A DNA stretch of 64,000 bases, from positions 4,214 through 68,213 of the forward strand of contig JABHXF010000029.1 in the NCBI GenBank assembly GCA_018657385.1, read 5' to 3'. The translations under genes were made by a program, and so were the position numbers. Below the pieces are notes generated by a model. That model saw nothing but the letters and a program-made list of their open reading frames with translations, had not been told where the DNA came from and searched no databases. This document shows positions 1 to 64,000 of the stretch, piece after piece; positions within the stretch are counted from its first letter, which is position 1; each line of letters starts with the position of its first letter. This stretch comes from Candidatus Woesearchaeota archaeon (GTDB lineage Archaea; Nanobdellota; Nanobdellia; Woesearchaeales; DSVV01).

Positions 1-2774
1 CAGATGCAGCCGGTAATAATAATATTTCAACACCAAGAACTATTACAATTGATCAAGTAGCGCCTTCCATTACTCTTACAACTCCTAGGGAAAGTGATAT
101 AATAGGATATAATGTATATATTTATACAGAAATATCAGATAGCTTAACAGATATTGATACTGCAACATACTTAATGCTTAATGCTTCAAATACATCACAG
201 ACTTTAACAAATGGTTCATTGAATTTAAGTAATAGTTGGGATGCTGTATGGAACTCTTCAGCTTATCCAACTGCAGAATGGAACGTGACATTTAAAATAA
301 CTGTTAATGATACTTTAGGAAATTCATATTCTATCAATAATACTTTTTTCCTTGATAATGAAAATCCTACAATACAGTTGGTTACACCACCTGTTGTAAC
401 TGCTTATTATGGTTCAAACTTTAATATGAATGCAATTGTCCAGGATATTACTCTTAATTATACAAATTATACGGTACTTACTACCGAGGTTTCAAATTCA
501 TCATCTTATCCAAGTAATACAACTTTGCATTCTTGGTTAGATACAATTAATATTTCTTCTCTTTCAGATGGCACATATAATCTTACAGTATATGCTCTGG
601 ATGCAGCAGAAAATACCAGAACAACTTCAACATCATTTGTTGTAGACTCAACTCCTCCAAGTGTTACTCTTAATTATCCTGGATCAAATATTCGTACAAA
701 TTCAACAAGTATTAACTTTAATTGGACCACTACAGATGGTATTGTTTCATCAACGTATTGTAATCTTTCTATAGATGATGCAGTTATCAAATCTAATATA
801 TTATGCTATAATAACTCAAATTGCACATATACTGTAAATGGTTTAAGCTGGAAAGATTATAGTTGGAATGTAACATGTTGGGATAATGCAAGCAATATTA
901 ATGACCCTTCTGGAATAATCTTTACACCTGATTGGAGAGATGATGATAGTGATAATTTCCATAATGCTGTTGATAATCTTATAGGTACTGAAGACAATAT
1001 AACTCAAAATGGAACTAGCAGCTTAGATATTACAGTAGATGGTGATAATAATCTGACAAGTTTTAATGATTCAAAACTTGTATTAATCTATGATGGGTCA
1101 GATTTAATAATAAATTTCACATATAATTTTTCAAGCTCAAAATTAGATTTAAGTAATTTTACTATCAAGAAAAATTCAACTTATATTTTGATAAATCATT
1201 CAAATCAGCTTTCGGAAAATAAAACAATATACATAACAGATGCTAGTTTTACAGGTTTATGTGTTAAGGATAGTGAGATTGCTGAGGTATCTGAAATGAG
1301 TGATAGCTGTATTGGAGATGCAGAATATGATTTTATAGAATGCATTGGAAATAATACAGGTATTACAATAAACGGAATAATCTGTGTTGATGAAGGTACA
1401 AGGATAAGAGTTGAGAATTTACAATATTCTGCTGTTAGAGGATCAACAACTACTTCATCTTCTTCTCCTTCTGGAGCACCTCAAGCAGGTAGTGGTTCTG
1501 GTAGAGATCTTAGTGACTATTTTGATGATGATAAAGAGGAAGAAGAGATTATTGAAGGAAGTAATCTTGATAAACTACTTGCAGAATGGGGGCAACTAAA
1601 GAAAGATACTATTGAAGTTGATGAAGATAATGAGGGTGAAACATTATTAAAAGGTGATGTTTTAGTTTCTGAGTTTGTCATAGATACAGATGGTGAAGTA
1701 ATTGAAGGTCATGTAGAAGAAGAAACAGATCTTGTTGGTGCTGCATTTGGTGGCCAAGTTAAAAATTATAATTTATTTTATTTTATTTTGTTTATACTAC
1801 ATGCTGTTATTCTAGTTTTTATTATTAGCAAAAGAGATGAAAAATATTTGGATCAAGATGAAGAAGTTGTTGATGATATTGATTTGAAAAGGGAATCTAA
1901 ATTATTGAATCAAGCATTGCTTGAAAAACATGATGTTTATGAAGATTTAGGTTTTAATAATTCTGAAAATGTTGACGATGATGGTGAATCAATTGAAATA
2001 CATTATACAAAAGAACATAATGATATTGATAACTTAAAAGATAGTATTGATAAAGAAATAGCAGAAGTAAGTTATGAAGATGAAGAACTTAATTATGGTG
2101 TTTCTCATGATGGTGTAATTGCTGAACATGATATGGAAGAAATAAAAGAAAAAGAAGAATTTCCTAGACTTTCTGAACCAACAATGAAGGATTTAGAATA
2201 CTCTGACGAAAAATTAAAAGAAAAAATTACATCAGAAGATGTTGAATATCCTAAAAAAGAAGATGTTGATATTGAATCTGAATCTAAACTTATACATATG
2301 CTTTTTGAAGAATATAGAAGTTCTGATAATGATATAAATGAAGAAAAAGAGATTGATGAAGAACAAATTCCTGTTGAAGAAATAAGTGATGATATTCCAG
2401 AAGAAATAAAAGAAGAGAAAGAAGATGAGATAGAAGTAATTGGAGGAATCCCTAAAAAAGAAATAAAAGAAGATGAAATAGAGGGTATAGAAGAACAACC
2501 CGAAGAAAAAGTAAAAGAAGAACCTAAAGAAGAAGCAAAAAAAGAAAAGAAAGAAGAAAACAATGATGAAATAGAAGTAATAGAAGATACTCCTGAAGAA
2601 GAAAAAGAAGAAGATGAAATAGAAGTTATAGGAAATACTTCTGAAGAAGAAAAAGAAGAAATTGATCTTCCTAAATTAAATGAAGAAGAAGTTGATGATA
2701 TTGATATAAAAAGAGAATCTAAACTTCTAAAAAAAATAGCTGATGAAATAAGTGAAAATGATAAAAAAGAATAA
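1..2774 (+). CDS. Cell-surface (S-layer-like) glycoprotein, 5'-truncated by the window edge; repeated Ig-like ectodomain modules, one TM helix, long acidic E/K-rich tail
   Basis: The frame of the listed ORF (174..2774) stays open back to base 3, so the gene starts upstream of the window. Repeated modules open with DQVAPSITLTTP, DNENPTIQLVTPP and VDSTPPSVTLNYPG. N-x-S/T sequons are very dense. A hydrophobic helix FYFILFILHAVILVFIIS lies at about nt 1765-1830, followed by a roughly 310-aa E/K/D-rich tail with internal repeats. Confidence 0.6.
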   Translation, partial: DAAGNNNISTPRTITIDQVAPSITLTTPRESDIIGYNVYIYTEISDSLTDIDTATYLMLNASNTSQTLTNGSLNLSNSWDAVWNSSAYPTAEWNVTFKITVNDTLGNSYSINNTFFLDNENPTIQLVTPPVVTAYYGSNFNMNAIVQDITLNYTNYTVLTTEVSNSSSYPSNTTLHSWLDTINISSLSDGTYNLTVYALDAAENTRTTSTSFVVDSTPPSVTLNYPGSNIRTNSTSINFNWTTTDGIVSSTYCNLSIDDAVIKSNILCYNNSNCTYTVNGLSWKDYSWNVTCWDNASNINDPSGIIFTPDWRDDDSDNFHNAVDNLIGTEDNITQNGTSSLDITVDGDNNLTSFNDSKLVLIYDGSDLIINFTYNFSSSKLDLSNFTIKKNSTYILINHSNQLSENKTIYITDASFTGLCVKDSEIAEVSEMSDSCIGDAEYDFIECIGNNTGITINGIICVDEGTRIRVENLQYSAVRGSTTTSSSSPSGAPQAGSGSGRDLSDYFDDDKEEEEIIEGSNLDKLLAEWGQLKKDTIEVDEDNEGETLLKGDVLVSEFVIDTDGEVIEGHVEEETDLVGAAFGGQVKNYNLFYFILFILHAVILVFIISKRDEKYLDQDEEVVDDIDLKRESKLLNQALLEKHDVYEDLGFNNSENVDDDGESIEIHYTKEHNDIDNLKDSIDKEIAEVSYEDEELNYGVSHDGVIAEHDMEEIKEKEEFPRLSEPTMKDLEYSDEKLKEKITSEDVEYPKKEDVDIESESKLIHMLFEEYRSSDNDINEEKEIDEEQIPVEEISDDIPEEIKEEKEDEIEVIGGIPKKEIKEDEIEGIEEQPEEKVKEEPKEEAKKEKKEENNDEIEVIEDTPEEEKEEDEIEVIGNTSEEEKEEIDLPKLNEEEVDDIDIKRESKLLKKIADEISENDKKE

Positions 2775-4877
2775 TTAAACTATATCGCCTGGATAAAAAT
2801 CAATTCTAGGGTCATATAGGTTAAGGAAGTATTTCTCTTTTTCCTTATCATTATCTGGGATTTTCCAATAGGTGTTGTCAGTGTAAGGCTTATTTTTGAC
2901 TGCTTCTATCATCTCTTGGCTTGGTCTCCAATTTAAATTTACTAATGAAAACATTTTCTTTAATGGTAATAATCTAGATTCCATTCCTTTAAGTTTATGT
3001 TCTTCAGCATTCATTGCTAATACCTTTTTCCATTGTTCAATTGATTGCTGTTCAGATATTTTTAATAATGCTTTTAATTCTTCTTCTTCACTAATCAATC
3101 TTCTATCTACTTCAACTATAAAATGTTCCATGTTATTGATTGGATCTCCTTCTAAAATTGCATGTGCAGATATAAAATCAGTTTTGAAACTTACATTTTC
3201 ATTATAGATTGTATAAATATTTACATTTTCTGGTTTCATACCTTCTCTTTCTGGCCATATGTCTGGTGCTTGTAAATCTAATAATCTTCTAATTACTAAT
3301 ATGTGTCCTGCTCCATAAATATGGCTAACATCATATGGCCCTTCTGTTTCTATTCCATAATCTAGGTAAATATCTAAATCAACTGCTGCTCCTAAGTTGT
3401 ATAATGCATTGAATATTTTTCCAAGTAATTTTGCTTTTTCAGGATTTGCTTTTTTAGGTTTAATTGTATTAATTAATTTGTAAACTTCTTCATCTCTTCT
3501 AACAATGTTTGATTTAAATGCAAAATGGTCTGCAACCATTCTGCTCATAACCATATCTAAAATGAAATTTGATATTTTCATTCTTTCTTGTTTTGGCATC
3601 TTAATAGTTTTCATGTCTAACATTGTATAATAATGCCAAACTCTTAATGCAGATACACTTTCCCAACATTTACCTAATTTTTCTGCAGGAATATTTAACT
3701 CAATTGCTTTGTTAATGAATTTCTTCATATGTGTAATATATTCTTTAGCATACATTGGATGTGCTTGGAACCAATCAAATGGTTGTTGTGTTCCTATATG
3801 CATATTTCCAATTGCTAAGTATGCTGATTTAATATATGGTGTATAAATATCATCTTTTGATTTTTTCTTTTCTTTTTCTTTGTTTTGTTTATCTAAATTT
3901 TCTAATGTTTCTATTAATTCTTCTGGAGTATAATCTTTTGTTTGTTTCTTTTCTTGAATTATTCCTTTTTTTAATAAAATCTTAGATATTTTATCAACTA
4001 TAATACTCATCATTGCACAAAATGTTTTACTTTCTAAATATTGGCCTTCTTCACTTATTTGAATTGAGATTGGAGTGATTGTTCTAAATGCTAAGAAAGT
4101 TTTCATTGTTTCATCTTTTTCTTTTTCATCCTGAAAATTATGTTCTTGTAGTCTTGCAATTACTTCATTATCTAACTTAGATTCAAAAAATAATTTTGGT
4201 GGCCTGTAAAATACACATGGTTTATCATCAGAGTAAGTTGAATCTCTAGCTCCACGCTTTTCACCAATTGCCCCTACTTTCATTGCTTCTTTAGTAATTT
4301 CAGCTTGTAAAAATTCACACATATAGGTGTTTGCTAGTTTTTTTGGTAGGTATTTATCTAAAAATTGTTTAAACTCATAAACTAATTCATCAAATAACAC
4401 ATAAGTACAAAAATGATATGAATAAAATGTTCTTAACATATATGTTGCTTTTTTTAGATTGTCAATTATTGTAGGGATGTCATCTGCATAGATTTGTTTT
4501 AATGTTTCTTCTGCTATTTTAATAATTTCTTTTGTATCTTGTGTTTTTTTTGTAAAAACTTCTATATATTTTTGAGGGTTAGCAAGAAAAAATTTCATCA
4601 TTCCTTTACTGCTTAACTCTTCTGCACACCACCATAATCCTTTTTTGTCGAAGAAGAATGGGATTTTTCTGTTGTATATTAAATATCCTTCTTTTTCAAA
4701 TCCTGGTGTGTATATAGCAATATCAAATTTTTGATGAAAATACTTTGGTCTTTCACATCTGAATATTTTGCCATCTACATCTAACTCTAATATTTGGTTG
4801 CTTTTTTCAGCAGGTCTTGCTTTTGTTGTGTATGATGTGATTTTTGATTCATCAACATCTCTTATGTCTAATCTCAT
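2775..4877 (-). CDS. Hypothetical 700-aa protein, last gene of the swivel-domain cluster
   Basis: Long uninterrupted ORF of non-repetitive composition with ATG at 4877. Its stop abuts the stop of the convergent surface-protein gene. I recognise no catalytic motif; in particular there are no PpsA/PPDK-type ATP-grasp motifs. Confidence 0.7.
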   Translation of the reverse strand: MRLDIRDVDESKITSYTTKARPAEKSNQILELDVDGKIFRCERPKYFHQKFDIAIYTPGFEKEGYLIYNRKIPFFFDKKGLWWCAEELSSKGMMKFFLANPQKYIEVFTKKTQDTKEIIKIAEETLKQIYADDIPTIIDNLKKATYMLRTFYSYHFCTYVLFDELVYEFKQFLDKYLPKKLANTYMCEFLQAEITKEAMKVGAIGEKRGARDSTYSDDKPCVFYRPPKLFFESKLDNEVIARLQEHNFQDEKEKDETMKTFLAFRTITPISIQISEEGQYLESKTFCAMMSIIVDKISKILLKKGIIQEKKQTKDYTPEELIETLENLDKQNKEKEKKKSKDDIYTPYIKSAYLAIGNMHIGTQQPFDWFQAHPMYAKEYITHMKKFINKAIELNIPAEKLGKCWESVSALRVWHYYTMLDMKTIKMPKQERMKISNFILDMVMSRMVADHFAFKSNIVRRDEEVYKLINTIKPKKANPEKAKLLGKIFNALYNLGAAVDLDIYLDYGIETEGPYDVSHIYGAGHILVIRRLLDLQAPDIWPEREGMKPENVNIYTIYNENVSFKTDFISAHAILEGDPINNMEHFIVEVDRRLISEEEELKALLKISEQQSIEQWKKVLAMNAEEHKLKGMESRLLPLKKMFSLVNLNWRPSQEMIEAVKNKPYTDNTYWKIPDNDKEKEKYFLNLYDPRIDFYPGDIV

Positions 4878-4910
4878 TTTTATTTTGTCCTTTTTTTATG
4901 GGATTGTCGC

Positions 4911-5000
4911 AAAAAACAACAACAACAATGGCACAGACGAACTTTCTTTCAGAAAGTCCTACTCGCCTAATGGCTCGCCTGGCCTATGTTGTTGTTTTTT
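4911..5000. ncRNA. Conserved GC-rich structured element, copy A of 3 (unknown family)
   Basis: Shares the blocks GGCAC[A/G]GACG, TCCTACTCGCCT and GGCTCGCC[T/C]GGCC with 12654-12738 and 24477-24573. These are enclosed by an AACAACAA/TTGTTGTT outer stem with a flanking A-run and T-run. The internal hairpin is ACTTTC/GAAAGT. The strand is unresolved. Confidence 0.5.
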
Positions 5001-5026
5001 GCTTTTTTTATTATGACCTTATTTTA

Positions 5027-5362
5027 TTATTCTTTGTCTATTACTATCATTTCTTCAGCTGCATCTAATTTTACAATGGCTCCTTCTTTGATCTCTTCTA
5101 AGCCATTAATTCCTACAATGCATGGGATGTTTAATTCTCTTGCTAATATTGATGCATGGCATGTTAACCCACCATTTTTTGATAAAATAGCAGCTGCTTG
5201 TTTTAGTTTTATTACATCTTGGGTCATGTGTTCATTTAATATTACAACATCTTTTTTAGTGTAAACTTTATTTGAATCATATTTAGTTATTTTACCTTCA
5301 ACTTCTCCTGGACATGCACATGTTCCTGTTAATAGTATTTTGTTTGTTATTTTTTCTTCCAT
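5027..5362 (-). CDS. Stand-alone PEP-utilising-enzyme mobile (phosphohistidine swivel) domain protein
   Basis: GGLTCHASILARELNIPCIVG fits the PEP-utiliser phosphohistidine signature (G-G-x-T-x-H-x-S-I-[LV]-x-R). At 111 aa there is no flanking kinase or PEP-binding domain. Confidence 0.8.
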   Translation of the reverse strand: MEEKITNKILLTGTCACPGEVEGKITKYDSNKVYTKKDVVILNEHMTQDVIKLKQAAAILSKNGGLTCHASILARELNIPCIVGINGLEEIKEGAIVKLDAAEEMIVIDKE

Positions 5363-5364
5363 TT

Positions 5365-5712
5365 TTATTCCTCTATCTTATGAACTTCTCCAGTTGTTCC
5401 ACACATTTCAATAACATCTCCATCTTTTAGTATTTCAGTAATTGGTTTTCCTGTTTCAATACATTTTGTTGAAACAATACATGGGATTCCTAATTCTCTG
5501 CTAACAATTGATGGATGTGATGTTAATCCTCCAACATTACATATTATTCCAGCTGAATTATTCATCACAATAACCATTGTTGGATCAGTTAGATGTGTTA
5601 CAAGGATATCATTTTCATTGAATTTGTCGTGGTCATCCATATTTCTAATTATCTTAACCTTTCCACATACTTTTCCCTGACTAACTCCATGTCCTTTAGC
5701 TATTTGTTTCAT
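5365..5712 (-). CDS. Stand-alone PEP-utilising-enzyme mobile (phosphohistidine swivel) domain protein, paralogue
   Basis: GGLTSHPSIVSRELGIPCIV carries the same phosphohistidine signature. 115 aa, with a 2-nt gap to the next swivel gene. Confidence 0.8.
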   Translation of the reverse strand: MKQIAKGHGVSQGKVCGKVKIIRNMDDHDKFNENDILVTHLTDPTMVIVMNNSAGIICNVGGLTSHPSIVSRELGIPCIVSTKCIETGKPITEILKDGDVIEMCGTTGEVHKIEE

Positions 5713-5727
5713 TTTTATTTACCTTTT

Positions 5728-6837
5728 TCAGTGAGACATAGTGTATTCATTTACTCCTTTACTACAATAAATTGTGTTTGATCTGCCTTTAGCATTGACG
5801 TTATCATATTTATGAAGTAATTCTTCAACTAATTCTCTATGTTTTGACATTAGTTCTTTATTTTTTTGTAAACTTTCTACTAATTTTTTTGATTCGTCAA
5901 CTCCTATTGCAAATGCAGGGCTGTCTAATGTTCTTAAACTTCTTTGTCTTGGTACAAGATCTTCAATAACAAAGTCATAAGCTTTTGTTCCTTTGATTGC
6001 ATCTAAAAAACCTGGTGCTTTTTTTGCAAGATATTTTTTAAGATAAGCAATATCTGTTTTTTGACTTCTTTCACACCAATCACTTTCTATTTCAACATAT
6101 CCTAAAATTTTTCTTAGTCCCTGTTCCATTACTGCATCATCTACTAATCCTTCTCTGTATAATGGTAATCTTTGTCCAATGATCATCTCTGCTTCTGCAA
6201 AGCCTCTTATTGGATAATTTCCATCATGATACCAAATTCCATCTAAAACTTTCTGTAATAATGTTGAACTAGTTGTTGGAACAACAATCTGTTTGCCTTT
6301 TGCAGCTGAAATAACAGCTTTTTGTAGTTCTTTATTGTCTCCTAAATCACAAACATCTAACATTGCTGCACCAAACAAATCATCTTCAATTGGACCTTTT
6401 AAATAAACAACATTTCCAAATGTAATGGCATGTTCTGGTGTTACTAATGTTTCTAAAGCTTCTCTAGGAATTGCTGTTTCTAGTGATTCTCTTTTTAATC
6501 CTAAAACGATATCATGAAAAACTCCAGCTAGAAAAGCTGTTTCTGTGTCATGTGGAAAATATACATCTGGAGAAACACCTGATTCATCTAAGATCTTTAC
6601 AAGTTCAGCAGAACCATCTGCAACATCAAAACAATGAATTGCTTCGTGTCCCATCCCAGCTGGAGAGCCATGTTCAACTAATAATTTTAGTGTAGGCATT
6701 AATGCCTGTGTTACTCCATATTTATCCATCATATTAGCAACTTCTGTTGATGTGTAAAAACCATTATTACTCCATCCTTTTTCATTTTCAAAACCTATTT
6801 GGTTTAATAAACTAATTGCTTCATTTTTTTTATTCAT
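5728..6837 (-). CDS. Hypothetical protein with an HD-phosphohydrolase-like N-terminal half
   Basis: The string GHEAIH...FPHDTETAFLAGVFHDIVLG resembles the H...HD...(L/F)HDIG pattern of HD-domain hydrolases. The listed ORF starts at a GTG (6852); ATG at 6837 (MNKKNEA) is the likelier start. Confidence 0.6.
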   Translation of the reverse strand: MNKKNEAISLLNQIGFENEKGWSNNGFYTSTEVANMMDKYGVTQALMPTLKLLVEHGSPAGMGHEAIHCFDVADGSAELVKILDESGVSPDVYFPHDTETAFLAGVFHDIVLGLKRESLETAIPREALETLVTPEHAITFGNVVYLKGPIEDDLFGAAMLDVCDLGDNKELQKAVISAAKGKQIVVPTTSSTLLQKVLDGIWYHDGNYPIRGFAEAEMIIGQRLPLYREGLVDDAVMEQGLRKILGYVEIESDWCERSQKTDIAYLKKYLAKKAPGFLDAIKGTKAYDFVIEDLVPRQRSLRTLDSPAFAIGVDESKKLVESLQKNKELMSKHRELVEELLHKYDNVNAKGRSNTIYCSKGVNEYTMSH

Positions 6838-6851
6838 TTTTATTCCCCACA

Positions 6852-6965
6852 CTATTTCATCAATACTAAAATTAAAAGTAAGATTACAACTAATGTCCAG
6901 ATGCTTGATAAGTTAATGTTGAATACTCTCTGTCTTTCAAACATCATACTTGCTTTTCCTTCCAT
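6852..6965 (-). CDS. Possible 37-aa single-TM micro-protein (first cistron of the operon)
   Basis: My translation is MEGKASMMFERQRVFNINLSSIWTLVVILLLILVLMK. A GAGGG Shine-Dalgarno-like motif lies 8 nt upstream. The stop TAG at 6852-6854 abuts the next gene. Too short to be sure. Confidence 0.35.
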   Translation of the reverse strand: MEGKASMMFERQRVFNINLSSIWTLVVILLLILVLMK

Positions 6966-7032
6966 TTTAAATTCCCTCTTTGTTTTGTAACTTTATAGTA
7001 ATCACTACCCAGTGAACTATATAAACCTTTGT

Positions 7033-7048
7033 TGTCGGAATTCCGACA
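7033..7048. promoter_or_regulatory. Perfect 16-bp palindrome TGTCGGAATTCCGACA centred between two divergent TATA boxes
   Basis: The sequence is self-complementary. The minus-strand TATA TTTATATA (7018-7025) lies 8 nt to its left and the plus-strand TATA CTTTATAAAT (7061-7070) 12 nt to its right. Confidence 0.6.
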
Positions 7049-7123
7049 GCAGAACAGAAACTTTATAAATTTCATGTGTAATGTTTGTATTATACACATA
7101 AATCTGGTGTATTTTGGTGTAAA

Positions 7124-8248
7124 ATGGATGTTAAAAATGTACTATCTGAATTAGGATTAGGTGAGGGTGAAATTAAAGTATATTTAGCTCTATTAAAGCT
7201 AGGAAGTAGTCCCGTAAGTGCACTTAAAGAAGAAACTAACCTACATAGAACTACAATCTATGATTTTATTGAAAAATTGCTTAACAAAGGTTTAGCAAAT
7301 TATGTTTTAAGAGGTAATGTAAAATATTATCAAGCAACTGATCCTCAAAGATTATCTGATTTTCTTAATGAAAAAGCTTCTAGATTAAATGAAGTAATGC
7401 CAGAATTAGTTAAAATGAGTGAATTTCAAAAAAAAGATCTTAATGTAGAAGTTTTCAAAGGTAAAGAGGGCTATAAAGCTGCATTAGGGTTGGTAATAAA
7501 AGAAGGAAAAAATCTTATTGGTATGGGTTTTGAAGAAGAAAGATTTGAAGAGCTTATTCCAGACACTATGAGATGGTATTTTAGAGAAGCTAAAGAAAAA
7601 GGTATTAAAGAAAGAATATTTGTTAAGGATAGTGCTGAATTTTTTTATCCCCATGATAATATATCTTATAAATCTTTACCTGATGAATATTTTAATCCAA
7701 ACCAAACAATGACTTTTGGTGACTATGTTGCACTTCATATTTGGGATCCGTTCTCTACAATTGTTATTAAGAATAAGGATTTAGCGAATTCATATAGGAA
7801 ATGGTTTGAAATGTTGTGGGAACAAAATGTAAAAATAATCAAGGGTAATGATAGTCTTAAAAGAATGTTTGATTCACACTTACGTGATTTAAAAAAAGGA
7901 GATGATATGATTGTTTTTGGTAGTTCTAAACATATTCCCAAATATTTTAATAAATATTTTAATGATTATATTCCTAACTTAGCTAATAATGGAGTTAAAC
8001 CCAAAATTATTTTTGATGAAGATGCACATTCGCTGATAAATGCATGTAAAGATAATAATTGGGTAGTTAAGACCTTACCAAGAAAATATATTTCACCAAT
8101 AGAAGTAAACCTTTGGAAAAATAAAGCTGCAATTGTGATTTGGAAAGAAGAACCAGTTGCTTTTATTATTGAAGACAAAGAAGTGGCAGATGGTTTTAAA
8201 GCTTTCTTTGAGATACAATGGGATATTGCTAAGAAAGTGAAAAAATAG
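7124..8248 (+). CDS. TrmB-family transcriptional regulator
   Basis: N-terminal winged HTH: LGLGEGEIKVYLALLKLGSSPVSALKEETNLHRTTIYDFIEKLLNKGL, with a long TrmB-like C-terminal domain. ATG at 7124 is preferred over 7085 because the TATA at 7061-7070 would otherwise lie inside the ORF. Confidence 0.8.
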   Translation: MDVKNVLSELGLGEGEIKVYLALLKLGSSPVSALKEETNLHRTTIYDFIEKLLNKGLANYVLRGNVKYYQATDPQRLSDFLNEKASRLNEVMPELVKMSEFQKKDLNVEVFKGKEGYKAALGLVIKEGKNLIGMGFEEERFEELIPDTMRWYFREAKEKGIKERIFVKDSAEFFYPHDNISYKSLPDEYFNPNQTMTFGDYVALHIWDPFSTIVIKNKDLANSYRKWFEMLWEQNVKIIKGNDSLKRMFDSHLRDLKKGDDMIVFGSSKHIPKYFNKYFNDYIPNLANNGVKPKIIFDEDAHSLINACKDNNWVVKTLPRKYISPIEVNLWKNKAAIVIWKEEPVAFIIEDKEVADGFKAFFEIQWDIAKKVKK

Positions 8249-8384
8249 TTTTGAGTAATGAGTCTTGGGTTATGGGTGGGTAATTAGTAAATAGTTATGA
8301 GTATCACAGTAGTTGCTCAGAACTCATTTTACTCACAACTAAATCCTATAACTGATTTCCCCACAACCAACTCATTACTCAAAA
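8249..8384 (+). repeat. About 135-nt imperfect long inverted repeat (hairpin) downstream of the TrmB-like gene
   Basis: Perfect 15-bp outer arms: TTTTGAGTAATGAGT (8249-8263) pairs with ACTCATTACTCAAAA (8370-8384). The inner G/T-rich left arm pairs with the C/A-rich right arm if G.U pairs are allowed on the plus strand. Confidence 0.5.
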
Positions 8385-8432
8385 CCTAAAACTTAGATAA
8401 TCTTTATAAATAATCAATCCTATCTAACTAAA

Positions 8433-9209
8433 ATGCAAAAAAAGATATATGTAGTTTATTATAAGCCAAGTGATAAGGAAGAAGAATTATCATTAAAGAA
8501 AGTTCTTACTACATTAGATAAATTTAATGTTAAATATAGGGCTATTGAGAGGAAGTTTTGTTATAAAGGGGAGTTTAGGGGAGCAAAATTAATTATTGTA
8601 GTTGGTGGAGATGGTACATTCTTAAGGGTTTCTCATTATGTGAAAAATGCACCTCTACTTGGAGTTAATTCTCATTGCATGAAGAAAGAAGGATTTTTTA
8701 TGCATTGCACAAGAATGGATTTTGAAAAAAAGATAAAAAAAGTATTAAAAAGTTTCAAAACTAAAAAATTATTAAGATTAGATATTTCAATTAATGGTAA
8801 ATCACATAATTATCCTGCATTAAATGATGTTTTCTTTGGACATCCTAATGCTTATAAATTATCAAGATTTGATTTAACAATTAAGGGCAAAAAAGAACAT
8901 CAGAAATGCAGTGGGCTAATTACTTCAACACCTGCTGGAAGTTATGCGTGGGCTGTTAGTGCTGGTGGAAAAACTTTGCCTTTAACATCTACAAAATGGC
9001 AATATTTAGTAAGGGAACAATATGAATGGCGCCTGCATAAACATAAATTAAGTAAAGGATTGCTTAATAAAAATGATAAAATTAAAATTAAAGTTTTGAG
9101 GAATAATTATGTTCTTGCTATTGATTCATTAGAAGAAATTAAATTAAAACAAGGTGATATTGTTACAATAAAACCTTCTAAAAGATTTTTGAATTATGTT
9201 GTAATCTAA
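8433..9209 (+). CDS. nadK: NAD kinase
   Basis: GGDGT motif (IIVVGGDGTFLR), NDVF and the typical 250-260 aa length. Confidence 0.85.
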   Translation: MQKKIYVVYYKPSDKEEELSLKKVLTTLDKFNVKYRAIERKFCYKGEFRGAKLIIVVGGDGTFLRVSHYVKNAPLLGVNSHCMKKEGFFMHCTRMDFEKKIKKVLKSFKTKKLLRLDISINGKSHNYPALNDVFFGHPNAYKLSRFDLTIKGKKEHQKCSGLITSTPAGSYAWAVSAGGKTLPLTSTKWQYLVREQYEWRLHKHKLSKGLLNKNDKIKIKVLRNNYVLAIDSLEEIKLKQGDIVTIKPSKRFLNYVVI

Positions 9210-9225
9210 AACAAGTTATAGAAAA

Positions 9226-9837
9226 ATGAAAAGTAAATTAAAAAATATAGGGTTTTATTTTGTTGCAAGTTCTGAATTAAGTAATCTAAGAGCTATTCAG
9301 CAGGTAGAATTAGCAATAAAAGCTGGTGTTAAAGTTGTACAATTCAGAGAAAAGGATTTAGATAGAAAACAAATGCATGAAACAGCTGCAAAGATTAGGG
9401 AATTAACTAAAAAAGCAAAAGTTTTGTTTATAGTTAATGATTATTTGGATGTTGCTATTAAAGCAGAAGCAGATGGTGTTCATCTTGGTAAAAATGATTT
9501 TGATCCAGAAGAAGTAAGAAAGATTATGCCTGATATTTTAGTTGGGTTAAGTGCAAGAAGTGTTGAAGAAGCAGTGTTAGCAGAGAAAAAAGGAGCAGAT
9601 TATATTTATTTTGGACCAATATTTAAATCAAATAAAAAAGAAATTAATGTTTTAAGTGTTGATGCAATCAAAGAAGTTAAAGAAAAAGTAAAAATACCTA
9701 TAATTGCAATTGGTGGCATTAGTAAAGATAATGTTAAAGAGGTTTTAAATGCAGGAGCAGATGGATTTGTTATTGTTAGTGAATTGTTTAAAAAAGATTT
9801 AGGTAAAGAGATTAATCAAATAATTAATATTTCTTAG
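9226..9837 (+). CDS. thiE: Thiamine-phosphate synthase
   Basis: TMP-TENI family strings: VQFREKD, ADGVHLG, GADYIYFGPIF, IAIGGI. Confidence 0.85.
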   Translation: MKSKLKNIGFYFVASSELSNLRAIQQVELAIKAGVKVVQFREKDLDRKQMHETAAKIRELTKKAKVLFIVNDYLDVAIKAEADGVHLGKNDFDPEEVRKIMPDILVGLSARSVEEAVLAEKKGADYIYFGPIFKSNKKEINVLSVDAIKEVKEKVKIPIIAIGGISKDNVKEVLNAGADGFVIVSELFKKDLGKEINQIINIS

Positions 9838-9844
9838 AATAATA

Positions 9845-10125
9845 AGTGGACAGGCATGCCCAGTAATGGCCATATAAACGAGCCTGAGGTTTAACCCTCA
9901 TCCATTCTCAGTAAGGCTACCTCACAAGCACCTATGTAAAAACTTAATGCTGCTTCCGTCAGGATCTGACATAGTTCGTAAACACACAAGTCCTATGAGA
10001 CCAAACATCATGGGCAAGATAAGGACCTCCTGCCTGAATATATGACGCTTACCAAGCTTCAACTCCTGCATAAGTCCGTTACAGGTAACAGGTGAGGACT
10101 AACCACCCAGTCTAGCCTATCCAAG
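9845..10125 (-). ncRNA. ffs: Signal recognition particle RNA (archaeal 7S/SRP RNA)
   Basis: An ORF-free region richer in GC than its surroundings. The minus strand reads GUCAGAUCC-UGAC-GGAAGCAGC, matching the conserved helix-8 motif (compare E. coli 4.5S GUCAGGUCC-GGAA-GGAAGCAGC). The 5' GGAUAGGC (10115-10122) pairs with the 3' GCCUGUCC (9848-9855). At about 280 nt with an upstream TATA, it fits an archaeal SRP RNA. The ends are approximate. Confidence 0.75.
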
Positions 10126-10143
10126 TAAGAGGTATTTTTGGTC

Positions 10144-10152
10144 ATTTAAAAA
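10144..10152 (-). promoter_or_regulatory. TATA box of the SRP RNA gene
   Basis: The minus strand reads TTTTTAAAT, about 21 nt upstream of the GGAUAGGC 5' end of the SRP RNA. Confidence 0.5.
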
Positions 10153-10191
10153 GGTTACGCCAGGATTTGGTGTGTTATGTATGAAAAATTT

Positions 10192-10297
10192 AACAACAAT
10201 GGCGTTGATGCGACGGGGGTTGCCCCCTTCGGGGTGTCGCATAAGGCATTTTTCAGAAGGAAAAATGACTGTCAACAGCCATTATTGTTGTTGTTGG
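10192..10297. ncRNA. Structured element D: AACAACAATGGC/GCCATTATTGTTGTT outer stem enclosing two hairpins (unknown family)
   Basis: Same outer-stem sequence as elements A-C but a different interior. Interior pairings: GTTGA/TCAAC; a GC hairpin TGCGAC (10209-14) with GTCGCA (10236-41) containing GGGGG-TTG-CCCCC-TTCG-GGGG; and an AU hairpin CATTTTTC-AGAAG-GAAAAATG. Confidence 0.4.
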
Positions 10298-10368
10298 ATT
10301 CTTCCTTAACTATTGTGACATAATTTCCATAAGATTTTTAAATTAATAACATAGTAATTACTATTAAA

Positions 10369-10998
10369 ATGAGTTTGGTATTGTTATTTGATGATGTGAA
10401 TGGAATTACACCTAAAAAAGATGTTAGGATTAGTTCTATTAGTAAAAGTAAACCAAAATTAGCAAAAACTGAAACTAAAAAAAGTCTAAAATCAAAGAAA
10501 GATAAAAAACAAGAATCTAAAAAAACAAAAAAAGACGGAATTGCAGCTAAGATTATTGAAATGATTGAAGAATTAGCTGAAATTGAAGATACAAATAGTG
10601 TTATTGAAGATCACATTAAATCTATAAAGGATAATTATTCTGAGATTTTTCATGTGCAACAATATCAACAACAACTTGCACAGTACACTAAATTTCTTAA
10701 TGCATACTTAAAAGGTTATGAACAAAGAGAAGGTACTAATGGTGTGGCAATTGTACGTGAATATGATGATGCATTTGAAAGAACAGATGTTATTGTTCCT
10801 AAACGAGATTTTGAAGCTGGACAAGAAGTTATGACTAATTCTGAAATAAGAGACATAGTTAGAAGAAAAAGAATGAACTGGGCAATGGGTGGAGAACATA
10901 ATCATGTTTCGCCTGATGAAAAAGAACGTTATAAAATGTGGAAAATATGCAATAAATTCAATTATATTATGGCTGAAGGTGGCTGGTTCTCATTGTAA
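10369..10998 (+). CDS. Hypothetical protein (lysine-rich N-terminus)
   Basis: 209-aa ORF with a K/S-rich N-terminal third followed by an ordinary globular-looking sequence. No motif recognised. Confidence 0.55.
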   Translation: MSLVLLFDDVNGITPKKDVRISSISKSKPKLAKTETKKSLKSKKDKKQESKKTKKDGIAAKIIEMIEELAEIEDTNSVIEDHIKSIKDNYSEIFHVQQYQQQLAQYTKFLNAYLKGYEQREGTNGVAIVREYDDAFERTDVIVPKRDFEAGQEVMTNSEIRDIVRRKRMNWAMGGEHNHVSPDEKERYKMWKICNKFNYIMAEGGWFSL

Positions 10999-11124
10999 TG
11001 TTTTACTTTATCTTTTTTTAGGATTTTATTATTTCTTTGCTATCTTCCATAATGTATCAAAATAAGACTGCATATTCTTGACCATTCCAATACCTTTTTA
11101 TATTATCTTTTTCTTTGTTAAATT

Positions 11125-11922
11125 ATGATTGACTTTAATCTTAACCCAGTATTAGCATCAATAGGACCATTTGAAATACGTTATTATGGATTAGTTTATG
11201 TAATTGGCTTCTTATTAGTGTATTTATGGCTATGGTTAGGAATCAAAAAGAAGAAAATTGATCTTGAACAGGAAGAATTAGATACCTTATTGTTATACAT
11301 CATGTTAGGTGTTATAATTGGTTCTAGGTTATTCCATATTATATTCTGGCAACCAGTTTATTATTTTTCTAATCCTTTGCAAATACTTGCAGTATGGAAA
11401 GGTGGAATGGCATTTCATGGTGGATTAATTGGAAGTGCATTTGCAATCTGGTTGTTCTGTAGGAATAAATCAATAAAGGAAAAAGGTGTAACATTAGCAA
11501 AATTAGCTGATTATTTAGTTATACCTGGGATTATTGCATTAGCTTTGGGTAGAATTGCTAATTTCTTAAATGGTGAATTGCCTGGAATTATTACTAATGT
11601 TAATTGGTGCTTTAATTTTCCTGGTTATGAAGGTTGTAGACATCCATCTCAGCTTTATGGAGCATTGAAAAGATTTATTGTTTTAGGTATTGTTGTGATA
11701 GTTGATCAATTATATATTAAGAAAAGTATTATTGCGGGAAAAAGAATTAAAGATGGTTTCTTATTTTGGGTGTTTGTTGGATTAATGGGGATTGGAAGGT
11801 TTATTGTTAATTTCTATAGGGATGATGCTAGAGGGTTAGGATTAAGTTTAGGACAGTATTTAGGATTAGGAATGTTTGTTTTAAGTTTAATAATATACTT
11901 CAAATATTACAGAAAAAAATAA
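11125..11922 (+). CDS. lgt: Prolipoprotein diacylglyceryl transferase (bacterial-type Lgt)
   Basis: Polytopic membrane protein carrying Lgt strings: GPFEIRYYGLVYVIGFLL, GGMAFHGGLIG and GRIANFLNGELPG (the Lgt G-R-x-[GA]-N-F-x-N-x-E-L-x-G signature). Confidence 0.8.
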   Translation: MIDFNLNPVLASIGPFEIRYYGLVYVIGFLLVYLWLWLGIKKKKIDLEQEELDTLLLYIMLGVIIGSRLFHIIFWQPVYYFSNPLQILAVWKGGMAFHGGLIGSAFAIWLFCRNKSIKEKGVTLAKLADYLVIPGIIALALGRIANFLNGELPGIITNVNWCFNFPGYEGCRHPSQLYGALKRFIVLGIVVIVDQLYIKKSIIAGKRIKDGFLFWVFVGLMGIGRFIVNFYRDDARGLGLSLGQYLGLGMFVLSLIIYFKYYRKK

Positions 11923-11923
11923 T

Positions 11924-12601
11924 TTATTTCTCAACTACAAATACACAATGATCTTTTTCATATGGTTCTAGGTCCATATAATCAACAATATTAACTTCTG
12001 CTTCTTCTAATTGTCTTTTGACCATCTCAAATATCTTTATAGGTGATTTTGTAACATCAATACTTCTTGCTTTGATTGCTAAGAAACCACGACCACCAGT
12101 TTTTAAGAATTTTAGATTTTTTAGAAATATTTGAACTTGTGCTTTTTGTGCAATATCCTGAACAAGAAAATCACATTTACAAATTCTATAGTCATATTCT
12201 TCTGGTTTGTTACAATCTGCTAAAATAGGTACAATATTTTTCCTATCATGAGCTAGGAAATATAATTGTCTTAATACTCTTGGTGCAATATCTATTCCAA
12301 AAATTAAACCTTTCTTACCAATAACATCACTTACATGAGATACAGTTGTTCCAGAAGCAGCACCTAAATATAATACAAAATCACCCTCATTTAAATTTAA
12401 AGGACAAATGTTTTTAGCTAATGCAGCTCCTATTTTACTTTTAACAGTACTCCATTCTCTATATTCTGTTCCTTCATCATTGATTAGTTTCTCGTCATAA
12501 ACCTTCTTACCTTTAATAAGATTCTTGGTCCAAAATTTAATCCCCCATTTACTATCTTCTATAAATATTCCAGGGTTTTCAGTTTCTTCTAAGTCTTTCA
12601 T
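11924..12601 (-). CDS. flpA: Fibrillarin (rRNA/tRNA 2'-O-methyltransferase)
   Basis: LYLGAASGTTVSHVSDVIG, VPILADC and VQDIAQ. The true start is taken as ATG at 12601 (MKDLEET). The listed ORF start at 12691 lies inside structured element B and translates its stem (MQMSVRAIVVVF). Confidence 0.9.
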   Translation of the reverse strand: MKDLEETENPGIFIEDSKWGIKFWTKNLIKGKKVYDEKLINDEGTEYREWSTVKSKIGAALAKNICPLNLNEGDFVLYLGAASGTTVSHVSDVIGKKGLIFGIDIAPRVLRQLYFLAHDRKNIVPILADCNKPEEYDYRICKCDFLVQDIAQKAQVQIFLKNLKFLKTGGRGFLAIKARSIDVTKSPIKIFEMVKRQLEEAEVNIVDYMDLEPYEKDHCVFVVEK

Positions 12602-12653
12602 TGTAATTTTCCTTAATCTTTGTTTAAAACTTACTGTTTTGATGATGTAATCG

Positions 12654-12738
12654 TTAAAAACAACAACAATGGCACGGACGGACATTTGCAAGCAAATATC
12701 CTACTCGCCTTCGGCTCGCCCGGCCTTGTTGTTTTTAA
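12654..12738. ncRNA. Conserved GC-rich structured element, copy B of 3
   Basis: TTAAAAACAACAACAATGGCACGGACGGAC-ATTTGCAAGCAAAT-ATCCTACTCGCCTTCGGCTCGCCCGGCCTTGTTGTTTTTAA. It sits in the 147-nt gap between nop5 and fibrillarin. Confidence 0.5.
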
Positions 12739-12748
12739 CTCTTTATTA

Positions 12749-13678
12749 TTATTTTATATTAAGTTGTTTTTTTAATTTTGCAACTAATAGCTTTCCTTGT
12801 TTATTGTCTAAAGTTCCTTCATGGAAAAAATCTACTTTAGTAGCAATTGAAATTGCACTTGCTAAATGTCTTGCTGCTTTACCTTTGTCTTTATGCTTTG
12901 CAGTTCCAACAAAAGGATGGTTAATAATAATCCCATGTTTAGGACATCTAGCTCTTTTATTTTTTAAATGTCTAAATAATGCTTTTTCTGCACCTAATAA
13001 TTGGATTGTAGAGGAAGTCATCTCTGCTAGATTTTCTAGGGTATGTGCATGTTCAATTAATTCAGCAGCAATTGTAGTAGTAGCAACTTCCATTAAATTA
13101 GGGCAATGGTAACTCATGATTTCTTCAATATAATTTTTTTCTTCTTCTCTTAATTTGATTAAATTACTGATTTCTTTAGCTAAGCTTTTCATTTGATTAA
13201 CATCTTCAGTTGATAAATCACTTCCAATTGTTCTAACACCAAATTCTTTCTCTAATGTAGTTCTTTTTTTTGTTGATACTATTTTTGCATATGCTTCATT
13301 ATCATCTATTTTCAAATCTAGTTCTGGAAAGTATAAACTATACCATTCTCTTAATCTTTTACTAAGAAGATTTATTACTCTGTTTAAATCATCAATATTA
13401 TTAATTGCTTGATTAATTAAATTATCTGTTCTAACAGATTTGATTAAGTCTTTTTTAGTTTTATCCATATTGAATTTATAGAATAATTCATTGAATGTTT
13501 TGTCTTTTGGAAAAACAAAATCAGAATCAGCTTTTTCTACACTCTTTTTTAAATATTCTTTTTCATATTTTAGCTTGTTTTTCCTATCTGTTAGATTTTT
13601 AAATAGTTTTTTAGCTATTACTTTGTCTCCTTTAAGCATAAATGTGCCAAATATGTTGGTATAAACTGTTTTGTTCAT
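12749..13678 (-). CDS. nop5: Nop5 (Nop56/58) C/D box RNP core protein
   Basis: The C-terminal NOP domain reads AAELIEHAHTLENLAEMTSSTIQLLGAEKALFRHL...PKHGIIINHPFV. There is a coiled-coil middle region and fibrillarin lies immediately downstream. Confidence 0.85.
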   Translation of the reverse strand: MNKTVYTNIFGTFMLKGDKVIAKKLFKNLTDRKNKLKYEKEYLKKSVEKADSDFVFPKDKTFNELFYKFNMDKTKKDLIKSVRTDNLINQAINNIDDLNRVINLLSKRLREWYSLYFPELDLKIDDNEAYAKIVSTKKRTTLEKEFGVRTIGSDLSTEDVNQMKSLAKEISNLIKLREEEKNYIEEIMSYHCPNLMEVATTTIAAELIEHAHTLENLAEMTSSTIQLLGAEKALFRHLKNKRARCPKHGIIINHPFVGTAKHKDKGKAARHLASAISIATKVDFFHEGTLDNKQGKLLVAKLKKQLNIK

Positions 13679-13780
13679 TATATATAAGATTACTATATCT
13701 GTTTAAATAGTTTCTTGTAAGTTTAGGTGTAATTTACTTTAAAAGGAAGCTTTAAATATTACTTATTTATCCAGAATATC

Positions 13781-14524
13781 ATGCATATAGGAATTCAAGG
13801 GAAAGTAAGTTTCATAATTGATACTGATGAAAGATTAAGGGAAGAATTAAAGTATGTTAATCAGGTTTTAGCTGGTTATATGCCTCAATTAGATGTTCTT
13901 TCTAGTTTTAGACCTGAAGAAAGTTGGTTTTTAAGAAAGCCTGAAGGAACCCATGGTATTGCTCATGAAGCAAGAGTTTTAGTCTTTGCTGAACTTTTAG
14001 GTAGGCTATATCAAACAGAAAAGGGGCTAGGATCAATTGATTTAGATGTTTTAAGAAGAGCTGCTTCTACTCATGATATTAGGAGGAGTAGTGATCTTGT
14101 TGATATTGGACATGGTGAAAGAGCTGCAAGTTTTTATTTAGATAATCTAATTGCTAATGGTTATGTTAATGATAATGGAATTGATTCAGAAAAAGTTGCT
14201 TATGTTAATAGTTGGCATGTTCCAGATGATCATCATGCACCACATATGACTTCAGAATTAATGCTGTTTAAGGATGCAGATGGTTTAGATAGGGTAAGGA
14301 TAGAACATAATGGCCAAGGAATGGATATGTCATATGCTAGGTTTGAGCAAACAAGTCATTTTGTTGCAACTGCAGCTTATTTATTCAAAATTAGTAATGC
14401 TATTATGTTTTCAGGAGTTGATCAGTTTGATGCTGTAATGCAAGCTGCAGGAATGTTAGGATTAATAGAAAATGATTATGCAAAATCTTTAATTAATTAT
14501 AGTACTACTAATGTTACTGAATAA
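13781..14524 (+). CDS. HD-domain protein (putative metal-dependent phosphohydrolase)
   Basis: HGIAHEARV...AASTHDIRR...DADGLDRVR fits the H...HD...D pattern. TATA-like CTTTAAATATT lies about 20-28 nt upstream of the ATG, which suggests a leaderless mRNA. Confidence 0.6.
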   Translation: MHIGIQGKVSFIIDTDERLREELKYVNQVLAGYMPQLDVLSSFRPEESWFLRKPEGTHGIAHEARVLVFAELLGRLYQTEKGLGSIDLDVLRRAASTHDIRRSSDLVDIGHGERAASFYLDNLIANGYVNDNGIDSEKVAYVNSWHVPDDHHAPHMTSELMLFKDADGLDRVRIEHNGQGMDMSYARFEQTSHFVATAAYLFKISNAIMFSGVDQFDAVMQAAGMLGLIENDYAKSLINYSTTNVTE

Positions 14525-15218
14525 TTGTTCCAATAAACTCTTTGCCATCTAAGAAGTTTTTAATGTTCTTTAAATCATTACCATTAATTATTACAACTTT
14601 CTTGCCTAGTTTCATTGCTTGTTTACTTGCAACAGGATCAAATGGTGTATTCCTACCTGGAATCCATTCTTCTCCAATAATCTCTAAGTAATCTTTCCAA
14701 GTTACCTCTTTCAATGGTTTAGCACCTTTATGTTTTTTAGGATCTTTATCATAAACATAATCAATGTTTGTTAGATTAATAACAACATCTGCTTTAATAT
14801 TTTCAGCTAATAATACTGCATCCATATCTGTGCTATGGCCTGGTTCATGACCAGAACCAATAATTATTTTTTTATTTGATTTAATTGGATCTCTTGGATT
14901 ATCAATAACTTTTTCATAAGCATCTTCTCCAAACACACTTCTGACTAATTCTGCATTAAGATTTGTTGATCTAATACCAATCCAATCTAAGTCATCATTA
15001 TCTTTACAACCAAGTTCTCTAGCTGCATCTTGATAAATTCTACAAGTTTTACCGCCACCACAAATAATTGCAGCTTTATGACCTTGATTAGTAAAATCTA
15101 GAATTAATTTTTTGAATTCTTTTATAAATTTAAGATCTATTTTATCAGGAACAACCATTGATCCGCCTAATGACATTATTATGTTTTTCATTTTATTTTT
15201 CTCCTTTATATTGGCCAA
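14514..15218 (-). CDS. pyrH: UMP kinase, archaeal type (amino-acid kinase fold)
   Basis: MSLGGSMVVP, AAIICGGGKTCRIYQDAARELG and DWIGIRSTNLNAELV. The start may be one of several N-terminal Met codons. The 3' end overlaps the convergent HD gene by 11 nt. Confidence 0.8.
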   Translation of the reverse strand: MANIKEKNKMKNIIMSLGGSMVVPDKIDLKFIKEFKKLILDFTNQGHKAAIICGGGKTCRIYQDAARELGCKDNDDLDWIGIRSTNLNAELVRSVFGEDAYEKVIDNPRDPIKSNKKIIIGSGHEPGHSTDMDAVLLAENIKADVVINLTNIDYVYDKDPKKHKGAKPLKEVTWKDYLEIIGEEWIPGRNTPFDPVASKQAMKLGKKVVIINGNDLKNIKNFLDGKEFIGTIIQ

Positions 15219-15239
15219 GATGGTGATAGCATCAACATC

Positions 15240-15590
15240 TTAACTTCCTAAACCTATAAAGCTAACTCCAATAATAATTATAATAATACTTATCCACTTC
15301 CATTTATTCATGTCTTCTTTTAAATACTTTACTGACAATAATGCAGTCCATATATATGATAATGAAATAAATGGGTAAAGATATGATAAATCTCCATACT
15401 TTAATGCAATGATGAATAATATACTAGCTAATCCATACAAACCAAGGCCAAAGATTAAAGCATAATTTGTAATCAATGCTTTTATTTCTAATTTAAATTT
15501 AGATGAACCTATTTTTAATAATAAACTCCCTGTTGCACCCATAAATGTAGCAAAGACAGTTATAATAATAGCAAAATATAGCAGATTCAT
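15240..15590 (-). CDS. Small 4-TM EamA/SMR-like transporter subunit (ArnE/ArnF-like)
   Basis: 116 aa with four hydrophobic helices. Paired with a paralogue, with start/stop overlap at 15590. Confidence 0.65.
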   Translation of the reverse strand: MNLLYFAIIITVFATFMGATGSLLLKIGSSKFKLEIKALITNYALIFGLGLYGLASILFIIALKYGDLSYLYPFISLSYIWTALLSVKYLKEDMNKWKWISIIIIIIGVSFIGLGS

Positions 15591-15976
15591 TATGACTTAC
15601 CTCCTAAAATTGCAACACCTATAATAATTAAAATAATTCCTGACCATTTAAATGCGGAAATTGTTTCTTTAAAAATAAATAATGATAATAATGTTACCCA
15701 TAAATAACTTGTAGCTATCATTGGATAAATTGTAGATAATTCTCCTCGTTTTAATGCTAAGATTAAGAATAATGCTGCAATTGCATATAAAAATAAACCA
15801 ATGAATAAATGATAATTAAAAATTAAATCTAAACTAAAAACAAAGTTTTTAGCAGCTAACTTGTAAAACACTTGAGCAACAGATATAAAAACAGTAGAAA
15901 AAATTACCAATAAAATTGCACTTAGTTTTGTTTTACCCATCTTATTATAATTAAGATTATAGTCTGGTTTAAACAA
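15590..15976 (-). CDS. Small 4-TM EamA/SMR-like transporter subunit (ArnE/ArnF-like), paralogue
   Basis: 128 aa with the same architecture (LALKRGELSTIYP compared with IALKYGDLSYLYP in the partner). Confidence 0.65.
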   Translation of the reverse strand: MFKPDYNLNYNKMGKTKLSAILLVIFSTVFISVAQVFYKLAAKNFVFSLDLIFNYHLFIGLFLYAIAALFLILALKRGELSTIYPMIATSYLWVTLLSLFIFKETISAFKWSGIILIIIGVAILGGKS

Positions 15977-15985
15977 CTATAATAT

Positions 15986-17776
15986 TTATTCTTTAAATAA
16001 TACTTCAACCATTGCAGCAAACGCTGGTCTTGTTACAAATACACCAAATGAAACACCTGCAATTGTTGTTAACGCAAATCCTTTTAATAATCCTGCACCT
16101 GCACTTAATAGAGGAATCATTGCAACAACTGTTGTAAAATATGCAGCCATAATAATAAAGAATGCTCTTTTTAATTTTTCTTTCCAGTTCAGATGTATTG
16201 AACCTTTGTCATGCATTGTTTCGTCTGCAATAACTATTTGATCGTCTACACCTGTACCAACAGCAACAATGATAGCTGCAATAGCTGCTAAATCAAGTTG
16301 CCAATTAACTAAAGTAGCAAAACCTAAGATTAAAATAACTTCACCAATCATAGCAACTAACATTGGGGCTGCTATCTTTGCTTTTCTATATCTTATTGAA
16401 ACAACAGCAACAACTGCTAGAATTGCAAATAAACCTACCCAAATAGCATTCTTAACAAATTCTTTTCCTAAGATAGGTGAAATAGTATCAATTTTTACAA
16501 TATCTAATTTAACAGGTAAACTTCCAGTAATAAGGATTGTTTGTAATCTCTTCATATTTTTTGCTGTATCTAATACAGCTTCTTGTCTTGTTTTACCTGC
16601 ACCTGGACCAGAAATAGAAATTTGTGTTTCTGCTTTTCCTTTAAGACTATCTCCAATTCTTAATGTGTCAACTAATTCATCATCTAAATATAAATCTAAA
16701 CTTTCACTTAAATAACCTTCTCCATTTTCTTGGATAATATCCATGTCTTTAGTTGTATCAGCTTGTCTTTGAGCAGATTCAGGACTTAATACAATAGAAA
16801 ATGCAAATGAACATTGAATTAAATCTTGACCTACGCTTCCACAAGGTCTTCTTGGATCAATAACAAAACTACAATCAGGTGTTCTACATACACTTTTTAC
16901 ATCTTCGCCACCTTTGAAAATTGTTGTATTACCTATTTTTGCTTCAAACTTACCTTGACCACTAATTAATTCTTTAACATCATCTTCGTTTGCTCCTGCA
17001 ACTTCTACAATAATATATTTGTTGCCAGAAATAAAGTCACCTGCTTCCCTAACTATAATATCACTTAAACCATAAACATTTAATCTTTGTTTTAAGTTGC
17101 TAATAACAATATCCATATCTTCTTCTGAAATCTCTTCAGCAGGCTGTAATAAAACTCTTGTTCCACCTTCTAAATCTAAACCTTTCTTAAGGTTAGTTGT
17201 AGGTGCATCATAAACTGTTAATCCTATATCTTCAACACCAATTATTTCTTCTTTTGTTTTTTGGACTGTTTTAGTTACTTCTACAATTTCTTCATTTGTA
17301 ATAATACTACCATTATCTAATGTTTCATTTACTTCAATTGTCTCATTAATAGTTATTTCTTCTGTTCCTTCTAATTGAATTATATTAATTAGTGGATTTA
17401 TAGTTAATGTATAATCTTTTTTGTGTTTAAGGAATGAGAATCTTCTTTCATTTTCTCCAATTCTTTCATAATTACTTAATGTTTGGATAGAGACAATATC
17501 ATCAGTTTCTAATGTATTAATTATTGCTTCATAATCACTTATACTATTAACCTTTTTTCCGTTTATATGGGTAATAATCTCCCTAGACATTGGCTTATCT
17601 CTTGGTAAAGGACTTTCAAAACCTGCAAGGTTAGCAGCACTATCTTTTTTTACACTTCTAACTGCAACACCATCATTCCAAGGATTAGGATGAATAGAAA
17701 TAAGAGCAAAAACTAATAAGATTACTAATAATATGACTCTTCCTTTAGTAAATATTTTTTTAATTTGTTGTGACAT
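15986..17776 (-). CDS. secD: Protein-export membrane protein SecD with a PDZ-like insert
   Basis: The C-terminal 6-TM SecD/SecF core reads GTGVDDQIVIADE. A large extracytoplasmic loop is present. The N-terminal part (SVKKDSAANLAGF...ITHINGKKVNSISDYEAIINTLETDDIVSIQT) looks PDZ-like. Confidence 0.8.
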   Translation of the reverse strand: MSQQIKKIFTKGRVILLVILLVFALISIHPNPWNDGVAVRSVKKDSAANLAGFESPLPRDKPMSREIITHINGKKVNSISDYEAIINTLETDDIVSIQTLSNYERIGENERRFSFLKHKKDYTLTINPLINIIQLEGTEEITINETIEVNETLDNGSIITNEEIVEVTKTVQKTKEEIIGVEDIGLTVYDAPTTNLKKGLDLEGGTRVLLQPAEEISEEDMDIVISNLKQRLNVYGLSDIIVREAGDFISGNKYIIVEVAGANEDDVKELISGQGKFEAKIGNTTIFKGGEDVKSVCRTPDCSFVIDPRRPCGSVGQDLIQCSFAFSIVLSPESAQRQADTTKDMDIIQENGEGYLSESLDLYLDDELVDTLRIGDSLKGKAETQISISGPGAGKTRQEAVLDTAKNMKRLQTILITGSLPVKLDIVKIDTISPILGKEFVKNAIWVGLFAILAVVAVVSIRYRKAKIAAPMLVAMIGEVILILGFATLVNWQLDLAAIAAIIVAVGTGVDDQIVIADETMHDKGSIHLNWKEKLKRAFFIIMAAYFTTVVAMIPLLSAGAGLLKGFALTTIAGVSFGVFVTRPAFAAMVEVLFKE

Positions 17777-18686
17777 CTTTCTTTGCCTTTTTTTCTTTAT
17801 GTTCCATATATAATCTTAATATTCCAACGTTTTGGATCCATGTATTAATACTATCAACAATTAGACCAATTAGTAATATAGTCATAATTTGAGTAATAAT
17901 CTCAGATTGTGAAATGATTAATGCAACAATAACAGCTGCTAATGTTGTTAAGTTCATTGTTAAACCTGTTTTAATTGAACTAAATATACGATCCATATAA
18001 TGACCTTCTTTTCTTTTCAATACTCTAACTGTTAACAAAATATCTGTATCAACACTATAACCAATTAATAATAAGAATGCTACAATTCCTGCTGTTCCTA
18101 ACTTAATACCCATAAGATTAACAATTGCTAATGTAATAACCATATCACTAAATGCAGCTAACATTACAGCTAAACTTGGTACTATTGTTCTAAAGTATAA
18201 GAAAACAACAATCCCCATAAATACAAATGCTAATAATAATGCAAATATTATGTCTTTAAAAAAACTTTTTCCCAAAGCAGAACCAGTAATCTCAACATTA
18301 AAATTACTACTTTCAACACCTAATATCTCTTCTAAATAATTAACAAACTCATCTGTTAGGTCTTTTTCAGAAATACTTGCTTCAATAATGATGGCAATTT
18401 GTTTTCCTGCATCTGTAATCTGTTTAACATTAATATCATAATCACTATAATCTTTTTTAATAGTCCTTTCTAATTCTTCTGGTACAAAAACATTATCAAG
18501 TACTTCACTAGGTATTGTAGCTACTAAACCACCTTTTAATGAAACACCCTTATTAAGAAAATCCCCTGTTGTGGAATTTTGATAACCTATTTGTAATAAA
18601 GCTAAAACAAGCAATAAAATTGGAATAATCAATAGCTTTTTATAGTGTTTTATATAAAATTCCTTAATACTATCTAATTTACTCAT
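17760..18686 (-). CDS. secF: Protein-export membrane protein SecF
   Basis: SecD/SecF family C-terminal TM bundle (IGYSVDTDILLTVRVLKR). Overlaps secD by 17 nt. The secF-secD order is typical of archaea. Confidence 0.85.
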   Translation of the reverse strand: MSKLDSIKEFYIKHYKKLLIIPILLLVLALLQIGYQNSTTGDFLNKGVSLKGGLVATIPSEVLDNVFVPEELERTIKKDYSDYDINVKQITDAGKQIAIIIEASISEKDLTDEFVNYLEEILGVESSNFNVEITGSALGKSFFKDIIFALLLAFVFMGIVVFLYFRTIVPSLAVMLAAFSDMVITLAIVNLMGIKLGTAGIVAFLLLIGYSVDTDILLTVRVLKRKEGHYMDRIFSSIKTGLTMNLTTLAAVIVALIISQSEIITQIMTILLIGLIVDSINTWIQNVGILRLYMEHKEKKAKKDVTTN

Positions 18687-18771
18687 ACACTTGCAAGAAT
18701 AATAATCTATTTATATAGTTTATTGTTAACATATATAAAAGAACAAGTAATTCATATGAAATGTACATAAA

Positions 18772-19578
18772 ATGGTAAAGAAAAACATTAAGAAAAACAT
18801 TAAAAATACAACAGAAAAAGCAAATACTTCAAAGAAGTTAGCTAATAAACCTAAAAGTACTAGTATTAAAAAGCCTAAAAGATCTGTCCAAATTAGATTA
18901 ATAGGTACATCACATATTGCTAAACAATCTATTGAAGAAGTTAAGACTAATATTAATAAGTTTAAACCTGATATTGTTGCAGTTGAACTAGATAAAGGAA
19001 GATTACAGGCATTATTAACAAAGCAAAAATCTAAAACACCATTTTGGTTAATATTTAGGATAGGAGTTGTTGGCTATGTATTTGCAAAGCTTGGAAGCTG
19101 GGGTTCAAAGAAACTAGGGAAAGTAGTTGGAGTTGAGCCAGGGGAAGAAATGCTAACAGCAATAAAATTAGCTAGGCAAAAGAATATTAAACTAGCCTTA
19201 ATAGACCAACCAATTGAAATTACTTTAAGACGATTTTCTGCTAAAATAACATTTAGAGAAAAGTTGAGATTTATTGGGGATATATTCAAATCTATTATAT
19301 TTAGGAAAAAAGCTGCAGAAGAACTTGGCATAGACATAAATAATTTTGATTTAAGTAAAGTGCCTTCTAATGAACTTATTAAAAAATTAGTTAAAGTGAT
19401 GAAAGGTAAATATCCTAATGCTTATTCTGTATTAGTTGATGAACGTAATAAAGTAATGGCTTTTAATTTATTGAATTTAGCTAAAAAATATGATAATATC
19501 TTAGCTGTTGTTGGAGCAGGTCATTTAGAAGGTATGAAAGTAGAAATGGATAAAATGGCTAAGAATAAAAATAAATAA
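18772..19578 (+). CDS. TraB/PrgY-family protein
   Basis: IRLIGTSHIAKQSIEEV...PDIVAVELD...AVVGAGHLEG matches the TraB family pattern (GTAHVS...VELD...GAGH). Confidence 0.75.
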   Translation: MVKKNIKKNIKNTTEKANTSKKLANKPKSTSIKKPKRSVQIRLIGTSHIAKQSIEEVKTNINKFKPDIVAVELDKGRLQALLTKQKSKTPFWLIFRIGVVGYVFAKLGSWGSKKLGKVVGVEPGEEMLTAIKLARQKNIKLALIDQPIEITLRRFSAKITFREKLRFIGDIFKSIIFRKKAAEELGIDINNFDLSKVPSNELIKKLVKVMKGKYPNAYSVLVDERNKVMAFNLLNLAKKYDNILAVVGAGHLEGMKVEMDKMAKNKNK

Positions 19579-19643
19579 TAGTATTATGAATTTGTTCTAA
19601 GAAAAATTAATGAAATCTTAAATCTTATTGTTATGCTGATTTA

Positions 19644-21155
19644 TCAATTTGGTATAAACACCCTAAACACTGTACCTTTTTCTAATTCAGATTCAACACC
19701 AATTGTACCTTTATGTAGTTCAACAATCTTTTTGACAATTGCTAATCCTAATCCCGTTCCTCCTTTTTCTCGTGTCATATAGTCCTCTGCTTGATAGAAT
19801 TTGTCAAATAAGTATGGTAACTTGCTTTTGTTTATTCCTATCCCTGTGTCTGTTACTGCAAGCTCAATTCCTTGTTCATCTTGTTCTGCATTAAAGGTAA
19901 TGCTACCTTTATTAGTAAATTTTAATGCATTAGAAAAAAGATTAATAATTACTTGCTTGAATAGGTTTTCATCAATATTAACCTTCATTGATCTTGGGAT
20001 ATTATTAATTACCCTGATTTTTTTCTTCTTAGCCATTTCATGGTAAATTGTTTTGTTAATTAATTCATGTAATTTTACTTCTTTTATATGTAATTCTTGT
20101 TTTTTTGCTTCTAATTTTGCAAGACTAAGAATATCATTGATTAAATTATTAAGTCTATCAGATTCATTACCTATTAATTTAATTGGTGATTTTTGTTTTG
20201 CTTTTAGCTTTCCAAATTCACCATCTCTTAACAAAGATAAATATAATTTAATATTTGTTAATGGTGTTCTTAACTCATGACTTACAGTACTTACAAATTC
20301 GTCTTTTAATTCTGATATCTCTTTTTGTTGTTCATATTTTTGTTGTGTTCTTGATAATTTTTCACGTAATGTTGCTTTATCCACTAGTTTGAAATATACT
20401 ACTCTTATAAAAAATAACATTGATAATAATGGGAATGGCAGAGCAAATATAATTAAGATTGTACTACTAGAGTTATAAAATAAATAATTCAATATGTTAA
20501 AAATAGGTGCAGCTAAGAAAAGCATAAAAGCAACTATGATGGAATTTGCATATCTTCCAATGATTTTTCTGTTCTTTGGATTGTTAATGGCAATTATGGG
20601 GTAAGAAAATATGGTTAATTTTAGGACCTCAAACATAAGGTAAGCAAGTGATTGGTCAAAAATAATAAACTTATGAACATTAACCCAATAAAATTGAGCA
20701 ATTGTAGCAATTATTAAAAAACCAACAACTTTAAGATACATTGCATTCTCAAATCTCTTTGCAGTTCTTTTAGACTTTTTGAATAATGGAAACAAAAAGG
20801 CATTTGTTACAAATATTAAAGCAATGATTTCTAATACATTATCTATTATTGGTAAGAAAACATCAACATTTGGTGCAGATATATTCATGAAAACAATATA
20901 AGAATAAGCAATTGTAATAATAAAACGACCAATCATCAAACTAAAAAACCCTAATATTAAATAAGCAAGCTCTCTTCTATGTATTCTTCTGAACTCACTA
21001 ATTAACATATAAGAAACAACAGTATAAATTATGAACTCAATTAAATTTTTTAATAATTCACCATTAATTGTTCCAAGAAAAGAAAATATTTTGAAAAATA
21101 ATTGGATTGATAATACTAAAAATGTATCTATAGTTGGAAAAAGTAGTTCATTCAT
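19644..21155 (-). CDS. Sensor histidine kinase with a polytopic N-terminal membrane domain
   Basis: H-box FVSTVSHELRTPLTNI, N-box NLFSNALKFT, G-boxes DTGIGI and GGTGLGLAIV. About 8 predicted TM helices precede the kinase core. Confidence 0.85.
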   Translation of the reverse strand: MNELLFPTIDTFLVLSIQLFFKIFSFLGTINGELLKNLIEFIIYTVVSYMLISEFRRIHRRELAYLILGFFSLMIGRFIITIAYSYIVFMNISAPNVDVFLPIIDNVLEIIALIFVTNAFLFPLFKKSKRTAKRFENAMYLKVVGFLIIATIAQFYWVNVHKFIIFDQSLAYLMFEVLKLTIFSYPIIAINNPKNRKIIGRYANSIIVAFMLFLAAPIFNILNYLFYNSSSTILIIFALPFPLLSMLFFIRVVYFKLVDKATLREKLSRTQQKYEQQKEISELKDEFVSTVSHELRTPLTNIKLYLSLLRDGEFGKLKAKQKSPIKLIGNESDRLNNLINDILSLAKLEAKKQELHIKEVKLHELINKTIYHEMAKKKKIRVINNIPRSMKVNIDENLFKQVIINLFSNALKFTNKGSITFNAEQDEQGIELAVTDTGIGINKSKLPYLFDKFYQAEDYMTREKGGTGLGLAIVKKIVELHKGTIGVESELEKGTVFRVFIPN

Positions 21156-21220
21156 TTTATTACTATGCTCTATCTTCTCTATTGTACTTTATTGAATTTA
21201 AGACTTATTACAAATTTTAA

Positions 21221-21595
21221 TTATTCATTATTCTTGTTCAAAACTTGATTAACAACATGTTTTAACTCAGTACCTTCAAATGGTTTCATGATATAATCAT
21301 CTGCACCAATATCAAGACCTTGGATCTCATCTTTATTTTCATTTTTTGCTGTAACCATAATTACTTTTGTTTCTACAAGCTCAGGATCTTCTTTAATCTT
21401 CTTACAAACTTCGTATCCATGTAATTTTGGCAGCATTAAATCAAGAATAACTAAATCTGGTTTAACTTCTTTAACTAATGCATGGCCTGTCTCACCATCA
21501 TGTGCTAAATGCACATTAAAGTCTTTTTGTAGAATTAAAGCTTCTGCCTTTGCAATATTTATATCATCTTCAACAATTACTATTGATTTTTTCAT
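21221..21595 (-). CDS. Single-domain response regulator (CheY-like receiver)
   Basis: IVEDD, PDLVILDLMLP (phospho-acceptor Asp) and VIMVTAK...KPF. No output domain is present. Confidence 0.9.
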   Translation of the reverse strand: MKKSIVIVEDDINIAKAEALILQKDFNVHLAHDGETGHALVKEVKPDLVILDLMLPKLHGYEVCKKIKEDPELVETKVIMVTAKNENKDEIQGLDIGADDYIMKPFEGTELKHVVNQVLNKNNE

Positions 21596-21622
21596 GTTAA
21601 CACCTTTTTTAATTGATTTGAA

Positions 21623-21679
21623 ATGTTTGAAGGGCTTAATTGTTTGAAGTTTAATTTATATTTTGAACCCTTTAAACAT
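21623..21679. promoter_or_regulatory. Inverted repeat ATGTTTGAAGGG / CCCTTTAAACAT with additional TGTTTGAAG words, upstream of the response-regulator gene
   Basis: 12-bp arms with one G.T position. TGTTTGAAG occurs at 21624-32 and 21641-49, and in inverted, slightly degenerate form at 21668-79 and 21687-98. Confidence 0.45.
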
Positions 21680-21724
21680 ATATTCTTCCAAACATTCTTT
21701 TTATATGTTATGGAATCTAAATCT

Positions 21725-22513
21725 TTATGATTTTAGTTCTATTAGATTAAGATAGTAAACTTTGTTAAACAAATGGCAGAAGTATAATATGGCACCACCA
21801 ATTATTGTAATTGTAGCAGTATAAATTTGTAATATAGTTGTGTTTAAACTAAGCTTAAATACAATTAATGTAACAATTACACTTATTGTTGACATAATGA
21901 CTAGGTAAATAAAGAATATAACAGCAGAGCTAATTAATGGTTTATAAGATTGATATTCTGAAAGTGCTTTCCATGCATAATCTAATGCATGTTTGAACTT
22001 TCTATTCTTTGCAAAGTTAATATGGGCAAAATTAAGAAATGTGTATACGAAAACTACTATAATTCCTATAATTAATCCTAATGTTTTTTTAGAGTAATCT
22101 TCCTTGATTGTAAATAATATGATTCCAGCAATAAGTAAACTTATAATTAATGTTGTTAAATAAATTAAAAAGTTTATTCCTGTAAATTCTTTTAAATGTT
22201 TCCATTCAAATGCTTTTTTATCTTTGTAACTAAATAATATCTCCAATATTTTTTTTCTTGCAACAGAATATAAAATAATGATTGCAATAAGATTAAATAA
22301 TGTAATAAATAATACTAATGCTATTGATGTTACTTTTAATGTGTTAAATAGTAAGCCAATTAATCCGTTTAAAATTAGTAAACATGCAATTAAAATTAAG
22401 TCAGTTATTATGAAAAATAATATTTTTTGTGGTTTGGAGAAAAATAACTTTAATGAATTAAAAAAAATTGTTGATTTAAAATAATTATTCCCTTTTTTGA
22501 ATATGTTTACCAT
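21725..22513 (-). CDS. Hypothetical polytopic membrane protein
   Basis: 262 aa with about 6 hydrophobic helices and no recognisable motif. Confidence 0.6.
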   Translation of the reverse strand: MVNIFKKGNNYFKSTIFFNSLKLFFSKPQKILFFIITDLILIACLLILNGLIGLLFNTLKVTSIALVLFITLFNLIAIIILYSVARKKILEILFSYKDKKAFEWKHLKEFTGINFLIYLTTLIISLLIAGIILFTIKEDYSKKTLGLIIGIIVVFVYTFLNFAHINFAKNRKFKHALDYAWKALSEYQSYKPLISSAVIFFIYLVIMSTISVIVTLIVFKLSLNTTILQIYTATITIIGGAILYFCHLFNKVYYLNLIELKS

Positions 22514-22610
22514 GATTTACATATAAAACTAAACATGATATAAAAAGTTAATGGTATAATGTATATAAATAGCTATTTTGTGTAAGTCATACTGGTAGCA
22601 TATGTGTATT

Positions 22611-22680
22611 ATCTTGAATAATTTTGAGTAATCTCGAGTAATCTTGAATTATCTTGAATAATCTAAAATAATGTAAAAAT
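22611..22680. repeat. Seven tandem 10-bp phased repeats (consensus ATCTTGAATA) in a divergent promoter region
   Basis: ATCTTGAATA ATTTTGAGTA ATCTCGAGTA ATCTTGAATT ATCTTGAATA ATCTAAAATA ATGTAAAAAT, in exact 10-bp register. Confidence 0.8.
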
Positions 22681-22710
22681 TAATATATGTATGTGTATTT
22701 TTATGTAATT

Positions 22711-22995
22711 ATGACAGAAATCAAGAAAACAGATGTTTTCACATTAAATCCTTGTGATACTGATAAGAGTTGCAAAGCAAAACTTAATAAAAGACAGAAG
22801 CTTGATTTAGGTAAGATAAAAGAAAAGTTTAAAGTAACTAGTGATGCTGGTATCGCATTAGTATTAGAAATTGAACATATTGAAGTAATAGTTCATGGTT
22901 TTGGTGATTTAGTATTTAAAGTAGGGAAATTAAAAATAAGCAAGAGTAAATTAAAAGAATTAGCAAAAAAAATATATGGGATTGGATTAAAATGA
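22711..22995 (+). CDS. Hypothetical small protein translationally coupled to cysS
   Basis: ORF of about 94 aa counted from MTEIKK (the listed alternative start is 22687). Its stop overlaps the cysS ATG (ATGA at 22992). No motif recognised. Confidence 0.5.
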   Translation: MTEIKKTDVFTLNPCDTDKSCKAKLNKRQKLDLGKIKEKFKVTSDAGIALVLEIEHIEVIVHGFGDLVFKVGKLKISKSKLKELAKKIYGIGLK

Positions 22996-24398
22996 CATTA
23001 AAATTTTATAATACCTTTTCAAGGAAAAAAGATGTATTTAAACCTGTTAAAAAAGGAGAAGTAAGTCTTTATTCATGTGGTCCAACGGTTTATCATTATG
23101 CCCATGTTGGGAATTTTAGAGCATTTATGTTTTCTGATATCTTAAAGAGATATTTAATATTTAAGGGATTTAAAATAAAACATGTTATGAATATTACTGA
23201 TGTTGATGATAAAACAATTAGGGATTCTCAAAAAGAAGGAAAAACACTTAAAAAATTCACAGAATTCTATACTAAAGCATTTTTAGATGATTTAATTGTT
23301 CTTAATATTATTCCTGCTGATATTATGCCTAAAGCAACTGATTGTATTCCTGACATGATTAAATTAATTCATAAATTGCTTGCAAAGGATGTTGCTTACA
23401 AAGCAAAAGATGGGATTTATTTTAATATTAATAAATTTAAAAATTATGGGGAACTTTCAAAAATAGATTTAACCAAGACTAAAAAAGTTTCTAGAATTAG
23501 CACAGATGAATATGATAAAACTAATCCTAATGATTTTGCACTATGGAAGTTTTGGAGTAAAGAAGATGGAAATGTTTCTTGGGATGCTGATTTTGGTAAG
23601 GGAAGACCAGGATGGCATATAGAATGTTCAGCAATGTCATCTAAAAATTTAGGGGATAGTTTTGATATTCATACTGGTGGGGTTGATCTAATATTTCCTC
23701 ATCATGAAAATGAGATTGCACAATCTGAAGCAGCCTCTGGTAAGAAATTTGTTAAGTATTGGTTGCATAATGAATATATTCTTGTAGATGGGAAAAAGAT
23801 GAGCAAAAGTTTGGGGAATTTCTACACTTTAAGAGATATATTGAATAAAGGGTATTCAGCTAAAGCAATTAGGTATGTATTATTGGCAACACATTATCGT
23901 CAACAATTAAACTTTACTTTAGATGGTGTGGGGAGTGCTGAAAATAGTATTGATCGTCTTAAAGAGTTTACCGAAAAGCTTAGGCGAAAAGTAAAGGGTA
24001 AAGGAAGTTCTAAAGGGAAAGGACATGAAGGTACAGATGATTTAATTGAATTAACAAGAAAATCTTTTGAAAAAGCAATGGATGACGACTTGAATATTTC
24101 AGAAGGCCTGGGTGTGTTTTTTGAATTTGTAAAAGAAGTTAATAAAATCATGGATATTATTAGTAAGAAAGATGCAAAAGCTCTTCTTAATTTTTCAGAT
24201 CAGATTGATTCTATTTTTGGATTAATGCATTTTGAGGACGATAAGATTCCAAATAGTGTAATTAAGATTGCAGAACAAAGACAAAAAGCAAGAGCTGAAA
24301 AAGACTTTAAAAAAGCAGATGAGTTTAGAGATAAACTTAAAGAAAAAGGTTATGAAGTTAAAGATACTAAAGATGGATTTGTTCTTAAGGTTATATGA
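22992..24398 (+). CDS. cysS: Cysteine--tRNA ligase
   Basis: Class I motifs CGPTVYHYAHVGNFR (HIGH variant) and KMSKSLGN, with WHIECS as the zinc/cysteine-binding region. Confidence 0.95.
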   Translation: MTLKFYNTFSRKKDVFKPVKKGEVSLYSCGPTVYHYAHVGNFRAFMFSDILKRYLIFKGFKIKHVMNITDVDDKTIRDSQKEGKTLKKFTEFYTKAFLDDLIVLNIIPADIMPKATDCIPDMIKLIHKLLAKDVAYKAKDGIYFNINKFKNYGELSKIDLTKTKKVSRISTDEYDKTNPNDFALWKFWSKEDGNVSWDADFGKGRPGWHIECSAMSSKNLGDSFDIHTGGVDLIFPHHENEIAQSEAASGKKFVKYWLHNEYILVDGKKMSKSLGNFYTLRDILNKGYSAKAIRYVLLATHYRQQLNFTLDGVGSAENSIDRLKEFTEKLRRKVKGKGSSKGKGHEGTDDLIELTRKSFEKAMDDDLNISEGLGVFFEFVKEVNKIMDIISKKDAKALLNFSDQIDSIFGLMHFEDDKIPNSVIKIAEQRQKARAEKDFKKADEFRDKLKEKGYEVKDTKDGFVLKVI

Positions 24399-24476
24399 TT
24401 TTTACTTCTTTTTTACTAGGTCCAGTGGATGTGTTTCTCATGAATTTTTTAATTTAATAAAAGAGACTATATTAAT

Positions 24477-24573
24477 AAAAAAATAATAACAACATAGGCA
24501 CGGACGAACTTTTCTCATTTCATTCGAAAAATCCTACTCGCCTATCGGCTCGCCCGGCCATGTTATTATTTTT
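24477..24573. ncRNA. Conserved GC-rich structured element, copy C of 3
   Basis: AAAAATAATAACAACATAGGCACGGACGAAC-TTTTCTCATTTCATTCGAAAA-ATCCTACTCGCCTATCGGCTCGCCCGGCCATGTTATTATTTTT, in the convergent gap after cysS. Confidence 0.5.
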
Positions 24574-24702
24574 ACTAAAAAACAAATAAAATTATCTAAA
24601 TACAATTCCTTATTCACGTCGAGAAATAATTAGAATTTATTATTTTTAATTAAGAAAAAATAAATAAAAAAGTAAAAAAAAATAAAAAACAAAGTAAAGA
24701 AA

Positions 24703-24909
24703 TTATCTTTTCTTTTTCTTAACAACTTTCTTCTTTGCTTTCTTCTTAACGACTTTTTTCTTCTTAACTGCTTTTTTCTTTGTTGCTTTTTTCTTCTTGC
24801 CGCCTCTATTCATCTGTACCATTGAGATATCTCCTTTCTTATCTACAAAGTAAAGATAGCCGTTTTTTTTCTTAACTCCTACTTTTGCTACTTTAATTAT
24901 TTTTGCCAT
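24703..24909 (-). CDS. Small basic protein with a poly-lysine tail (possible nucleic-acid-binding protein)
   Basis: 68 aa: MAKIIKVAKVGVKKKNGYLYFVDKKGDISMVQMNRGG followed by a K/V/A-rich tail. A GGGGTG Shine-Dalgarno-like motif (24918-24923) lies 8 nt upstream of the ATG, and a TATA-like TTTAAATAG lies about 45 nt upstream. Confidence 0.6.
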   Translation of the reverse strand: MAKIIKVAKVGVKKKNGYLYFVDKKGDISMVQMNRGGKKKKATKKKAVKKKKVVKKKAKKKVVKKKKR

Positions 24910-25093
24910 TTATGATTCACCCCTTTTTAGGTCGATAAGCCTTCCTGGAAAAAACTACTATTTAAATCTTTTGATTTTGACGTGGAGGATTTATGTTGTC
25001 TAGAATATACATTATAATCTTGTTTAATTATGTGATTTTCCTCAAATCTCCTGTAATTAGTTAATATTGTTTAATCTATGTCTTAAATATTTA

Positions 25094-25117
25094 GCTCTGG
25101 CACTTGCGTGCCAGAGC
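25094..25117. other. Perfect 10-bp GC-rich hairpin GCTCTGGCAC-TTGC-GTGCCAGAGC within a 340-nt ORF-free region
   Basis: Base pairing read directly from the sequence. Further nested stems follow: ACTGAAG (25148-54) with CTTCAGT (25194-200), enclosing TAGATCT (25171-77) with AGATCTA (25185-91). Confidence 0.6.
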
Positions 25118-25251
25118 CAGAAAACAATGTGCCAACTGAATCTCCTTACTGAAGGTTTGTTGGGGGTGTCTAGATCTGAATTTTAGATCTAAGCTTCAGT
25201 TTATTAGTTAAAACAGTTGTTATGCACATAAGTATGAATTATTTTATGTAC

Positions 25252-25542
25252 TTACAACATTCCATGAAGTTCTTCTTCATCAATTAAGGCTGTTCTTTTA
25301 CTATAATTTAAATTCCAAACCCTAAAAAATTGTGTTAGTTCTTCATCATATACATATGGGACAAGTAATACTCCTTTTCCAATATGTTGTATTTTTGCTT
25401 TTTTGGCAATACCAGATTTACCATCTCTACCTTTTAAAGCATAATAAAATCTGATTTTGTCTTTTTTTTGTAAGTTTTTGCTGGAAAATGAATATATCAC
25501 CATCTTTTCCCCGCGTTTAATGAAATTATTATAACTGTACAT
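25252..25542 (-). CDS. Hypothetical 96-aa protein, probably a leaderless mRNA, flanked by palindromic operators
   Basis: The ATG at 25542 lies about 25-30 nt downstream of the minus-strand TATA CTTTAAATAG (25566-75). No domain recognised. Confidence 0.55.
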   Translation of the reverse strand: MYSYNNFIKRGEKMVIYSFSSKNLQKKDKIRFYYALKGRDGKSGIAKKAKIQHIGKGVLLVPYVYDEELTQFFRVWNLNYSKRTALIDEEELHGML

Positions 25543-25559
25543 GTTAGCTTGATTAACAT
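25541..25559. promoter_or_regulatory. Operator-like palindrome, site 1: ATGTTAG-CTTGA-TTAACAT
   Basis: 7-bp arms (6 of 7 complementary) with a 5-bp spacer. Overlaps the start codon and presumed TSS of the 96-aa gene. Confidence 0.55.
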
Positions 25560-25580
25560 TACTCCTATTTAAAGTTTTTC

Positions 25581-25599
25581 ATGTTAATCTACTTAACAT
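25581..25599. promoter_or_regulatory. Operator-like palindrome, site 2: ATGTTAA-TCTAC-TTAACAT
   Basis: Perfect 7-bp inverted arms, 40 bp from site 1 and immediately upstream of the TATA at 25566-75. Confidence 0.6.
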
Positions 25600-25654
25600 A
25601 TGATTTATTTATTATTAATAATTAAGTTAACCCCAACGCTTTAAATGAACTAAT

Positions 25655-25673
25655 CTGTTAATTTACTTAACAT
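25655..25673. promoter_or_regulatory. Operator-like palindrome, site 3: CTGTTAA-TTTAC-TTAACAT
   Basis: Identical to site 2 at 17 of 19 positions. Degenerate GTTAAC-type words continue to about 25860. Confidence 0.55.
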
Positions 25674-25919
25674 AATATTTGAAATATTATATAAATCTTT
25701 TGATTTTTTTTCATTTTTTATTTATTTTTGTTAGTTAATATAATGAAAAAATAGTTATGGCTATTTTTTGTTAACTTAGTTATCATGTTTTTTATTTATT
25801 GATGTTATTTAATTAACAAATATCTGTTATTTGATATGATTCGTTAACTTAACTAACTATATTTTGTTAAAAAAGCTATGAAAAAGTTTATATTGTAGAT
25901 TATTTATACTTATTTTACC

Positions 25920-26612
25920 ATGAGATACAATGATGTTACTGTAATTATTCCTACATTTAATGAAGAAAAAAACATAGGTGTATTAATAAAAAAATTAAGT
26001 AAATTATTTTCAAATATTAAGATAATTGTAAGTGATGACGGCTCAAAAGATAGAACTCAAGAAGTTGTTGTAGAATGTACAAATGAAAATGTTACTTTAT
26101 TAGATAGATCTAAAAAACCAGTAAAAGGATTAACAGTTAGTGTGATGGATGCTATTGTCAAATGCAAAACTGAATTTTTTGTAGTTATAGATGCTGATTT
26201 TCAACATCCACCAAATAAGATTAAAGAAATAATAGATAAATTAAGAGAAGATAATGATCTTGTTATTGGAAATAGAATAAAAATTCATGGCGACTGGGGC
26301 GTACATCGTTTAATTATATCTGAAACTGCTTATTTCTTAGGTAATTTAAGGTTGTTAAAAAAGAAATTTCCAAAATCTGATTTGATGAGTGGTTTTTTTG
26401 GTGCGAAAACAAAATTAGTTAATGAGATTATGATGAAAAATCATAAAAAGTTTGAATTAAAGGGTTATAAAATTTTATTTGATATTATGAAGTATCTTTC
26501 TCAAGATTCTAAAGTAAATAAAGTTGATTATGAGTTTGGTTTAAGAACAAGAGGAGAATCTAAACTTGATTGGAAAATAATGTATTATTATTTCAGATCT
26601 TTGTTTAAGTGA
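25920..26612 (+). CDS. GT2 glycosyltransferase, dolichyl-phosphate hexose synthase-like
   Basis: VIIPTFNEEKNI, SDDGSKDRT and VIDADFQHPP are typical Dpm1/GtrB-type GT-A motifs. Confidence 0.85.
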   Translation: MRYNDVTVIIPTFNEEKNIGVLIKKLSKLFSNIKIIVSDDGSKDRTQEVVVECTNENVTLLDRSKKPVKGLTVSVMDAIVKCKTEFFVVIDADFQHPPNKIKEIIDKLREDNDLVIGNRIKIHGDWGVHRLIISETAYFLGNLRLLKKKFPKSDLMSGFFGAKTKLVNEIMMKNHKKFELKGYKILFDIMKYLSQDSKVNKVDYEFGLRTRGESKLDWKIMYYYFRSLFK

Positions 26613-26637
26613 TATAATGCAATAAAAAGTAAGAAAT

Positions 26638-28173
26638 TCAATCCTTTACATAATAAATACTTTTAACTTCTTCATATTTCTTTTCAAAAGCTAATTTTAA
26701 ATTATTATTTGGAGCTTCTCTAATTTTATCAAATAATGCTGGTCTTAACTGTTCTTCACATTCCATATTAAAGCATACAAATGGACCGGGGATAAAGATA
26801 ACTGCTGAAACCTCTTTAGCTAAACTTGGATTGTCCATCCATCTGCTGTATGTTTTATGGCCATCTTCGACAGAATCATAATAAGGAACAATCTTTATAT
26901 CAGAATAAGCAACATGAACTGGATCCGCTGTTAATATTAAACCTTTGTAATCATCAGGAAAGAATTTGTAATATTCGTCTACAATTGGTGGTTTTTCAGT
27001 TGGAAACTTATTAAAACTATTGTAGTCTTCATGTAATGATGATGTTATTGAAATGATTGAAAATATTAACAATAGCATTAATGGTAAAATTCTTAACCAG
27101 TGTTCTTTAGTAACTGTTTCAGTTGTTCTTATTCTTTCAATTGTATAATATATTCCATAACCTGCAAGAATTGCAATGAATGGAAGGAAAGATAAACTAA
27201 ATCTTAATTGTTTATTTGTTAAGTAAGTAAAATATGCAAGGAAAATTATTAATGAAATAGGGATAATTGAATCTCTAACAATGTTTTTAGATTTTTTCAA
27301 GATGAAATATGTTAAGATAAAACCTAGTATGGAAAATATTAGAAAATAATTCTGAATTATTAAATTAAAGGGGTAATAAAATAAGTTTGATATGGTTTCA
27401 TGTATTGCATGTACTAAATTCTCACCATGTGAAGATGCTTGTAAGAATGGATATAGAAATGATTTGTACTTGTAGTAATTAAATGCAAATGAAGCAACAA
27501 CTAATGGTAAAAATCCAAGTATATATTTAATAGCGTTCTTTAAGTAAGGTGAATTTGCCTTAATTTTCTTTTTGAAGGGACCTTTTACTAACATAAACTC
27601 TACAAACAATGTAGCTAAACAACAAATAAAAACTAAACCATTTGGATATCTAAAAATAAAAGCTAATGATGTTGCAATACCTGCATATACATAATATTTT
27701 CTAATAAATAAATAAATAGCTAATAAAATAAAGAATGTTGAAGGTATTCCAGTCATTAATCTTAAACTATTATAAAAAAATACTGGGGTTATTGCATATA
27801 TGATTGTGCTGAATAGTGCAGTTTGTTTATTGAATATATGTTTTGAGATGTTGTATACAAGGAAAATTGTTCCAGTTGCAAATATTAATTCAACTATTCT
27901 TCCCCACAATATTGGGTTTAGGCCAAGTTTCCACACTAAACCAAATAAAAACGGAATTCCTAATGGTCTTATGTTTTCCCATAATCCTATTTTTCCTAAA
28001 GAAAAAATGTATTTTCCTATTCCAATGTAAACTGCTTCATCCCATAATACAAAATGAAACTTGTAAATCATATGTAAGATATATGTAATTATAAATATAG
28101 CTGCGATTGCATACAACAAATTAATTCTACTATACCATTTGATTTCTTTTTTAATTTGCTTATATCTTTCCAT
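26638..28173 (-). CDS. GT-C fold glycosyltransferase (ArnT/PMT, GT39/GT83-like)
   Basis: About 11 TM helices with an acidic motif in the first extracytoplasmic loop (VLWDEAVY), plus a C-terminal soluble domain. Confidence 0.7.
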   Translation of the reverse strand: MERYKQIKKEIKWYSRINLLYAIAAIFIITYILHMIYKFHFVLWDEAVYIGIGKYIFSLGKIGLWENIRPLGIPFLFGLVWKLGLNPILWGRIVELIFATGTIFLVYNISKHIFNKQTALFSTIIYAITPVFFYNSLRLMTGIPSTFFILLAIYLFIRKYYVYAGIATSLAFIFRYPNGLVFICCLATLFVEFMLVKGPFKKKIKANSPYLKNAIKYILGFLPLVVASFAFNYYKYKSFLYPFLQASSHGENLVHAIHETISNLFYYPFNLIIQNYFLIFSILGFILTYFILKKSKNIVRDSIIPISLIIFLAYFTYLTNKQLRFSLSFLPFIAILAGYGIYYTIERIRTTETVTKEHWLRILPLMLLLIFSIISITSSLHEDYNSFNKFPTEKPPIVDEYYKFFPDDYKGLILTADPVHVAYSDIKIVPYYDSVEDGHKTYSRWMDNPSLAKEVSAVIFIPGPFVCFNMECEEQLRPALFDKIREAPNNNLKLAFEKKYEEVKSIYYVKD

Positions 28174-28189
28174 TTTTTCTTCTTATGTC

Positions 28190-28282
28190 AATACTGCGCT
28201 TCGTGGCATTATTATTAATTTCTCATTCTCACAATTTTAGTTTTCTTTCAAATATTTAACAAAGACTTCGCTAGGCAGTATT
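28190..28282. repeat. Element E: 8-bp terminal inverted repeat AATACTGC/GCAGTATT, each arm next to a CTTCG block, enclosing about 77 nt of mostly AT-rich sequence
   Basis: CAATACTGCGCTTCGTGGCA (left) and GACTTCGCTAGGCAGTATTAG (right). Located in the 126-nt gap between two minus-strand genes. Confidence 0.4.
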
Positions 28283-28299
28283 AGCACAATAGCTGGTCT

Positions 28300-30507
28300 T
28301 TATTTAAAGATAGGATTAACATCACCAAATGTTGTTTGTTCAGGGAATTCTTCTAATAATAAGTAACCATAAGGATATGGCATTGAATGAAATAAAATAG
28401 CTCTATTTAATCTTGAACTTTCTAACCATGATTTAAGTTTTTCATAATCATATGAATTATAAACTCTTGTTGCTATTGCTTTTGCATTATGAAGTCTAGC
28501 TGCTCCTACTATTTTATCCATTTGATTGAAATCATTCATTGTAACATAAATTAAATTAAGATCTATGCTTTTAGATAATTCATTAAAATAATTTGCAGGT
28601 GTTTGATAATACCATAATGCATAAGGTGTATTAGATGCATTTGTTACAATTATCTTCTCATTAACCTTTATGTTTAAAGGTCTGTTACCAACTAATGCTG
28701 TTTTTTCATTACCATTATCAATTATTTTTATTGGTGGGGATGGTAGTAAACTTGAATTTTTACCAAGAGCAAGATAACTATATTTATCAGGGAAACAAAT
28801 TACATTTTTTCCTTTTTCAGATAAATATAATGCTGCCTTAACTTTTGCAGGATGATCGCAACAACCTATCACAATAGATGCATTTTTTCTTATGGATTGT
28901 TCAACTAACATATTTATTCCATGTGTATCAATAATAATCGCAATATCTTTTCTTAAAAATCTTGTTGTTGGATAAAGTATTTTATCAATCGGTACCTCAA
29001 ACATAAATTTTCCATTTTCATTTGGTGCATACCATTTTTCGTCTTTTTTAATAACAATTGTACCTGTTGCTAAATCATTATTTGCCCCTGATTCTTTCAA
29101 TAATTCAATTCTGGCACCTTCATGCCATCCTATTTCTTCTTTTAATTCATCTTTATCATATGTTAACTTTTCAGAAAACACTCTTAATAATTTTTCAGAA
29201 AATGGTGATTGGATTTGCATGCCTAGCCAATCTCTTGTTGTTCTATCAACTTGAGAAATAATTAAGTCTTCATTTGTTACTATTAATGATGATTTTCCTA
29301 AAACTAATCTACTTGGGAAAGTAGTATTAAAATTATTTATTTTTAATGTTTGTTCTGATTGTAGTACTGTTTTATCAAATTCTATTGGTAATGGTTTGTT
29401 ATAAGCAAGTGCATAGTCAATTTTTGCTCTATTTTTATTCCCTACTTTTTCCCATGATTTAGCTGCAAGCTCTAAAAATGCTCGTTTATTTCTGCCACAA
29501 CCTACTGCAGCAGTTGATTCATAAATTAATGCTTTTAATTCTTCATTTTCTGTTTCTAAAGCAGCTTGATCATAATATTGTAATGAATCACAAATTATAG
29601 ATGTATTTTTACTTAACCTTCCAATTAAATATCTTAGCTCAGCCTTTATTAATGAGTTCTTTGTATTTTGGGTGTTAGTTTTTTCATTATTAATTTTTTT
29701 AGTAATAGTGATTTTTGTATTGTCTAATTCATTTAATTGTTCTTGAAGTTCTTTAACATATTCTGTTTTGTTTACACTAATACTCTTAAACAAATAATCA
29801 AAATCATAATGTTTTGCATATTTGTCTGTTGTACTATTTCTTATTATTTCTCTAATGGTTGCATTAATTTCTCCACCATATTTGAATTCATCAATTTTTA
29901 AATTATTTATAATCATTGTTGGTGCTTTAGTCACATTATGTCTATTAACTAAAGCTGGGACTAATGGTTCATCTTCATAATCCTTATCTAATGAAAGAAC
30001 AACAACATTATTTGGATGTGATTTACTAATATCTTCTAATACATAACCTTGGGTTATGCTTTCTCCATGATCTCTTTTATAAAAAAATATTATTGTAACA
30101 TAATTAGTGTCACATTCTTGGTTAAGTTTTGTGATTAAACTGAAAAATTCTAGCTCTAATAAAAAATAATGTCTTTTTAAATAATCAAAATCAACTGTTT
30201 TAAACATACTTTTGCCACCATAATTTGTTAAGGCAATACCTACTTTATGAACATCCATTTTAAGGTCATTAAAACGTTGATTCATGACTGCACACTTATC
30301 AGCACCAATTGAATCAATGAAGTCTTGTTGAAGATAAAATGCAGCCTTATCAACCTCATGTGTTTCAATTGTTCTTGATATTTCATCCATTCTGTAAAAA
30401 TCTAAAACATAGCTGGCTAATAACCCTATTACAAATATCAGAATTGTTAAAATCAAACTAGTTACAAATATTTTTCTTTTTATTTGTTCTTTATTATCAA
30501 TTGCCAT
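28300..30507 (-). CDS. Hypothetical 735-aa membrane-anchored extracytoplasmic protein
   Basis: A single N-terminal TM helix. The first 200 aa or so are paralogous in pattern to the adjacent 210-aa protein (C..., then VTIIFFYKRD, then PTMIIN, giving a thioredoxin-fold-like layout without CxxC). Confidence 0.6.
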   Translation of the reverse strand: MAIDNKEQIKRKIFVTSLILTILIFVIGLLASYVLDFYRMDEISRTIETHEVDKAAFYLQQDFIDSIGADKCAVMNQRFNDLKMDVHKVGIALTNYGGKSMFKTVDFDYLKRHYFLLELEFFSLITKLNQECDTNYVTIIFFYKRDHGESITQGYVLEDISKSHPNNVVVLSLDKDYEDEPLVPALVNRHNVTKAPTMIINNLKIDEFKYGGEINATIREIIRNSTTDKYAKHYDFDYLFKSISVNKTEYVKELQEQLNELDNTKITITKKINNEKTNTQNTKNSLIKAELRYLIGRLSKNTSIICDSLQYYDQAALETENEELKALIYESTAAVGCGRNKRAFLELAAKSWEKVGNKNRAKIDYALAYNKPLPIEFDKTVLQSEQTLKINNFNTTFPSRLVLGKSSLIVTNEDLIISQVDRTTRDWLGMQIQSPFSEKLLRVFSEKLTYDKDELKEEIGWHEGARIELLKESGANNDLATGTIVIKKDEKWYAPNENGKFMFEVPIDKILYPTTRFLRKDIAIIIDTHGINMLVEQSIRKNASIVIGCCDHPAKVKAALYLSEKGKNVICFPDKYSYLALGKNSSLLPSPPIKIIDNGNEKTALVGNRPLNIKVNEKIIVTNASNTPYALWYYQTPANYFNELSKSIDLNLIYVTMNDFNQMDKIVGAARLHNAKAIATRVYNSYDYEKLKSWLESSRLNRAILFHSMPYPYGYLLLEEFPEQTTFGDVNPIFK

Positions 30508-30543
30508 ATTATTTTTTCCTTTTATGTTTTTTTTTTAAATTAA

Positions 30544-31176
30544 TTATGATATTAAATTAACTATGTTTGAATAACTTGTTAGGTCATTATTAATTTTATC
30601 AAAGTTAATTACAACTGCAGGTGGTTCTTCGATTCCATAATAATTTTCTAAAAATGTTAACTCACTAGTATAATTATATTCAATTGCAAATACATTTACT
30701 GAATATTTTTTAACAACTTCATCTAATATTTTACCTTGTTCTTTTGATTTTGGGTTATTTCTGCCATAATAAAATAATATGACTTGTTCATCTGTTTCAC
30801 AATTTTCTTCTAATGAATGATAAAGTAAGTAAGTTCTTATTTGCATTAAATGAAATTTTTTTTTCAATAGGATATAAGTATCTTTTCCTAAATTTTTTTT
30901 AGCATCATCTTTACCTAACATAATTCCTAAATTATATAATTCATTAGATAATGAGGTGATTCTTTCTTCAGCTAAGCTGCAATCTTGAGTTATACCAATT
31001 AATTCTTGTTCAACAAGAAAGCTTTCAGTATTAAGTTCAAGATGCTTCATAAATCTATTAATATCTCCTTGTTCTTTAGTTTCAATGTATTTCCCCAATA
31101 ATATCCCTGCAAAAAAGGCAATTGCAACAAATAATATTATTATTAAATATGTTTTTTTTTTGTATCTTTTTTCCAT
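30544..31176 (-). CDS. Hypothetical 210-aa membrane-anchored protein (thioredoxin-fold-like, no CxxC)
   Basis: N-terminal TM helix, then VILFYYGRNNPKSKEQ...VNVFAIEY...PPAVVINF. Resembles the N-terminal part of the 735-aa neighbour. Confidence 0.55.
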   Translation of the reverse strand: MEKRYKKKTYLIIILFVAIAFFAGILLGKYIETKEQGDINRFMKHLELNTESFLVEQELIGITQDCSLAEERITSLSNELYNLGIMLGKDDAKKNLGKDTYILLKKKFHLMQIRTYLLYHSLEENCETDEQVILFYYGRNNPKSKEQGKILDEVVKKYSVNVFAIEYNYTSELTFLENYYGIEEPPAVVINFDKINNDLTSYSNIVNLIS

Positions 31177-31205
31177 TATGATCTCACCCTATTGAATCTT
31201 TTTAA

Positions 31206-32435
31206 TCACCATTTTTTTTTTGCTTTTAATAATTCTTCAAATATTGCTCCTAACCAATGTAATGCTGTTAATATTGGTAATAATATGAAAAATGCCCATA
31301 TTGTAAAAGGAAATTTAATTTTTTCTTTAACTTCTGTATGTGCTAAATAAAATATCAAAATACCTAAGAATAAAGCTATCCATACAGGAAACATAATCTT
31401 AATATTTTGTGTTAATATAATATCTTTTGGTTTAATAAAACTAAATATATGGGAAAAGAAAAATCCTTTAATTAACATGCTTCTTCTAATTAAATGGTAT
31501 ATGTTTATAATATTGCCATAACTTACAAATGCTACAGCAGCCACTAATAGTAATATCCCTATAATATTTAATGGCATTTGGAAATAGGCTAGTCTCCCAT
31601 ATTTTTTGTTTAGAAACATTTTATGGTACTTTCTATGGCTTTCTACAAAGCCCCGATACCATCTAACTCTTTGTCTCCATAATTTTTTGAAATTATTTGG
31701 AACATAAGTATAAGTTTTTGCACTTGTTTCAATTTCAATATCATAACCATAAAATTTTAATCGCATTGCAATTTCAAAATCTTCTGTTAAGGTTTCATTA
31801 TCAAATCCACCTACTTTTTGTAATATTTTTGTTTTGTATACACTTAATACACCTGGAGTAACACTTAATGTATTGATAAATGCCATTAACTTTCTAGTCA
31901 TAATAGCTAATAAATATTCCATTCTTTGAAGCTTTTCATATAAATTTTTAGGTTCAATAACATGAATTGCAGTAATTGTTGCAGCAACTTTTGGATTATC
32001 AAAATGATGTAACATTCTTTTTAATGAATCTGGTTCAACATAAGAATCTGCATCTAAACATGCAAATAAATTAGTTTTACATTTTTCAAGAACTATATTC
32101 AATGCTTTAGCTTTTCCTTCATTTTTTTTACTAATAAATTTAAAATTATGTTTTTTAGATAAGCTCTGAACAATTTTCTTTGTGTTGTCAGTTGAACCAT
32201 CATCTATAACAACAATGTTTAATTTGTTTTTTGGATATTCTAATTTTAAAGCAGTTAGAATTGTTTTTTCAATTGCTTTTTCTTCATTAAATGCAGGAAT
32301 AGCAATTGTAATTTTGGGGTAATTTTTAATTTCTACTGGCTTTTTTTCATAAAGGTAAAGAAAACTAATCCATACTATTGTAATGTATAATGAAATAAAT
32401 ACTATGATTGAAACAATTACACCAGTTAGTAACAT
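31206..32435 (-). CDS. Processive family-2 glycosyltransferase (PgaC/cellulose/chitin-synthase-like)
   Basis: IAIPAFNEE, IDDGSTD, DADSY, TEDFE and QRVRWYRG (the D,D,D,QxxRW signature), with TM helices at both ends. Confidence 0.85.
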   Translation of the reverse strand: MLLTGVIVSIIVFISLYITIVWISFLYLYEKKPVEIKNYPKITIAIPAFNEEKAIEKTILTALKLEYPKNKLNIVVIDDGSTDNTKKIVQSLSKKHNFKFISKKNEGKAKALNIVLEKCKTNLFACLDADSYVEPDSLKRMLHHFDNPKVAATITAIHVIEPKNLYEKLQRMEYLLAIMTRKLMAFINTLSVTPGVLSVYKTKILQKVGGFDNETLTEDFEIAMRLKFYGYDIEIETSAKTYTYVPNNFKKLWRQRVRWYRGFVESHRKYHKMFLNKKYGRLAYFQMPLNIIGILLLVAAVAFVSYGNIINIYHLIRRSMLIKGFFFSHIFSFIKPKDIILTQNIKIMFPVWIALFLGILIFYLAHTEVKEKIKFPFTIWAFFILLPILTALHWLGAIFEELLKAKKKW

Positions 32436-32507
32436 TTTTACCCCTTTTCTTATTAATTTTTTTTTAATTATTTATTTTCTTAATCAATCATATGTTATTT
32501 TATTATA

Positions 32508-33977
32508 TCATTGATTTATTCTTTGGTATTCCCATATCTCAACATATGGGCTATGGTAAACAATTTTGAATCTTTCTGAATTTTCCAATAAAAATAATAG
32601 TCCTTGGCTTTCCTTATACCATACTAATCCATTTTTCATTTCTTTTGTAATTAAAATATGATTAATTTGATATTTATCTAATAATTTTGTTACTTCTTTT
32701 AATGATCTCGATTGAAATATTGTATCAACTATATTAATAAAATAATCATAATCTTCAATAAAATCATAATCTGAATCAATTAAAACCTTTGAATGAGAAT
32801 AATATTTTATAATATGTCCATAATCTTGATGTGTAAGGATAATAGTGTCAGGATATTTTTCTTTTATAAAATCTAAACCTTCTAATAACTCTGGTGTTGG
32901 CGATATACTTGAAACTCTTTTAGAATACGAAATCCCTGAAAATATTAAGCCAAGGATAATAATAAAAATAGTGAATTTTTTAATTATTCCTAATTCCCAT
33001 TTCATTTCAAACAGATGTATAAAACCAAGTCCTGCAAAAATCATTACGATAAAATTAAGATATGGCATATATGCAGGGAAAAGATATGAAAAGACTATAA
33101 ATAAGATTAATGAAAAATAAAGAATGATATAATCTTTAGTGTATTTGTCTTTCCATGTTTTTATGATTCCAAAAACAAGTAAGATTAATGAAAAAATACC
33201 AAATCCTACTTTGCTTCCTAAATCAGCGATATAATATTGAAATAGATTTTCTTGTGGTAATTGAATCTTAATAAAACCATAGATAAAATAAATAGGGATA
33301 TTATATAATAATGAAATTCCCATCATGAAAACAGATAATATTGATACAAATCTAAAATCCTTATATGTCTTGAACTCATAAACCATTATTATTAGAATAG
33401 CTATTAATGTATGGAATATTGAGAAAAATGATAAGACTAAATATGGGATAACTGATAAATATTTGTATTTGGTTGTTTTTGTATACAAATAAAATCCCAA
33501 TAATTGGAGGAATATTATAAAGAATGTTTGATCTGGGATTAGAAAAGTGTTTAGAAATAATGGTGATAAAACTAATATCATCATTATTGCAAATCTTTGA
33601 AAATATAAAAATTTGAATCTTTTAAGGATAGCATTGAATATTATTGCAGATAAAATTCCTAATAATAATGATAATACCATAATTGCGGCATTAATTGGTA
33701 TTATTTTTCCTAGTAAATTAATTAACATATGGAATGGCGTAATAATATTAGCTCTTGATGGTAAAATTAAAGGGTCATTTACAATTTTAGAATGTAAAAA
33801 AGAATATTCTTGTGTAACTTCTGCTAAACTTAAATGATTATAAATTTTATCTCCGGGAATAAGAAGTGTATCTTGTGTAAGATATCTTATTACATACGGG
33901 AATAATAATAATAATATTACAACTGCTAAAATATAATAATTGTAATTTTTTTGTTTGATATGTTTTTTTAATTCCAT
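32508..33977 (-). CDS. Polytopic membrane protein with a C-terminal soluble domain (possible GT-C glycosyltransferase)
   Basis: 489 aa with more than 10 TM helices and a roughly 130-aa soluble tail. Sits in the glycan cluster. No WWDYG-type AglB motif seen. Confidence 0.6.
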   Translation of the reverse strand: MELKKHIKQKNYNYYILAVVILLLLFPYVIRYLTQDTLLIPGDKIYNHLSLAEVTQEYSFLHSKIVNDPLILPSRANIITPFHMLINLLGKIIPINAAIMVLSLLLGILSAIIFNAILKRFKFLYFQRFAIMMILVLSPLFLNTFLIPDQTFFIIFLQLLGFYLYTKTTKYKYLSVIPYLVLSFFSIFHTLIAILIIMVYEFKTYKDFRFVSILSVFMMGISLLYNIPIYFIYGFIKIQLPQENLFQYYIADLGSKVGFGIFSLILLVFGIIKTWKDKYTKDYIILYFSLILFIVFSYLFPAYMPYLNFIVMIFAGLGFIHLFEMKWELGIIKKFTIFIIILGLIFSGISYSKRVSSISPTPELLEGLDFIKEKYPDTIILTHQDYGHIIKYYSHSKVLIDSDYDFIEDYDYFINIVDTIFQSRSLKEVTKLLDKYQINHILITKEMKNGLVWYKESQGLLFLLENSERFKIVYHSPYVEIWEYQRINQ

Positions 33978-34006
33978 TTTTTATAGTTGTAATCTAATTC
34001 ATATTT

Positions 34007-35566
34007 TTAGTTTATGATTATACTTTTCATTACCACACATTTGTTTTTATACAATTTGATTTCATTTTCGCTACTAACTTGTTTATTAAGAATTTCTTTA
34101 AAACATTCATTATCTAGGAACATTAATTTTTTAATTTTATATTGTTCTGAAATTTCAGGAGTGAACATAATATAATCTACTCTATATTTATGTAAAATCT
34201 GATTTGCCTTAATTGTTGATACTGTATAAAATAATGAATCCACATCTGATACTATTTCATTAGCGTCTTCTAAAAATAAATAGTTTGTATCTCCTAAATT
34301 CTTTCTTTCAGCAAAGTAAGTTATAAGATGTCCCTCATCTATTGAAGCTGCAATACTTGCTGTTTCAGGTGTATGATCTTTAATTTGTTTTAATGATTCA
34401 ACATAGCTTGGGGGTGTTGCTTCAGCTATAACTGATTTTGCCAGAATTATTGAAGGCAATACTGAAGTTAATACAAATATTATGCATATTACAATAAAAA
34501 TTGGAGTCTCAAGTTTTGAAAATCTAGTTTGTTTTAGGTAATTATTTAGGTTATTGTAACCAATACCAAATAAAATTACAAGTATTACTCCTAAAAATAT
34601 TAATGCAAATTCAAGTTCAATTAGTTTTAACCATAATAAACTAGTTGTAGTAATTGCAAAGCTTATTATTAAGTATACTTTCTTATTTTTTAGATTAAAT
34701 AAATAATAATATATTATGAAAATACCTAATACAAATGGTATTATTCCAATCTGATAAATTGCTTGCCAAATTGAAATTTGATGAAAATAAGTTAAAAAAT
34801 ATTTTGTAGGGATATTTTCCCAAATAAAATTAAATCCATGTTTTAGAAATGCTTTCTTAAATATTAATAAATAAATCCATATCATTAAAAAAGCTGAAAA
34901 AAGACTTACTTCAATTTCTGATCTTTTTAATTTCATGTTTTCAATAGTTACAAGTGCAAGGTAAACTAACAAGCTTGCAATTAATAAGATTATTGAAGGA
35001 TGTGTTAAAAGTAATAATAAGATAATTAATAAAAAGTATCTTGTATATTTCATTTCTTCAATTTTGATAAATAAATATAACATAAATATAGTTAGTGGAA
35101 TAATAACCGAATATATGCTTATGCTGTTAATTGTTTTAGAAAAATAAATTGGTATGAATGCTGAGATAATTGAAGTAAGTATTGAAACTGATTTGTTTTT
35201 AGTTATTTCATGAACTAATAAGTATGTGAAAAATACAATTGTAGAAGCAAATATATTTGGAAGAATCTTGGCAATAAATATAGAGCTAAATGTTGTTGTA
35301 AAAAATGCTAACACATAATGGAATAAGGGTAAAAATATAAATGTTCTTCCACCATAACTTAATGGGTCATTGAAAAGAGGGATAAATGTTTTAGATATAT
35401 GTTCAACTTGTCTTAAAGTGAAATAAGCACTATTATCACTAAAATAATCAGTTTGAAAGGCATAGTAAATTCTTATTCCTGAAACTAATAGAAATATAAT
35501 AATAAGTATTAACCAAATATTGTTAACACTTTTTATATTCTTAAATTTCTTTTTAATATAATCCAT
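34007..35566 (-). CDS. Polytopic membrane protein with a C-terminal soluble domain (possible GT-C glycosyltransferase), paralogous architecture
   Basis: 519 aa with the same layout as the preceding gene. Confidence 0.6.
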   Translation of the reverse strand: MDYIKKKFKNIKSVNNIWLILIIIFLLVSGIRIYYAFQTDYFSDNSAYFTLRQVEHISKTFIPLFNDPLSYGGRTFIFLPLFHYVLAFFTTTFSSIFIAKILPNIFASTIVFFTYLLVHEITKNKSVSILTSIISAFIPIYFSKTINSISIYSVIIPLTIFMLYLFIKIEEMKYTRYFLLIILLLLLTHPSIILLIASLLVYLALVTIENMKLKRSEIEVSLFSAFLMIWIYLLIFKKAFLKHGFNFIWENIPTKYFLTYFHQISIWQAIYQIGIIPFVLGIFIIYYYLFNLKNKKVYLIISFAITTTSLLWLKLIELEFALIFLGVILVILFGIGYNNLNNYLKQTRFSKLETPIFIVICIIFVLTSVLPSIILAKSVIAEATPPSYVESLKQIKDHTPETASIAASIDEGHLITYFAERKNLGDTNYLFLEDANEIVSDVDSLFYTVSTIKANQILHKYRVDYIMFTPEISEQYKIKKLMFLDNECFKEILNKQVSSENEIKLYKNKCVVMKSIIIN

Positions 35567-35725
35567 CCATTAACACCTTATATTAACACCCAATATTAAT
35601 ATTACTTATATAGAATATACTTGTTTATCTATTTATATATCTTTTGTAATAATTATGAATATAAAAATAAGTATAATTACAATATATGGAAAAAGTATAT
35701 ATATTAACGGGAATTACACCTAAAT

Positions 35726-36466
35726 ATGGAAGAGAATAGTGATGTTAATCCATTGAATGGAAATATTGATGTAGAAAAACAAGCCAAAATCAATTCTGGT
35801 AGTAATATTATTGATGAGTTTTTAAATGGTGGTTATGATAAAGATATAATATCAACTATTTATGGGCCAGCAAGTAGGGGAAAAACCACATTTTGTCTCT
35901 TAGCTGGAATTAGTATAGCAAAACAAGGTAAAAAAGTAATATTTGTTGATACAGAAGGTGGATTTTCTTTAGACAGATTTAAACAACTTATTAAGAGTTT
36001 TGGAGCAGATCCTTTAGAACTATTGAAAAATATATTTATTTTGAAACCAACAAACTTCCAAGAACAACATCAAACAATTGAAAGACTTAATAATATGATT
36101 AATGAACATGTTGGTTTGATTATAGTAGATACAATCGGTATGTTATATAGAGTAGAATATGGGAAAAAATCAAATATTAGAGATGTGAATAATATGTTAA
36201 GTCAGCAAATTAACTTTTTGACTGAGATTACTAGAAAACACCATATTCCTATCTTATTAACCAACCAAGTCTATAGTGATTTTGATGTTAGAGATGCAAT
36301 TAAAATTGTTGGTGGTGATTTAATAACTTATGCTAGCAAATGTATGATTGAATTGAAGAAATCTAAAGCTGGGATGAGAGGCGCAATTCTTAGAAAGCAT
36401 AGATCCTTGCCAGAGAAAGAAGTTCTGTTTAAGATTGTTGAGAATGGCTTTGAGAAAGTAGAGTAA
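35726..36466 (+). CDS. radB: RadB-like RecA-superfamily ATPase
   Basis: Walker A GPASRGKTTFCL and Walker B LIIVDT. At 246 aa it has no N-terminal HhH domain, so RadB is more likely than RadA. Confidence 0.75.
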   Translation: MEENSDVNPLNGNIDVEKQAKINSGSNIIDEFLNGGYDKDIISTIYGPASRGKTTFCLLAGISIAKQGKKVIFVDTEGGFSLDRFKQLIKSFGADPLELLKNIFILKPTNFQEQHQTIERLNNMINEHVGLIIVDTIGMLYRVEYGKKSNIRDVNNMLSQQINFLTEITRKHHIPILLTNQVYSDFDVRDAIKIVGGDLITYASKCMIELKKSKAGMRGAILRKHRSLPEKEVLFKIVENGFEKVE

Positions 36467-36473
36467 ACTTATT

Positions 36474-36635
36474 TTAGAAGAATATAATTGGCCATATGAA
36501 TACTAATATTATTTTTATGGCAAGGTTGGGTTCAGGTGTATAAAATCCACCAAACATACCAATGTATAACCCTATAATGAAATATATTACTATTAACCAG
36601 AACCACCATTTTCTTAATAATGCTTTAAAGTCCAT
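36474..36635 (-). CDS. Possible 53-aa two-TM micro-protein
   Basis: MDFKALLRKWWFWLIVIYFIIGLYIGMFGG...ILVFIWPIIFF. The longer listed ORF (to 36818) would overlap the BNR gene start and its promoter. Confidence 0.35.
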   Translation of the reverse strand: MDFKALLRKWWFWLIVIYFIIGLYIGMFGGFYTPEPNLAIKIILVFIWPIIFF

Positions 36636-36711
36636 GATTTCTTTATATGTACAATAGTTTATATATTTTTCTGCAAAAGTTTTAAATAAGAGATTATGTT
36701 GTATAAAGCAT

Positions 36712-39700
36712 ATGAGAAGAGAATATAAAGTAATTCTTATTATTTTAATGCTTGTTTTAGCTGTATTTCTTACTGCTTGTGATGATTTAGTTGGTGAAGC
36801 ATATAGGGATGCTAGCAAAAGAGTAAAGGGAACAAGATCATTACCTGCTTATGATGAAAGTAAGGTAGCACTTAAATGTAATGATGGTATTTGGAATGGC
36901 AAAGAACAAGGGGTTGATTGTGGTAGGGCATGTGGAAAAAGCTGCTGTAGAAATGGATTTCATGATAAAAATTTAGGTGAATGTGATATTGATCGTGGTG
37001 TTAATTGCAAGAATGGGTGTGTTTGGGAAAAAACAAATGGCCCTGGTGGTGGAAAAACATTAACTATTGCTATTGATCCAATTAATACTAATATATTGTA
37101 TACAGGCACTTATCCATTAACAAATAATGAATTTTATCCTTATGATGGTGGAGTTTACAAAAGTTATGATGCTGGGTTGACATGGCAAGAGAAAAATAAA
37201 GGTATTGATAATAAGGAGATTTGGGCTATGAGGATTGATCCTAACAATAATAATATTATTTATGCTGGTTCAAATGATGGTGATATTTACAAGTCAACAG
37301 ATGCAGCTGAAAGTTGGGTAAAAGTTAAAGACAAAGTGGATAATTTTGAAACTATATTTTCTATTGAAGTTGATTCTGAAAATTCTAATCTTGTTTTAGC
37401 TGGAAGTAGGTATGGTAGGATATATAGATCAGAAGATGGTGGGAATAGTTGGGAAACAATTTATACTGAGGGAAGTATAGAAAAAGGTGGGGTAATAAGT
37501 TCAATTCATATAAGTCCACATTATAGTAATATTATTTTTGCAACTTCTGGATTTATGGATGTTTGGGATTCTAATTCAGATTATGGTCTTTTTAAGAGTA
37601 TAGACAATGGTAAAACTTGGACTCCAATTACAAATGGTTTAGAAGGAAATGTTAATTTTGGTGATACTGCTTTTGATCCTGAAAATGAAAATGTTGTTTA
37701 TGCAGTAAATGGTTTAATTGGGAAAGAACAAGGTAATATTTTTAAAAGTGATAATCTAGGAGAATCTTGGTCAATAATAAATATTCCTGGTGGATATCCT
37801 GAATTTGGTGGCTTTACTTCTATTGAAATTCATTATGAACAATCAAATATGATGTATGTTAGTGGAGATGGAATGACTTTATTAAAATCAATAGATTCTG
37901 GAGAGACTTGGGAATATATGACAAGCGGTGTAATGAGTTCAGATAATGGTGGGAGCTTTATTACTGGTATTTCTTTAGATCCAGATAATCCTAATAAAAT
38001 TTATGTTGCTTCTTATGCATCAGGAAATTTTCGTTCAGTTAATGGTGGAGAAACTTGGGAAGAAATAAATAATCATCTTACTTTCTCTTATACAAAAGCT
38101 CTTGCACCTGATTATTCTATTAGGGGTGGAGGGGGTGTTTATGCAAGTTCTTTTACTAATGGTATTCATAGAACTAGTGGTAGTTTAGACTGGCAGCGTA
38201 TTTTAAATAATAATTTAGGAATAAATGGGTTTGCTAGGCTAGCAACAACTCCAGCAGATATTAATTTAATTTATGGTGTTGGTGATTTAATATTAACAGC
38301 TGGGAAAACTTCAACCGAAGAATTTAGGGTTTCTTATGATAAAGGAAAAAATTGGCAAATAATTACTTTGCCTTTGTTAACTACTAAATTTTTAACAATA
38401 GTAAAAGATCCAACAAGGGTTCCTGTTATGAGAGGCGGAAAAAATGTTTTTAGTATGGGAGCAGAAGTAATTGCTACAACAGAAGCACATGTATTTTCAG
38501 CTGCAATTGATTCTACTAATGCTAATACTGCATATGCTGCAACTATTGATGGTGGTGTTTATAGAACAGATGATAAAGGCCAAACATGGAATCAAAAGAA
38601 TAATGGTTTAGGGGGACAAACAGATATTAGAACAGTTGCTATTGATCCCTTAAATTCTAACAAAGTTTATGCTGGTGCAGTTGGTGACAATCCCAAAGTT
38701 TATTATTCAAACAATAAAGGTGAATTATGGCAAATACTTAATGATGATTTAACATTTACTACTATTTCGGGTCATTCTCAATTACAAATACATCCAGATA
38801 ATAAAAACAAAGTATATGCTGGAACATGGGGTGGTGGTACTTTTATGTCTACAGATGCAGGAAAAAATTGGGATCGTTTAGGAACAGATAATTGGGATGC
38901 ACCTTTCTCTCCAACTTGTCTTGCTATTTCTCCAAGTGATCCTAATGTAATATATGCATGTGATAGAACCAGCCCACAAATTTGGCGTCACAACAATGCT
39001 GGAGTTGATGAAGGGCCACACAATTGGTTTCCTTATTATAGCTTTGAAGAAGATGAGTATATGACTACATCTGCTGTTGCTGTTCATCCAACTGATTCTA
39101 ATAAGATTTATATGGCTGCATTTAAACCACCTATTGCTCATGGTGGTGGGTTACATCTAAAAGATGGTGGTGAAATTGTTGATCTTGGAAAAGATTTACC
39201 AAGGTCTGTATTAGATATAGCTATTAATCCTAGTTATCCAAACATTATTTATGTTACTTTACATGTTCATGGTGTTTACAAAAGTATTAATGGTGGGCAA
39301 ACATGGAAGCAATTAGATGATAAAGGTAATGGTTTGCCAAGAACTGGGTTTTTTGATATTGATATTGATCCAATGGATACTGATATAATTTATACTGCTG
39401 GACTATGTGGGGAATTGCCTGATTATATTATGCCACAAAATCTAGTTCCTTTTATACTACAAAAATTAGGTGTTATTAAGAATATAGACCCAAATGCAAA
39501 ATGTGGTGTCTATAAGTCAATTAATGCTGGAGAAGATTGGGAATTAGTTTTGGAAACAATTGGAGCTGCTACAGGAATTGAAATTGATGGAAATGATCAT
39601 AATGTGTTATATGTTTCAGATTCAAGTGGAGGAGTTTGGGTAAGTACTAATGGTGGAGAAAATTGGGTACAAGAAAATACAGGTGGGGATGGTTTAGATA

Positions 39701-40221
39701 GTTTAACAATGACCTCAGTAAAAGTTAAAGATGATAAAGTTTATGCATCTACCCAAGGTTCTGGAGTTTATGCAGGACAATTAACAGATGATTATTCTAT
39801 TGTTTGGGATAATCAAAGAAGTAATAAACCAAAAGTACATGTTTTCAATATGCAAATAAATGTTGATCCACAAGATAATGATATAATATATGCAAGTGCA
39901 TACCCTGGTGGATTATTTAGATCAGATGATAGTGGAGAAAATTGGGCGGGTAAAAACTTTGCAACACCTTCATTTATATCAAATGACCCAAATAGAAAAG
40001 GATATTATGCCTTTGCAATTAATCCTACAAATCCTGAAAACGTAGTATTGTGTATTTTTAGTAAAGGATGTTTTATTTCATATGATAAAAGAGATACTGC
40101 GGTTCCTTTTAATACAGGCTTAGAAATAAAAGATGTTTACTCTATTGCTTTTGATCCTTTAGGGAATTATGTTTATGCTGGAACAAATGGTGGTAGTGTG
40201 TTTAGAGCTAAGATTGAATAA
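36712..40221 (+). CDS. Giant BNR/Asp-box repeat protein (multi-beta-propeller), predicted lipoprotein
   Basis: Signal peptide with lipobox: MRREYKVILIILMLVLAVFLTAC-DD. A Cys-rich module follows. About 15 Asp-box (S-x-D-x-G-x-T-W) repeats are present, for example YKSYDAGLTWQ, YRSEDGGNSWE, FKSIDNGKTWT, LKSIDSGETWE, YRTDDKGQTWN, YKSINGGQTWK and FRSDDSGENWA. Confidence 0.85.
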   Translation: MRREYKVILIILMLVLAVFLTACDDLVGEAYRDASKRVKGTRSLPAYDESKVALKCNDGIWNGKEQGVDCGRACGKSCCRNGFHDKNLGECDIDRGVNCKNGCVWEKTNGPGGGKTLTIAIDPINTNILYTGTYPLTNNEFYPYDGGVYKSYDAGLTWQEKNKGIDNKEIWAMRIDPNNNNIIYAGSNDGDIYKSTDAAESWVKVKDKVDNFETIFSIEVDSENSNLVLAGSRYGRIYRSEDGGNSWETIYTEGSIEKGGVISSIHISPHYSNIIFATSGFMDVWDSNSDYGLFKSIDNGKTWTPITNGLEGNVNFGDTAFDPENENVVYAVNGLIGKEQGNIFKSDNLGESWSIINIPGGYPEFGGFTSIEIHYEQSNMMYVSGDGMTLLKSIDSGETWEYMTSGVMSSDNGGSFITGISLDPDNPNKIYVASYASGNFRSVNGGETWEEINNHLTFSYTKALAPDYSIRGGGGVYASSFTNGIHRTSGSLDWQRILNNNLGINGFARLATTPADINLIYGVGDLILTAGKTSTEEFRVSYDKGKNWQIITLPLLTTKFLTIVKDPTRVPVMRGGKNVFSMGAEVIATTEAHVFSAAIDSTNANTAYAATIDGGVYRTDDKGQTWNQKNNGLGGQTDIRTVAIDPLNSNKVYAGAVGDNPKVYYSNNKGELWQILNDDLTFTTISGHSQLQIHPDNKNKVYAGTWGGGTFMSTDAGKNWDRLGTDNWDAPFSPTCLAISPSDPNVIYACDRTSPQIWRHNNAGVDEGPHNWFPYYSFEEDEYMTTSAVAVHPTDSNKIYMAAFKPPIAHGGGLHLKDGGEIVDLGKDLPRSVLDIAINPSYPNIIYVTLHVHGVYKSINGGQTWKQLDDKGNGLPRTGFFDIDIDPMDTDIIYTAGLCGELPDYIMPQNLVPFILQKLGVIKNIDPNAKCGVYKSINAGEDWELVLETIGAATGIEIDGNDHNVLYVSDSSGGVWVSTNGGENWVQENTGGDGLDSLTMTSVKVKDDKVYASTQGSGVYAGQLTDDYSIVWDNQRSNKPKVHVFNMQINVDPQDNDIIYASAYPGGLFRSDDSGENWAGKNFATPSFISNDPNRKGYYAFAINPTNPENVVLCIFSKGCFISYDKRDTAVPFNTGLEIKDVYSIAFDPLGNYVYAGTNGGSVFRAKIE

Positions 40222-40306
40222 ATTTTCTTAAGAATTTGAATCAATTAAATAAATCAACAAAAATAGAAACAATAAAGAAAACAAAAATAAATAAAAAAAC
40301 AAAAAC

Positions 40307-40906
40307 TTACTCTTCCATGAACTGTTCAACACTGAACTTCATTTCTTTCTCATCCTTAATCATGTCATGTGCTTTCATATATTCACGAGCAAAGATGTAA
40401 AATAATAAACCTAAACTTTTCTTACCTTTATTATTACATGGAATTACTAAATCAATGTTATTAGCTTGGTTATTTGTGTCACATAATGCAACAACTGGAA
40501 TTCCAACATGTAATGCATCATTAATTGCATTTCTATCAGGCCATGAATCTGTAACAACAATTACTTTTGTTTCAATAAAGTTATCAAGATTTGGATTTGT
40601 TAATATTCCTGGTGGATATCTTCCTGGGAATACTCTAATTCCAATCATTTCTTGAATCATTTTAAGAGCTTTCCAACCATTTTCTCTTTTACTTACTAAT
40701 AAAATATCTTCTGGTTGGTATTGTGAAAGAAATTGTGACATTAATTTTATTCTTTCATCAACTTTTTCTAGATTTAATACACATAACCCATCAGGTCTAA
40801 TTTTATAAATAAATTTTTCCATGTGTTTTGTTTTAAACTTTGTACCAATATGGATACCTGCTTTTAAGTAGATTTTTGTAGGAACCATTAATTGTTCTTC
40901 TGTCAT
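40307..40906 (-). CDS. rps2: 30S ribosomal protein uS2 (archaeal S2)
   Basis: [41 protein letters not shown] and [36 protein letters not shown] Shine-Dalgarno motif lies 8 nt upstream. Confidence 0.9.
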   Translation of the reverse strand: [199 protein letters not shown]

Positions 40907-41147
40907 TTTTAATTTCCTCCATTAATCAGCGCAGAATTAGATCTGTGCTGCAATATTCTCAGCCTTGCAACTGTTGATATTTGGTCCTTTTCAGCTATTC
41001 CAAATATCTGGCTAATATCTATTGGGATTGATTGCTGCTTTTTAAAGGTTTTGGTAGTAATTATGTTTTTTATGACTTATTTGTCACATTTAGAATGAGT
41101 AAAATTCAATTCTTCTATTAAGATTAAATAAAATAAAAAACCAGCTC

Positions 41148-41702
41148 TTATGGAGCAGGTGGTTCATCAAGATTTTCGTCTTTCTCCTCTTCTGTTTCTT
41201 TACCTAGTTCTTCTTCAGGCATAGGAGGTATATCTTCTGTTTCTTCTTCAGGAACATCTACTTCTTCTGACTTATCCTCTTCTTTTGGAGTAGGTGGTTC
41301 TTCAAGATCATCTTCTTGTGGTAATTCTTCAGTTGTTTCTTCTTCAGGTTCAGGAACTTCTAGATCTTCTTCAGTTTTTTCTTCATCAACTGGTTCTTCA
41401 CCAAAATCTTCTGAGTCATCTCCTTCTGGAATTAAATCTTCAACTTTTTTCTCTCTTTTAGGTTTTTCTACTTCAGGGGCTGATTGTGATTCTCCGACAA
41501 CTTCTGCAAATCCAACTTTTTTTAGAACTTTAGTAATCCTAACTCTTACTTCATCTCCTTCTTTTGTGTTGGGTATAAATAAAACAAAGCCTTTTTTCTT
41601 GGCAATTCCATCTCCTTTTTCCCCAACTGCCTCTATTCTTACATCTATTTCATCTCCCACATTAACAGGAGCTACTCCATCACTAAATCCATGTCTTTCC
41701 AT
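41148..41702 (-). CDS. TRAM-domain RNA-binding protein with an acidic E/P-rich tail
   Basis: PVNVGDEIDVRIEAVGEKGDGIAKKKGFVLFIPNTKEGDEVRVRITKVLKKVGFAEVV is a typical stand-alone TRAM domain. Confidence 0.8.
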   Translation of the reverse strand: MERHGFSDGVAPVNVGDEIDVRIEAVGEKGDGIAKKKGFVLFIPNTKEGDEVRVRITKVLKKVGFAEVVGESQSAPEVEKPKREKKVEDLIPEGDDSEDFGEEPVDEEKTEEDLEVPEPEEETTEELPQEDDLEEPPTPKEEDKSEEVDVPEEETEDIPPMPEEELGKETEEEKDENLDEPPAP

Positions 41703-41730
41703 TTTACTTATTTCACCTTCTCTATTTAAT

Positions 41731-41749
41731 ATTACGTCAATAACGTAAT
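41731..41749. promoter_or_regulatory. Perfect palindrome ATTACGT-CAATA-ACGTAAT next to a TATA box
   Basis: 7-bp perfect arms. TTTATAAAAT (41750-59) is adjacent. Located in the TRAM/KH divergent intergenic region. Confidence 0.5.
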
Positions 41750-41795
41750 TTATAAAATAGGATAATTCCTAGATTTTTAAAGGTTATGCTAAAAT

Positions 41796-41873
41796 AAGGC
41801 TTGAATGGCTTGGAAGGGTAGAAAGGCCTGAATAGCTAATAACACCTTTCAAATCTTTTAAGCCTCAACCCTT
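41796..41873. repeat. About 78-nt imperfect hairpin (G-rich left arm, C-rich right arm)
   Basis: GAAAGG with CCTTTC, GGCTT with AAGCC, and TTGA with TCAA, plus several G.T positions. The left arm consists of roughly 10-nt words: GGCTTGAAT, GGCTTGGAAG, GGTAGAAAG. Confidence 0.4.
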
Positions 41874-41928
41874 ACAAATCTTTCTTCATACCAAAAACCT
41901 TAAAAAGCCCACCCCCAATCTTACCAAT

Positions 41929-42462
41929 ATGGCTGAATATTCATATGATCTCAAGATTCCAAAGGAAAGAATTGCTGTTTTAATAGGTAAAAGTGGAGAA
42001 GTTAAGAAGGCTTTAGAAGAAACTACAAATACTAGGATTGATATTGACAGCCATGAAGGAGATGTTACTGTACGGGGCGAAGATCCTTTAACATTGTTTA
42101 GTGTAAGAGACATAATTAGGGCTATTGCACGTGGATTTAATCCTGAAATTGCTCAACTTTTGCTTAAACAGGATTATATGTTTGAACTTGTTGAACTAAG
42201 AGATTTTGTTAAAAATAAGAATCAAATGCCAAGAATTAAAGGTAGAATAATTGGTAAAGAAGGAAAAGCAAGAGCAATTATAGAGGATCTTACAGATACT
42301 TATATTTGTGTTTATGGTAAAACAATTGGTATAATTGGTTTAGGTGAAGATGTTGCAATGGCAAGAAGAGCCATTGAATCTTTAGCTGCAGGAAGCCCAC
42401 ATAATAGTATCTATAAATGGTTAGAGAAAAAAAAGAGAGAAAATAGATTAACTGAAATTTAA
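41929..42462 (+). CDS. KH-domain RNA-binding protein (archaeal Dim2/Pno1-like)
   Basis: Two KH modules: IAVLIGKSGEVKKALEE and GRIIGKEGKARAIIEDL. 177 aa, with a TATA-like CCTTAAAAAGC about 25 nt upstream that suggests a leaderless mRNA. Confidence 0.8.
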   Translation: MAEYSYDLKIPKERIAVLIGKSGEVKKALEETTNTRIDIDSHEGDVTVRGEDPLTLFSVRDIIRAIARGFNPEIAQLLLKQDYMFELVELRDFVKNKNQMPRIKGRIIGKEGKARAIIEDLTDTYICVYGKTIGIIGLGEDVAMARRAIESLAAGSPHNSIYKWLEKKKRENRLTEI

Positions 42463-42592
42463 TAATCACATATTCTTATAGTTTTAATTATTTTATTCTG
42501 TAAAATATAAATTAACATTTATGCTATAAATTGTAAAGAAATAAAAGTAAAAAAATAAAAAAGAAACTTTAGAAAAATCATCATCTTGGCCA

Positions 42593-42677
42593 GTGGAGCT
42601 GACCTAACCTAATAAAAGAAAATCAATTTAGGAGGTTAGGTACCTTGAAATCTAAAGAAATAAAATGTCAGCTCCAC
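42593..42677. repeat. Nested inverted repeat in a convergent gap: GTGGAGCTGAC / GTCAGCTCCAC (11 bp, perfect)
   Basis: The outer arms are 42593-42603 and 42667-42677. An inner pairing joins CCTAACCT (42603-10) to AGGTTAGG (42633-40). Confidence 0.5.
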
Positions 42678-42747
42678 AAATAAGTGGTAAGCAAGATTCA
42701 GACTCCTTTCAGTCATCTGGGTACCTGACGATAATAATTTTTCTACT

Positions 42748-43674
42748 CTATCCTAAATGCTTATTAATCACTGAAGCAATTACATTGTAAGATTGTGCAC
42801 CCTGTAATACTTCCCCATTAATTACTAAAGTTGGTGTAGCTTTAACTCCTGCTTTTTCACCTTCATCAATGTCTGCTTGAATTTCTTCTAATTTTTCATG
42901 ATTTTCTAAGCATTTTTTGAATGTTTCAATGTCTTCAACTTCACTCATCTCAGCTAATTCTATTAAATCTGTTTTTTCAGTAATTTTATTATTTCTATTG
43001 CCTACAAACAATAAATTATGATATTCAATAAATTTATTCTGATCATTTGCACATTCTGATGCCTCTGCAGCTAAGGTTGATAATGGATGTATGGCGTCAT
43101 TTGGAAATTGTCTATGATAAATTTTAATTTTTACACCATAATCTTTCTTAATTTCTTTTAATGTATCTTGTAAATCATCACAATGACTACAAAAGAAATT
43201 TGAATATTCATACATTGTAATAGTATCTGTTGTTGGAGCTAATGTTTCTGTATATTTGTAAACAAAGAATAATACAACAACAATTACAAGTAATAATAAC
43301 AAATATGACCATATACTGCTTTTTTCATCATCATATCTTTTTTTAGATTTATTATTATGTGTTTTATCAGATTGTTTATTATTTATAATAACATCTGGTT
43401 TTTTCTCTTTGGTATTATTTTTTTTTGACTTTGGTTTGTTAATGATTTTTGTAATCGCAGCTGTTTTAGTTTCTCGATCTTGAACTTTTTCATTAGCTTG
43501 TTTTATCTTTCTTTCTACCTTTTTCTTTCCTTTTAAGAATTCACTTTTCTTAACAACTCCTGCTTTGTAACTTTTTTCAAGATGAGCTAATTGTTTATTT
43601 AATCTTTCAATTTCTTTATCCATGTCTCTACACCCCAACACCTTATTTTTGTAACTTAATAGTAATCTATTCAT
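42748..43674 (-). CDS. Membrane-anchored DsbA-like thiol:disulfide oxidoreductase
   Basis: Thioredoxin-fold domain with the CSHC active site (EYSNFFCSHCDDL) and ATPTLVING. A coiled-coil/K-rich N-terminus and one TM helix precede it. Confidence 0.8.
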   Translation of the reverse strand: MNRLLLSYKNKVLGCRDMDKEIERLNKQLAHLEKSYKAGVVKKSEFLKGKKKVERKIKQANEKVQDRETKTAAITKIINKPKSKKNNTKEKKPDVIINNKQSDKTHNNKSKKRYDDEKSSIWSYLLLLLVIVVVLFFVYKYTETLAPTTDTITMYEYSNFFCSHCDDLQDTLKEIKKDYGVKIKIYHRQFPNDAIHPLSTLAAEASECANDQNKFIEYHNLLFVGNRNNKITEKTDLIELAEMSEVEDIETFKKCLENHEKLEEIQADIDEGEKAGVKATPTLVINGEVLQGAQSYNVIASVINKHLG

Positions 43675-43873
43675 AGCAGAAGTTTTTTATGTTTATATTG
43701 ATTTATATTTCCTAGTAGTTATTTTAAGATTATTGCCTGAATTTGTATTTAATAAATTTAAAATAATTAGTTCTATTTTAAAGTAAATACTTATATTCTA
43801 AATTAACAATATTTATATAAAATGCCATATCCCTAATGCATACAGATTTAATAAAAATCAAGGGGTGTAATAA

Positions 43874-45478
43874 ATTTCATTAGTTAAAAGTAGTGTTAAA
43901 TATGTTATTAAAGGTACAATTATTGGCGGTAGCCATAATAAGATTTTAATTAGACAGAAGTCTAACCAAAAAATTGAGATAGGGGAATTATTAATTGCAG
44001 AAGATCTTAATAATGGGAAAATCTTGTTACAAACTTATGATTTATTATATGGGAGCCAGCTTTCTCAAACAAATCTTGAATTAATGTCTGGAATGAAGCT
44101 TGAACAGAATTCAAGTTTAGAATTTATGGACAAAGAATTAAGAAATTATACATTGGTTGTAGCAAAAAATCTAATGACTGTTGAACAAAATAGAATTAGT
44201 AAATCTCTTCCTAATTTTTTTTCTGATATTAGGATGCTTGATGAAGATGATTTAAAATTATTACATTCTTCAAATCTTAAAAATCCATTATTTATTGGAA
44301 TGTTAAGATCAGGATCGAAAATTATTAATTATGATTTATGTATAGATGGAGAAAAAGCATTAGCAGAACATATCTTAATCTCTTCTTCAACAGGTAAAGG
44401 TAAAAGTAACTTAACTAGTTGTATTTTATGGTCAAATCTTGATAAAGATTATTCTGGGATAATTGTATTAGATCCACATGATGAATATTATGGAAGAAAT
44501 CATTTAGGATTAAAAGATCATCCTTGTAATAAAATTAAAAATCAAGTGATTTATTATTCAAAAAATCCTATTCCTGGTACAATTTCTTTGAAAATAAATT
44601 TAAAAGCAGTTAAACCATCTCATCTTAATGGTGTAATTAGTTTAACAGATGCTCAACATGAAGCATTAATTGCTTTTCATAGAAAATATCAAGAAAATTG
44701 GATTAGTGCAATTTTAAAAGAAGAAAAAATAGAGGGATTTCATGAAACTACATTAATAGTTATAAAAAGAAAATTAAGTAATTTATTAGATGTAAAATTT
44801 GTTGGGGATAGTATAATCTGTCAAGGAATATTTGATATAACTGCAGGAGAAACAACAGTTAATGATATTTGTAAAGAAGTAGAAAAAAATAAAACAATTA
44901 TAATCGATACATCAAACATTTCAAGTGGTATGGAAATTTTAGTTGGATCATTAATTAGTTCTGAGATTTTGAATAAATATAAAAGATATAAAACACAAGG
45001 CCTATTAAGAGATAAACCAGTGGTTTCAATTGTTATAGAAGAGGCACCAAGAGTTTTAGGAAAAGAAGTTCTTGAAAAAGGACAAAATATTTTTAGTACA
45101 ATTGCTAGAGAAGGTAGAAAATTCAAAGTAGGATTAATAGGGATAACACAATTACCTTCATTAATTCCGCGAACAATTTTAGCAAACATGAATACAAAAA
45201 TAATTTTAGGTATGGAGATGGGTGTGGAGAGAAGAGCAATTATTGAATCTGCATCTCAGGATTTAAGTGATGATGATAAAAATATAGCATCTTTAGATAA
45301 GGGAGAGGCAATTGTAACTAGTAATTTTTTGAGATTTGCAACACCTATTAAAATACCTTTTTTTGAGGATGTTATCAAAAAAGAATTAAACAAAAAAGAA
45401 TTTAATCATGAAATGCCTAATTCAGATTTAAAAGAAAAGGTAATTAAGCAAAATTTTATAGGGGTAAATGGAGGATAA
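43874..45478 (+). CDS. herA: HerA-like (FtsK-HerA superfamily, DUF87) ATPase with HAS-barrel N-terminus; non-canonical start
   Basis: Walker [12 protein letters not shown], then DPHDEYYG, and Walker [12 protein letters not shown]. The frame is open from 43874 and encodes (I)[44 protein letters not shown], which is HAS-barrel-like. There is no ATG, GTG or TTG before the TTG at 44024. GGGGTG lies at 43862-67, 6 nt before ATT at 43874. Confidence 0.7.
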
Positions 45479-46031
45479 AAAAATGAAAAACTTAAGAAAT
45501 TTAAAAGGTAATAAAAAAATATGGTCTATTTTGTTATTTGTTTCTTTTTTAGTTATTTTGTTTTCTATTTTTTCTGTAGTTGTTACAGCAGATAAATCAC
45601 ATATTTTTCAAGAGAAAAATGAAATTTTAAACATAGATGGGCATAAAATAGTTGTATTAGATGCTACAACAGAAGGTGAATGTTTATTTACAATAAATGG
45701 TGATGGTTATATTATATCTGAGAAAAATAAAAAAGGAACTTCTGAAATAGATGTTTACGTAAAAAGGGCATTTCCTATAAGAACAAAAGGTGAAAAATCA
45801 CTTTATTGTGAAGTATTAATTGATGTTATGGTCCCTAGAAACAAAAATTCAGAAGAAGATAAGAAAACAAATCAAGTAGATGTTCCTGAAGAAGAAACAG
45901 AAGATCAAAATCTCCCTGTTATTGTGGATAAGGTTAATGAAACAGAATCTGATGATAATTTAAATGAAACAAAAAAATCTCAAGGTTTTTTTAGTAAATT
46001 ATGGGGTTTTATTAAACAATTGTTTAGTTAA
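45468..46031 (+). CDS. Hypothetical membrane-anchored/secreted protein between herA and mre11
   Basis: 187 aa with an N-terminal TM helix [22 protein letters not shown] and an acidic C-terminal part. Overlaps the herA stop by 11 nt. Confidence 0.55.
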
Positions 46032-46081
46032 GGAAGATATTTTCAAATATTTTTGTTAATAATGCTTAAGAAAGTGATAAA

Positions 46082-47371
46082 ATGAAATTTGCACATATGG
46101 CTGATGCACATATTGGAAGTTGGCGAGAGCCTAAGCTTAAGGAAGCTAGTTTACAAGCCTTTATGAAAGCAGTTAATATATGTTTTGAAGAAAATGTCGA
46201 CTTTATTTTAATTAGTGGTGATTTATTTAATACATCTTTACCTGTAATTGATCAGTTAAAAGAAGTTGTAAAAAAATTAAAACAAATCAAAGAAAAAAAT
46301 ATTCTAGTTTATGTTATTCCCGGTAGTCATGATTTTTCTCCTAGTGGAAAAACAATGTTAGATGTTCTTGAAAATGCAGGGTTATTAATTAATGTTGTTA
46401 AAGGTAAAGTTGATGAAGAGACAGGTAAATTAATTTTAAATTTTTCAATTAATGAGAAAACAGGAGCCAAAATAACTGGTATGTTAGGTAAAAAGGGCAT
46501 GTTAGAAAAGAAATTTTATGAATCCTTAAATACAGATAACCTTGAACAGGAAGAAGGGTTTAAAATATTCATGTTTCATACCTCTTTAACAGAATTAAAA
46601 CCTAAGGATTTAGCAGAAATGGATTCTGCACCTATATCTTTATTACCAAAGGGATTTAATTATTATGCTGGAGGTCATGTACATATTATTAGAAAAGAAA
46701 AAATTGAAGGTTATGGTTTAATTGTATATCCTGGTCCATTATTTCCAAATAATTTTAAAGAAATAGAAGAACTAAAACATGGCGGATTTTATATTTGGGA
46801 TGAAGGAAAAATTGAATATTATGGAATTCCTTTGTATAATGTTGTTTCTATAATTGTTGATTGTCATCATAAATCTCCACAAGAAGTTAGAAAAGAATTA
46901 CTAACAAAGATGGATAATTTAGATGAAAATAATCTTAATAAAACAATTATAACATTAAGATTAAGAGGAGTTTTAAGGGATGGTAAAATTACTGATATTG
47001 CATTAAATGAAATTATTGAACGATTATATGAAAAAGGTGTTTATTTTGTCATGAAGAATACAACAAAACTTACAACTAAAGAGTTCGAAGAGGTTAAATT
47101 GAGTTTAGAAAAAAGTCATGATACTGAAGATGCTTTAATTAAAGAACATCTTAGCAAATCAAACATGTCTGAGTTTCTTGTTAATGTTATTGGTAGTAAT
47201 GAAGGTAATAATAATTGTGATGATGATAGTATAAGTGAAGAAAAATTTGATGAAAATGAATTTATCAAAGAAATTATGAATACTTTAGATTTAGAAAAAC
47301 AAGAAGGTGAAAGAATAATTGATTTTGAACAAAGAATAAAAGAAAATATAAAAAAGAAAATAGATTTATGA
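46082..47371 (+). CDS. mre11: Mre11-like calcineurin-fold DNA repair nuclease
   Basis: Phosphoesterase motifs MADAHIG, SGDLFN, PGSHDF and GGHVH in the canonical order. Confidence 0.8.
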   Translation: MKFAHMADAHIGSWREPKLKEASLQAFMKAVNICFEENVDFILISGDLFNTSLPVIDQLKEVVKKLKQIKEKNILVYVIPGSHDFSPSGKTMLDVLENAGLLINVVKGKVDEETGKLILNFSINEKTGAKITGMLGKKGMLEKKFYESLNTDNLEQEEGFKIFMFHTSLTELKPKDLAEMDSAPISLLPKGFNYYAGGHVHIIRKEKIEGYGLIVYPGPLFPNNFKEIEELKHGGFYIWDEGKIEYYGIPLYNVVSIIVDCHHKSPQEVRKELLTKMDNLDENNLNKTIITLRLRGVLRDGKITDIALNEIIERLYEKGVYFVMKNTTKLTTKEFEEVKLSLEKSHDTEDALIKEHLSKSNMSEFLVNVIGSNEGNNNCDDDSISEEKFDENEFIKEIMNTLDLEKQEGERIIDFEQRIKENIKKKIDL

Positions 47372-47391
47372 TCTATTTATTCTTCATTAAC

Positions 47392-49029
47392 TTATTCTTC
47401 TGACTCAGCTGTTTCTTCTGTATTTGCTTCTGTTGTCTCTTCAGCAGGCTCTACTGTAACTTCTTCAACAACAACTTCCATTGCTTCATCACTTGTTACT
47501 TCGCCACTTAATAATTCTTCAATTACTAGTCTATGTTCTGCTGCTTCAGCTTCTTTGTCATTTGCTTGCTCATGTCCAGCACCAATTCTATAATATTTGC
47601 ATCCAAACACAAATGTAGGAATTGAACCCTGTGGATTGAATTTCTTCATAATAGCCATATGTTCTTCTGGTATTGAACTTTCTTCTTCTTCAGTTAATGT
47701 GTCATCATTTATATCAATCTCCCAATGATAAGCTGTAATCAATCCTTTATCTTGGTATTCCTTAGCTACAGTATTAAAAGGTTTTTCTGCCCATTGACAA
47801 TGAGGGCACCATGTTGTTGAAAACATAAATACTAATGGTTTTCCATCTTCATCTCTGCAGATTTCATCATCCCCTTTTAAGAATGTTGTTATGCCTTCTA
47901 CTGCTACCGTATCATCTGTAGCATCTTCAACTGGTTCAAGTAATTCTAATGGTGTAACATATTCAATTTCTGATTGATCTTTTAATGAATCTAAATAAGT
48001 TCCAATGTTTGCTTGCAATTCAGTATTTTTGATTTCAGCTGAAATATCTTCTTTTAATTCTTCAAATGATTCTTTTTTATCTTCTAAAAAGATAACGTGA
48101 TAACCAAAGTCAGTTTTAACTCCCTCTGAAGTTTCTCCCTTGTTTAATTCAAATGTAGCAAGTTCAAACTCAGGAACCATTGCACCTTTATTAAACCAAC
48201 CAAGTGACCCCCCTAATGGACCTGATGGACCATCTGAGTACTCTTTAGCAAGTTCTGCAAAATCATCTCCATTTTCAATCTTTCCAAGAATTTCATCAAC
48301 TATTGCCAATGCTTCTTCTTCTGTTCTTTCTTCTTGACATGAAGTAGTTCCTGTATAACAAACAAGAATATGGGATGCCATTGCTGATACTAATGTGTCT
48401 TTATTTTCATCATAGTGAGCTTGAATGTCTTTTTCATCTGGTTCTCCTTTAAGTAATGCAGATTCAATTAATTTGTTAAGTAATAATTGTTCTTTGAAGT
48501 CAACAACAAATTCTTCATAGTTAGTTCCCTGTTCTTCTAGCTTAACTAAAAAATCTCCTTTTGTCAAACCAAATTTAGTGTAAGTAGCTTCAACTTCTTT
48601 ATCAATCTCTTCTTGACTTACTTTTAATTTTAATTTGTCTGCTTCTTGTAATAATAACTTTTTCATTACTAGTTGCTCTAATACATTTTTCTTTAGTGTT
48701 AGTGGGTCCATTACTTGTTGATAATATTCAGGGAGTTTTTTTAATTCTGAATCTAATTCATCAACATAAATATCTTCACCATTAACCTTAGCAAGAACAT
48801 TTGCATTTTGATCTCCAGAAGGTAATATTTTCCCAATATTAATTATTAGGAGAGCAATTACAATAATCGCAATAATTGATAGTACTATTGTCCATTTACT
48901 AAAATCTTTCTTTTTAGTGTGGTGTTTTGTATGAGCCTTATGTTCGTGGCTCTTATGCTCATGACCTTTGTGTTCATGATTTTTGTGTTCATTATCTTTA
49001 TGTTCATGACTTTCATGTTTTTTTTCCAT
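47392..49029 (-). CDS. Membrane-anchored foldase fusion: His-rich tail, SurA-like chaperone region, parvulin PPIase and thioredoxin-like domain
   Basis: The parvulin domain reads ASHILV...GGSLGWFNKGAMVPEFE...DFGYHVIFLE. The C-terminal part has TTWCPHCQW (CxxC). The N-terminus is MEKKHESHEHKDNEHKNHEHKGHEHKSHEHKAHTKHH followed by a TM helix. Confidence 0.8.
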   Translation of the reverse strand: MEKKHESHEHKDNEHKNHEHKGHEHKSHEHKAHTKHHTKKKDFSKWTIVLSIIAIIVIALLIINIGKILPSGDQNANVLAKVNGEDIYVDELDSELKKLPEYYQQVMDPLTLKKNVLEQLVMKKLLLQEADKLKLKVSQEEIDKEVEATYTKFGLTKGDFLVKLEEQGTNYEEFVVDFKEQLLLNKLIESALLKGEPDEKDIQAHYDENKDTLVSAMASHILVCYTGTTSCQEERTEEEALAIVDEILGKIENGDDFAELAKEYSDGPSGPLGGSLGWFNKGAMVPEFELATFELNKGETSEGVKTDFGYHVIFLEDKKESFEELKEDISAEIKNTELQANIGTYLDSLKDQSEIEYVTPLELLEPVEDATDDTVAVEGITTFLKGDDEICRDEDGKPLVFMFSTTWCPHCQWAEKPFNTVAKEYQDKGLITAYHWEIDINDDTLTEEEESSIPEEHMAIMKKFNPQGSIPTFVFGCKYYRIGAGHEQANDKEAEAAEHRLVIEELLSGEVTSDEAMEVVVEEVTVEPAEETTEANTEETAESEE

Positions 49030-49406
49030 TTTTTATCACCTTTTCATTTACTTTTTATAATATCTAATGTTTTGTATAATACCAAATAATAAGATTATAA
49101 CATGCGATATAGTTTATTATTAATATATTTTGTGTAAGTTTGTAATACATTTAAAACATATTTTATTCTATCTTAAACTTTTGTTTATATTCTATCCTAG
49201 TAAGTAATAATATATCTGCATCAAATCGAAATATTTAAAAATAGGTGATAGAATCTAGGTAATAATTAAGGCCATTAATATTGTTGATTCAGTATTCGGC
49301 ATATTATCAATAAAATCATTAATGATATCATGGGGGAGCATATTTATCGCAAGCTCACAAATAATTAAACCATTAAATCAATTAAATAAACTATTAGGTG
49401 GTTGTC

Positions 49407-49742
49407 ATGGGAATGGGATTTCATATCATTGCAAGTCTAAAAGATTGCCCTATAGACAAAATTAGATCTACTTCTAAACTTAATAAATTATTAAACAATA
49501 TTGTTGATGAAGCAAAATTTCATAAAGTTGGTGAAATTTCTTGTCATATTAATGGAAATAAACCTTCTTCGTTTGTACTATTGGCAGAATCACATGTAAG
49601 TATTTACTCTGATCCAAGTACTGGTAATGTTGAATTAGATATTTTTTGCTGTAATGGCGAAGATTCAGCAAGAACTGCTCTTAATAAAATGGTTTCAAGT
49701 TTAAAACCAAATTCATTCATATCAAAAGAAGTAAGGAGGTAA
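49407..49742 (+). CDS. S-adenosylmethionine decarboxylase-like paralogue with a degenerate processing motif
   Basis: LLAESHVSIYSDPSTGNVELDIFCCNG aligns with the SpeH core but lacks HTWPE. AGGTGG lies 6 nt before the ATG at 49407. Confidence 0.7.
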   Translation: MGMGFHIIASLKDCPIDKIRSTSKLNKLLNNIVDEAKFHKVGEISCHINGNKPSSFVLLAESHVSIYSDPSTGNVELDIFCCNGEDSARTALNKMVSSLKPNSFISKEVRR

Positions 49743-49744
49743 AA

Positions 49745-50086
49745 GTGACTGGAACTATGGGTGTGCATTTATTAGTTAACTTGTATGGTTGTCCTAAGGA
49801 ACTTCTAGAATATAAAGAAGGTGTTGCAAAACTTCTTAATGAAATAGTTGTTGAGGCTAAACTTACTAAAGTAAGTGAAAGTCATTTTCAATTTGATCCT
49901 ATTGGTGTTACATCTGTAATTCTTTTAGCAGAATCACATATTAGTATTCATACATGGCCTGAACATAATAGTGCAGCTGTTGATATTTTTTGTTGTAATG
50001 GTGAGGAAGTAGCAAATAAAGCACTTCATGCACTACTTGCTAAATTTACTCCTGAAAAGTATGATAAACAAATAGTTAAAAGGTAA
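49745..50086 (+). CDS. speH: S-adenosylmethionine decarboxylase proenzyme (class 1, SpeH-type)
   Basis: LLAESHISIHTWPEHNSAAVDIFCCNG carries the canonical E-S-H-x-S-x-H-T-W-P-E self-cleavage motif. AGGAGG precedes the GTG start at 49745. Confidence 0.85.
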   Translation: MTGTMGVHLLVNLYGCPKELLEYKEGVAKLLNEIVVEAKLTKVSESHFQFDPIGVTSVILLAESHISIHTWPEHNSAAVDIFCCNGEEVANKALHALLAKFTPEKYDKQIVKR

Positions 50087-50201
50087 AATTAGAAATAACC
50101 TTCTCTGAAATTTCAACTATATTTATTTTGTCTCTAATTAATCTTCTTAAATCTATATAATCTACTACAAATAAATTTATATATGACTTCAAACTAAAAA
50201 A

Positions 50202-50249
50202 TTCAGGCATATTGTGGTATGTTTGTTCTTATAACACAATATGTTGTAT
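50202..50249. promoter_or_regulatory. Inverted repeat CATATTGTG / CACAATATG resembling a pair of NrdR boxes upstream of nrdJ
   Basis: The arms are 50208-16 and 50235-43. ACACAATATGTTGTAT (50234-49) matches the bacterial NrdR-box consensus acaCwAtATaTwGtgt at 14 of 16 positions. A half-box ATATTGTGG lies with its centre 32 bp upstream. TATA TTTATATA is at about 50176-84. Confidence 0.45.
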
Positions 50250-50333
50250 GTTATTAGCTGTGTGGTGATTATGATTATTATGGTTAATAGTGCATTTTAA
50301 TTTATTATATCATGAAATAAGGGGTGTTAAAAA

Positions 50334-52751
50334 ATGAACATGGAAAATGGAGAAATCCTAAAAATAAAAAAAAGAAATGGTAATATTGTTGAATTTGATG
50401 TTTCTAAAATTGGGAAAGCAATCTTTAAAGCAGCTCAATCTGTTGGTGGTAAAGATCATAAATTAGCAGAACAAATTGCTTCACAAGTTTATAGTTATAT
50501 GAAAGCTAAAAAATTTGATGGTGAATTACCATCAGTAGAAAATGTTCAAGATGCTGTTGAAAAAGTTCTTGTAGAATTAGGTCATGCGCAAACAGTTAAA
50601 GCTTACATCATTTATAGACAAGAAAGAAAAAAAGTAAGAGATACAAAAAAAGCAATTGGTGTTGAAGATGATGTTAAACTAACTATAAATGCAATTAAAG
50701 TTCTTGAAAAAAGATATCTTCTAAAAGATGTTGATGGTAATGTTATTGAAACTCCTGGAGAAATGTTTAAAAGAGTCGCTGAATATATTTCTAGGGCTGA
50801 TAAAAATTATGGTGCATCAGATGAAGATGTGAAAAAATTAGAACAAGAGTTTTATGATATGATGGTTAAGCTTGAATTCTTACCTAATAGTCCTACTTTT
50901 ACTGGGGCTAATACTAAAGTAGGGCAATTAAGTGCTTGTTTTGTTTTACCTATTGGTGATTCAATGGAAGAAATTTTTGAATCAATCAAAAATACTGCTT
51001 TAATCCATAAAAGTGGTGGTGGAACCGGATTTAGTTTTTCAAGGTTAAGACCAAGTAATGATCGTGTACTATCAACAAAAGGTATTGCTTCTGGTCCTGT
51101 TTCATTTATGAGTGTATTTGATGCAGCAACAGAAACAGTAAAACAAGGTGGGACTAGAAGAGGAGCTAATATGGGGATATTAAGAGTTGATCATCCAGAT
51201 ATTATGAACTTTATTTCAGCAAAAGAAGATAACAAAAGATTAAATAATTTTAATATTTCAATTGCTGTTACAGATAAGTTTATGGAAGCACTAGAAAATG
51301 AAACTGATTATGATTTAATTAATCCTAGAACAAAAGAACCAATGGGTAAACTTAATGCTAAAAATATTTTTGAACTAATGGTAACAAAAGCATGGCAAAA
51401 TGGTGAACCTGGAATTGTATTTATTGATAAAATCAATAAATTTAATCCAACACCTGAAGTAGGAGAAATTGAATCTACAAATCCATGTGGTGAACAGCCA
51501 TTATTACCTTATGAATCTTGTAATCTTGGAAGTATTAATTTATCTAATATGGTTAAATATGACGAAGCTGCAGATAATTTTTCAATTGATTATGATTTGT
51601 TAAAAGCAACAATCCATAGGGCAACTCATTTTTTAGACAATGTAATTGATATGAATAAATATCCTTTAGATCTAATCGCTAAGAATACAAGAGAAAATAG
51701 AAAAATAGGTTTGGGTGTAATGGGCTTTGCTGATATGTTATTGAAATTAAAAGTAAGGTATAATTCTGATGAAGGTATTAGGGTAGCAGAAGAAGTTATG
51801 AAGTTTATTGATGATGAATCAAAATTAGCCTCAAAAGAATTAGCAAAAATTAGAGGTCCATTTCCTAACTTTAATAGAAGTATTTACAAAAATGGAGAAC
51901 CAATTAGAAATGCAACAACAACAACAATTGCTCCAACAGGAACTTTAAGTTTATTAGCAAATTGTAGTGGTGGTGTAGAACCATTATTTGCAATATCCTA
52001 TATTAAAAATATAATGGATGGAACTGAACTTGTAGAAACAAATAATTATTTTTTAAAAGTTGCTAAGAAAAATGGGTTTTATAATGATGAATTAATGAAG
52101 AAAATTGCAAATTTAGGTAGTATACAGAATCTAGAAGAAGTACCTAAAGAAATTAGGGATGTATTTGTTATTGCTTTTGATACTTCTCCTACATGGCATA
52201 CAAGAATGCAAGCAGCATTTCAAAAGCATGTAGATAATGCAGTATCAAAAACAGTGAACTTTTCAGGAGATGCAACAATTAATGATGTTAGAGAAGCATA
52301 TCTTCTTTCATATAAACTAGGTTGTAAAGGTGTTACTGTTTATAGAGATGGAAGTAGGGAAGAGCAAGTGTTGAATATTGGCAGTGTAAACAAAGAAAAG
52401 AAAGTAGAAATAACAAAGGTTGAAGAACAGCCAATGCAAGAAGCAACAGAACAAACAACAGCAACAGAACCACAAGTACTTTCAAATGATCCAAATGTTG
52501 TAAACAATACACAACAAAGTGTTAGTACACAATCAGGAATAGAAGGAGTAAATGCAAATAATGTTTACACAAGTGATAAAACTTTAACAAATAATGTTTC
52601 ATTAGATGCAGCAAAAGAAGCAATTATAAAAGCAGAAGAAAACATGCCTGATAAAAAGAAAACATATTGTCCTGAATGTAGTGCAAAATTAATACAACAA
52701 GAAGGTTGTGTAATGTGTCCAAATTGTAGTTATTCAGCTTGTAGTATGTGA
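50334..52751 (+). CDS. nrdJ: Class II (adenosylcobalamin-dependent) ribonucleotide reductase with ATP-cone and C-terminal Cys-rich tail
   Basis: ATP-cone (KIKKRNGNIVEFDVSKI), [32 protein letters not shown], and the C-terminal CPECSAKLIQQEGCVMCPNCSYSACS. GGGGTG lies 7 nt before the ATG. Confidence 0.9.
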   Translation: MNMENGEILKIKKRNGNIVEFDVSKIGKAIFKAAQSVGGKDHKLAEQIASQVYSYMKAKKFDGELPSVENVQDAVEKVLVELGHAQTVKAYIIYRQERKKVRDTKKAIGVEDDVKLTINAIKVLEKRYLLKDVDGNVIETPGEMFKRVAEYISRADKNYGASDEDVKKLEQEFYDMMVKLEFLPNSPTFTGANTKVGQLSACFVLPIGDSMEEIFESIKNTALIHKSGGGTGFSFSRLRPSNDRVLSTKGIASGPVSFMSVFDAATETVKQGGTRRGANMGILRVDHPDIMNFISAKEDNKRLNNFNISIAVTDKFMEALENETDYDLINPRTKEPMGKLNAKNIFELMVTKAWQNGEPGIVFIDKINKFNPTPEVGEIESTNPCGEQPLLPYESCNLGSINLSNMVKYDEAADNFSIDYDLLKATIHRATHFLDNVIDMNKYPLDLIAKNTRENRKIGLGVMGFADMLLKLKVRYNSDEGIRVAEEVMKFIDDESKLASKELAKIRGPFPNFNRSIYKNGEPIRNATTTTIAPTGTLSLLANCSGGVEPLFAISYIKNIMDGTELVETNNYFLKVAKKNGFYNDELMKKIANLGSIQNLEEVPKEIRDVFVIAFDTSPTWHTRMQAAFQKHVDNAVSKTVNFSGDATINDVREAYLLSYKLGCKGVTVYRDGSREEQVLNIGSVNKEKKVEITKVEEQPMQEATEQTTATEPQVLSNDPNVVNNTQQSVSTQSGIEGVNANNVYTSDKTLTNNVSLDAAKEAIIKAEENMPDKKKTYCPECSAKLIQQEGCVMCPNCSYSACSM

Positions 52752-52760
52752 TGATAATAA

Positions 52761-52850
52761 GGTTTGGAATGTTTATTGTTTGGAAGGTTAGGAAGGTATT
52801 ATTTACCTTCTAAACTCTCCTTACCTTCCATACCCTCCAAACCTTCCTAA
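52761..52850. repeat. About 90-nt imperfect GGAAGG/CCTTCC-rich palindrome between nrdJ and the adenosyltransferase gene
   Basis: GAAGGT (52793-98) pairs with ACCTTC (52805-10) at the centre. The flanks (GGTTTGGAA..TTTGGAAGGTTAGGAAGG and CCTTACCTTCC..CCTCCAAACCTTCCTAAC) can pair in several registers. Confidence 0.45.
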
Positions 52851-52863
52851 CTAATATAATAAA

Positions 52864-53508
52864 ATGGTTCCACAAAGATTAGGATTAGTACATGTCTATA
52901 CAGGCCAAGGTAAAGGAAAGACTACAGCAGCTATGGGGCTAGCATTAAGAGCAATTGGCCAAGGATTTAAGGCCTATACTATTCAATTTTTAAAAGGTGG
53001 TGCATATACAGGAGAACTTATTTCTATGAAAAACTTTTTACCTAATGAAAAATGTGGAATGATACAATATGGTAAGAAATGTGTTAAGGAATTAAAGCAG
53101 TATAAATTAACTGGATTTGAAAAAGGCAAAGATAAGGACAAATGTAAATATTTTGATTATATCAGAGAAGATATTGATTGTGGTAATTGTAGACATTGTT
53201 TTTTAGATGATCAAGAACAAAGAACATTTTCAAGAGATGCATTTAAACATGCATTAGATATTTTATCAAAAGAAGAACATGATTTGGTAATTTTAGATGA
53301 AATTAATAATGCAGTACATCAAAATTATATTTCAATAAATGAAATGGTTGGATTAATACAAAAAAAAGCACCACACATTGAATTAGTCTTAACAGGTAGG
53401 CATGCACCAAAGGAAATCATTGAGATGGCAGATTTAGTTACTGAAATGAATAAAATTAAACATTATTTTGATGATGGGGTTAAGGCAAGAAGAGGTATTG
53501 AATATTAA
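52864..53508 (+). CDS. cobO: Cob(I)yrinic acid a,c-diamide / cob(I)alamin adenosyltransferase (CobA/CobO/BtuR type) with a Cys-rich insert
   Basis: GLVHVYTGQGKGKTTAAMGLALRAIGQG...IQFLKG, LVILDE and the C-terminal ARRGIEY. The insert contains C...C...C...CGNCRHC. Confidence 0.85.
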   Translation: MVPQRLGLVHVYTGQGKGKTTAAMGLALRAIGQGFKAYTIQFLKGGAYTGELISMKNFLPNEKCGMIQYGKKCVKELKQYKLTGFEKGKDKDKCKYFDYIREDIDCGNCRHCFLDDQEQRTFSRDAFKHALDILSKEEHDLVILDEINNAVHQNYISINEMVGLIQKKAPHIELVLTGRHAPKEIIEMADLVTEMNKIKHYFDDGVKARRGIEY

Positions 53509-53621
53509 GTTTTTGATGTTTTTTTAAACTTTTCTTATGCTTTTTTGCGATTTTTACTACTATCTATCCCTATTTAGCCCATAATCTTTATATAGGTTAA
53601 AGTATCCCTTACTTACATTCA

Positions 53622-55694
53622 ATGGTAATTAAAAAAATAAGAAAACGAGATGGAAGATTTGTTGAGTTTGATAAAGATAAAATAGCGAAAGCAATATACA
53701 GAGCAGCTTATGCAGTTGGTGGAAAAGATAAAGATAGAGCAGATTATTTAGCTACATTAGCTTTCGAAAAAGTGAATAAATCTTTTAAAACAAGATATCC
53801 TACTGTAGAAGAAGTTCAAGATACTATAGAAAGAATTTTAATTGAAAATCATCATATTAAAACTGCAAAAGCATATATTCTTTATAGAGAAAAGCAGGCA
53901 AGAATTAGAGATTTAAAAAAATCAATTATTGGAACAATTGTTAGCAAAGATTTTAGTTTTAATGCTTTAAAAATAATGAGAGATAAATATCTGTTAAATG
54001 ATGAAAATGGAATTTTAATTGAAACTCCTGAAGGTATGTTTAGAAGGGTGGCAAAGACAGTTGCAAAAGCAGATGAAATTTTTCAAGATTTTGATGCAAA
54101 AGAAACTGAAGAACATTTTTATGAAGCAATGAAAAGCTTATCATTTATTCCAAATTCTCCAACATTAATGAATTCTGGAACAAAACCTCAACAATTAAGT
54201 GCTTGTTTTGTATTACCAATTGAAGATTCTGTTGAAGGAATTTACACTTCATTAAGAAATGCAGCAATTATTTATCAAAGTGGTGGTGGTACAGGATTTA
54301 ATTTTTCAAAACTAAGGCCTAAAGGTGACTCACTTAAATTTTCTAAAGGTGGTAGTTCAGGACCTGTACCTTTTATGAAACTATTTGATAAATCAACTGA
54401 AATTATGAAAAAAGGTGGGAAAAAAAGAGGAGCTAATATGGGTATTTTAAGTGTGGATCATCCTGATATTTTTGAATTTATAACTTCTAAAGAAAATCAG
54501 AAATCACTAAATAATTTTAATATTTCTGTTGGTATGACTACTAAATTTATGGAAGCTGTAAAAAGAAATAATATGTATGAATTAATTAATCCAAAAAATG
54601 CTGAAGTTGTAAGAAAAATTCCAGCAAGAGAAGTATTTGATTTATTATCAACAATGGCTTGGAAAAATGGTGAACCCGGAGTTGTGTTTATTGATAGAAT
54701 AAATAAATATAATTCTACACCAGAAATAGGGGAAATTGAAAGTACAAGTCCTTGTGGAGAAGTATTATTATTACCTTATGAATCATGTAATTTAGGAAGC
54801 ATTAATCTTTATAATGTTGTGGATGGAAATTCTATTGATTTTGATAAACTTAAAAAATTAATTTACTTGGCAGTCCATTTTTTGGATAATGTTATTGAAG
54901 TAAACCAATATCCTTTAAAAGAAATTGAAGAAATTACAAAAGCAAATAGAAAAATAGGATTAGGGGTAATGGGTTTTTCTGATATGTTGTATGCCCTAGG
55001 TATTAAATATGATAGTGAAGAAGGTTTAAAAACAGCTGAAAAAATTATGAAATTTATTTCAGAAGAAGCAAGAAATGCATCAATTGAATTAGCAAATAAA
55101 AGAGGAGTATTCCCCAATTGGAAAAAAAGTATTTATGCTAAGGGTGATGTTAAATTAAGAAATGCTTCATTATTATCAATTGCTCCAACAGGTTCTATTA
55201 GCTTAATTGCAGATTGTAGTAGTAGTATTGAACCAAACTTTGCATTATCATATATTAGAAAAGTTATGGGGACTGAAGAATTTTTATATGTCAATAAACA
55301 TTTTGCAACTATTGCGAGAGAAAAGGATTTTTATTCTGATGAATTAATGAAGAAAATTGCAAGCCTTGGTTCAGTTCAAAGCTTAAAAGAAATTCCTAGA
55401 GATGTTAGGGATATATTTGTTACTAGTCATGATATCTCTGCTGAATATCATGTTAAAATGCAGGCAACATTTCAAAAATATGTTGATAATGCTGTTTCTA
55501 AAAGTGTTAATCTAAAAAATACAGCAAGTAAAGAAGATGTTGGGAATATTTTTATGACTGCATATGATTTAGGTTGTAAGGGAATAACAATCTATAGGGA
55601 TGGTAGTAGATCTGGACAGATATTAAATATTGATTTAACTCCTTCTACACCAAGAAGAGTAGTTAAGAAAATGAGAGTTGTTAAAGATTCTTAA
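53622..55694 (+). CDS. nrdJ: Class II ribonucleotide reductase paralogue (ATP-cone, no C-terminal cysteine tail)
   Basis: Collinear with the first copy: [47 protein letters not shown]. It ends ...[15 protein letters not shown] without Cys pairs. Confidence 0.9.
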
Positions 55695-55726
55695 TCTAAT
55701 TAAAATTTATTAATTTCTTAACTTAA

Positions 55727-57274
55727 TTATTTGTTTTTTTCTATAAACATTTTAACTAATTCTTTTCTTAATAATTTTCCTGAAGGTCCTTTTGGTATGT
55801 CATCTACAAAAAATATTTTTTTTGGACACTTGAATTTTGCTAAATGTTCTTTACAATGATTAATTATGTTTTCTTCAGTTATTCCTTCTGATTTTTTATC
55901 ATGTTTTAGAACAATGTAGCTTACAACCTCTTCTCCATAAATTTCATCAGGAACACCAATTGTTGCAGAATCATGAACTTCTGGGAGCCTATATATCACT
56001 GCATCAACTTCACTTGGGGATATATTTTCCCCTCCTCTAATAATTATTTCTTTTTTTCTATCTACTAAATAATAAAAATCATCTTTATCTTTATAAGCTA
56101 AATCACCTGTGTAAAACCATCTGTCTTTGAATGCTTCTTTATTTACATCAGGTCTTTTATGATACCCATCCATCATGTTATCTCCTTTAACAATAATCTC
56201 ACCAACTTCTCCTAATGGAACCTCTTTACCATTTTCATCAACTATTTTTGCTTCATTAACTCCTAATGGTTTACCAATACTGCCTAATTTTCTTTTATCT
56301 GGATGTGGTGGATTACAATGTGTTATATGGCTTGTTTCAGTTAAACCATATACTTCATAAAAGTATACACCAAATGTTTTTTCAAATTTCTTTGCTAATT
56401 CTAATGCTAATGGAGCAGATCCACACCCAACTATTCTAAAATGGCTTATGTCATATTTACTTATGTCTTCAGGTGGATTTAGTAGAATAGAAAGCATTGT
56501 AGGAACAACTTCAACAAATGTAACTTTGTATTTTTCAATCCACTGCCAAAATTTGCTTTTTGAAAATTTTTCTGTTAATACTGTTGAACCACCAACATAA
56601 AATGATGTTAATGATATCATAAATAAGCCAGTTACATGTATCAAAGGCATTACACAAAGAGAAATATCTTTTTCTGTAAATTCACATGCACTAATATAAT
56701 GTGGGTGCATAACACTAATATTAAATTGACTTAATAAACATCCTTTTGGTTTTCCTGTTGTACCAGATGTATAAATCATTACCCATTTGTCTTTCATATT
56801 AACATTTTCAATATCTTCAAATTCAATTGATTGTTTTTTCATATCTTCATCAAAATTGATTGAATTTTCTACTTTTTCACCAACTACAATCATTGTTTCT
56901 AATTTTGGTCCTTTTACTTTTCCCATGTTGTCATGGAAATCAGAGTGATAAACAAAAACTTTTGTATCTGCATTGTCTAATTGAAATTCAACTTCTTCTT
57001 TTGTTAATGAACAACTCATTGGATTAACTATTGCTCCTAATTTACCAGTTGCAAATAGTAGAAATAGGGTGTGTGGAACATTTGGAAGGTAAGTAGAAAT
57101 TGTATCTCCTCTTTTTACACCAATACTTCTTAGAAGATTAGCAGTTTGATTGACTTTTTCTAGGAATTTTTTATAACTAAATTTTTCTCCTGTTTTATCA
57201 CAAATTAAATATGTTTTATCTCCATATTTTTCAGCTTGTTGATCAAAGAATTCTCCTACATTTTTCTCTTTCAT
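55727..57274 (-). CDS. AMP-forming acyl-CoA synthetase / adenylate-forming ligase
   Basis: YTSGTTGKPKG (AMP-binding motif), YGLTET, GDLAY and PKGPSGKLLR. Confidence 0.85.
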   Translation of the reverse strand: MKEKNVGEFFDQQAEKYGDKTYLICDKTGEKFSYKKFLEKVNQTANLLRSIGVKRGDTISTYLPNVPHTLFLLFATGKLGAIVNPMSCSLTKEEVEFQLDNADTKVFVYHSDFHDNMGKVKGPKLETMIVVGEKVENSINFDEDMKKQSIEFEDIENVNMKDKWVMIYTSGTTGKPKGCLLSQFNISVMHPHYISACEFTEKDISLCVMPLIHVTGLFMISLTSFYVGGSTVLTEKFSKSKFWQWIEKYKVTFVEVVPTMLSILLNPPEDISKYDISHFRIVGCGSAPLALELAKKFEKTFGVYFYEVYGLTETSHITHCNPPHPDKRKLGSIGKPLGVNEAKIVDENGKEVPLGEVGEIIVKGDNMMDGYHKRPDVNKEAFKDRWFYTGDLAYKDKDDFYYLVDRKKEIIIRGGENISPSEVDAVIYRLPEVHDSATIGVPDEIYGEEVVSYIVLKHDKKSEGITEENIINHCKEHLAKFKCPKKIFFVDDIPKGPSGKLLRKELVKMFIEKNK

Positions 57275-57334
57275 ATTAATGTCCCCCTGTTTTATGATCT
57301 ATTTATCATCTCTATAATTCTGTTTTTCTTTTTA

Positions 57335-57883
57335 CTATAATTTTTTAATAAACTTTGCAGGAACTCCTCCCCAAAACTCATTATCAGGGATATCTTTGTT
57401 AACAAAAGAAAATCCACCAATAATAGAATTCTCACCAATAGTTGTCCCAGCTCTTATTATTGTTCTAGCTCCAATCAATGCTTTTTTCTTAATTTTAATT
57501 CTTCCAATAATTGATTGGTTTACTGTAAATTCATGTGCCCCAATATAAGCACCACTACCTATTAATACGCCATCTTCTAGTGTTATTAAATCAGGAAATA
57601 AATGATCAATAGAAACATCATTTGGAATACAAACATCTTTACCAATATTTGCACCAATTAGTTTAAATAAACTATTCTTAAACCATCCAGGAGGGACATG
57701 ATGGCTAATTTCTACAATCAAAGCTGAGAAATATATTCTTGGCCATGCTCTTGTCTTATACCAATCACAGCCAGCATTTAATCTTTTACCATGATAGGGT
57801 ATTTTAACGACTTTTTTAGATTTATCTTTAAGAAGTTCTTTAATTTGTGCTTTTGCTTGTTTATAATATTCTTTATGATTCAT
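57335..57883 (-). CDS. Left-handed beta-helix (hexapeptide-repeat) acyl/acetyltransferase
   Basis: Hexapeptide repeats in the C-terminal half: IGSGAYIGAHEF...IGARTIIRAGTTIGENSIIGGFSFV. Confidence 0.8.
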   Translation of the reverse strand: MNHKEYYKQAKAQIKELLKDKSKKVVKIPYHGKRLNAGCDWYKTRAWPRIYFSALIVEISHHVPPGWFKNSLFKLIGANIGKDVCIPNDVSIDHLFPDLITLEDGVLIGSGAYIGAHEFTVNQSIIGRIKIKKKALIGARTIIRAGTTIGENSIIGGFSFVNKDIPDNEFWGGVPAKFIKKL

Positions 57884-57900
57884 TTTATGATTTGTTTTAG

Positions 57901-59448
57901 TTAATCTAATAACTTTGCAAGTTTTCTTCTTTGTACCTTTCCAGAACCTGTAACTGGTATATTTTTTATAAATTTTACTGTTTTAGGGCATTTGTATTCA
58001 GCAAGATGCTTTTTACAATGTTCTATAATCTCTTTTTCAATTGTTTTTATCTCTTCTTGAGTTTTTTCTTGGTTTTCTTTAAGAATAACAAAAGCTGCAA
58101 TCTCTTCTCCATAAATCTTGTCTGGAATACCTGCTACAGCAGCATCTGCTATTGCAGGATGCTTATATAATACATTATCAATTTCTTTTGGTGAAATATT
58201 TTCTCCACCTCTAATTATGAGCTCTTTTTCTCTACCAACAATGTATAAATATCCCTCTTTGTCCATATATCCTAAATCACCTGTATATAACCATGATTTT
58301 TTGATGGTTTGTTCTGTTAATTCTGGCATTTTGTAATATCCTTTCATTATATGTGGACCTTTGGTTATTATTTTACCAACTTTTTCTGACTCTAATGGTT
58401 TATCGTCGTCATCTACAATTCTTACTTTTGATATGTCAATTTCTACTCCAACAGAACCTATTTTTCTTTTTTTAATATCAAGAGGGGTCATTGTTGTCCA
58501 TACAGTATCTTCACTTAATCCATATGCTTCAAAGAGTGGTATATTGAATTCTTCTTCAAATTTTTTTAATACTTCTATTGGTAATGGTGCTGCTGAAGAA
58601 ATAATATATTTTAATGATTCCAAATTATATTTTTTAATGTCTTCTGGTGGATTTAATAATATTGATGTCATGGTTGGAACAAGTAATGTCCAATTAATTT
58701 TATATTTTTCAATTCTTTTCCAAAATTTTGTTTTGCTAAACTTTTCATGCACTACAACAGTTGCACCTATACATGTTGTTGTAAAAAGTGTTGGAATTAT
58801 TCCTCCACTGAAAAATAATGGTAATGAATCAAGTATTATCATCTCTTCTTTTAATTTTAAAAATCTAGCAACACTCATTGAACAGCTAAGCAGGTTTTTC
58901 TGAGTTAAAATAATTCCCTTTGGCTTAGCTGTTGTTCCAGAACTATAAATCAGTAATGCTTCATTTTCAATTGTAATCTCTTCAGTAGGATTAAATGATG
59001 TTTGTTGTGTTTTTAATTCTTGTTTGAATTTTTTTATATCAATAAATTTTGTGGAATTAGTTCCTTTTATTCCTAATTCTTTTTGTTGATTTACAAAAAC
59101 TATTTTTGATTCAGCATCATTTATTAAATATTTTAATTCTTCAGTTGATAATTTAGGATTTAATGGATTGAAAACTGCACCAATCTTAAATGATGCAAAC
59201 ATTAAATAAATAAGTTCAAGTGAATTTTCTAAAATTGTTGAGACTTTGTCATGTTTTTTAATTCCTAAACTTAATAACAAATTTGCTGTTTTATTTGTTA
59301 TTTCTTCAAATTCTAAATAAGAAATGATGTGATCTTTAGAATCATTATCACCAAAAATCAAGAAGTTTTTGTTTTTAAGTCTATTGGCATTATCTTTAAT
59401 TAAGTGATTTATGTTATTCCATCTAATTTCTTGGATGTTTTGCTCCAT
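57901..59448 (-). CDS. AMP-forming acyl-CoA synthetase paralogue
   Basis: YSSGTTAKPKG, YGLSED, GDLGY and VTGSGKVQRR. Shares SILLNPPEDI with the other copy. Confidence 0.85.
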   Translation of the reverse strand: MEQNIQEIRWNNINHLIKDNANRLKNKNFLIFGDNDSKDHIISYLEFEEITNKTANLLLSLGIKKHDKVSTILENSLELIYLMFASFKIGAVFNPLNPKLSTEELKYLINDAESKIVFVNQQKELGIKGTNSTKFIDIKKFKQELKTQQTSFNPTEEITIENEALLIYSSGTTAKPKGIILTQKNLLSCSMSVARFLKLKEEMIILDSLPLFFSGGIIPTLFTTTCIGATVVVHEKFSKTKFWKRIEKYKINWTLLVPTMTSILLNPPEDIKKYNLESLKYIISSAAPLPIEVLKKFEEEFNIPLFEAYGLSEDTVWTTMTPLDIKKRKIGSVGVEIDISKVRIVDDDDKPLESEKVGKIITKGPHIMKGYYKMPELTEQTIKKSWLYTGDLGYMDKEGYLYIVGREKELIIRGGENISPKEIDNVLYKHPAIADAAVAGIPDKIYGEEIAAFVILKENQEKTQEEIKTIEKEIIEHCKKHLAEYKCPKTVKFIKNIPVTGSGKVQRRKLAKLLD

Positions 59449-59609
59449 TATTCTAAGGATATTAATTAATTATATAAACTTTGTTAAGGATATTACTAAA
59501 TATTAATCCATTACATATAATATAAATATTTTACATATAGATATATAAGAAAATATATAAACCAGATATTACCATATATTAGAATTATATATAAACTAAG
59601 CTATCATAA

Positions 59610-60068
59610 ATGGGTAAAATGGATTTGAATGCAGATATGAATCAGTTAAAAAATAAGGCTTCAAGTAGTTTTGGGGGTCTTTTTACTCAGAAAAAGGCAC
59701 CAGATCAACAAGAATCATTTGATCTTGGTAATGTTATGAGGGATGTTACTAGGAGATTAAGAGTTCTGGAAGAAAGAATGGCTAGTGATAGAAAAAACAT
59801 TCAAATAAATCAACAAAATAGATTATCACAAAATCAGAAAGTTACTATCAACATAAAAGATCTTTATGGTGAAATTAGTGAATTAAAAAAAGAAATTTCT
59901 GTAATTAAGGATCAATTAACCTTAGTGATTGGTGAACTCAAAGAAACTACTAAGAAAGAAGATGTAAAAACTCTTGAAAAATATATTGAATTATGGGAAC
60001 CATTAAATTTTGTCACAAAAAGAGAAGTTGAAATGTTGATTAGAAGGATTTTAAATGAACAGAAATAA
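59610..60068 (+). CDS. Hypothetical coiled-coil protein
   Basis: 152 aa with heptad-rich regions (LRVLEERMASD, ISELKKEISVIKDQL). First gene of a six-gene plus-strand run. Confidence 0.5.
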   Translation: MGKMDLNADMNQLKNKASSSFGGLFTQKKAPDQQESFDLGNVMRDVTRRLRVLEERMASDRKNIQINQQNRLSQNQKVTINIKDLYGEISELKKEISVIKDQLTLVIGELKETTKKEDVKTLEKYIELWEPLNFVTKREVEMLIRRILNEQK

Positions 60069-60114
60069 TCTATTTACAATGAATTAAATTTAAAATGGGA
60101 AAGAGGAGAATAAT

Positions 60115-60861
60115 ATGGGGTTAATGGATATTTTTAAGAAACCTGAAGTTGTTGAACAACAAGAACATGTTCAAATGTCAGGTCCCCCTACAGATAAAGT
60201 TATGATGATGAAAAGACAAGGTCTTAGTAATAATCAAATTATTCAAACTTTACAAAACGATGGTCATGATTCAACTGCAATATTTGATTCATTGAACCAA
60301 GCAGATTTAAAAGGAGGTGTTGAAATGTCATCACAAAATACTGCTCAACCACAAGAAGCACCAGCTGATGCTGGACCACAACAACCTGCTCAAGCAGGAC
60401 CAATGCCACCACCGCAATCTGGGCCAGGTGGACCGCCAGGAGGACCAATGCCACCACCACAATCTAGTCCAGGGATGGGACAACCTATGGGGCAACCAAT
60501 GGGTATGGGGCCAGAACCAGTATCTAGTGGCCCAGGACTGGAAAGAATTGAAGAATTAGCTGAAGCAATTATTGATGAAAAGTGGAATGAAATTGTTAAA
60601 AGCATTAATAAAATTGCAGACTGGAAAGAACGAACTGAGACAAAAATTACAAAGATGGAACAAGAAATGGTTGATCTTAAGAAAAACTTTGATCAACTTC
60701 ATAAGGGTATTCTAGGTAAAATTGGAGATTATGATAAGAACTTAGTTAATATCAGTTCAGAAATAAAAGCAATGGATAAAGTTTTTCAGAAAGTATTGCC
60801 AGTTATGACTGAAAATGTAAATGAATTAAGCAGAATAACACAAGACATGAAAAAGAAATAA
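60115..60861 (+). CDS. Hypothetical protein with a P/Q/G-rich low-complexity linker and a C-terminal coiled coil
   Basis: The N-terminus reads MGLMDIFKK. The linker reads PQEAPADAGPQQPAQAGPMPPPQSGPGGPPGGPMPPPQSSPGMGQPMGQPMGMGPEP. The C-terminal coiled coil resembles that of the preceding protein. Confidence 0.6.
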   Translation: MGLMDIFKKPEVVEQQEHVQMSGPPTDKVMMMKRQGLSNNQIIQTLQNDGHDSTAIFDSLNQADLKGGVEMSSQNTAQPQEAPADAGPQQPAQAGPMPPPQSGPGGPPGGPMPPPQSSPGMGQPMGQPMGMGPEPVSSGPGLERIEELAEAIIDEKWNEIVKSINKIADWKERTETKITKMEQEMVDLKKNFDQLHKGILGKIGDYDKNLVNISSEIKAMDKVFQKVLPVMTENVNELSRITQDMKKK

Positions 60862-60862
60862 A

Positions 60863-61615
60863 ATGGTTGAATTATTTTTATTAGCTATCTTAGTTATTGC
60901 TGTACTTTTAATTTTATTAGTTCTTTTTTATTTTATCTGGTTTTTGAGAAAACCAAAATTAAATCTTACAGGTAATGATAGTAATAATAATGGTAATAAT
61001 TTTGTTTTAAGTCCAGCAGATGGAAAAATAATTGAAATCATTAAATATGATAAACAAACTGAGAAAGTTAACAAAGGGAGGTTTGGAAAAATTATTGCTG
61101 TTACTAAAGATGTTTCTGATTCTGGTTATATTGTTTGTATTGCAATGAATATATTTAATGTACATTATCAAATTTCTCCAATTAATGGTGTTATTAAAAA
61201 TATTAATTATGTTAAAGGGAAATTTAGAAATATTTTTGTTGATCTAGTAGGATTAAGATTTATAAACAATGAAAGAAATGAGATTCTTATTGAAAGTACT
61301 GGGGGAAAAAGAAATAAAAAACAAAAAAAATTTAATGTTAAGGTTGTTCAGATTGCAGGCTTAGTTGCAAGAAGAATACATTGTTTTGTTAAACCTGAAC
61401 AAACTCTTAAGCTAGCACAGGTATTAGGTGTTATTAAATTAGGTAGCATGGTTTTGTTGATCTTCCCAAATGATTTTAATCTCGCTGTTAAAGAAGGGGT
61501 TAAAGTTAAATTAGGAGATACAATTGCAGTTGTTGATAAAACAAAAATTAATAAAGTTAATAATATTAAAAAGATTAATAAAAATAGAAAAACTATGAAA
61601 GGTAAGAAAAAATGA
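60863..61615 (+). CDS. psd: Phosphatidylserine (archaetidylserine) decarboxylase proenzyme
   Basis: N-terminal TM helix, followed by the PSD-type beta-barrel region ending in IKLGSMVLLIFP (G-S-[TM] self-cleavage site). Confidence 0.75.
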   Translation: MVELFLLAILVIAVLLILLVLFYFIWFLRKPKLNLTGNDSNNNGNNFVLSPADGKIIEIIKYDKQTEKVNKGRFGKIIAVTKDVSDSGYIVCIAMNIFNVHYQISPINGVIKNINYVKGKFRNIFVDLVGLRFINNERNEILIESTGGKRNKKQKKFNVKVVQIAGLVARRIHCFVKPEQTLKLAQVLGVIKLGSMVLLIFPNDFNLAVKEGVKVKLGDTIAVVDKTKINKVNNIKKINKNRKTMKGKKK

Positions 61616-62118
61616 TTAGTAAATATATGAAACTAGCAGATTTATTTACTTTATTAAACCTCTGTTCAGGTGTATTAGCAATAATTTTTGCTGTCCAAGG
61701 TAAATTTTATATTGCTTCTGTATTAATTATAGCTGCTGCATTATTTGACTTATTGGATGGGAAAGTTGCAAGATTATCAAAGAAAGATAATGATTTTGGA
61801 AAACAGCTTGATAGTTTAACAGATGCAATTAGTTTTGGTGTGGCTCCTGCGTTATTAGGTTATTTTTTAGGATTAAATGAATGGTACTTTGTCATTGTAT
61901 TATTAATCTATGTTTCTTGTGGTGTATTAAGATTAGCAAGATTTAATATTACAACTATTAAAGGTTTTGAAGGTGTTCCAATAACTGCTGCAGGAATTAT
62001 TATTGCTGTATTGGTTTTTTTAGCTGGATTTTACCCTATAATTATTAGTTATTTATGGATTGCATATCTATTATTAGGTATATTGATGATATCATCTATA
62101 CCAATTAAAAAAATTTGA
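61612..62118 (+). CDS. pssA: CDP-alcohol phosphatidyltransferase (archaetidylserine synthase-like)
   Basis: DLLDGKVARLSKKDNDFGKQLDSLTDAISF matches D-G-x2-A-R-x8-G-x3-D-x3-D. ATGA overlap with psd. Confidence 0.85.
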   Translation: MISKYMKLADLFTLLNLCSGVLAIIFAVQGKFYIASVLIIAAALFDLLDGKVARLSKKDNDFGKQLDSLTDAISFGVAPALLGYFLGLNEWYFVIVLLIYVSCGVLRLARFNITTIKGFEGVPITAAGIIIAVLVFLAGFYPIIISYLWIAYLLLGILMISSIPIKKI

Positions 62119-62127
62119 GGTTGTAAA

Positions 62128-62613
62128 ATGAATGAAACATTATACTCAATATTAATGAATAAGGTTGTCTTAAGTTTAATTATCACTTTTATTTTAACTG
62201 AGATAACTAAATTATCAATTGATTTATGGAAAACTAAAAAATTAATATTTGCAAATTTATTTCATGGTGGTGGCATGCCCAGTAGCCATAGTTCATTAGT
62301 TAGTGCTTTGACCTTTTCTATTTTATTTAATCAGGGCTTTTCTATTTTATGGCTAGCTGTGTTTATATTTTCATTAGTAGTTGTAAGAGATTCATTTGGT
62401 GTAAGAAAACATGCAGGTGAACAAGCTAAGGTATTAAATATATTACTTAAAGATCAGAAAATACTTAAAAATATGGATGCTAAACTAAGAAATAAACTTA
62501 GTAAAACTAAATTACAAGAACATATTGGTCATAAACCAATTGAAACAGTTATAGGAGTAATATTTGGTTTAATTATTTCATTGATTATTGTTAAATCAAG
62601 CCTAATACCTTAA
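62128..62613 (+). CDS. DUF212 / divergent PAP2-family membrane phosphatase
   Basis: GGMPSSHSSLVSAL and RDSFGVRKHAGEQA are characteristic of the acid-phosphatase/vanadium-haloperoxidase-related DUF212 family. Confidence 0.75.
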   Translation: MNETLYSILMNKVVLSLIITFILTEITKLSIDLWKTKKLIFANLFHGGGMPSSHSSLVSALTFSILFNQGFSILWLAVFIFSLVVVRDSFGVRKHAGEQAKVLNILLKDQKILKNMDAKLRNKLSKTKLQEHIGHKPIETVIGVIFGLIISLIIVKSSLIP

Positions 62614-62641
62614 GTTTTCAATTTTGAAATACAGGCTATGG

Positions 62642-62712
62642 GAGGGCTTGATTAAACAATCCCTCAAATTTACCAATTAATAAACAAATTTAAATTTTGA
62701 GCAAATTTGAGG
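62642..62712 (+). other. Two mutually exclusive hairpins between the DUF212 gene and carS
   Basis: GAGGG (62642-46) pairs with CCCTC (62661-65). Alternatively CCTCAAATTT (62662-71) pairs with AAATTTGAGG (62703-12). The two pairings share the CCTC segment. Confidence 0.4.
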
Positions 62713-62807
62713 TATTTACTTTATATGATTTTTTATTTTATGTGAATTATATGGGCTTGTCCATTGGTTAATGTATATTTGTAAATGTATATTGAATAGG
62801 TGTATAA

Positions 62808-63356
62808 ATGGTTATGAAATTAATATTACAAACATTATGGTTGTTTTTGCCAGCTTTATTAGCAAATATGACCCCTCCATTAGTTAAACATCTTAATGTT
62901 CTAAATTCTCCAGTTGACTTTGGATTAATGTTTAGGGGTAAAAGATTACTTGGTCAAAATAAAACAATCCGTGGGTTGGTATTTGGTGTCTTTATAGGTA
63001 TTATAGTGGCTTCCTTACAAACATTTCTTTTTAGGTTTAATTCTTTTCAATGGTTAAGTATTATTAATTATTCAGAAATTAATTTTATTTTATTAGGTGG
63101 ATTATTGGGATTTGGTGCATTAATTGGAGATTTAGTAGAAAGTTTTGTTAAAAGACAATTTGACATTAAACCAGGAAAACCTTTTATTCCATTTGATCAG
63201 ATTGATTTTTTAATTGGGGCAATTGTATTTCTTTTGTTTATTTTTAATCCTGGATTTAAGGTAATGGTAACATTATTGGTTGTAGGTATAGGATTACATT
63301 TCCTTACTAATTATATCGGCTACTTAATAGGTCACCATAAAACAATATTTGGTTGA
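62808..63356 (+). CDS. carS: CDP-archaeol synthase
   Basis: The DUF46/CarS pattern reads LWLFLPALLANMTPPLVK...PVDFG...GQNKTIRGLVFGV...GDLVESFVKRQFDIKPG, with 5 TM helices. Confidence 0.85.
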   Translation: MVMKLILQTLWLFLPALLANMTPPLVKHLNVLNSPVDFGLMFRGKRLLGQNKTIRGLVFGVFIGIIVASLQTFLFRFNSFQWLSIINYSEINFILLGGLLGFGALIGDLVESFVKRQFDIKPGKPFIPFDQIDFLIGAIVFLLFIFNPGFKVMVTLLVVGIGLHFLTNYIGYLIGHHKTIFG

Positions 63357-63367
63357 TAATTTAGTAA

Positions 63368-64000
63368 TTACTTCTTTTTTCCTTTTTTCTTCTTTGTTGA
63401 TTTTTTTTTAACAACCTTCTTTACTGCTTCTTTAGTTTTAACTGTTTTTTTATTAAAAACTTTTTTTATTTTATTTATTCTATCTGTTGTTTTTGCAGTT
63501 TCTACTTTTCTTGATCCTATCTCATCTATTTCTACTCTTAAATTCCCTATTTTTGTAGCCATTGTTTCTAATGCCTTATCAACACTTTTTTTAGAAGTTT
63601 TATCTGTTAAATCTCTTTTTAAGCTATCTAATTGTTTTGTTAATCTTCCAATATCTTTTTCTTTTATTGAAGATTTTGATAAATTATCATTTGTTGTTTC
63701 TATTTGTTTTTTTAAATTCATAACTTCTTTGGTCTCTACAAACTTACTAAGATCAACTTTTACTTTGTTTTTATCAATTTCTTTAGCTAATTCTTTTATT
63801 TTATCTTCAATCCAATCAATATCTTCTTTTATTTTTTGATATTTGGCTGAATTAGATTCAAGAATTTTCTCAACTTCTTTTTTTAAGATTATATTATTCT
63901 TAATTTTGTCAATATCACTTTGTATTCTTGAGAAATCCTCAGTTGTTATATCTTTTTTAGCTTTGATCTTGTTTAAATCTTTATTTACAGATTCAAGTTC
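63368..64000 (-). CDS. Lysine-rich coiled-coil protein, 5'-truncated by the window edge
   Basis: The listed ORF starts at Met 63721, but I checked the frame codon by codon and it stays open to base 64000. The sequence is K/E/I-rich heptads with a C-terminal poly-K tail. Confidence 0.55.
   Translation of the reverse strand, partial: ELESVNKDLNKIKAKKDITTEDFSRIQSDIDKIKNNIILKKEVEKILESNSAKYQKIKEDIDWIEDKIKELAKEIDKNKVKVDLSKFVETKEVMNLKKQIETTNDNLSKSSIKEKDIGRLTKQLDSLKRDLTDKTSKKSVDKALETMATKIGNLRVEIDEIGSRKVETAKTTDRINKIKKVFNKKTVKTKEAVKKVVKKKSTKKKKGKKK

Follow-up and report, generated by a model that had tools for sequence, protein, structure and literature searches.

An operon of a Candidatus Woesearchaeota archaeon encodes, with a probability of about 0.6, a multi-component, dikinase-like phosphotransferase that uses phosphohistidine swivel domains. 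The N-terminal domain of a 700-residue protein (N-dom) would be its donor module and the C-terminal domain (C-dom) its acceptor module, and an HD-like protein with a second swivel would form a side branch. An enzyme of the PEP synthase/rifampin kinase type would thereby be distributed over separate proteins of a single regulated operon, with two large parts that resemble no known protein. The window, which is the whole stretch of DNA analyzed, comprises 64,000 nucleotides (assembly GCA_018657385.1, contig JABHXF010000029.1, forward strand, positions 4,214–68,213). The operon lies on the minus strand and encodes a 37-residue peptide, the HD-like protein, two free swivel proteins, and the 700-residue protein; the gene of a TrmB-family regulator is divergent from it. 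The features, numbered by position in the window, are as follows.

7085–8248, plus strand: TrmB-family regulator, 387 residues (PF01978)
7033–7048, unstranded: candidate palindromic operator TGTCG-N6-CGACA, between the divergent promoters
6852–6965, minus strand: 37-residue MEGxAS micropeptide with a hydrophobic C-terminus, leader open reading frame of the operon
5728–6852, minus strand: HD-superfamily-like protein, 374 residues (weak Pfam HD match)
5365–5712, minus strand: swivel-1, free phosphohistidine carrier, 115 residues (PF00391)
5027–5362, minus strand: swivel-2, free phosphohistidine carrier, 111 residues (PF00391)
4909–5002, minus strand: hairpin ("structured element A") in the spacer between the genes of swivel-2 and the 700-residue protein
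2775–4877, minus strand: 700-residue protein, composed of N-dom and C-dom
3864–4877, minus strand: N-dom, residues 1–338 of the 700-residue protein, proposed phosphoryl-donor module
2775–3860, minus strand: C-dom, residues 340–700 of the 700-residue protein, proposed acceptor-binding module

The listing of open reading frames places all genes of the operon where the preliminary description had put them on the minus strand; the length of 369 residues that it gave for the HD-like protein corresponds to a probable ATG start five codons inside the 374-residue frame. Its claim of two free proteins that are swivel domains and nothing more also holds. Swivel-1 matches PF00391 with an E-value of 2.1e-20 (72.5 bits) and swivel-2 with 6.1e-19 (67.8 bits), far over the gathering score of 23.1 bits, and the signature with the intact catalytic histidine is GGLTSHPSIVSR in swivel-1 and GGLTCHASILAR in swivel-2. 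The two swivels are not equivalent. They are 38% identical. In the swivel alignment, swivel-1 groups with every fused swivel, and fusion to N-dom or C-dom is restricted to the swivel-1 class. By contrast, swivel-2, with its class motifs TGxCxCPG and GGLTCHASILARE, is always free and adjoins the HD gene in four relative loci (L001, L004, L016, and L017). The catalytic histidine is kept in all sequences of both classes. As judged from the alignment, swivel-2 is a class separate from swivel-1 that is found only alongside the HD protein.

The 700-residue protein consists of two separable modules and, as had been noted from its letters, contains no motif that can be placed: it has no sequence match in Pfam, NCBIfam, or the PDB. 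C-dom belongs to a large family, which accounts for most of 411 clusters and in which free-standing proteins of about 350 residues predominate. A C-dom profile of 84 sequences still has no sequence match in Pfam or the PDB, and no lysine, arginine, or histidine is invariant across these sequences. A recognizable nucleotide-binding motif is absent from both domains. In the AlphaFold model, N-dom, with a pLDDT of 80–96 over most of its length, is a five-stranded sheet with one inserted helix followed by long helices, and C-dom is formed by helices, a five-strand meander, and helices again. Neither predicted domain resembles an ATP-grasp or a TIM barrel with its alternating β/α arrangement. Foldseek identified no significant structural relative of the 700-residue or HD-like models, and statements at the level of folds are weak because all matches have E-values of at least 0.18.

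The least probable of the readings considered here is that the operon encodes a trivially split PEP synthase or PPDK, in which N-dom would be a diverged ATP-grasp and C-dom a diverged TIM barrel, and which would interconvert pyruvate and PEP. TrmB regulators in Thermococcales control sugar and gluconeogenic genes, the best NCBIfam matches of both swivel proteins are PEP synthase models, and the longest fused relatives, described below, have nearly the size and domain order of PEP synthase. However, none of the proteins of the operon gives a PPDK_N or PEP-utilizers_C match at E ≤ 1 against Pfam or NCBIfam, in agreement with the preliminary description, which had recognized no ATP-grasp or PEP-binding domain. 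At E ≤ 10, the profiles of N-dom and C-dom do not match any PDB chain of PEP synthase, PPDK, or RPH, and hhalign gives a probability below 1% for the pairing of N-dom with genuine PPDK_N. Chains of PEP synthase or PPDK are also missing from the top 50 Foldseek matches of the 700-residue protein. Sequence, profiles, and predicted secondary structure are thus all against a split PEP synthase, and the dissimilarity of the AlphaFold models to ATP-grasp and TIM barrel leads to the same conclusion; the 700-residue protein is not a recognizable PpsA or PPDK.

The modular organization of the enzyme is apparent from natural fusions in its relatives. N-dom occurs alone, fused to swivel-1, in the arrangement N-dom–swivel–C-dom, and with another domain and a swivel (P0034). 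C-dom, where it is not stand-alone, is found as swivel–C-dom, N-dom–swivel–C-dom, C-dom–C-dom, and fused to PPDK_N. The best 150 profile matches include 14 swivel–C-dom, eight N-dom–swivel (P0008–P0011 are N-dom–swivel-1 proteins), and two N-dom–swivel–C-dom proteins. The last two, P0025 and P0027, are 789–797 residues long and have the size and domain order of PEP synthase, with approximately 330 residues in N-dom, 110 in the swivel, and 350 in C-dom. In P0146, C-dom and a canonical ATP-grasp of the PPDK_N type (PF01326, E 2e-97) form one protein, and a gene for a free swivel lies immediately upstream; the ATP-grasp occupies the position of N-dom in the present operon. L017, L001, and L016 have the genes in the linear order N-dom, swivel-1, C-dom, and in the lineage of the window N-dom and C-dom are fused and swivel-1 has moved upstream. 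Taken together, the combinations N-dom–swivel, swivel–C-dom, N-dom–swivel–C-dom, and C-dom–PPDK_N show, at the level of sequence, that N-dom, swivel-1, and C-dom belong to a single swivel-histidine phosphotransferase as its three modules. The protein that had been described as a single 700-residue unit is better regarded as two modules that flank swivel-1 in the order of PEP synthase.

The complete set of TrmB, palindrome, HD protein, swivel-2, N-dom, swivel-1, and C-dom is present in about ten distinct loci from Woesearchaeota and Nanoarchaeota, in four gene orders and with unrelated flanks. The neighborhood comparison therefore confirms that the gene association is conserved beyond this genome. 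Together with the fusions, it upholds the earlier proposal of a split phosphotransfer system of free swivels and non-canonical partners. The system may operate in the manner of PEP synthase, PPDK, and rifampin phosphotransferase, with substrate modules that are not homologous to theirs. N-dom would charge the histidine of swivel-1 from a bound phosphoryl donor, which is most likely a nucleotide; the free swivel-1 would then take the phosphate to C-dom, where it would be handed to the bound acceptor. The proposed assignment of N-dom as donor and C-dom as acceptor module is drawn from two fusion architectures only.

Alternatively, an ATP-grasp of the PpsA or RPH type encoded elsewhere in the genome could charge the free swivels, and both N-dom and C-dom would be acceptor or specificity modules. 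Most loci with C-dom lack N-dom (L007, L012, L018, L019, and that of P0176), so C-dom can be served by something other than N-dom, and in one of the loci without N-dom, that of P0146, the fused ATP-grasp is the donor. Furthermore, L004 encodes an RPH/PigC-like "head" that ends in a swivel, and its vicinity contains no ATP-grasp. However, PPDK_N was found neither in the 64-kb window nor, with the exception of L012, in any of 25 retrieved loci (243 kb in total). The ATP-grasp position is occupied by N-dom in the N-dom–swivel–C-dom proteins and in P0034, which by its sequence has the layout of RPH with a C-terminal swivel, and the direct fusion of N-dom to swivel-1 in eight representatives is expected of a charging partner. 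An ATP-grasp encoded elsewhere is therefore an unlikely, although not negligible, source of the phosphate.

The 374-residue protein is probably a metal-dependent, HD-superfamily-like phosphohydrolase. The HD resemblance that had been noticed in its N-terminal half is real: Pfam HD matches eight of 11 homologues (best E 9e-5), and the H...HD motif is retained even in very divergent versions. Residues H69, E70, H73, D76, H113, D114, D157, D158, H209, and D210 are invariant. However, the assignment is below curated thresholds, because the protein itself scores 18 bits against a cut-off of 22 bits. Its AlphaFold model (pLDDT 86.5, pTM 0.88) is all-helical, and the top Foldseek matches are PDE4D/PDE8A/PDE2A, an HD dNTPase, and SP1746, with E-values of 0.18–1.2 and TM-scores up to 0.37–0.41. 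The protein shares the all-helical structure and the invariant H...HD...D/HD pattern with HD phosphohydrolases, including class I cyclic-nucleotide phosphodiesterases, but differs from them in the sub-threshold match, the marginal fold similarity, and the large, unassigned C-terminal half of its approximately 370 residues. The HD protein and swivel-2 occur only in loci with N-dom and are absent from five C-dom loci that lack it. This co-occurrence suggests that the HD-type phosphohydrolase has a carrier of its own in swivel-2, the second one of the system. Together they might drain or reset phosphate, as a sink or regulatory branch, or they might serve a further chemical step with the same substrate. 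We know of no precedent for an HD-type protein paired with a dedicated swivel protein.

The recurrence of phosphatase-like genes beside those of swivels and C-dom could also indicate an ATP-independent relay, in which a phosphatase-type partner loads the swivel histidine from a phosphorylated metabolite or nucleotide, and a PTS-like chain leads to the acceptor. That partner would be the HD protein in the present operon, and a His_Phos_1 or weakly HAD-like protein in loci without N-dom. The HD gene is present in all full loci and is linked to swivel-2, L012 encodes a His_Phos_1 protein (24.0 bits, cut-off 21.7 bits), and L004 and L018 share a conserved protein of about 210 residues that is weakly HAD-like. 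Swivel domains in PTS enzyme I and DhaM are pure phosphate carriers, and over the swivel region the NCBIfam model of PtsI (TIGR01417) matches both small proteins, and that of DhaM matches swivel-2 as well. However, to our knowledge, HD enzymes form no covalent phospho-enzyme intermediate and do not phosphorylate proteins. The resemblance to HAD falls short of the threshold and is absent for L018, and the ATP-grasp of P0146 suggests that at least some members of the family use ATP as their donor. We therefore consider a relay of this kind improbable. PTS enzyme I and DhaM systems share with the present operon the swivel as a carrier in a chain of separate proteins, but the operon lacks HPr, EIIA, and a PEP-binding domain; PEP as the donor is unsupported.

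The split design is less unusual than the preliminary description had assumed, because split dikinases are already known: in HpeHI, CreHI, and the phenylphosphate synthase PpsAB, the swivel travels from one subunit to another (PMC12167813). Their donor is a canonical ATP-grasp subunit, their swivel shares a polypeptide with a RIF-binding-like acceptor domain, and the pathways encoded by their operons also include a dephosphorylation step (PMC12167813). The Woesearchaeota system is likewise a swivel-histidine phosphotransferase in separate polypeptides. However, its swivel stands alone as a protein of about 110 residues, and neither the operon nor its surroundings encode an ATP-grasp. N-dom and C-dom resemble neither of the partners of those dikinases in sequence, the system additionally contains a second swivel and an HD protein, and the host is a DPANN archaeon. 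With RPH-Lm (PDB 5FBU, 5HV1), whose mechanism is established (PMC4844700), it shares the three-module logic of donor domain, acceptor-binding domain, and swivel histidine; the acceptor domain of RPH has an unusual fold of helices and a small α/β sandwich, without classical kinase residues (PMC4844700). Structure 5FBU is the third-ranked Foldseek match of the 700-residue protein, and none of the ten best-ranked matches exceeds its probability of 0.44, although it is not significant (E 0.84, TM 0.20). Differences from the RPH/PigC family are the lack of sequence similarity beyond the swivel, the missing ATP-grasp, and the order N-dom, swivel, C-dom instead of ATP-grasp, RIF-binding domain, swivel. 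PEP synthase (PpsA) and PPDK have in common with the present system the GGxT(S/C)H motif of the swivel and, in P0025 and P0027, the module order and the length of about 790 residues, but not the domains on either side of the swivel.

The divergent gene belongs to the TrmB family, as had been proposed, with 55.6 bits against PF01978 (cut-off 25.6 bits), and a TrmB gene of 374–392 codons occupies the same divergent position in every full locus. The palindrome TGTCG-N6-CGACA has a single match in the 64-kb window, where about 0.01 would be expected by chance according to an estimate from base composition. In about ten distinct relatives, each locus contains exactly one copy, located in every case between the genes of TrmB and the HD protein. 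TrmB would bind the palindrome between the divergent promoters and control both transcription units. The invariable association with a TrmB gene and a conserved operator, together with the resemblance of two carriers and a phosphatase-like protein to a phosphorelay with a sink, could instead point to a signaling device, in which phosphate would pass along the swivels to govern the activity of TrmB or a different regulator, with N-dom and C-dom as sensors. However, no architecture contains a swivel fused to a regulator, and C-dom fused to an ATP-grasp, or C-dom paralogues behind one swivel (L019 and L007), look like substrate-specific heads. TrmB adjoining catabolic or biosynthetic operons is ordinary. 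A signaling function is therefore very unlikely, and a phosphotransferase regulated by TrmB is preferred.

The structured element of the earlier description is a 94-nucleotide hairpin with a perfect outer stem of 16 base pairs; the 149-nucleotide spacer that holds it (4878–5026) has a folding energy of −44.6 kcal/mol (z = −5.95). An orthologue with a compensatory change is present in L011 and the hairpin is absent in other relatives; a function in the enzyme system is improbable. The 37-residue micropeptide is not present in more distant loci. It is conserved in two relatives: in L011, where its gene precedes that of the HD protein, the conservation is at the protein level (tblastn E 1.6e-6), and in L013 it is recognizable.

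The candidate phosphotransfer genes of the window are five closely packed open reading frames on the minus strand, at positions 2775–6965, as delineated by ORF calling. They are divergent from a gene for a TrmB-family regulator.

Features of the operon and its upstream region in the window
2775–4877, minus strand: 700-residue protein; open reading frame following a 149-nt spacer after swivel-2
5027–5362, minus strand: 111-residue phosphohistidine carrier, swivel-2; PF00391, E 6.1e-19
5365–5712, minus strand: 115-residue phosphohistidine carrier, swivel-1; PF00391, E 2.1e-20
5728–6852, minus strand: 374-residue HD-like protein; open reading frame, sub-threshold match to Pfam HD
6852–6965, minus strand: 37-residue peptide; open reading frame
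7033–7048: palindrome TGTCG-N6-CGACA, one copy in the window
7085–8248, opposite direction to the operon: 387-residue TrmB-family regulator; PF01978

The two small carriers are swivel domains without any other domain, as the preliminary description had it: they match the PEP-utiliser mobile domain (PF00391) with 72.5 and 67.8 bits, compared with a curated score of 23.1, and their GGxT(S/C)H-loop motifs, GGLTSHPSIVSR and GGLTCHASILAR, have the catalytic histidine intact. The same description held that no recognisable ATP-grasp or PEP-binding domain accompanies them and that the 700-residue protein contains no placeable motif. Searches of Pfam and NCBIfam bear this out, since no PPDK_N ATP-grasp or PEP-utilizers_C domain matches the operon proteins at E ≤ 1, and the 700-residue protein is likewise unmatched in both libraries and among the sequences of the PDB. 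Neither domain is detected anywhere in the 64-kb window. The divergent regulator, also reported previously, possesses the N-terminal winged-helix domain of the TrmB family (PF01978, 55.6 bits versus a curated score of 25.6). A known anti-phage defence system is excluded, because four operon proteins were analysed with PADLOC without a match to a defence model; the TrmB protein displays a weak HTH similarity to Csa3/CasR and nothing more.

A word-indexed search with the 700-residue protein identified only eleven relatives. Four of them (P0008–P0011, 434–441 residues) are fusions of a swivel domain to a counterpart of residues 1 to ~320 of the 700-residue protein, and the gene following P0009 in its contig (358 residues) matches the second half. 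Judged from these relatives, the 700-residue protein is composed of an N-domain (residues 1–335) and a C-domain (residues 345–700), both belonging to a swivel machine. When 1.84 billion cluster representatives were searched with an HMMER profile, 411 relatives were identified, 270 of them with E ≤ 1e-10. The best 150 of the 411, together with 19 relatives from the earlier searches, were sorted by architecture using home-made HMMs, and the swivel domain of the fused proteins was verified with Pfam.

Domain architectures among the best 150 of 411 relatives and 19 relatives from earlier searches (number of proteins)
C-domain alone: 109
swivel + C-domain: 14
N-domain alone: 14
N-domain + C-domain: 8
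N-domain + swivel: 8
C-domain + C-domain: 3
N-domain + swivel + C-domain: 2 (P0025, 797 residues; P0027, 789 residues)

These "Rosetta-stone" fusions show that the N-domain, swivel and C-domain act together. Their natural order is N-swivel-C, as in PEP synthase; the donor–swivel–acceptor order of PEP synthase and PPDK is present in P0025, P0027 and the genes of locus L017, and is rearranged in the window. Two further relatives have informative compositions: P0146 combines a C-domain with a canonical PPDK_N ATP-grasp (PF01326, E 2e-97) and is directly preceded by a free swivel gene and a gene of the histidine-phosphatase superfamily, and P0034 contains an N-domain, an unrelated region of 250 residues and a C-terminal swivel. 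The C-domain family comprises at least 270 clusters at 50% identity (E ≤ 1e-10) and has no matching model in the copy of Pfam searched. The residues invariant across 84 C-domain sequences, D450, D502, G513, Y515, Y558, W650 and P652, include no basic one. The N-domain retains R43, N183, D236, R265, Q273 and E276, and its loop 200–235, which is highly conserved and disordered in the AlphaFold model, might serve as a lid or in docking.

A trivially split PEP synthase is an unlikely reading of the 700-residue protein. PEP synthase and PPDK have an N-terminal ATP-grasp domain (PPDK_N, PF01326) and a C-terminal PEP/pyruvate TIM barrel; by contrast, the system described here has no match to the former, and the latter is not detected. 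Profiles of the N-domain (10 sequences) and C-domain (84 sequences) retrieved no chain of PEP synthase, PPDK or rifampin phosphotransferase (RPH) from the PDB at E ≤ 10, and PDB sequence searches with single proteins and with the C-domain (84), N-domain (10) and HD (11) profiles returned chance-level matches only. None of the 84 C-domain sequences matches a relevant Pfam family. Alignment of the N-domain or C-domain profile to the real PPDK_N of P0146 by hhalign has a probability below 1%, and the probabilities for the N-domain against the C-domain, and for each against the middle domain of P0034, are all below 2%.

The AlphaFold model of the 700-residue protein has a mean pLDDT of 78, with values of 80–96 over most of the N-domain; the structure predictions rest on shallow alignments, of 8 and 11 sequences. 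In the model, the N-domain is formed by three strands, a helix and two strands, which are followed by long helices of up to about 50 residues. The C-domain has eight helices, a five-strand meander (residues 510–595) and five helices. These predicted patterns fit neither an ATP-grasp nor a beta/alpha barrel. Comparison of the model with the PDB using Foldseek produced nothing below E 0.7; RPH-Lm (5FBU) was ranked third (E 0.84, TM 0.20), and its probability of 0.44 exceeded those of the other nine top-ranked matches. Protein-kinase-like matches (MTR kinase, HPK1, APH; TM about 0.2) were treated as noise. The rifampin (RIF)-binding domain of RPH combines an alpha/beta sandwich with a helical apex and a four-helix bundle (PMC4844700). 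The layout of the C-domain, with helices, a small sheet and helices, would be compatible with this and recalls it loosely, but the sequences show no similarity. A trivially split PEP synthase is disfavoured in the sequence, profile, secondary-structure and Foldseek tests, and the earlier view of the 700-residue protein as not recognisably PpsA or PPDK agrees with the lack of a PEP synthase or PPDK signal in Pfam, NCBIfam, PDB profiles, hhalign, AlphaFold and Foldseek.

Alignment of the swivel domains of the window, the loci of relatives and the fused proteins divides them cleanly into two classes, and the catalytic histidine is kept in every aligned member of both. The swivel-1 class has the pattern GVSxGK...TDPxMV...GGxTSHPSIVSRE and includes all the swivels fused to an N-domain or C-domain; the free swivel preceding the C-domain in split loci is also of this class. 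The swivel-2 class, with the pattern TGxCxCPG...GGLTCHASILARE, always consists of free proteins of 100–115 residues. The two swivels of the window are 38% identical.

The classification of the 374-residue protein as HD-like stands in part. The Pfam HD model (PF01966) matches eight of its eleven homologues (best E 9.1e-5), but the protein itself, with 18 bits, is below the curated score of 22. The invariant residues are H69, E70, H73, D76, H113, D114, D157, D158, H209, D210 and N212, which include the H...HD...D metal-binding residues (H73, H113-D114, D157-D158 and H209-D210). The predicted structure is all-helical (pLDDT 86.5, pTM 0.88), and its top Foldseek matches, PDE8A, PDE4D, PDE2A, an HD dNTPase and SP1746, are weak (E 0.18–1.2, TM up to 0.37–0.41). 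Class I phosphodiesterases have a related helical, metal-binding catalytic fold. In locus L011, the N+C protein is 80% identical to that of the window, and the protein in the HD position is extremely divergent; the HD-position proteins of L011 (4064–5143) and L016 (718–1767) have only the H-x3-HC and (A/G)LxHDI motifs in common with that of the window, which suggests paralogue replacement or very fast evolution. The pattern of conservation indicates that selection keeps the metal-binding core. The protein is therefore given, with moderate confidence, the working assignment of an HD-type metal-dependent phosphohydrolase.

Related loci were obtained from the contigs of relatives and from scans of GTDB genomes and JGI metagenomes. 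The scans with closer alignment contributed five loci from GTDB genomes and six from JGI metagenomes, and the named hosts are all Woesearchaeota-type. There are about ten distinct full loci, whose named hosts are labelled Woesearchaeota or Nanoarchaeota, apart from two "Methanosarcinales" labels that are distrusted. The two metagenome-assembled genomes concerned (L014 and L015) are labelled "uncultured Methanosarcinales archaeon"; their loci are Woesearchaeota-like, and the automated label is likely wrong. HMM annotation of the loci distinguishes four gene orders.

Gene orders of full loci (square brackets enclose fused domains)
HD, swivel-1, swivel-2, [N+C]: window, L002, L005, L011, L013, L014
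HD, swivel-2, [N+swivel-1], C: L001, L016
HD, swivel-2, N, swivel-1, C: L017
as L017, with a 212-residue gene between N and swivel-1: L004

The flanks of the full loci vary among lineages; examples are genes of the ribosome and RNA polymerase, of the exosome, or of ABC transporters. Therefore, the association is not mere local synteny, and the grouping of genes first noticed in the window is conserved beyond the genome of origin. A divergent TrmB gene (374–392 residues) is found in every full locus with sufficient upstream sequence. In each of these loci, the palindrome TGTCG-N6-CGACA occurs exactly once, always between the TrmB and HD genes (one each in L001, L002, L004, L005, L011, L013, L014 and L017, and in their duplicates), compared with a chance expectation, estimated from base composition, of about 0.01 matches per 64 kb. 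As a phylogenetic footprint, the palindrome marks a likely TrmB operator. The N+C gene of L005 (8794–10799, NCBI MAG contig) is split into 190 and 501 residues; it is intact, with 688 residues, in L006 (5733–7799, Logan assembly), the HD protein of which is identical to that of L005. The break probably stems from misassembly or a frameshift error, not from a genuine division of the gene.

Five C-domain loci are without an N-domain (L007, L012, L018, L019 and the P0176 locus), and neither the HD protein nor swivel-2 occurs in any of them; the flanks of L018 and the P0176 locus are long. Therefore, the N-domain, HD protein and swivel-2 travel together and constitute an extension of a simpler core of swivel-1 and C-domain. 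The differing flanks, the TrmB gene with its palindrome and the N-less loci support a functional unit. The phosphatase-type gene of L012, the locus of P0146, matches His_Phos_1 with 24.0 bits (cut-off 21.7). A protein of about 210 residues is encoded directly upstream of swivel-1 and the C-domain in L004 (9364–10002) and L018 (5035–5667); the two copies are 43% identical and belong to no Pfam family, with a weak HAD match in L004 (E 0.0017) and none in L018. The motifs D-x-L-G-P, SAGTP and YEDT in its sequence are reminiscent of the HAD fold, and it is tentatively considered HAD-type. The recurrence of a phosphatase-type gene in N-less loci hints at a coupling of phosphorylation to dephosphorylation across the whole family. 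A 252-residue protein of L007 was considered as a histidine phosphatase; it has the IHRHG motif only, with no Pfam support, and the function is not claimed. L007 also has an MFS transporter. L019 (241–2798) and L007 (62–3448) contain one free swivel-1 gene before, or between, two diverged C-domain paralogues, which in L019 are 28% identical, a small "one carrier, several heads" arrangement. L004 additionally encodes, 1.7 kb downstream of the main system (13049–14545), a 498-residue protein that includes a PigC/RedH/RPH-like region and ends in a swivel; it adjoins a second, short TrmB gene, and no ATP-grasp is nearby.

The modules belong together, both carriers keep the histidine, and the gene set is conserved and co-regulated. 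By analogy with PEP synthase, PPDK, RPH and split dikinases, swivel-1 would be charged at one module and would deliver the phosphate at the other, and the mechanism of RPH provides a precedent for transfer by a swivel histidine between modules (PMC4844700). The N-domain is proposed as the donor module and the C-domain as the acceptor, because the C-domain is fused to a genuine ATP-grasp in P0146, the N-domain occupies the position of the ATP-grasp in the N+swivel+C proteins and P0034, and the C-domain has no invariant basic residue, which resembles the RIF-binding domain, where the phosphohistidine itself performs the chemistry. The least certain part of the mechanism is what the HD protein and swivel-2 do: they might be a phosphate sink or reset for the carrier, catalyse a hydrolytic half-reaction or carry out a later dephosphorylation, comparable to the Hpe and phenol pathways.

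Dikinases convert ATP into AMP, Pi and a phosphorylated acceptor through His~P, and the system may work like these swivel-histidine enzymes. However, RPH and two-component dikinases use an ATP-grasp donor, and neither the operon, nor the 64-kb window, nor the flanks of any full locus contain one; among the loci examined, an ATP-grasp was seen only in the N-less relative P0146 of L012. It is conceivable, with a probability of about 0.3, that the N-domain is a new donor "engine", distinct from an ATP-grasp, that charges the swivel histidine directly, maybe from a donor other than ATP, and that in these Woesearchaeota it takes over the task of the PpsA-type ATP-grasp in this operon. The HD protein and the swivel-2 reserved for it would then be a second, new swivel partner in a four-protein machine devoid of sequence-detectable ATP-grasp, TIM-barrel or RIF-binding modules. 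The main rival is a hub-and-spoke organization, in which the free swivels are charged by a PpsA-type ATP-grasp whose gene lies elsewhere, and the N-domain is another specificity module; however, searches of the window and of 243 kb of fetched loci found no PPDK_N, except in L012. An ATP-independent, PTS-like relay through phosphatase-type proteins is possible, although HD enzymes have no precedent for such a role. The swivel system could also serve in signalling; however, no fusion to a regulator supports this.

To our knowledge, swivel-histidine enzymes have so far used few donor and acceptor folds, those of PEP synthase, PPDK, PTS enzyme I, rifampin phosphotransferase, glucan dikinases and phenol/acetophenone kinases. 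Here the carrier is retained and paired with two large modules and an HD-type protein unlike anything characterised. Split dikinases such as HpeHI, CreHI and PpsAB are already known (PMC12167813), and a split is thus not novel by itself. What is new are two large partner modules without detectable relatives among characterised proteins, the confinement of the complete system to a small set of DPANN archaea and, as far as the sequences indicate, carriers that are free proteins of two specialised classes, an obligatory HD partner and control by TrmB and its operator. A literature search found no description of such a system and nothing relevant on free-standing swivel proteins in DPANN. If the N-domain is the donor, it would represent a new way of loading a phosphohistidine carrier. 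The C-domain family would gain annotation as a class of acceptor modules. The natural fusions (N+swivel, swivel+C and N+swivel+C) are ready constructs for biochemistry and structure determination, and the conserved candidate operator offers a route to the inducing ligand and thence to the substrate. For the biology of DPANN archaea, the system is a conserved, regulated set of enzymes in genomes whose metabolism is little understood.

The spacer between the swivel-2 and 700-residue protein genes holds a hairpin in the minus-strand RNA ("element A", window 4909–5002); the spacer folds with an energy of −44.6 kcal/mol and a z-score of −5.95. An orthologous copy occupies the same position in the closest relative, L011 (5862–6003), where a compensatory change has turned GCC/GGC of an inner helix into GGC/GCC. 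No such hairpin is present in L013 or any other relative, in which the swivel-2 and N+C genes abut or overlap. At the Rfam gathering threshold, the window has a single match, an archaeal SRP RNA (RF01857, 114.7 bits; 9848–10122, minus strand). Conserved counterparts of the 37-residue MEGxAS peptide, with its hydrophobic tail, are present in the two closest lineages (L011, 3913–3984; L013, about 4757). In L001 (6424–6594) and L018 (4871–5038), the operon starts instead with a conserved soluble protein of 53–56 residues, which has the pattern ..LLGV..DEE[IV]M.L[IV]KEAY...VRLP.G.G.V.VRLP.

Follow-up and report, generated by a model that had tools for sequence, protein, structure and literature searches.

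The GC-rich element that a sequence-only reading of this DNA had noticed at three loci is a dispersed repeat of Woesearchaeota, present in dozens of copies per genome. We show that its folded strand is the minus strand of the window (the whole 64-kb stretch of DNA that was analysed) and, since only one of the two strands conserves the fold, that selection acts on a single-stranded molecule, either a transcript or ssDNA. We give about even chances to the family being an undescribed one of short (~90-125 nt) non-coding dispersed repeats of these DPANN archaea. With similarly balanced confidence, we read the element as a non-autonomous repeat that is propagated or homogenised via a single-stranded form, and whose arms and U-runs make a two-way hairpin when transcribed.

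Three copies of the element in the window

We examined the loci at which the sequence-only reading had placed its conserved blocks (4911-5000, 12654-12738 and 24477-24573) and recovered the blocks at all three. The outer stem AACAAC/GTTGTT with an A-run on its left and a T-run on its right, the pair that covaries between copies (A4935-T4980 versus G12676-C12721 and G24502-C24555) and the A4937/C4978 mismatch are present as described, and the helices drawn there correspond to the outer stem, P1, P2 (the mini-hairpin) and P3 (the variable hairpin). TCCTACTCGCC occurs exactly three times in the 64-kb window, exact matches to GGCTCGCCYGGCC and GGCACRGACGRAC are found only at these three loci, and GGCTCGCCYGGCC allowing ≤3 mismatches has 7 matches in the window against a shuffle mean of 0.5. 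Over the 64 kb, the three loci reach 95-100 bits with covariance model R1, and their reverse strands 16-20 bits; the rest of the window holds one diverged match of 29.7 bits (10181-10304), and all else is at or below ~14 bits. Copies A, B and C all fold much more stably than shuffled sequences, with z values of -4.7 to -7.4.

Copy A (4909..5002, minus strand, 95.5 bits with R1) is closed by arms that form a 16-bp perfect inverted repeat (4909-4924 with 4987-5002), followed by an internal loop (4925-4929 / 4985-4986) and the core (4930-4984). Read as minus-strand RNA, the core leads from the 5' strand of P1 (GGCCAGGC, 4977..4984) through the junction GA 5' of P2 (4975..4976), P2 itself (GCC-AUUA-GGC, 4965..4974), the junction GAGUA (4960..4964) and P3 (GGACUUUC-UGAAA-GAAAGUUC, 4939..4959) to the 3' strand of P1 (GUCUGUGCC, 4930..4938, partner 4977-4984), and P1 has 8 bp including a bulged U and a G.U pair. 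Copy B (12653..12739, minus strand, 99.4 bits) lies in the nop5-fibrillarin spacer and has its arms at 12653-12666 / 12726-12739, P1 at 12671-12679 / 12718-12725, GA at 12716-12717, P2 at 12707-12715, GAGUA at 12702-12706 and P3 at 12680-12701. Copy C (24480..24575, minus strand, 100.5 bits) lies between the convergent cysS and a 68-aa ORF, with arms at ~24480-24495 / 24560-24575, P1 at 24497-24505 / 24552-24559, GA at 24550-24551, P2 at 24540-24549, GAGUA at 24535-24539 and P3 at 24506-24534.

A large family in Woesearchaeota

The sequence-only reading had counted three members. With R1 we obtained 46 distinct copies from the window, Woesearchaeota genomes and metagenomes. GTDB genomes contain 8 true matches, spread over five contigs of the Woesearchaeota MAG SI074_bin25, three other Woesearchaeota MAGs and one 32%-GC MAG labelled Methanosarcinales; metagenome contigs add several dozen more. 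Most copies come from Saanich Inlet, examples being contigs Ga0257125_1000133, Ga0233437_1000163 and Ga0257124_1000195. The abundance in the contigs seen is roughly one copy per 3-20 kb, with the highest local density at 4 copies per 11-13 kb, and the loci fetched (~450 kb) were all chosen for carrying the element.

The element had been described as being of no known class, and this was borne out by Rfam, which gave no match at gathering threshold or E<=10. Over the whole window, Rfam 15 at gathering threshold returns the archaeal SRP RNA only, and at E<=10 copy A, the fourth element described below and a copy of the GAU subfamily draw chance hairpin/miRNA-type matches far below threshold. Viral pattern scans of IMG/VR for the family gave 0 matches in one case and 2 in another, both of these being rejected by the covariance model, and a scan of IMG/VR with the fourth element's core had no match. 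Likewise, we found no copies in viruses, plasmids or phages, and no BLAST matches.

The fold is conserved on one strand

Each unit is shaped as a long hairpin with an asymmetric, invariant three-way junction at its tip, whose consensus on the minus strand of the window is GGCCRGGC-GA-[P2]-GAGUA-[GGA..P3..UCC]-GUCYGUGCC. Canonical pairs make up 97.8% of pair cells in the 46-copy family, compared with ~45% in slid controls. A lack of supported covariation had been named in advance as grounds for abandoning the element; instead, compensatory changes occur in 22 of the 32 pairs, and none of 500 shuffles matched the observed pairing and compensation values.

Three observations address the strand, which had been left unresolved. 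Mismatches tallied across the family comprise 89 G.U cells versus 7 A.C cells when the minus strand is read, so the folded strand is minus; the earlier remark that the invariant A.C mismatch (A4937/C4978 in copy A) becomes G.U on that strand agrees with this tally. Minimum free energies are also lower on the minus strand in all three window copies, at -44.3 versus -40.2 kcal/mol on the plus strand for copy A, -40.4 versus -30.9 for copy B and -34.9 versus -24.3 for copy C. Finally, the copy-B position that had seemed to favour the plus strand loses its force because the base pairs within P3 (GGA/UCC).

Within the core, the R-Y pair of P1 covaries (GC in 24 copies, AU in 22), and the G.U position of P1 holds G.U in 34 of the 46 copies, the remaining 12 having A-U. 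The junction GA 5' of P2 is invariant (46/46 copies), and together with the GA of GAGUA it could form tandem sheared G.A pairs extending P2. P2 appears as GCC/GGC, GGC/GCC, GGU/ACC or ACC/GGU and ranges from 3 bp to an insertion of ~40 nt. In one subfamily GAGUA is replaced by GAAUA, and position 3 of this junction tracks the last position of P1 (C+G 36, U+A 9, U+G 1, C+A 0). What the sequence-only reading took for an invariant junction, TCCTACTC, corresponds on the minus strand to GAGUA together with the first three pairs of P3. P3 keeps its base GGA/UYC and is otherwise free, with compensatory change in 5 of 9 pairs and a length from the 4-bp form GGAC-UUUA-GUCC up to a ~65-nt insertion; neither P2 nor P3 has a loop of constant sequence or length.

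At the boundary between stem and core lie a 2x3 internal loop (2x5 in copy A), a 3-bp GGC/GCC helix and a 1-nt bulge. In nearly all copies the arms measure 12-17 bp; the 5' arm is rich in A and the 3' arm in U, and an A-run and a T-run bound them; their sequence is free and their complementarity is always kept, as in L002, L010 and L069, where wholly different arm sequences still pair. In most copies a U-run follows a stable hairpin on both strands (GCAAAAAAC...GTTTTTTGC and similar). Judged by its letters, the symmetry of arms and U-runs would fit the bidirectional terminator that had been suggested; the bacterial-type terminator scan is blind to loops >8 nt.

A fourth, diverged member

The count of three was also too low within the window itself, where a fourth, diverged member lies on the plus strand at 10181..10304, upstream of the SRP RNA gene (R1 29.7 bits, E 2.8e-5; fold z -4.1). 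It keeps the family arms, the GGC/GCC clamp with its 1-nt 3' bulge and a three-way junction, but its P1 consists of wholly new pairs (GUUGAU/GUCAAC), its P2 is larger and the junction GA..GAGUA is lost. A form intermediate between the family and this member is found at L081:1780-1903 (R1 67.8 bits), and apart from these two we found no other cores enclosed by family arms. The SRP-adjacent member is absent from the syntenic site in L078.

Genomic placement, ends and turnover

Each copy had been said to lie just 3' of a minus-strand gene, which describes the window copies and not the family, where orientation is random: the orientation classes relative to neighbouring genes number 11 / 9 / 11 / 9. 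Copies occupy every intergenic type in both orientations, mixed within a few kb in L027 and L037. They are nearly always single, the one tail-to-tail pair being at 1583-1684 and 1694-1785 of L031. Distances to coding regions go down to between -1 and 30 nt, and several copies begin 1-20 nt past a stop codon. Past the arms, we saw no positional signal of an own promoter upstream on either strand.

The sequence-only reading had set a MITE with target-site duplications against its own proposal. We find the inverted arms of such an element, whereas duplications are no more frequent at arm ends than in a shifted control: direct repeats of 0, 1, 2 and 3 nt were counted 22, 17, 4 and 3 times at arm ends and 27, 15, 2 and 2 times in the control. 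No 'empty' AACAAC hairpins that could have served as prior insertion targets were found in ~450 kb, and arms that differ between copies still pair; for these two reasons, the arms are part of the repeat unit. Truncated pieces consisting of a 5' arm and GGCC, as well as tandem duplications of the 3' arm, are common beside copies and point to instability of the ends at the level of DNA. Where L013 and L014 are compared, a 199-nt unit of 90% identity is all they have in common, in unrelated gene contexts of two genomes.

The nop5-flpA spacer shows gain and loss at a single site. The window, L082 and L081 carry a copy there, L078 carries one in inverted orientation, and the spacer is tight or empty in L079, L084 and L087-L090, so that 4 of 10 related spacers are occupied, 3 of them in the sense orientation. 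L079 belongs to the tight or empty group, yet its fibrillarin is 87% identical to that of L082. The copies in the window and L082 have the same orientation and homologous flanks; their cores are identical at 38 of 38 positions, their flanks are 63% identical, and P3 has been re-paired. The core identity therefore points to purifying selection on resident copies or to gene conversion, and purifying selection, if that is the cause, would suggest that the asymmetric core serves the host.

Comparison with known repeats

The element looks more like a dispersed REP/MITE-like repeat than a single-purpose RNA gene. It resembles REP/BIME/REPIN sequences, which are high-copy extragenic palindromes often located just downstream of genes, form imperfect strand-specific hairpins thought to work as single strands, vary in presence between relatives and have proposed roles in termination and mRNA stability. 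Bacterial REP palindromes carry GTAG and CGTC tags (PMC3733652), and the element's P3 is flanked by GUA-G...C-GUC, which contains both. REPs, in contrast, are simple 20-40-nt hairpins described from bacteria and not from DPANN archaea, tagged at one end, usually arranged as inverted dimers and found on either side of a RAYT gene, whereas the Woesearchaeota element is ~100 nt long, has a three-way-junction tip, is nearly always single and reads ATAG instead of GTAG in its subfamily. No RAYT was found in the sequence at hand (~450 kb).

Also close are MITEs transcribed as hairpins, such as the Correia/NEMIS elements of Neisseria, enterobacterial ERIC and pneumococcal BOX/RUP, and the MITEs of Woesearchaea, for which a 2024 census lists one genome with 105 MITEs per Mb (PMC11602168). 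Like these, the element is a short, non-coding, intergenic unit with inverted ends, many copies and both orientations, and MITEs too are co-transcribed with their neighbours as long RNA hairpins able to affect transcript fate. Terminal inverted repeats are present, although the arms are not conserved in sequence between lineages; indeed MITEs conserve their terminal inverted repeats while the interior drifts, whereas here the interior is invariant and the arms are free. MITEs also carry target-site duplications, which here do not exceed the control, so a classical cut-and-paste MITE of the DDE type is not supported, and no parent insertion sequence is known for the element. The absence of duplications and the strand-specific fold would suit an IS200/IS605-like element, whereas the inverted arms and the mixed orientations (L027, L037) fit it poorly, as does the absence of transposases from the data.

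In the reading that we favour, the non-autonomous repeat, the core would be a module read on a single strand by a putative enzyme or copying process. If only intact folds were propagated or used as conversion donors, the core would stay identical while the arms, the tip of P2 and P3 drift with compensation. The symmetric part may be what matters to the host: a read-through transcript in either orientation would have at its end a strong hairpin and, after it, a U-run, which together could act as a two-way stop or a 3'-end stabiliser between closely packed genes. A comparable hairpin role between genes has been proposed for the REP, BOX and Correia elements of bacteria.

No mobilising gene was found in ~450 kb, which counts weakly against this reading. 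The fetched loci contain no recurrent ORF family beside copies, the scanned ORFs of the window include no transposase-like family, and neither set of sequences holds a parent insertion sequence with matching ends. A crude motif scan of ~450 kb for Y1/HUH-like ORFs was negative, itself a weak result. The copies also lack the insertion-orientation bias expected of an ssDNA (lagging-strand) mechanism.

Alternative readings

A possible but clearly less probable reading is that the element is a host cis-acting RNA module, in which the minus-sense three-way junction in an mRNA recruits a host protein or RNase and dispersal is secondary. Proposed roles include setting 3' ends, insulating cistrons and tuning stoichiometry in operons such as nop5-fibrillarin. 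The perfectly conserved core of the orthologous copies amid diverged flanks, with P3 and arms re-paired, speaks for such a module, as do junction nucleotides that stay invariant in 46 copies from host genomes of 30-43% GC, the occupied and mostly sense nop5-flpA spacers, and the position of copies within tight operons, where they must be co-transcribed. However, co-directional gene pairs hold 11 sense and 9 antisense copies, so half of the copies would be non-functional under this reading, and a further 9 lie in divergent promoter regions. The flanking genes in the window share no common theme, the nop5-flpA site is empty in most relatives, and truncated remnants adjoin full copies.

We regard it as unlikely that a hairpin-armed element carries, in its minus-strand three-way junction, a functional RNA domain of a new type, either self-processing or serving as the recognition module of a novel RNA- or ssDNA-guided mobilisation system in DPANN archaea; the self-processing version would be a cleaving or ligating RNA, a distant echo of the hammerhead junction. 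In both versions it would be the RNA, and no terminal inverted repeat, that defines the mobile unit. Slightly more doubtful still is a stand-alone small RNA gene family, with the arms as a processing stem from which a 55-60-nt three-way junction is excised as a mature trans-acting RNA. Such genes would explain why the closing stem varies while the structured core inside it does not, the loop, clamp and bulge that mark the boundary even in the fourth member, and the U-run 3' of the 3' arm. They would not explain why no conserved promoter lies at a fixed distance, why several copies start so close to stop codons, or why presence differs among close relatives; there is also no variable unpaired 'guide' segment to justify dozens of paralogues. 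Archaeal bulge-helix-bulge processing stems (rRNA, some sRNAs) likewise enclose a conserved RNA in long flanks of free sequence, but by inspection the boundary has the 2x3 loop, 3 bp and 1-nt bulge in place of their 3-nt bulge / 4 bp / 3-nt bulge with the bulges on opposite strands.

It is highly improbable that the element is a self-cleaving, hammerhead-related ribozyme on a retrozyme- or satellite-like repeat, cleaving after the GUC 3' of P3. Its topology and several junction letters do resemble a type I hammerhead: a three-way junction, a short GC hairpin flanked by tandem G.A as around stem II, and GUC after the third helix. The GAU/GAAUA subfamily, which reads C-R-G-A-U-G-A [P2] G-A-A ... 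[P3] G-U-C, matches 5 of 6 specified CUGANGA positions plus GAA. The main family, however, reads C-R-G-G-C-G-A on this strand, which pairs with GUCYG; position 4 (U4 of the hammerhead) is an R that covaries with its partner and is hence paired. At G12 A13 A14 the element has GAG-UA (main family) or GAA-UA (subfamily), and its stem III starts with G-C, so that an A15.1-U16.1 pair needs one more U and a bulged G. Where the hammerhead has A6 and A14, the majority subfamily, to which all three window copies belong, has G, and at E<=10 there is no match to any ribozyme model, the hammerhead included.

Other identities were rejected as well. ARAGORN finds no tRNA or tmRNA in the 64 kb, and the P2 and P3 loops vary. 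For a kink-turn or k-junction (an L7Ae site), the three nucleotides 5' of GA are predicted to pair with GUC, and this pairing is kept through changes from G.U to A-U and from C-G to U.G; on the opposite strand the order NC-GA-bulge is of reverse polarity. A loop E / sarcin-ricin motif appears to fail on order or pairing, and an HDV-like fold on its helix order, which seems incompatible, the hairpins being adjacent without the 3' strand of P1 between them. No model match points to an origin in SRP Alu, 5S or RNase P RNA, and the likeness of 'GAAAGUCCG' to RNase P CR-I falls in the variable P3. Peptide coding is rejected too: no reading frame is preserved across the element, and an ATG arises only from a linker that differs between copies. 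Also highly improbable is a feature of double-stranded DNA, such as a site bound by a protein of chromatin, replication or recombination, or a repair-kept palindrome without single-stranded function. In its favour, the symmetric arms and the tandem arm-end duplications are DNA-level features, and a direct repeat GGCGAG occurs twice inside the element, but neither the G.U over A.C asymmetry nor compensatory changes in the non-palindromic P1, P2 and P3 are expected of a duplex-DNA site.

Implications for DPANN genomes

The genomes of DPANN archaea are tiny and tightly packed, and to our knowledge almost nothing has been described of their non-coding RNA and mobile DNA. The covariation signal of this family is as clean as in curated RNA families, yet it has no match in Rfam. 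Covariance model R1 is a ready annotation marker for Woesearchaeota genomes and helps to avoid miscalled ORFs across spacers, an example being a 76-aa 'gene' in L081 that runs across a neighbouring hairpin repeat into the element. As a selfish repeat, the element would turn the logic of MITEs around, since its interior is conserved and its ends are free, and would indicate propagation by a mechanism able to read a single strand in its folded state. As a host module placed inside core operons such as nop5-fibrillarin, it would be the lineage's first described cis-acting RNA element of wide distribution.

The family beyond the three window copies

The shared blocks recognised by the sequence-only reading are present at all three loci (copy A, 4909-5002; copy B, 12653-12739; copy C, 24480-24575), and exact matches of TCCTACTCGCC, GGCTCGCCYGGCC and GGCACRGACGRAC in the window, which is archaeal with a GC content of 28%, occur at these loci only. 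Copy A lies between an ORF with a PEP-utiliser domain and a 700-aa ORF, copy B between nop5 and fibrillarin, and copy C between convergent cysS and a 68-aa ORF. The fibrillarin beside copy B is 100% identical to a protein that NCBI assigns to a Candidatus Woesearchaeota archaeon. The minus strand near copy A has two adjoining stand-alone ORFs, 5027-5362 (111 aa) and 5365-5712 (115 aa), and a PEP-utilising-enzyme mobile domain makes up the whole of each. A long imperfect A/T-rich inverted repeat (24652-24780; 50-nt arms, 72% complementary) overlaps the 68-aa ORF (24703-24909) that follows copy C on the plus strand and so lies upstream of it in the minus-strand sense. A separate intergenic structure at 8248-8385, with 16-bp perfect inverted arms GTTTTGAGTAATGAGT/ACTCATTACTCAAAAC enclosing 106 nt (fold z = -5.9), is unrelated in sequence to the three-way-junction family.

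The family, at first counted as three, is much larger. A pattern scan of GTDB genomes returned 24 stretches. Of these, 15 come from GC-rich or unrelated bacteria and match by chance. The nine true copies all belong to AT-rich archaeal MAGs: eight are from Woesearchaeota, and the ninth is from a MAG of 32% GC that carries the label Methanosarcinales. The same pattern found 51 stretches in metagenomes, chiefly Saanich Inlet-type samples, and none in a viral collection; two matches from a looser viral scan were rejected by the covariance model, and plasmid and phage BLAST gave no matches. This model (R1), built from 30 sequences, recovered copies overlooked by the pattern, for a total of 46 distinct sequences. 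The family also includes a fourth, diverged copy in the window. Copies reach a density of four per 11-13 kb locus.

A conserved fold on the minus strand

RNAalifold scores copies A-C at -34.8 kcal/mol on the minus strand versus -23.8 on the plus strand, and single-sequence folds show the same preference in each (minus/plus, kcal/mol: A, -44.3/-40.2; B, -40.4/-30.9; C, -34.9/-24.3). In minus-strand order, the element runs from a 5' arm through a 2-nt linker, the 5' strand of P1, GA, the P2 mini-hairpin (GCC-loop-GGC) and the junction strand GAGUA to P3 (GGAY...RUCC), followed immediately by the 3' strand of P1, a 3-nt linker and the 3' arm; in P1, GGC-CRGGC pairs with GUCYG-U-GCC. Little or no variation affects GGCC-R-G-(G/A)-(C/U)-GA, the opening P2 pair, GA-(G/A)-UA, the P3 base GGA/UCC and GUC-Y-GUGCC. 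Variation is free in the arms, in the P2 tip, in P3 past its base and in the 3-nt linker that follows GUGCC; the P2 tip may be a loop of 3 nt or carry insertions of 15-40 nt (contigs L013/L014, L069 and L010), and P3 ranges from GGAC-UUUA-GUCC to an insertion of ~65 nt (L026). The third letter of GAGUA varies together with the final P1 position: 36 copies have C/G, nine U/A, one U/G and none C/A. This final C may pair with the third-letter G, which would extend P2 via tandem sheared G.A pairs, or it may pair with the 3' strand of P1; the data fit either pairing.

The covariance model that the sequence-only reading had proposed brought strong covariation along with the many further copies. Among the 46 distinct sequences, in an alignment fitted to the model itself, 97.8% of pair cells are canonical versus 84.8% in column shuffles and ~45% with slid partners. 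Two-sided changes occur in 22 of 32 pairs versus 10.5 in shuffles and the covariation score is 0.376 versus 0.142; none of 500 shuffles reached the observed value on any measure. Because a few subfamilies contribute many of the copies as paralogues, the counts are not independent events. Covariation is present in all four helices: 12/12 pairs of the outer stem, an R-Y pair (24 G-C, 22 A-U) and a C-G to U-A change in P1, the forms GCC/GGC, GGC/GCC, GGU/ACC and ACC/GGU in P2, and 5/9 pairs of P3. Pairing is retained in arms of entirely different sequence (GCGGUGAUGAC, GGCCGCCACC and AAUCCAGUCAG; contigs L002, L010 and L069), and P1 of the fourth member is entirely re-paired. The conserved structure is real.

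The fourth, diverged member (10181-10304, plus strand) lies ~60 nt upstream of the archaeal SRP RNA gene (9848-10122). Its enlarged P2, GCGAC-GGGGGUUGCCCCCUUCGGGGU-GUCGC, can form either of two hairpins that exclude each other, GGGGG/CCCCC or CCCC-UUCG-GGGG. Another contig carries an intermediate form (L081:1780-1903) with a perfect P1 and the same P2 insert.

A G.U wobble on one strand is an A.C mismatch on the opposite strand, and the modelled minus strand holds 89 G.U cells in 14 columns versus 7 A.C cells in 6 columns. The invariant A.C mismatch noticed earlier does exist on the plus strand and is G.U on the minus strand; the strand, previously considered ambiguous, is the minus. The copy-B position said to favour the plus strand is accounted for by P3, in which the partner of GGA is UCC in B and UUC in A and C. 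In one subfamily the invariant G.U becomes A-U while the adjacent C-G becomes U.G, so that pairing is preserved on the minus strand alone. Because of this asymmetry and the strand-specific pairing, we conclude that the molecule selection sees is single-stranded and of minus polarity. The simplest candidate is RNA; the other is ssDNA, which tolerates G.T too.

Dispersal and turnover

Simple ORF calls around 47 copies give 11 cases in which the element is sense to both neighbours and nine in which it is antisense to both, with 11 more between convergent genes and nine between divergent genes, a distribution expected of random insertion into intergenic DNA. Placement 3' of a gene, as read from the window, does not extend to the family, which uses all intergenic classes and both orientations. 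No positional signal was found upstream of the arms on either strand among the copies compared, and several copies, starting 1-20 nt from a stop codon and finishing 23-30 nt before the next start, are so close to these codons that they have no room for a promoter of their own.

Contigs L013 and L014, from different Woesearchaeota MAGs, have in common only one 199-nt block (90% identity), which includes the element and a second, outer inverted repeat. Seven copies are preceded, 5-12 nt upstream, by a truncated "5' arm + GGCC(RGG)" piece, and several copies have tandem 3'-arm-plus-flank duplications or micro-/minisatellites touching an arm; repeats beside elements in L026, L033, L037, L041 and L057 include (GTTT)n, (ATT)n, (CTTTT)n and a 26-nt unit present five times. 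Since ~450 kb contained no AACAAC hairpins without the core, the arms travel with the core.

Two other small repeats occur near elements. A second conserved motif, TCAyGrGAAACAyrTCCnCyGGACCTAGTAAAAAA, stands at ~24400-24445 in the minus-strand reading, where it directly follows the cysS stop, with copy C ~40 nt away; it is also ~40 nt from copies in L026, L037, L046, L057 and L071, and is found alone as well. The third, AAAAGAGCC-nnn-GGCCTGTTAAAAAA, is often 30-60 nt from an element (L025, L027, L032, L034, L037, L041, L046 and L062) and forms a tandem array of 62-nt period in L025.

We compared ten nop5-flpA regions obtained via fibrillarin homologues. The window spacer is 147 nt with the element in sense, and that of L082 (fibrillarin 82% to the window) is 165 nt with a sense element of the same subfamily. 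L081 (68%) has two arm-flanked elements, one of them a large-P2 relative, in sense. In L078 (68%) the element after nop5 (2262-2359) is inverted relative to copy B, and a Lactamase_B gene lies between it and fibrillarin, which suggests a flip through the inverted arms or an independent insertion; the SRP-adjacent fourth element is absent from the syntenic site in this contig. The spacer is 1 nt in L079 (79% to the window, 87% to L082), and the element is absent from L084 (63%; 56-nt spacer) and from L087-L090 (57-70%), where the genes overlap or are separated by 1 nt, 48 nt or two HAD-family genes. The 3' flank (GATyACATCAT) is homologous between the window and L082 copies, whose cores are identical at 38/38 positions and whose flanks are 63% identical; P3 differs between them and is mostly paired, with a few mismatches in L082. 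Given this shared flank and core and the 1-nt spacer of L079, the two copies are either one old insertion under constraint, cleanly lost in L079, or the product of repeated replacement or conversion by paralogues. The L081 spacer also contains, in tandem with a family member, another arm-flanked unit (1625-1740; arms AAAAATGCCAACAAT/ATTGTTGGCATTTTT) enclosing three hairpins, and a 76-aa gene-caller ORF (1630-1860) crosses this unit and enters the family member.

Known classes and interpretation

The earlier failure to match a known RNA class holds: the Rfam search returned no family for the element, and ARAGORN detected no tRNA genes in the 64-kb window. The GAU/GAAUA subfamily resembles a hammerhead in reading C-R-G-A-U-G-A [P2] G-A-A ... 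[P3] G-U-C, but the purine at position 4 is paired and covaries, the 15.1-16.1 pair is unable to form, and most copies, among them every one in the window, carry G where a hammerhead has A6 and A14. The element departs in order or pairing from the definitions of the K-turn, k-junction, loop E and BHB. Target-site duplications, which would have pointed to a MITE, are no commoner than in a shifted control, and the classical MITE definition therefore fails. P3 is flanked by GUA-G and C-GUC, both of the GTAG/CGTC-type tetranucleotide tags that mark bacterial REP superfamilies (PMC3733652); the element differs from REP/RAYT systems in being neither a simple hairpin nor an inverted dimer. We saw no Y1 transposase in the limited sequence examined, and no transposase, integrase or reverse transcriptase among the checked window ORFs.

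The reading that fits best, which we hold with even confidence for and against, is a non-autonomous dispersed element, propagated or conversion-homogenised through a folded single strand, whose symmetric arms could serve the host. It fits best because there are many copies in all intergenic classes and both orientations with no promoter, and because of the turnover among relatives, the truncated ends and a strand-specific fold that is conserved in its interior rather than at its ends. The recognised module would, on this reading, be the three-way junction. The arms, with their A- and U-runs, would equip any transcript reading through from either side with a strong hairpin and a trailing oligo-U, the sole feature that could serve the host in either orientation.

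The perfectly conserved core of orthologous copies speaks for a cis-acting RNA function in the host, which we consider unlikely, though deserving some weight. That the family encodes processed trans-acting sRNAs seems improbable, and we give very little credence to a ribozyme or, equally, to a site in duplex DNA.

We found no description of the family, its fold or its strand in the literature searched. A published census counted 105 MITEs per Mb in one Woesearchaea genome and left them uncharacterised (PMC11602168), so dense small repeats are already known in this lineage. We class the element as REP/MITE-like, with a conserved RNA-like core that is unusual, and we infer its mechanism of spread and any role in the host.

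Follow-up and report, generated by a model that had tools for sequence, protein, structure and literature searches.

The structured element that lies between nop5 and fibrillarin in the window (the whole stretch of 64,000 nucleotides analysed here) is an ordinary copy, called copy B below, of an unusual and undescribed repeat family. The reading that we favour, and that we hold to be probable, is that copy B belongs to a high-copy family of structured intergenic repeats that is turning over, and that it was inserted between two genes that are normally tightly arranged. Each unit of the family is built in layers: an A/U-rich stem, an asymmetric linker and a GC-rich, near-invariant three-way junction whose fold forms on one strand only. 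Judging from genome comparisons, the family appears to be limited to a single family-level group among the Woesearchaeota-type DPANN archaea, where it behaves as a spreading, turning-over element rather than as a fixed gene.

Copy B is located 9 nt past the nop5 stop codon and 51 nt ahead of the fibrillarin ATG, in a gap of 147 nt (Table 1). The covariance model of the family (R1) matches it over the full model length with 102.5 bits (E = 5e-21). Its outer stem is A/U-rich and consists of the 14 bp of a perfect inverted repeat, GUUAAAAACAACAA / UUGUUGUUUUUAAC. Inside it, P1 is GGCCGG / CCG-U-GCC, P2 is GCC-GAA-GGC with the invariant GA...GA on both sides, the junction is GUA and P3 is GGAUAUUUGC-UU-GCAAAUGUCC; the three core helices were recovered by folding with DNA parameters. 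The minus strand folds with -40.4 kcal/mol, a stability that 0 of 200 shuffles reached (-22.4 +/- 3.4; z = -5.3), and the plus strand with -32.9 kcal/mol. The inverted repeat and the reading of the core place the element within 1 nt of where the preliminary description had put it, and its 87 nt do occupy the nop5-fibrillarin gap in the way that was described there.

Table 1. Positions of copy B, its parts, the adjoining genes and the related elements in the window
Feature	Position	Strand	Evidence or remark
Copy A	4909-5002	minus	inverted repeat I10; between two co-directional minus-strand genes; arm type as in copy B
SRP RNA	9848-10122		Rfam match
Element D, long-P2 subtype of the same family	10192-10289	plus	adjoins the SRP RNA gene
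Fibrillarin, true ORF from ATG 12601, 225 aa	11924-12601	minus	Pfam Fibrillarin, 6.4e-76, residues 8-224 on profile 6-224
False extension of 30 codons at the N-terminus of the longest fibrillarin ORF, start TTG 12691	12602-12691	minus	longest-ORF versus homology-supported start
AAGGA, Shine-Dalgarno-like	12610-12614	minus	9-13 nt ahead of the fibrillarin ATG
TATA-like TTTAAA, candidate own leaderless-type promoter of fibrillarin	12623-12628	minus	starts 27 nt before the ATG
Copy B, whole element (outer stem and three-way-junction core)	12653-12739	minus	87 nt; inverted repeat I25, fold, covariance model
Copy B, 3′ arm UUGUUGUUUUUAAC, U5 at 12656-12660	12653-12666	minus	hairpin, then oligo-U run
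Copy B, unpaired 3′ linker AUUG	12667-12670	minus	read directly
Copy B, GC-rich core, 55 nt	12671-12725	minus	read from sequence
Copy B, 5′ arm, RNA-sense GUUAAAAACAACAA	12726-12739	minus	100% complementary to 12653-12666
nop5, 309 aa, stop TAA	12749-13678	minus	Pfam Nop, 2.9e-52
Copy C	~24479-24573	minus	convergent gap; followed on its own strand by module X at ~24400-24440

The Pfam matches also uphold the identification of the two genes and of the ATG at 12601 given in that description. This ATG is the real start of fibrillarin because, counted from it, residue 8 falls on position 6 of the Pfam profile, and because the alignments of the homologues, found in 39 of the 41 relatives, begin at residues 3-12. 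The start of the longest ORF lies within the element, as had been recognised, and this call is indeed corrupted: the false extension is a translation of P3 and the 3′ arm of copy B, reading MQMSVRAIVVVF... Two signals precede the true start. Across the genome TTTAWA starts most often at -30/-31 from the ATG, which indicates leaderless mRNAs, and starts between -33 and -28 are frequent; the TTTAAA of fibrillarin, at -27, lies 1 nt beyond this range and is a plausible leaderless-type promoter of its own. The AAGGA is compatible with translation of fibrillarin from a read-through transcript; upstream of operon-internal genes, AGGA (17% vs 6%) and AAGG (23% vs 14%) are enriched genome-wide. With a TATA-like box and AAGGA both in place, an own promoter, read-through or both are possible.

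The motif GGCGAGCC-N3-4-GGCGAG has three occurrences in the window, against a chance expectation of 0. All three are on the minus strand, and this shared-motif search bears out the earlier report of copies A and C, which lie on that strand as well. Throughout the genome, which is of Woesearchaeota type, 1.54 Mb long and of 29% GC, the repeat cores form GC-rich islands. The core motif GGCGAGCC-N3-4-GGCGAGUAGGA has 26 exact occurrences in it and 79 matches when three substitutions are permitted. An nhmmer profile search gave 120 matches, 97 of them full length, and a covariance model trained on 40 distinct copies gave 103. In total, the genome carries about 100 full copies, essentially all of them intergenic.

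The units, 77-110 nt in length, share one architecture. The outer stem of all copies is A/U-rich, has 12-16 bp and takes the form (A)nAACAAC / GUUGUU(U)n, and in all of the 93 copies that were read directly the 3′ side is longer by 3-4 unpaired nt. P1 is made of GGC, C, R and G paired with C, Y, G, a bulged U and then GCC. It is followed by a short P2 between the invariant GA...GA, by UA, and by P3, whose hairpin starts with GGA and has from 4 to over 20 bp, with GU after it. The sense strand was the more stable one in 90 of 90 copies tested (mean -38.5 vs -30.5 kcal/mol). Summed over the copies, the pairs of P3 are 647 Watson-Crick, 57 G-U and 2 A-C; position 5 pairs as G-C in 49 copies and as A-U in 38 and is never mismatched, and P2 occurs in five Watson-Crick combinations. 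In an alignment of 40 copies, 99.5% of the base-pair cells pair, compared with 86% in shuffles and 39-50% with slid partners, and double compensatory changes are present at 17 pairs. Two pairings at the junction, that of positions 7-8 with 22-23 and that of the same positions with the 3′ GU, each pair in 100% of the copies. The arm pairs covary family-wide, with double changes in 7 of 12 pairs, and since the arm ends both vary and covary, it is the pairing and not the letters that is conserved outside the core. The core itself is under strong constraint, because an orthologous copy in this genome and in its congener has 55 of 56 core nucleotides in common (the arms are nearly the same) and the core consensus is almost unchanged in the congener, despite an average identity of 64% between orthologous proteins.

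Around this core the family is variable. The arms fall into type 1 (AAAUCCAACAAC), type 2 (GAAAAUAACAAC) and type 3 (AAAAAACAAC), of which type 3 has T5-6 on both strands and types 1 and 2 have T3-4 only. A hairpin followed by oligo-U, the pattern of a terminator, is restricted to type 3, which accounts for 27 of 93 copies (20 of the 27 solo) and includes copies A and B. The long-P2 form, exemplified by element D, is one subtype, and a minor form has (UCA)n arms. In 60 of 97 full copies a second repeated module follows on the same strand, either module X (...GAAACAYG, a GC hairpin, CCUAGU and an A-run) or module Y (...ACAAAAAGAGCC-UGCC-GGCCUGUU, then an A-run). This companion adjoins the stop codon of an opposite-strand gene and, read in the sense of that gene, consists of a T-run, a GC hairpin and a T-run. 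Partial copies are common and comprise the 5′ arm with core positions 1-11 right upstream of a full copy as well as tandem arrays of 3′ halves, and modules are shuffled between copies. One contig terminates within a repeat arm.

The distribution of the family was followed with the covariance model. Any copy was detected in 15 of 41 relatives and none in 26. Next to the 103 copies of this genome there are 78 in the congener, 28, 19, 14, 11, 11, 8 and 6 in seven other genomes of the same order, and 1-2 in six further relatives. A class-wide sample of 250 genomes, searched with reduced sensitivity, returned two weak single matches only. A loose-pattern search of public contigs gave mostly chance matches in GC-rich bacteria; the matches retested with the covariance model were those in two Candidatus Woesearchaeota MAGs, and both carry true copies. 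Viral carriage was considered and discarded: 80 IMG/VR contigs fit the loose pattern, and the covariance model recognised 0 true copies among them.

Turnover is apparent from the comparison of synteny with 400 kb of the congener, in which 120 gene pairs are adjacent in both genomes. Among these, 17 gaps are occupied, eight here only, six in the congener only and three in both, so that 14 of the 17 are unshared, and at one of the three shared sites the copies lie in opposite orientation between similar arms. The empty counterparts of occupied gaps measure 0-52 nt, and therefore copies entered tight junctions elsewhere too. No target-site duplication is consistent in the AT-rich flanks. These, including the empty sites of the congener, have diverged too far between the two species for alignment, so that neither a duplication nor a clean empty-site junction was legible. 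Retention at three of the 17 sites, together with the match of 55 in 56 core nucleotides, exceeds what a purely selfish element needs.

For copy B, the insertion can be connected to a predicted consequence for the two genes. The nop5 transcript would gain, 9 nt after its stop codon, a structure of -40 kcal/mol followed by U5, which by sequence and predicted fold is the arrangement of a hairpin-plus-oligo-U terminator. REP elements in bacterial operons stop polymerase or shield 3′ ends. By analogy, the structure and the U5 of copy B should terminate the archaeal polymerase or block 3′-exonucleases. Because its subtype has U-run arms, copy B probably acts to end the nop5 transcript or to stabilise it, and to uncouple fibrillarin. 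The expression of fibrillarin would then rest with the TATA-like box at -27, with residual read-through combined with AAGGA, or with both. A role of the U5-6-arm subtype in 3′-end formation or insulation is a possible one.

Carried over to the whole family, the same idea would make the repeat a host-domesticated, generic element that terminates or protects mRNA 3′ ends, with copy B insulating nop5 from fibrillarin. We judge this to be unlikely, though it draws on several features of where the copies are placed. The neighbours of the copies are unrelated housekeeping genes in every orientation, and the earlier suggestion that any role would be generic rather than gene-specific has held up, with about 100 copies beside unrelated genes. 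Of the 91 copies with two called neighbour genes, 74 abut a gene 3′ end on at least one side, and 28 lie in convergent gaps where 12-17 are expected (p = 7e-6 to 8e-3); 17 lie in divergent gaps. A TATA box at the usual place precedes 11 of 42 genes downstream of an element, 75 of 314 genes after other long gaps and 8 of 240 operon-internal genes; by this rate element gaps look like transcription-unit boundaries. The T5-6 of type 3 arms on both strands and the retention of some copies at orthologous sites point in the same direction. The enrichment in convergent gaps is as compatible with a host 3′-end function as with tolerated insertion sites, which counts against the preferred reading. On the other side, the 46 copies in co-directional gaps are more often antisense (32) than sense (14) to the flanking genes (p = 0.011), a bias that differs between type 3 (8 sense to 4 antisense) and the other types (6 to 28; p = 0.003), and the T3-4 of types 1 and 2 also speaks against a family-wide function of this kind. 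The invariant three-way junction would remain unexplained, because archaeal termination requires an oligo-T run alone. Finally, 26 of 41 relatives do without the element, 15 having a tight nop5-fibrillarin junction, and most of the occupied sites are not common to the congener.

The junction is also the part of the repeat on which a further explanation depends, namely that the copies are a multi-copy family of independently transcribed small RNAs whose junction (tandem G.A, UAGGA, GUC) binds a protein such as an L7Ae-type kink-turn binder, the position beside nop5 being incidental. The strict folding on one strand with G-U pairs, the invariance of the junction letters across two species with 64% identical proteins, the GC-rich islands in a genome of 29% GC and the TTTAAA at the start of type 1 arms are all in keeping with it, as is a minor subfamily with CUGAUGA...GUGA beside P1, reminiscent of C and D boxes (such C/D-like letters occur in three variant copies). 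Nevertheless, we regard it as improbable. A search for a fixed promoter or terminator geometry found none; the TATA of type 1 arms would initiate inside the core, about 30 nt downstream, and destroy the stem; many copies have runs of T5-6 within P3; and RNA genes would not be expected to occur as half-copies and tandem fragments. No Rfam family matches either: at gathering thresholds SRP RNA alone matched in the window, and E-value searches with copy B and six variant copies returned noise only. ARAGORN reported neither tRNA nor tmRNA in the window, and a tRNA-derived origin was rejected for want of a cloverleaf there. A simple kink-turn looks unlikely too. The tandem G.A is present and GA...GA is invariant, but the positions equivalent to the bulge covary as Watson-Crick pairs (33 copies C-G, 7 U-A), and the 3-nt bulge appears to be missing because positions 7-8 covary with 22-23.

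Under the preferred reading, that of a repeat family with turnover, the conserved junction is a candidate recognition site of a factor that copies or maintains the element, and recognition by such a factor is the most likely role of its invariance. A bolder version, to which we give little credence, takes the repeat as a new class of archaeal structured module: the invariant junction would dock a lineage-specific protein, and modules X and Y would complete portable cassettes that, in these reduced genomes, define unit boundaries and transcript 3′ ends and that are copied without known Y1, TnpB or integron enzymes. If that were true, copy B would be a cassette that rewired an ancient nop5-fibrillarin operon.

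The preliminary description had also considered that copy B might be a processing, attenuation or autoregulatory site specific to nop5 and fibrillarin and read by the box C/D proteins, and had named the corresponding spacers of relatives as the place to look. The location between the two genes and the presence of structured repeats in the same spacer of the three closest genomes would suit such a site. The spacers nevertheless tell against it, by the very criterion set there. Among 22 relatives with nop5 directly upstream of fibrillarin, 15 have a tight junction, either an overlap of 4-38 nt or an unstructured spacer of 9-24 nt, and two of these 15 hold 19-28 copies of the repeat elsewhere. 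The covariance model matches the nop5-fibrillarin spacer in three genomes only: here in sense orientation; in the congener in antisense, 30 nt past the nop5 stop, with an extra gene after it; and in a neighbouring genus in sense, in the long-P2 form and beside a different, three-hairpin repeat. In a fourth close genome the spacer contains an unrelated 113-nt palindrome. With the roughly 100 copies beside unrelated genes added, the gene-specific reading is contradicted by the comparative data, and we hold it to be very improbable. The simplest history consistent with these junctions would be a single ancestral break: the overlap would have been broken once, by an insertion in the ancestor of the clade that holds the genus of this genome and its closest neighbour, and the gap so opened would later have been a place where structured repeats land and turn over. 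The tight junctions, overlapping or with 9-24 nt, are those of relatives outside this clade.

A self-cleaving, hammerhead-related ribozyme borne by the repeat is hardly credible, although about a quarter of the copies (~24%) read GGAUGAG-stem-CGAAU, three read CUGAUGAG-stem-CGAAU, near the hammerhead core letters, and GUC follows P3, because G, C and G replace the essential A6, U7 and A14 in 71% of copies, the equivalent of U4 is paired with perfect covariation (the 49 G-C and 38 A-U pairs given above), A15.1 is U, and no hammerhead or other ribozyme model matched at E <= 10, the best-looking variants included.

The family matters beyond this locus. With about 100 elements here and 6-78 in each of eight relatives, it can give rise to false N-terminal extensions and break contigs. 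The searchable full-text literature on Woesearchaeota and DPANN archaea yielded no earlier description of such abundant structured repeats. The nop5-fibrillarin pair is, moreover, a natural experiment, in which two genes that normally overlap and are co-translated have been parted by 147 nt that include a hairpin with a U-run, and therefore what the element does to archaeal transcription can be tested directly.

Several known systems resemble the repeat in part. The core recalls domain II of the hammerhead, the kink-turn and the k-junction, in which a hairpin is extended by tandem sheared G.A at a three-way junction, but its core letters and pairing do not match those that a hammerhead, or apparently a simple kink-turn, needs. 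Like the attC sites of integrons, the repeat conserves structure more than sequence, has asymmetric extrahelical bases, lies at gene 3′ ends and would suit recognition as a folded single strand, and the type 1 arms ATCCAAC...GTTGGAT happen to fit RYYYAAC / GTTRRRY. However, attC sites form one-directional arrays beside intI and have a variable tip, whereas the copies here are dispersed, in mixed orientation, invariant at the tip and next to housekeeping genes. An identity with attC was rejected on the mixed orientations, on the invariant tip and on the search for an integron integrase, whose best match scored 111 bits against a cut-off of 265. The GC clusters of yeast mitochondria are likewise short, GC-rich, hairpin-forming, mobile and intergenic in a very AT-rich genome, and strains gain and lose them rapidly (PMC4478555). 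These clusters, however, belong to a eukaryotic organelle, are shorter than the present repeat and are not known to have a conserved multi-helix junction.

The closest parallels are found among bacterial repeats. With REPs, BIMEs and REPINs the family has in common that its members are extragenic palindromes in high copy number, richer in GC than the DNA around them, that fold on one strand, occur singly or in inverted pairs and vary widely in number between related genomes. REPs within operons or at 3′ ends reportedly stabilise the upstream mRNA or attenuate transcription. They are, however, simple hairpins of 20-40 nt with a fixed GTAG/CGTC foot, whereas the present repeat, at 77-110 nt, is three times as long and branched, with a three-way junction, and the GUAG before its P3 reads AUAG in 21 of 87 copies (~24%). 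REPs also flank a single-copy RAYT gene, and here no cognate Y1 gene was found. The one Y1_Tnp gene of this genome belongs to an ordinary IS200 whose hairpins are its own and unrelated to the repeat, and the nearest repeat copy is 1.1 kb off, past another gene. The congener, with its 78 copies, has no Y1 transposase; a Y1 gene is present in 5 of 9 repeat-rich genomes and in 10 of 32 others, a co-occurrence that is not significant; and no copy lies near any of nine Y1 loci retrieved from relatives (flanks of about 1.5 kb on each side). Mobilisation by a RAYT or IS200 was rejected on these grounds. TnpB is absent from this genome. That these searches turned up no mobilising enzyme counts against the preferred reading.

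Structured MITE-like repeats such as Correia/CREE, ERIC/IRU, RUP and BOX are intergenic, 100-150 nt long and have inverted ends (PMC3184786). As in the present family, they form long RNA hairpins between genes, and they can create terminators, promoters and processing sites (PMC3184786). A MITE carries terminal inverted repeats of fixed sequence that it shares with a parent IS, and target-site duplications flank it; here, by contrast, there are at least three arm types and the terminal base pairs covary, and neither an ORF between a pair of half-elements nor an ORF-bearing copy was found. A consistent duplication could not be made out in the diverged flanks. The repeat is a member of neither group because their defining features, the RAYT and the fixed foot in one case and the fixed ends and the parent IS in the other, were looked for and are not those of this family. 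We therefore regard it as an undescribed, lineage-restricted family that resembles REPs and MITEs but stands outside both. Its REP-like lifestyle, its conserved branched core and the lack of a recognisable transposase together point to either a new mobilisation mechanism or a new RNA- or ssDNA-binding factor.

Modules X and Y, two further repeats of the genome under study with about 29 and up to 54 occurrences, respectively, lie downstream of 60 of the 97 full-length three-way-junction copies, and both also occur alone. Module X runs from ...GAAACAYG through a GC hairpin and CCTAGT into an A-run, and module Y from ...ACAAAAAGAGCC-TGCC-GGCCTGTT into an A-run. Wherever such a module lies downstream of a copy, it adjoins the stop of the opposite-strand gene, on whose sense strand it reads as a T-run, a hairpin and a second T-run, which is a terminator-like arrangement. 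Genome-wide, the TATA-like motif TTTAWA showed a sharp peak of starts at -30/-31 from ATG codons, with a start between -33 and -28 in 209 of 806 genes. The position of this peak indicates leaderless mRNAs for most first genes.

Comparison with the congener (G001) revealed an orthologous copy kept in both species, with 55/56 core nt identical and the arms nearly alike; the proteins encoded on either side of it share 67% and 89% identity. In one syntenic gap, the core orientations were opposite between similar arms, which suggests an in-place inversion between the inverted arms. Truncated copies are of two kinds: a 5′ arm followed by core nt 1-11 (ending in GAG), joined directly to a full copy of a different arm type (class of outer-stem sequence), and 3′ halves plus flank, arranged in tandem arrays. 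Their breakpoints are concentrated at two core positions.

The genome has a single Y1 transposase gene of the IS200 type, bordered by GC hairpins of its own, CCTCGGGC...GCCCGAGG and CACACAC...GTGTGTG. The last bases of its contig, which ends at 38031, read ...AATAACAACA and resemble the beginning of a repeat arm. The gene for the genome's Xer-like tyrosine recombinase has a copy 35 nt upstream, a proximity that is probably a coincidence.

Locations of the features discussed (C, contig of the genome under study)
Feature	Location	Strand
Module X/Y, example	C55:28600-28680 (window about 24390-24470)	
Module X/Y, example	C3:37278-37320	
Module X/Y, example	C11:1764-1785	
Orthologous copy	C55:70383-70490	
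Orthologous copy, congener	G001 C14:60744-60851	
Inverted copy	C14:8296-8394	-
Inverted copy, congener	G001 C15:44677-44792	+
Truncated copy	C14:2989	
Truncated copy	C32:25659	
Truncated copy	C59:6094	
Truncated copy	C11:8164-8330	
Truncated copy	C33:66590-66720	
Truncated copy	C36:21801-21974	
Y1 transposase gene	C3:37417-37911	-
Copy near Xer-like gene	C40:9505-9611	
Xer-like gene	C40:9645-10412	
ORF adjoining fibrillarin	window 11125-11922	+
SRP RNA gene	window 9848-10122	-
Long-P2 copy	window 10192-10289	+
Minor subfamily	C22:16817-16887	
Minor subfamily	C59:10047-10136	
Minor subfamily	C33:30014-30080	

On visual inspection of its sequence, the ORF adjoining fibrillarin resembles an Lgt (prolipoprotein diacylglyceryl transferase) of the bacterial type, which is unusual for an archaeon. 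In the neighbouring genus, other structured repeats fill the nop5-fibrillarin spacer at loci L029 (relative G018) and L031 (relative G011); one spacer repeat is a 113-nt palindrome, GGAGGTTTGAGGTA...TACCTCAAACC, and another is a three-hairpin element with arms AAAAATGCCAACAAT.

A distance of 70 nt separates the SRP RNA gene from a copy of the long-P2 subtype of the three-way-junction family, and five other long-P2 copies are found elsewhere in the genome. The arms of a minor subfamily are (TCA)n/(TGA)n and its core reads CUGAUGAG...CGAAUAGG...GUGA. An Rfam search with this subfamily gave no match; the letters of its core are similar to C/D boxes and to the hammerhead core.
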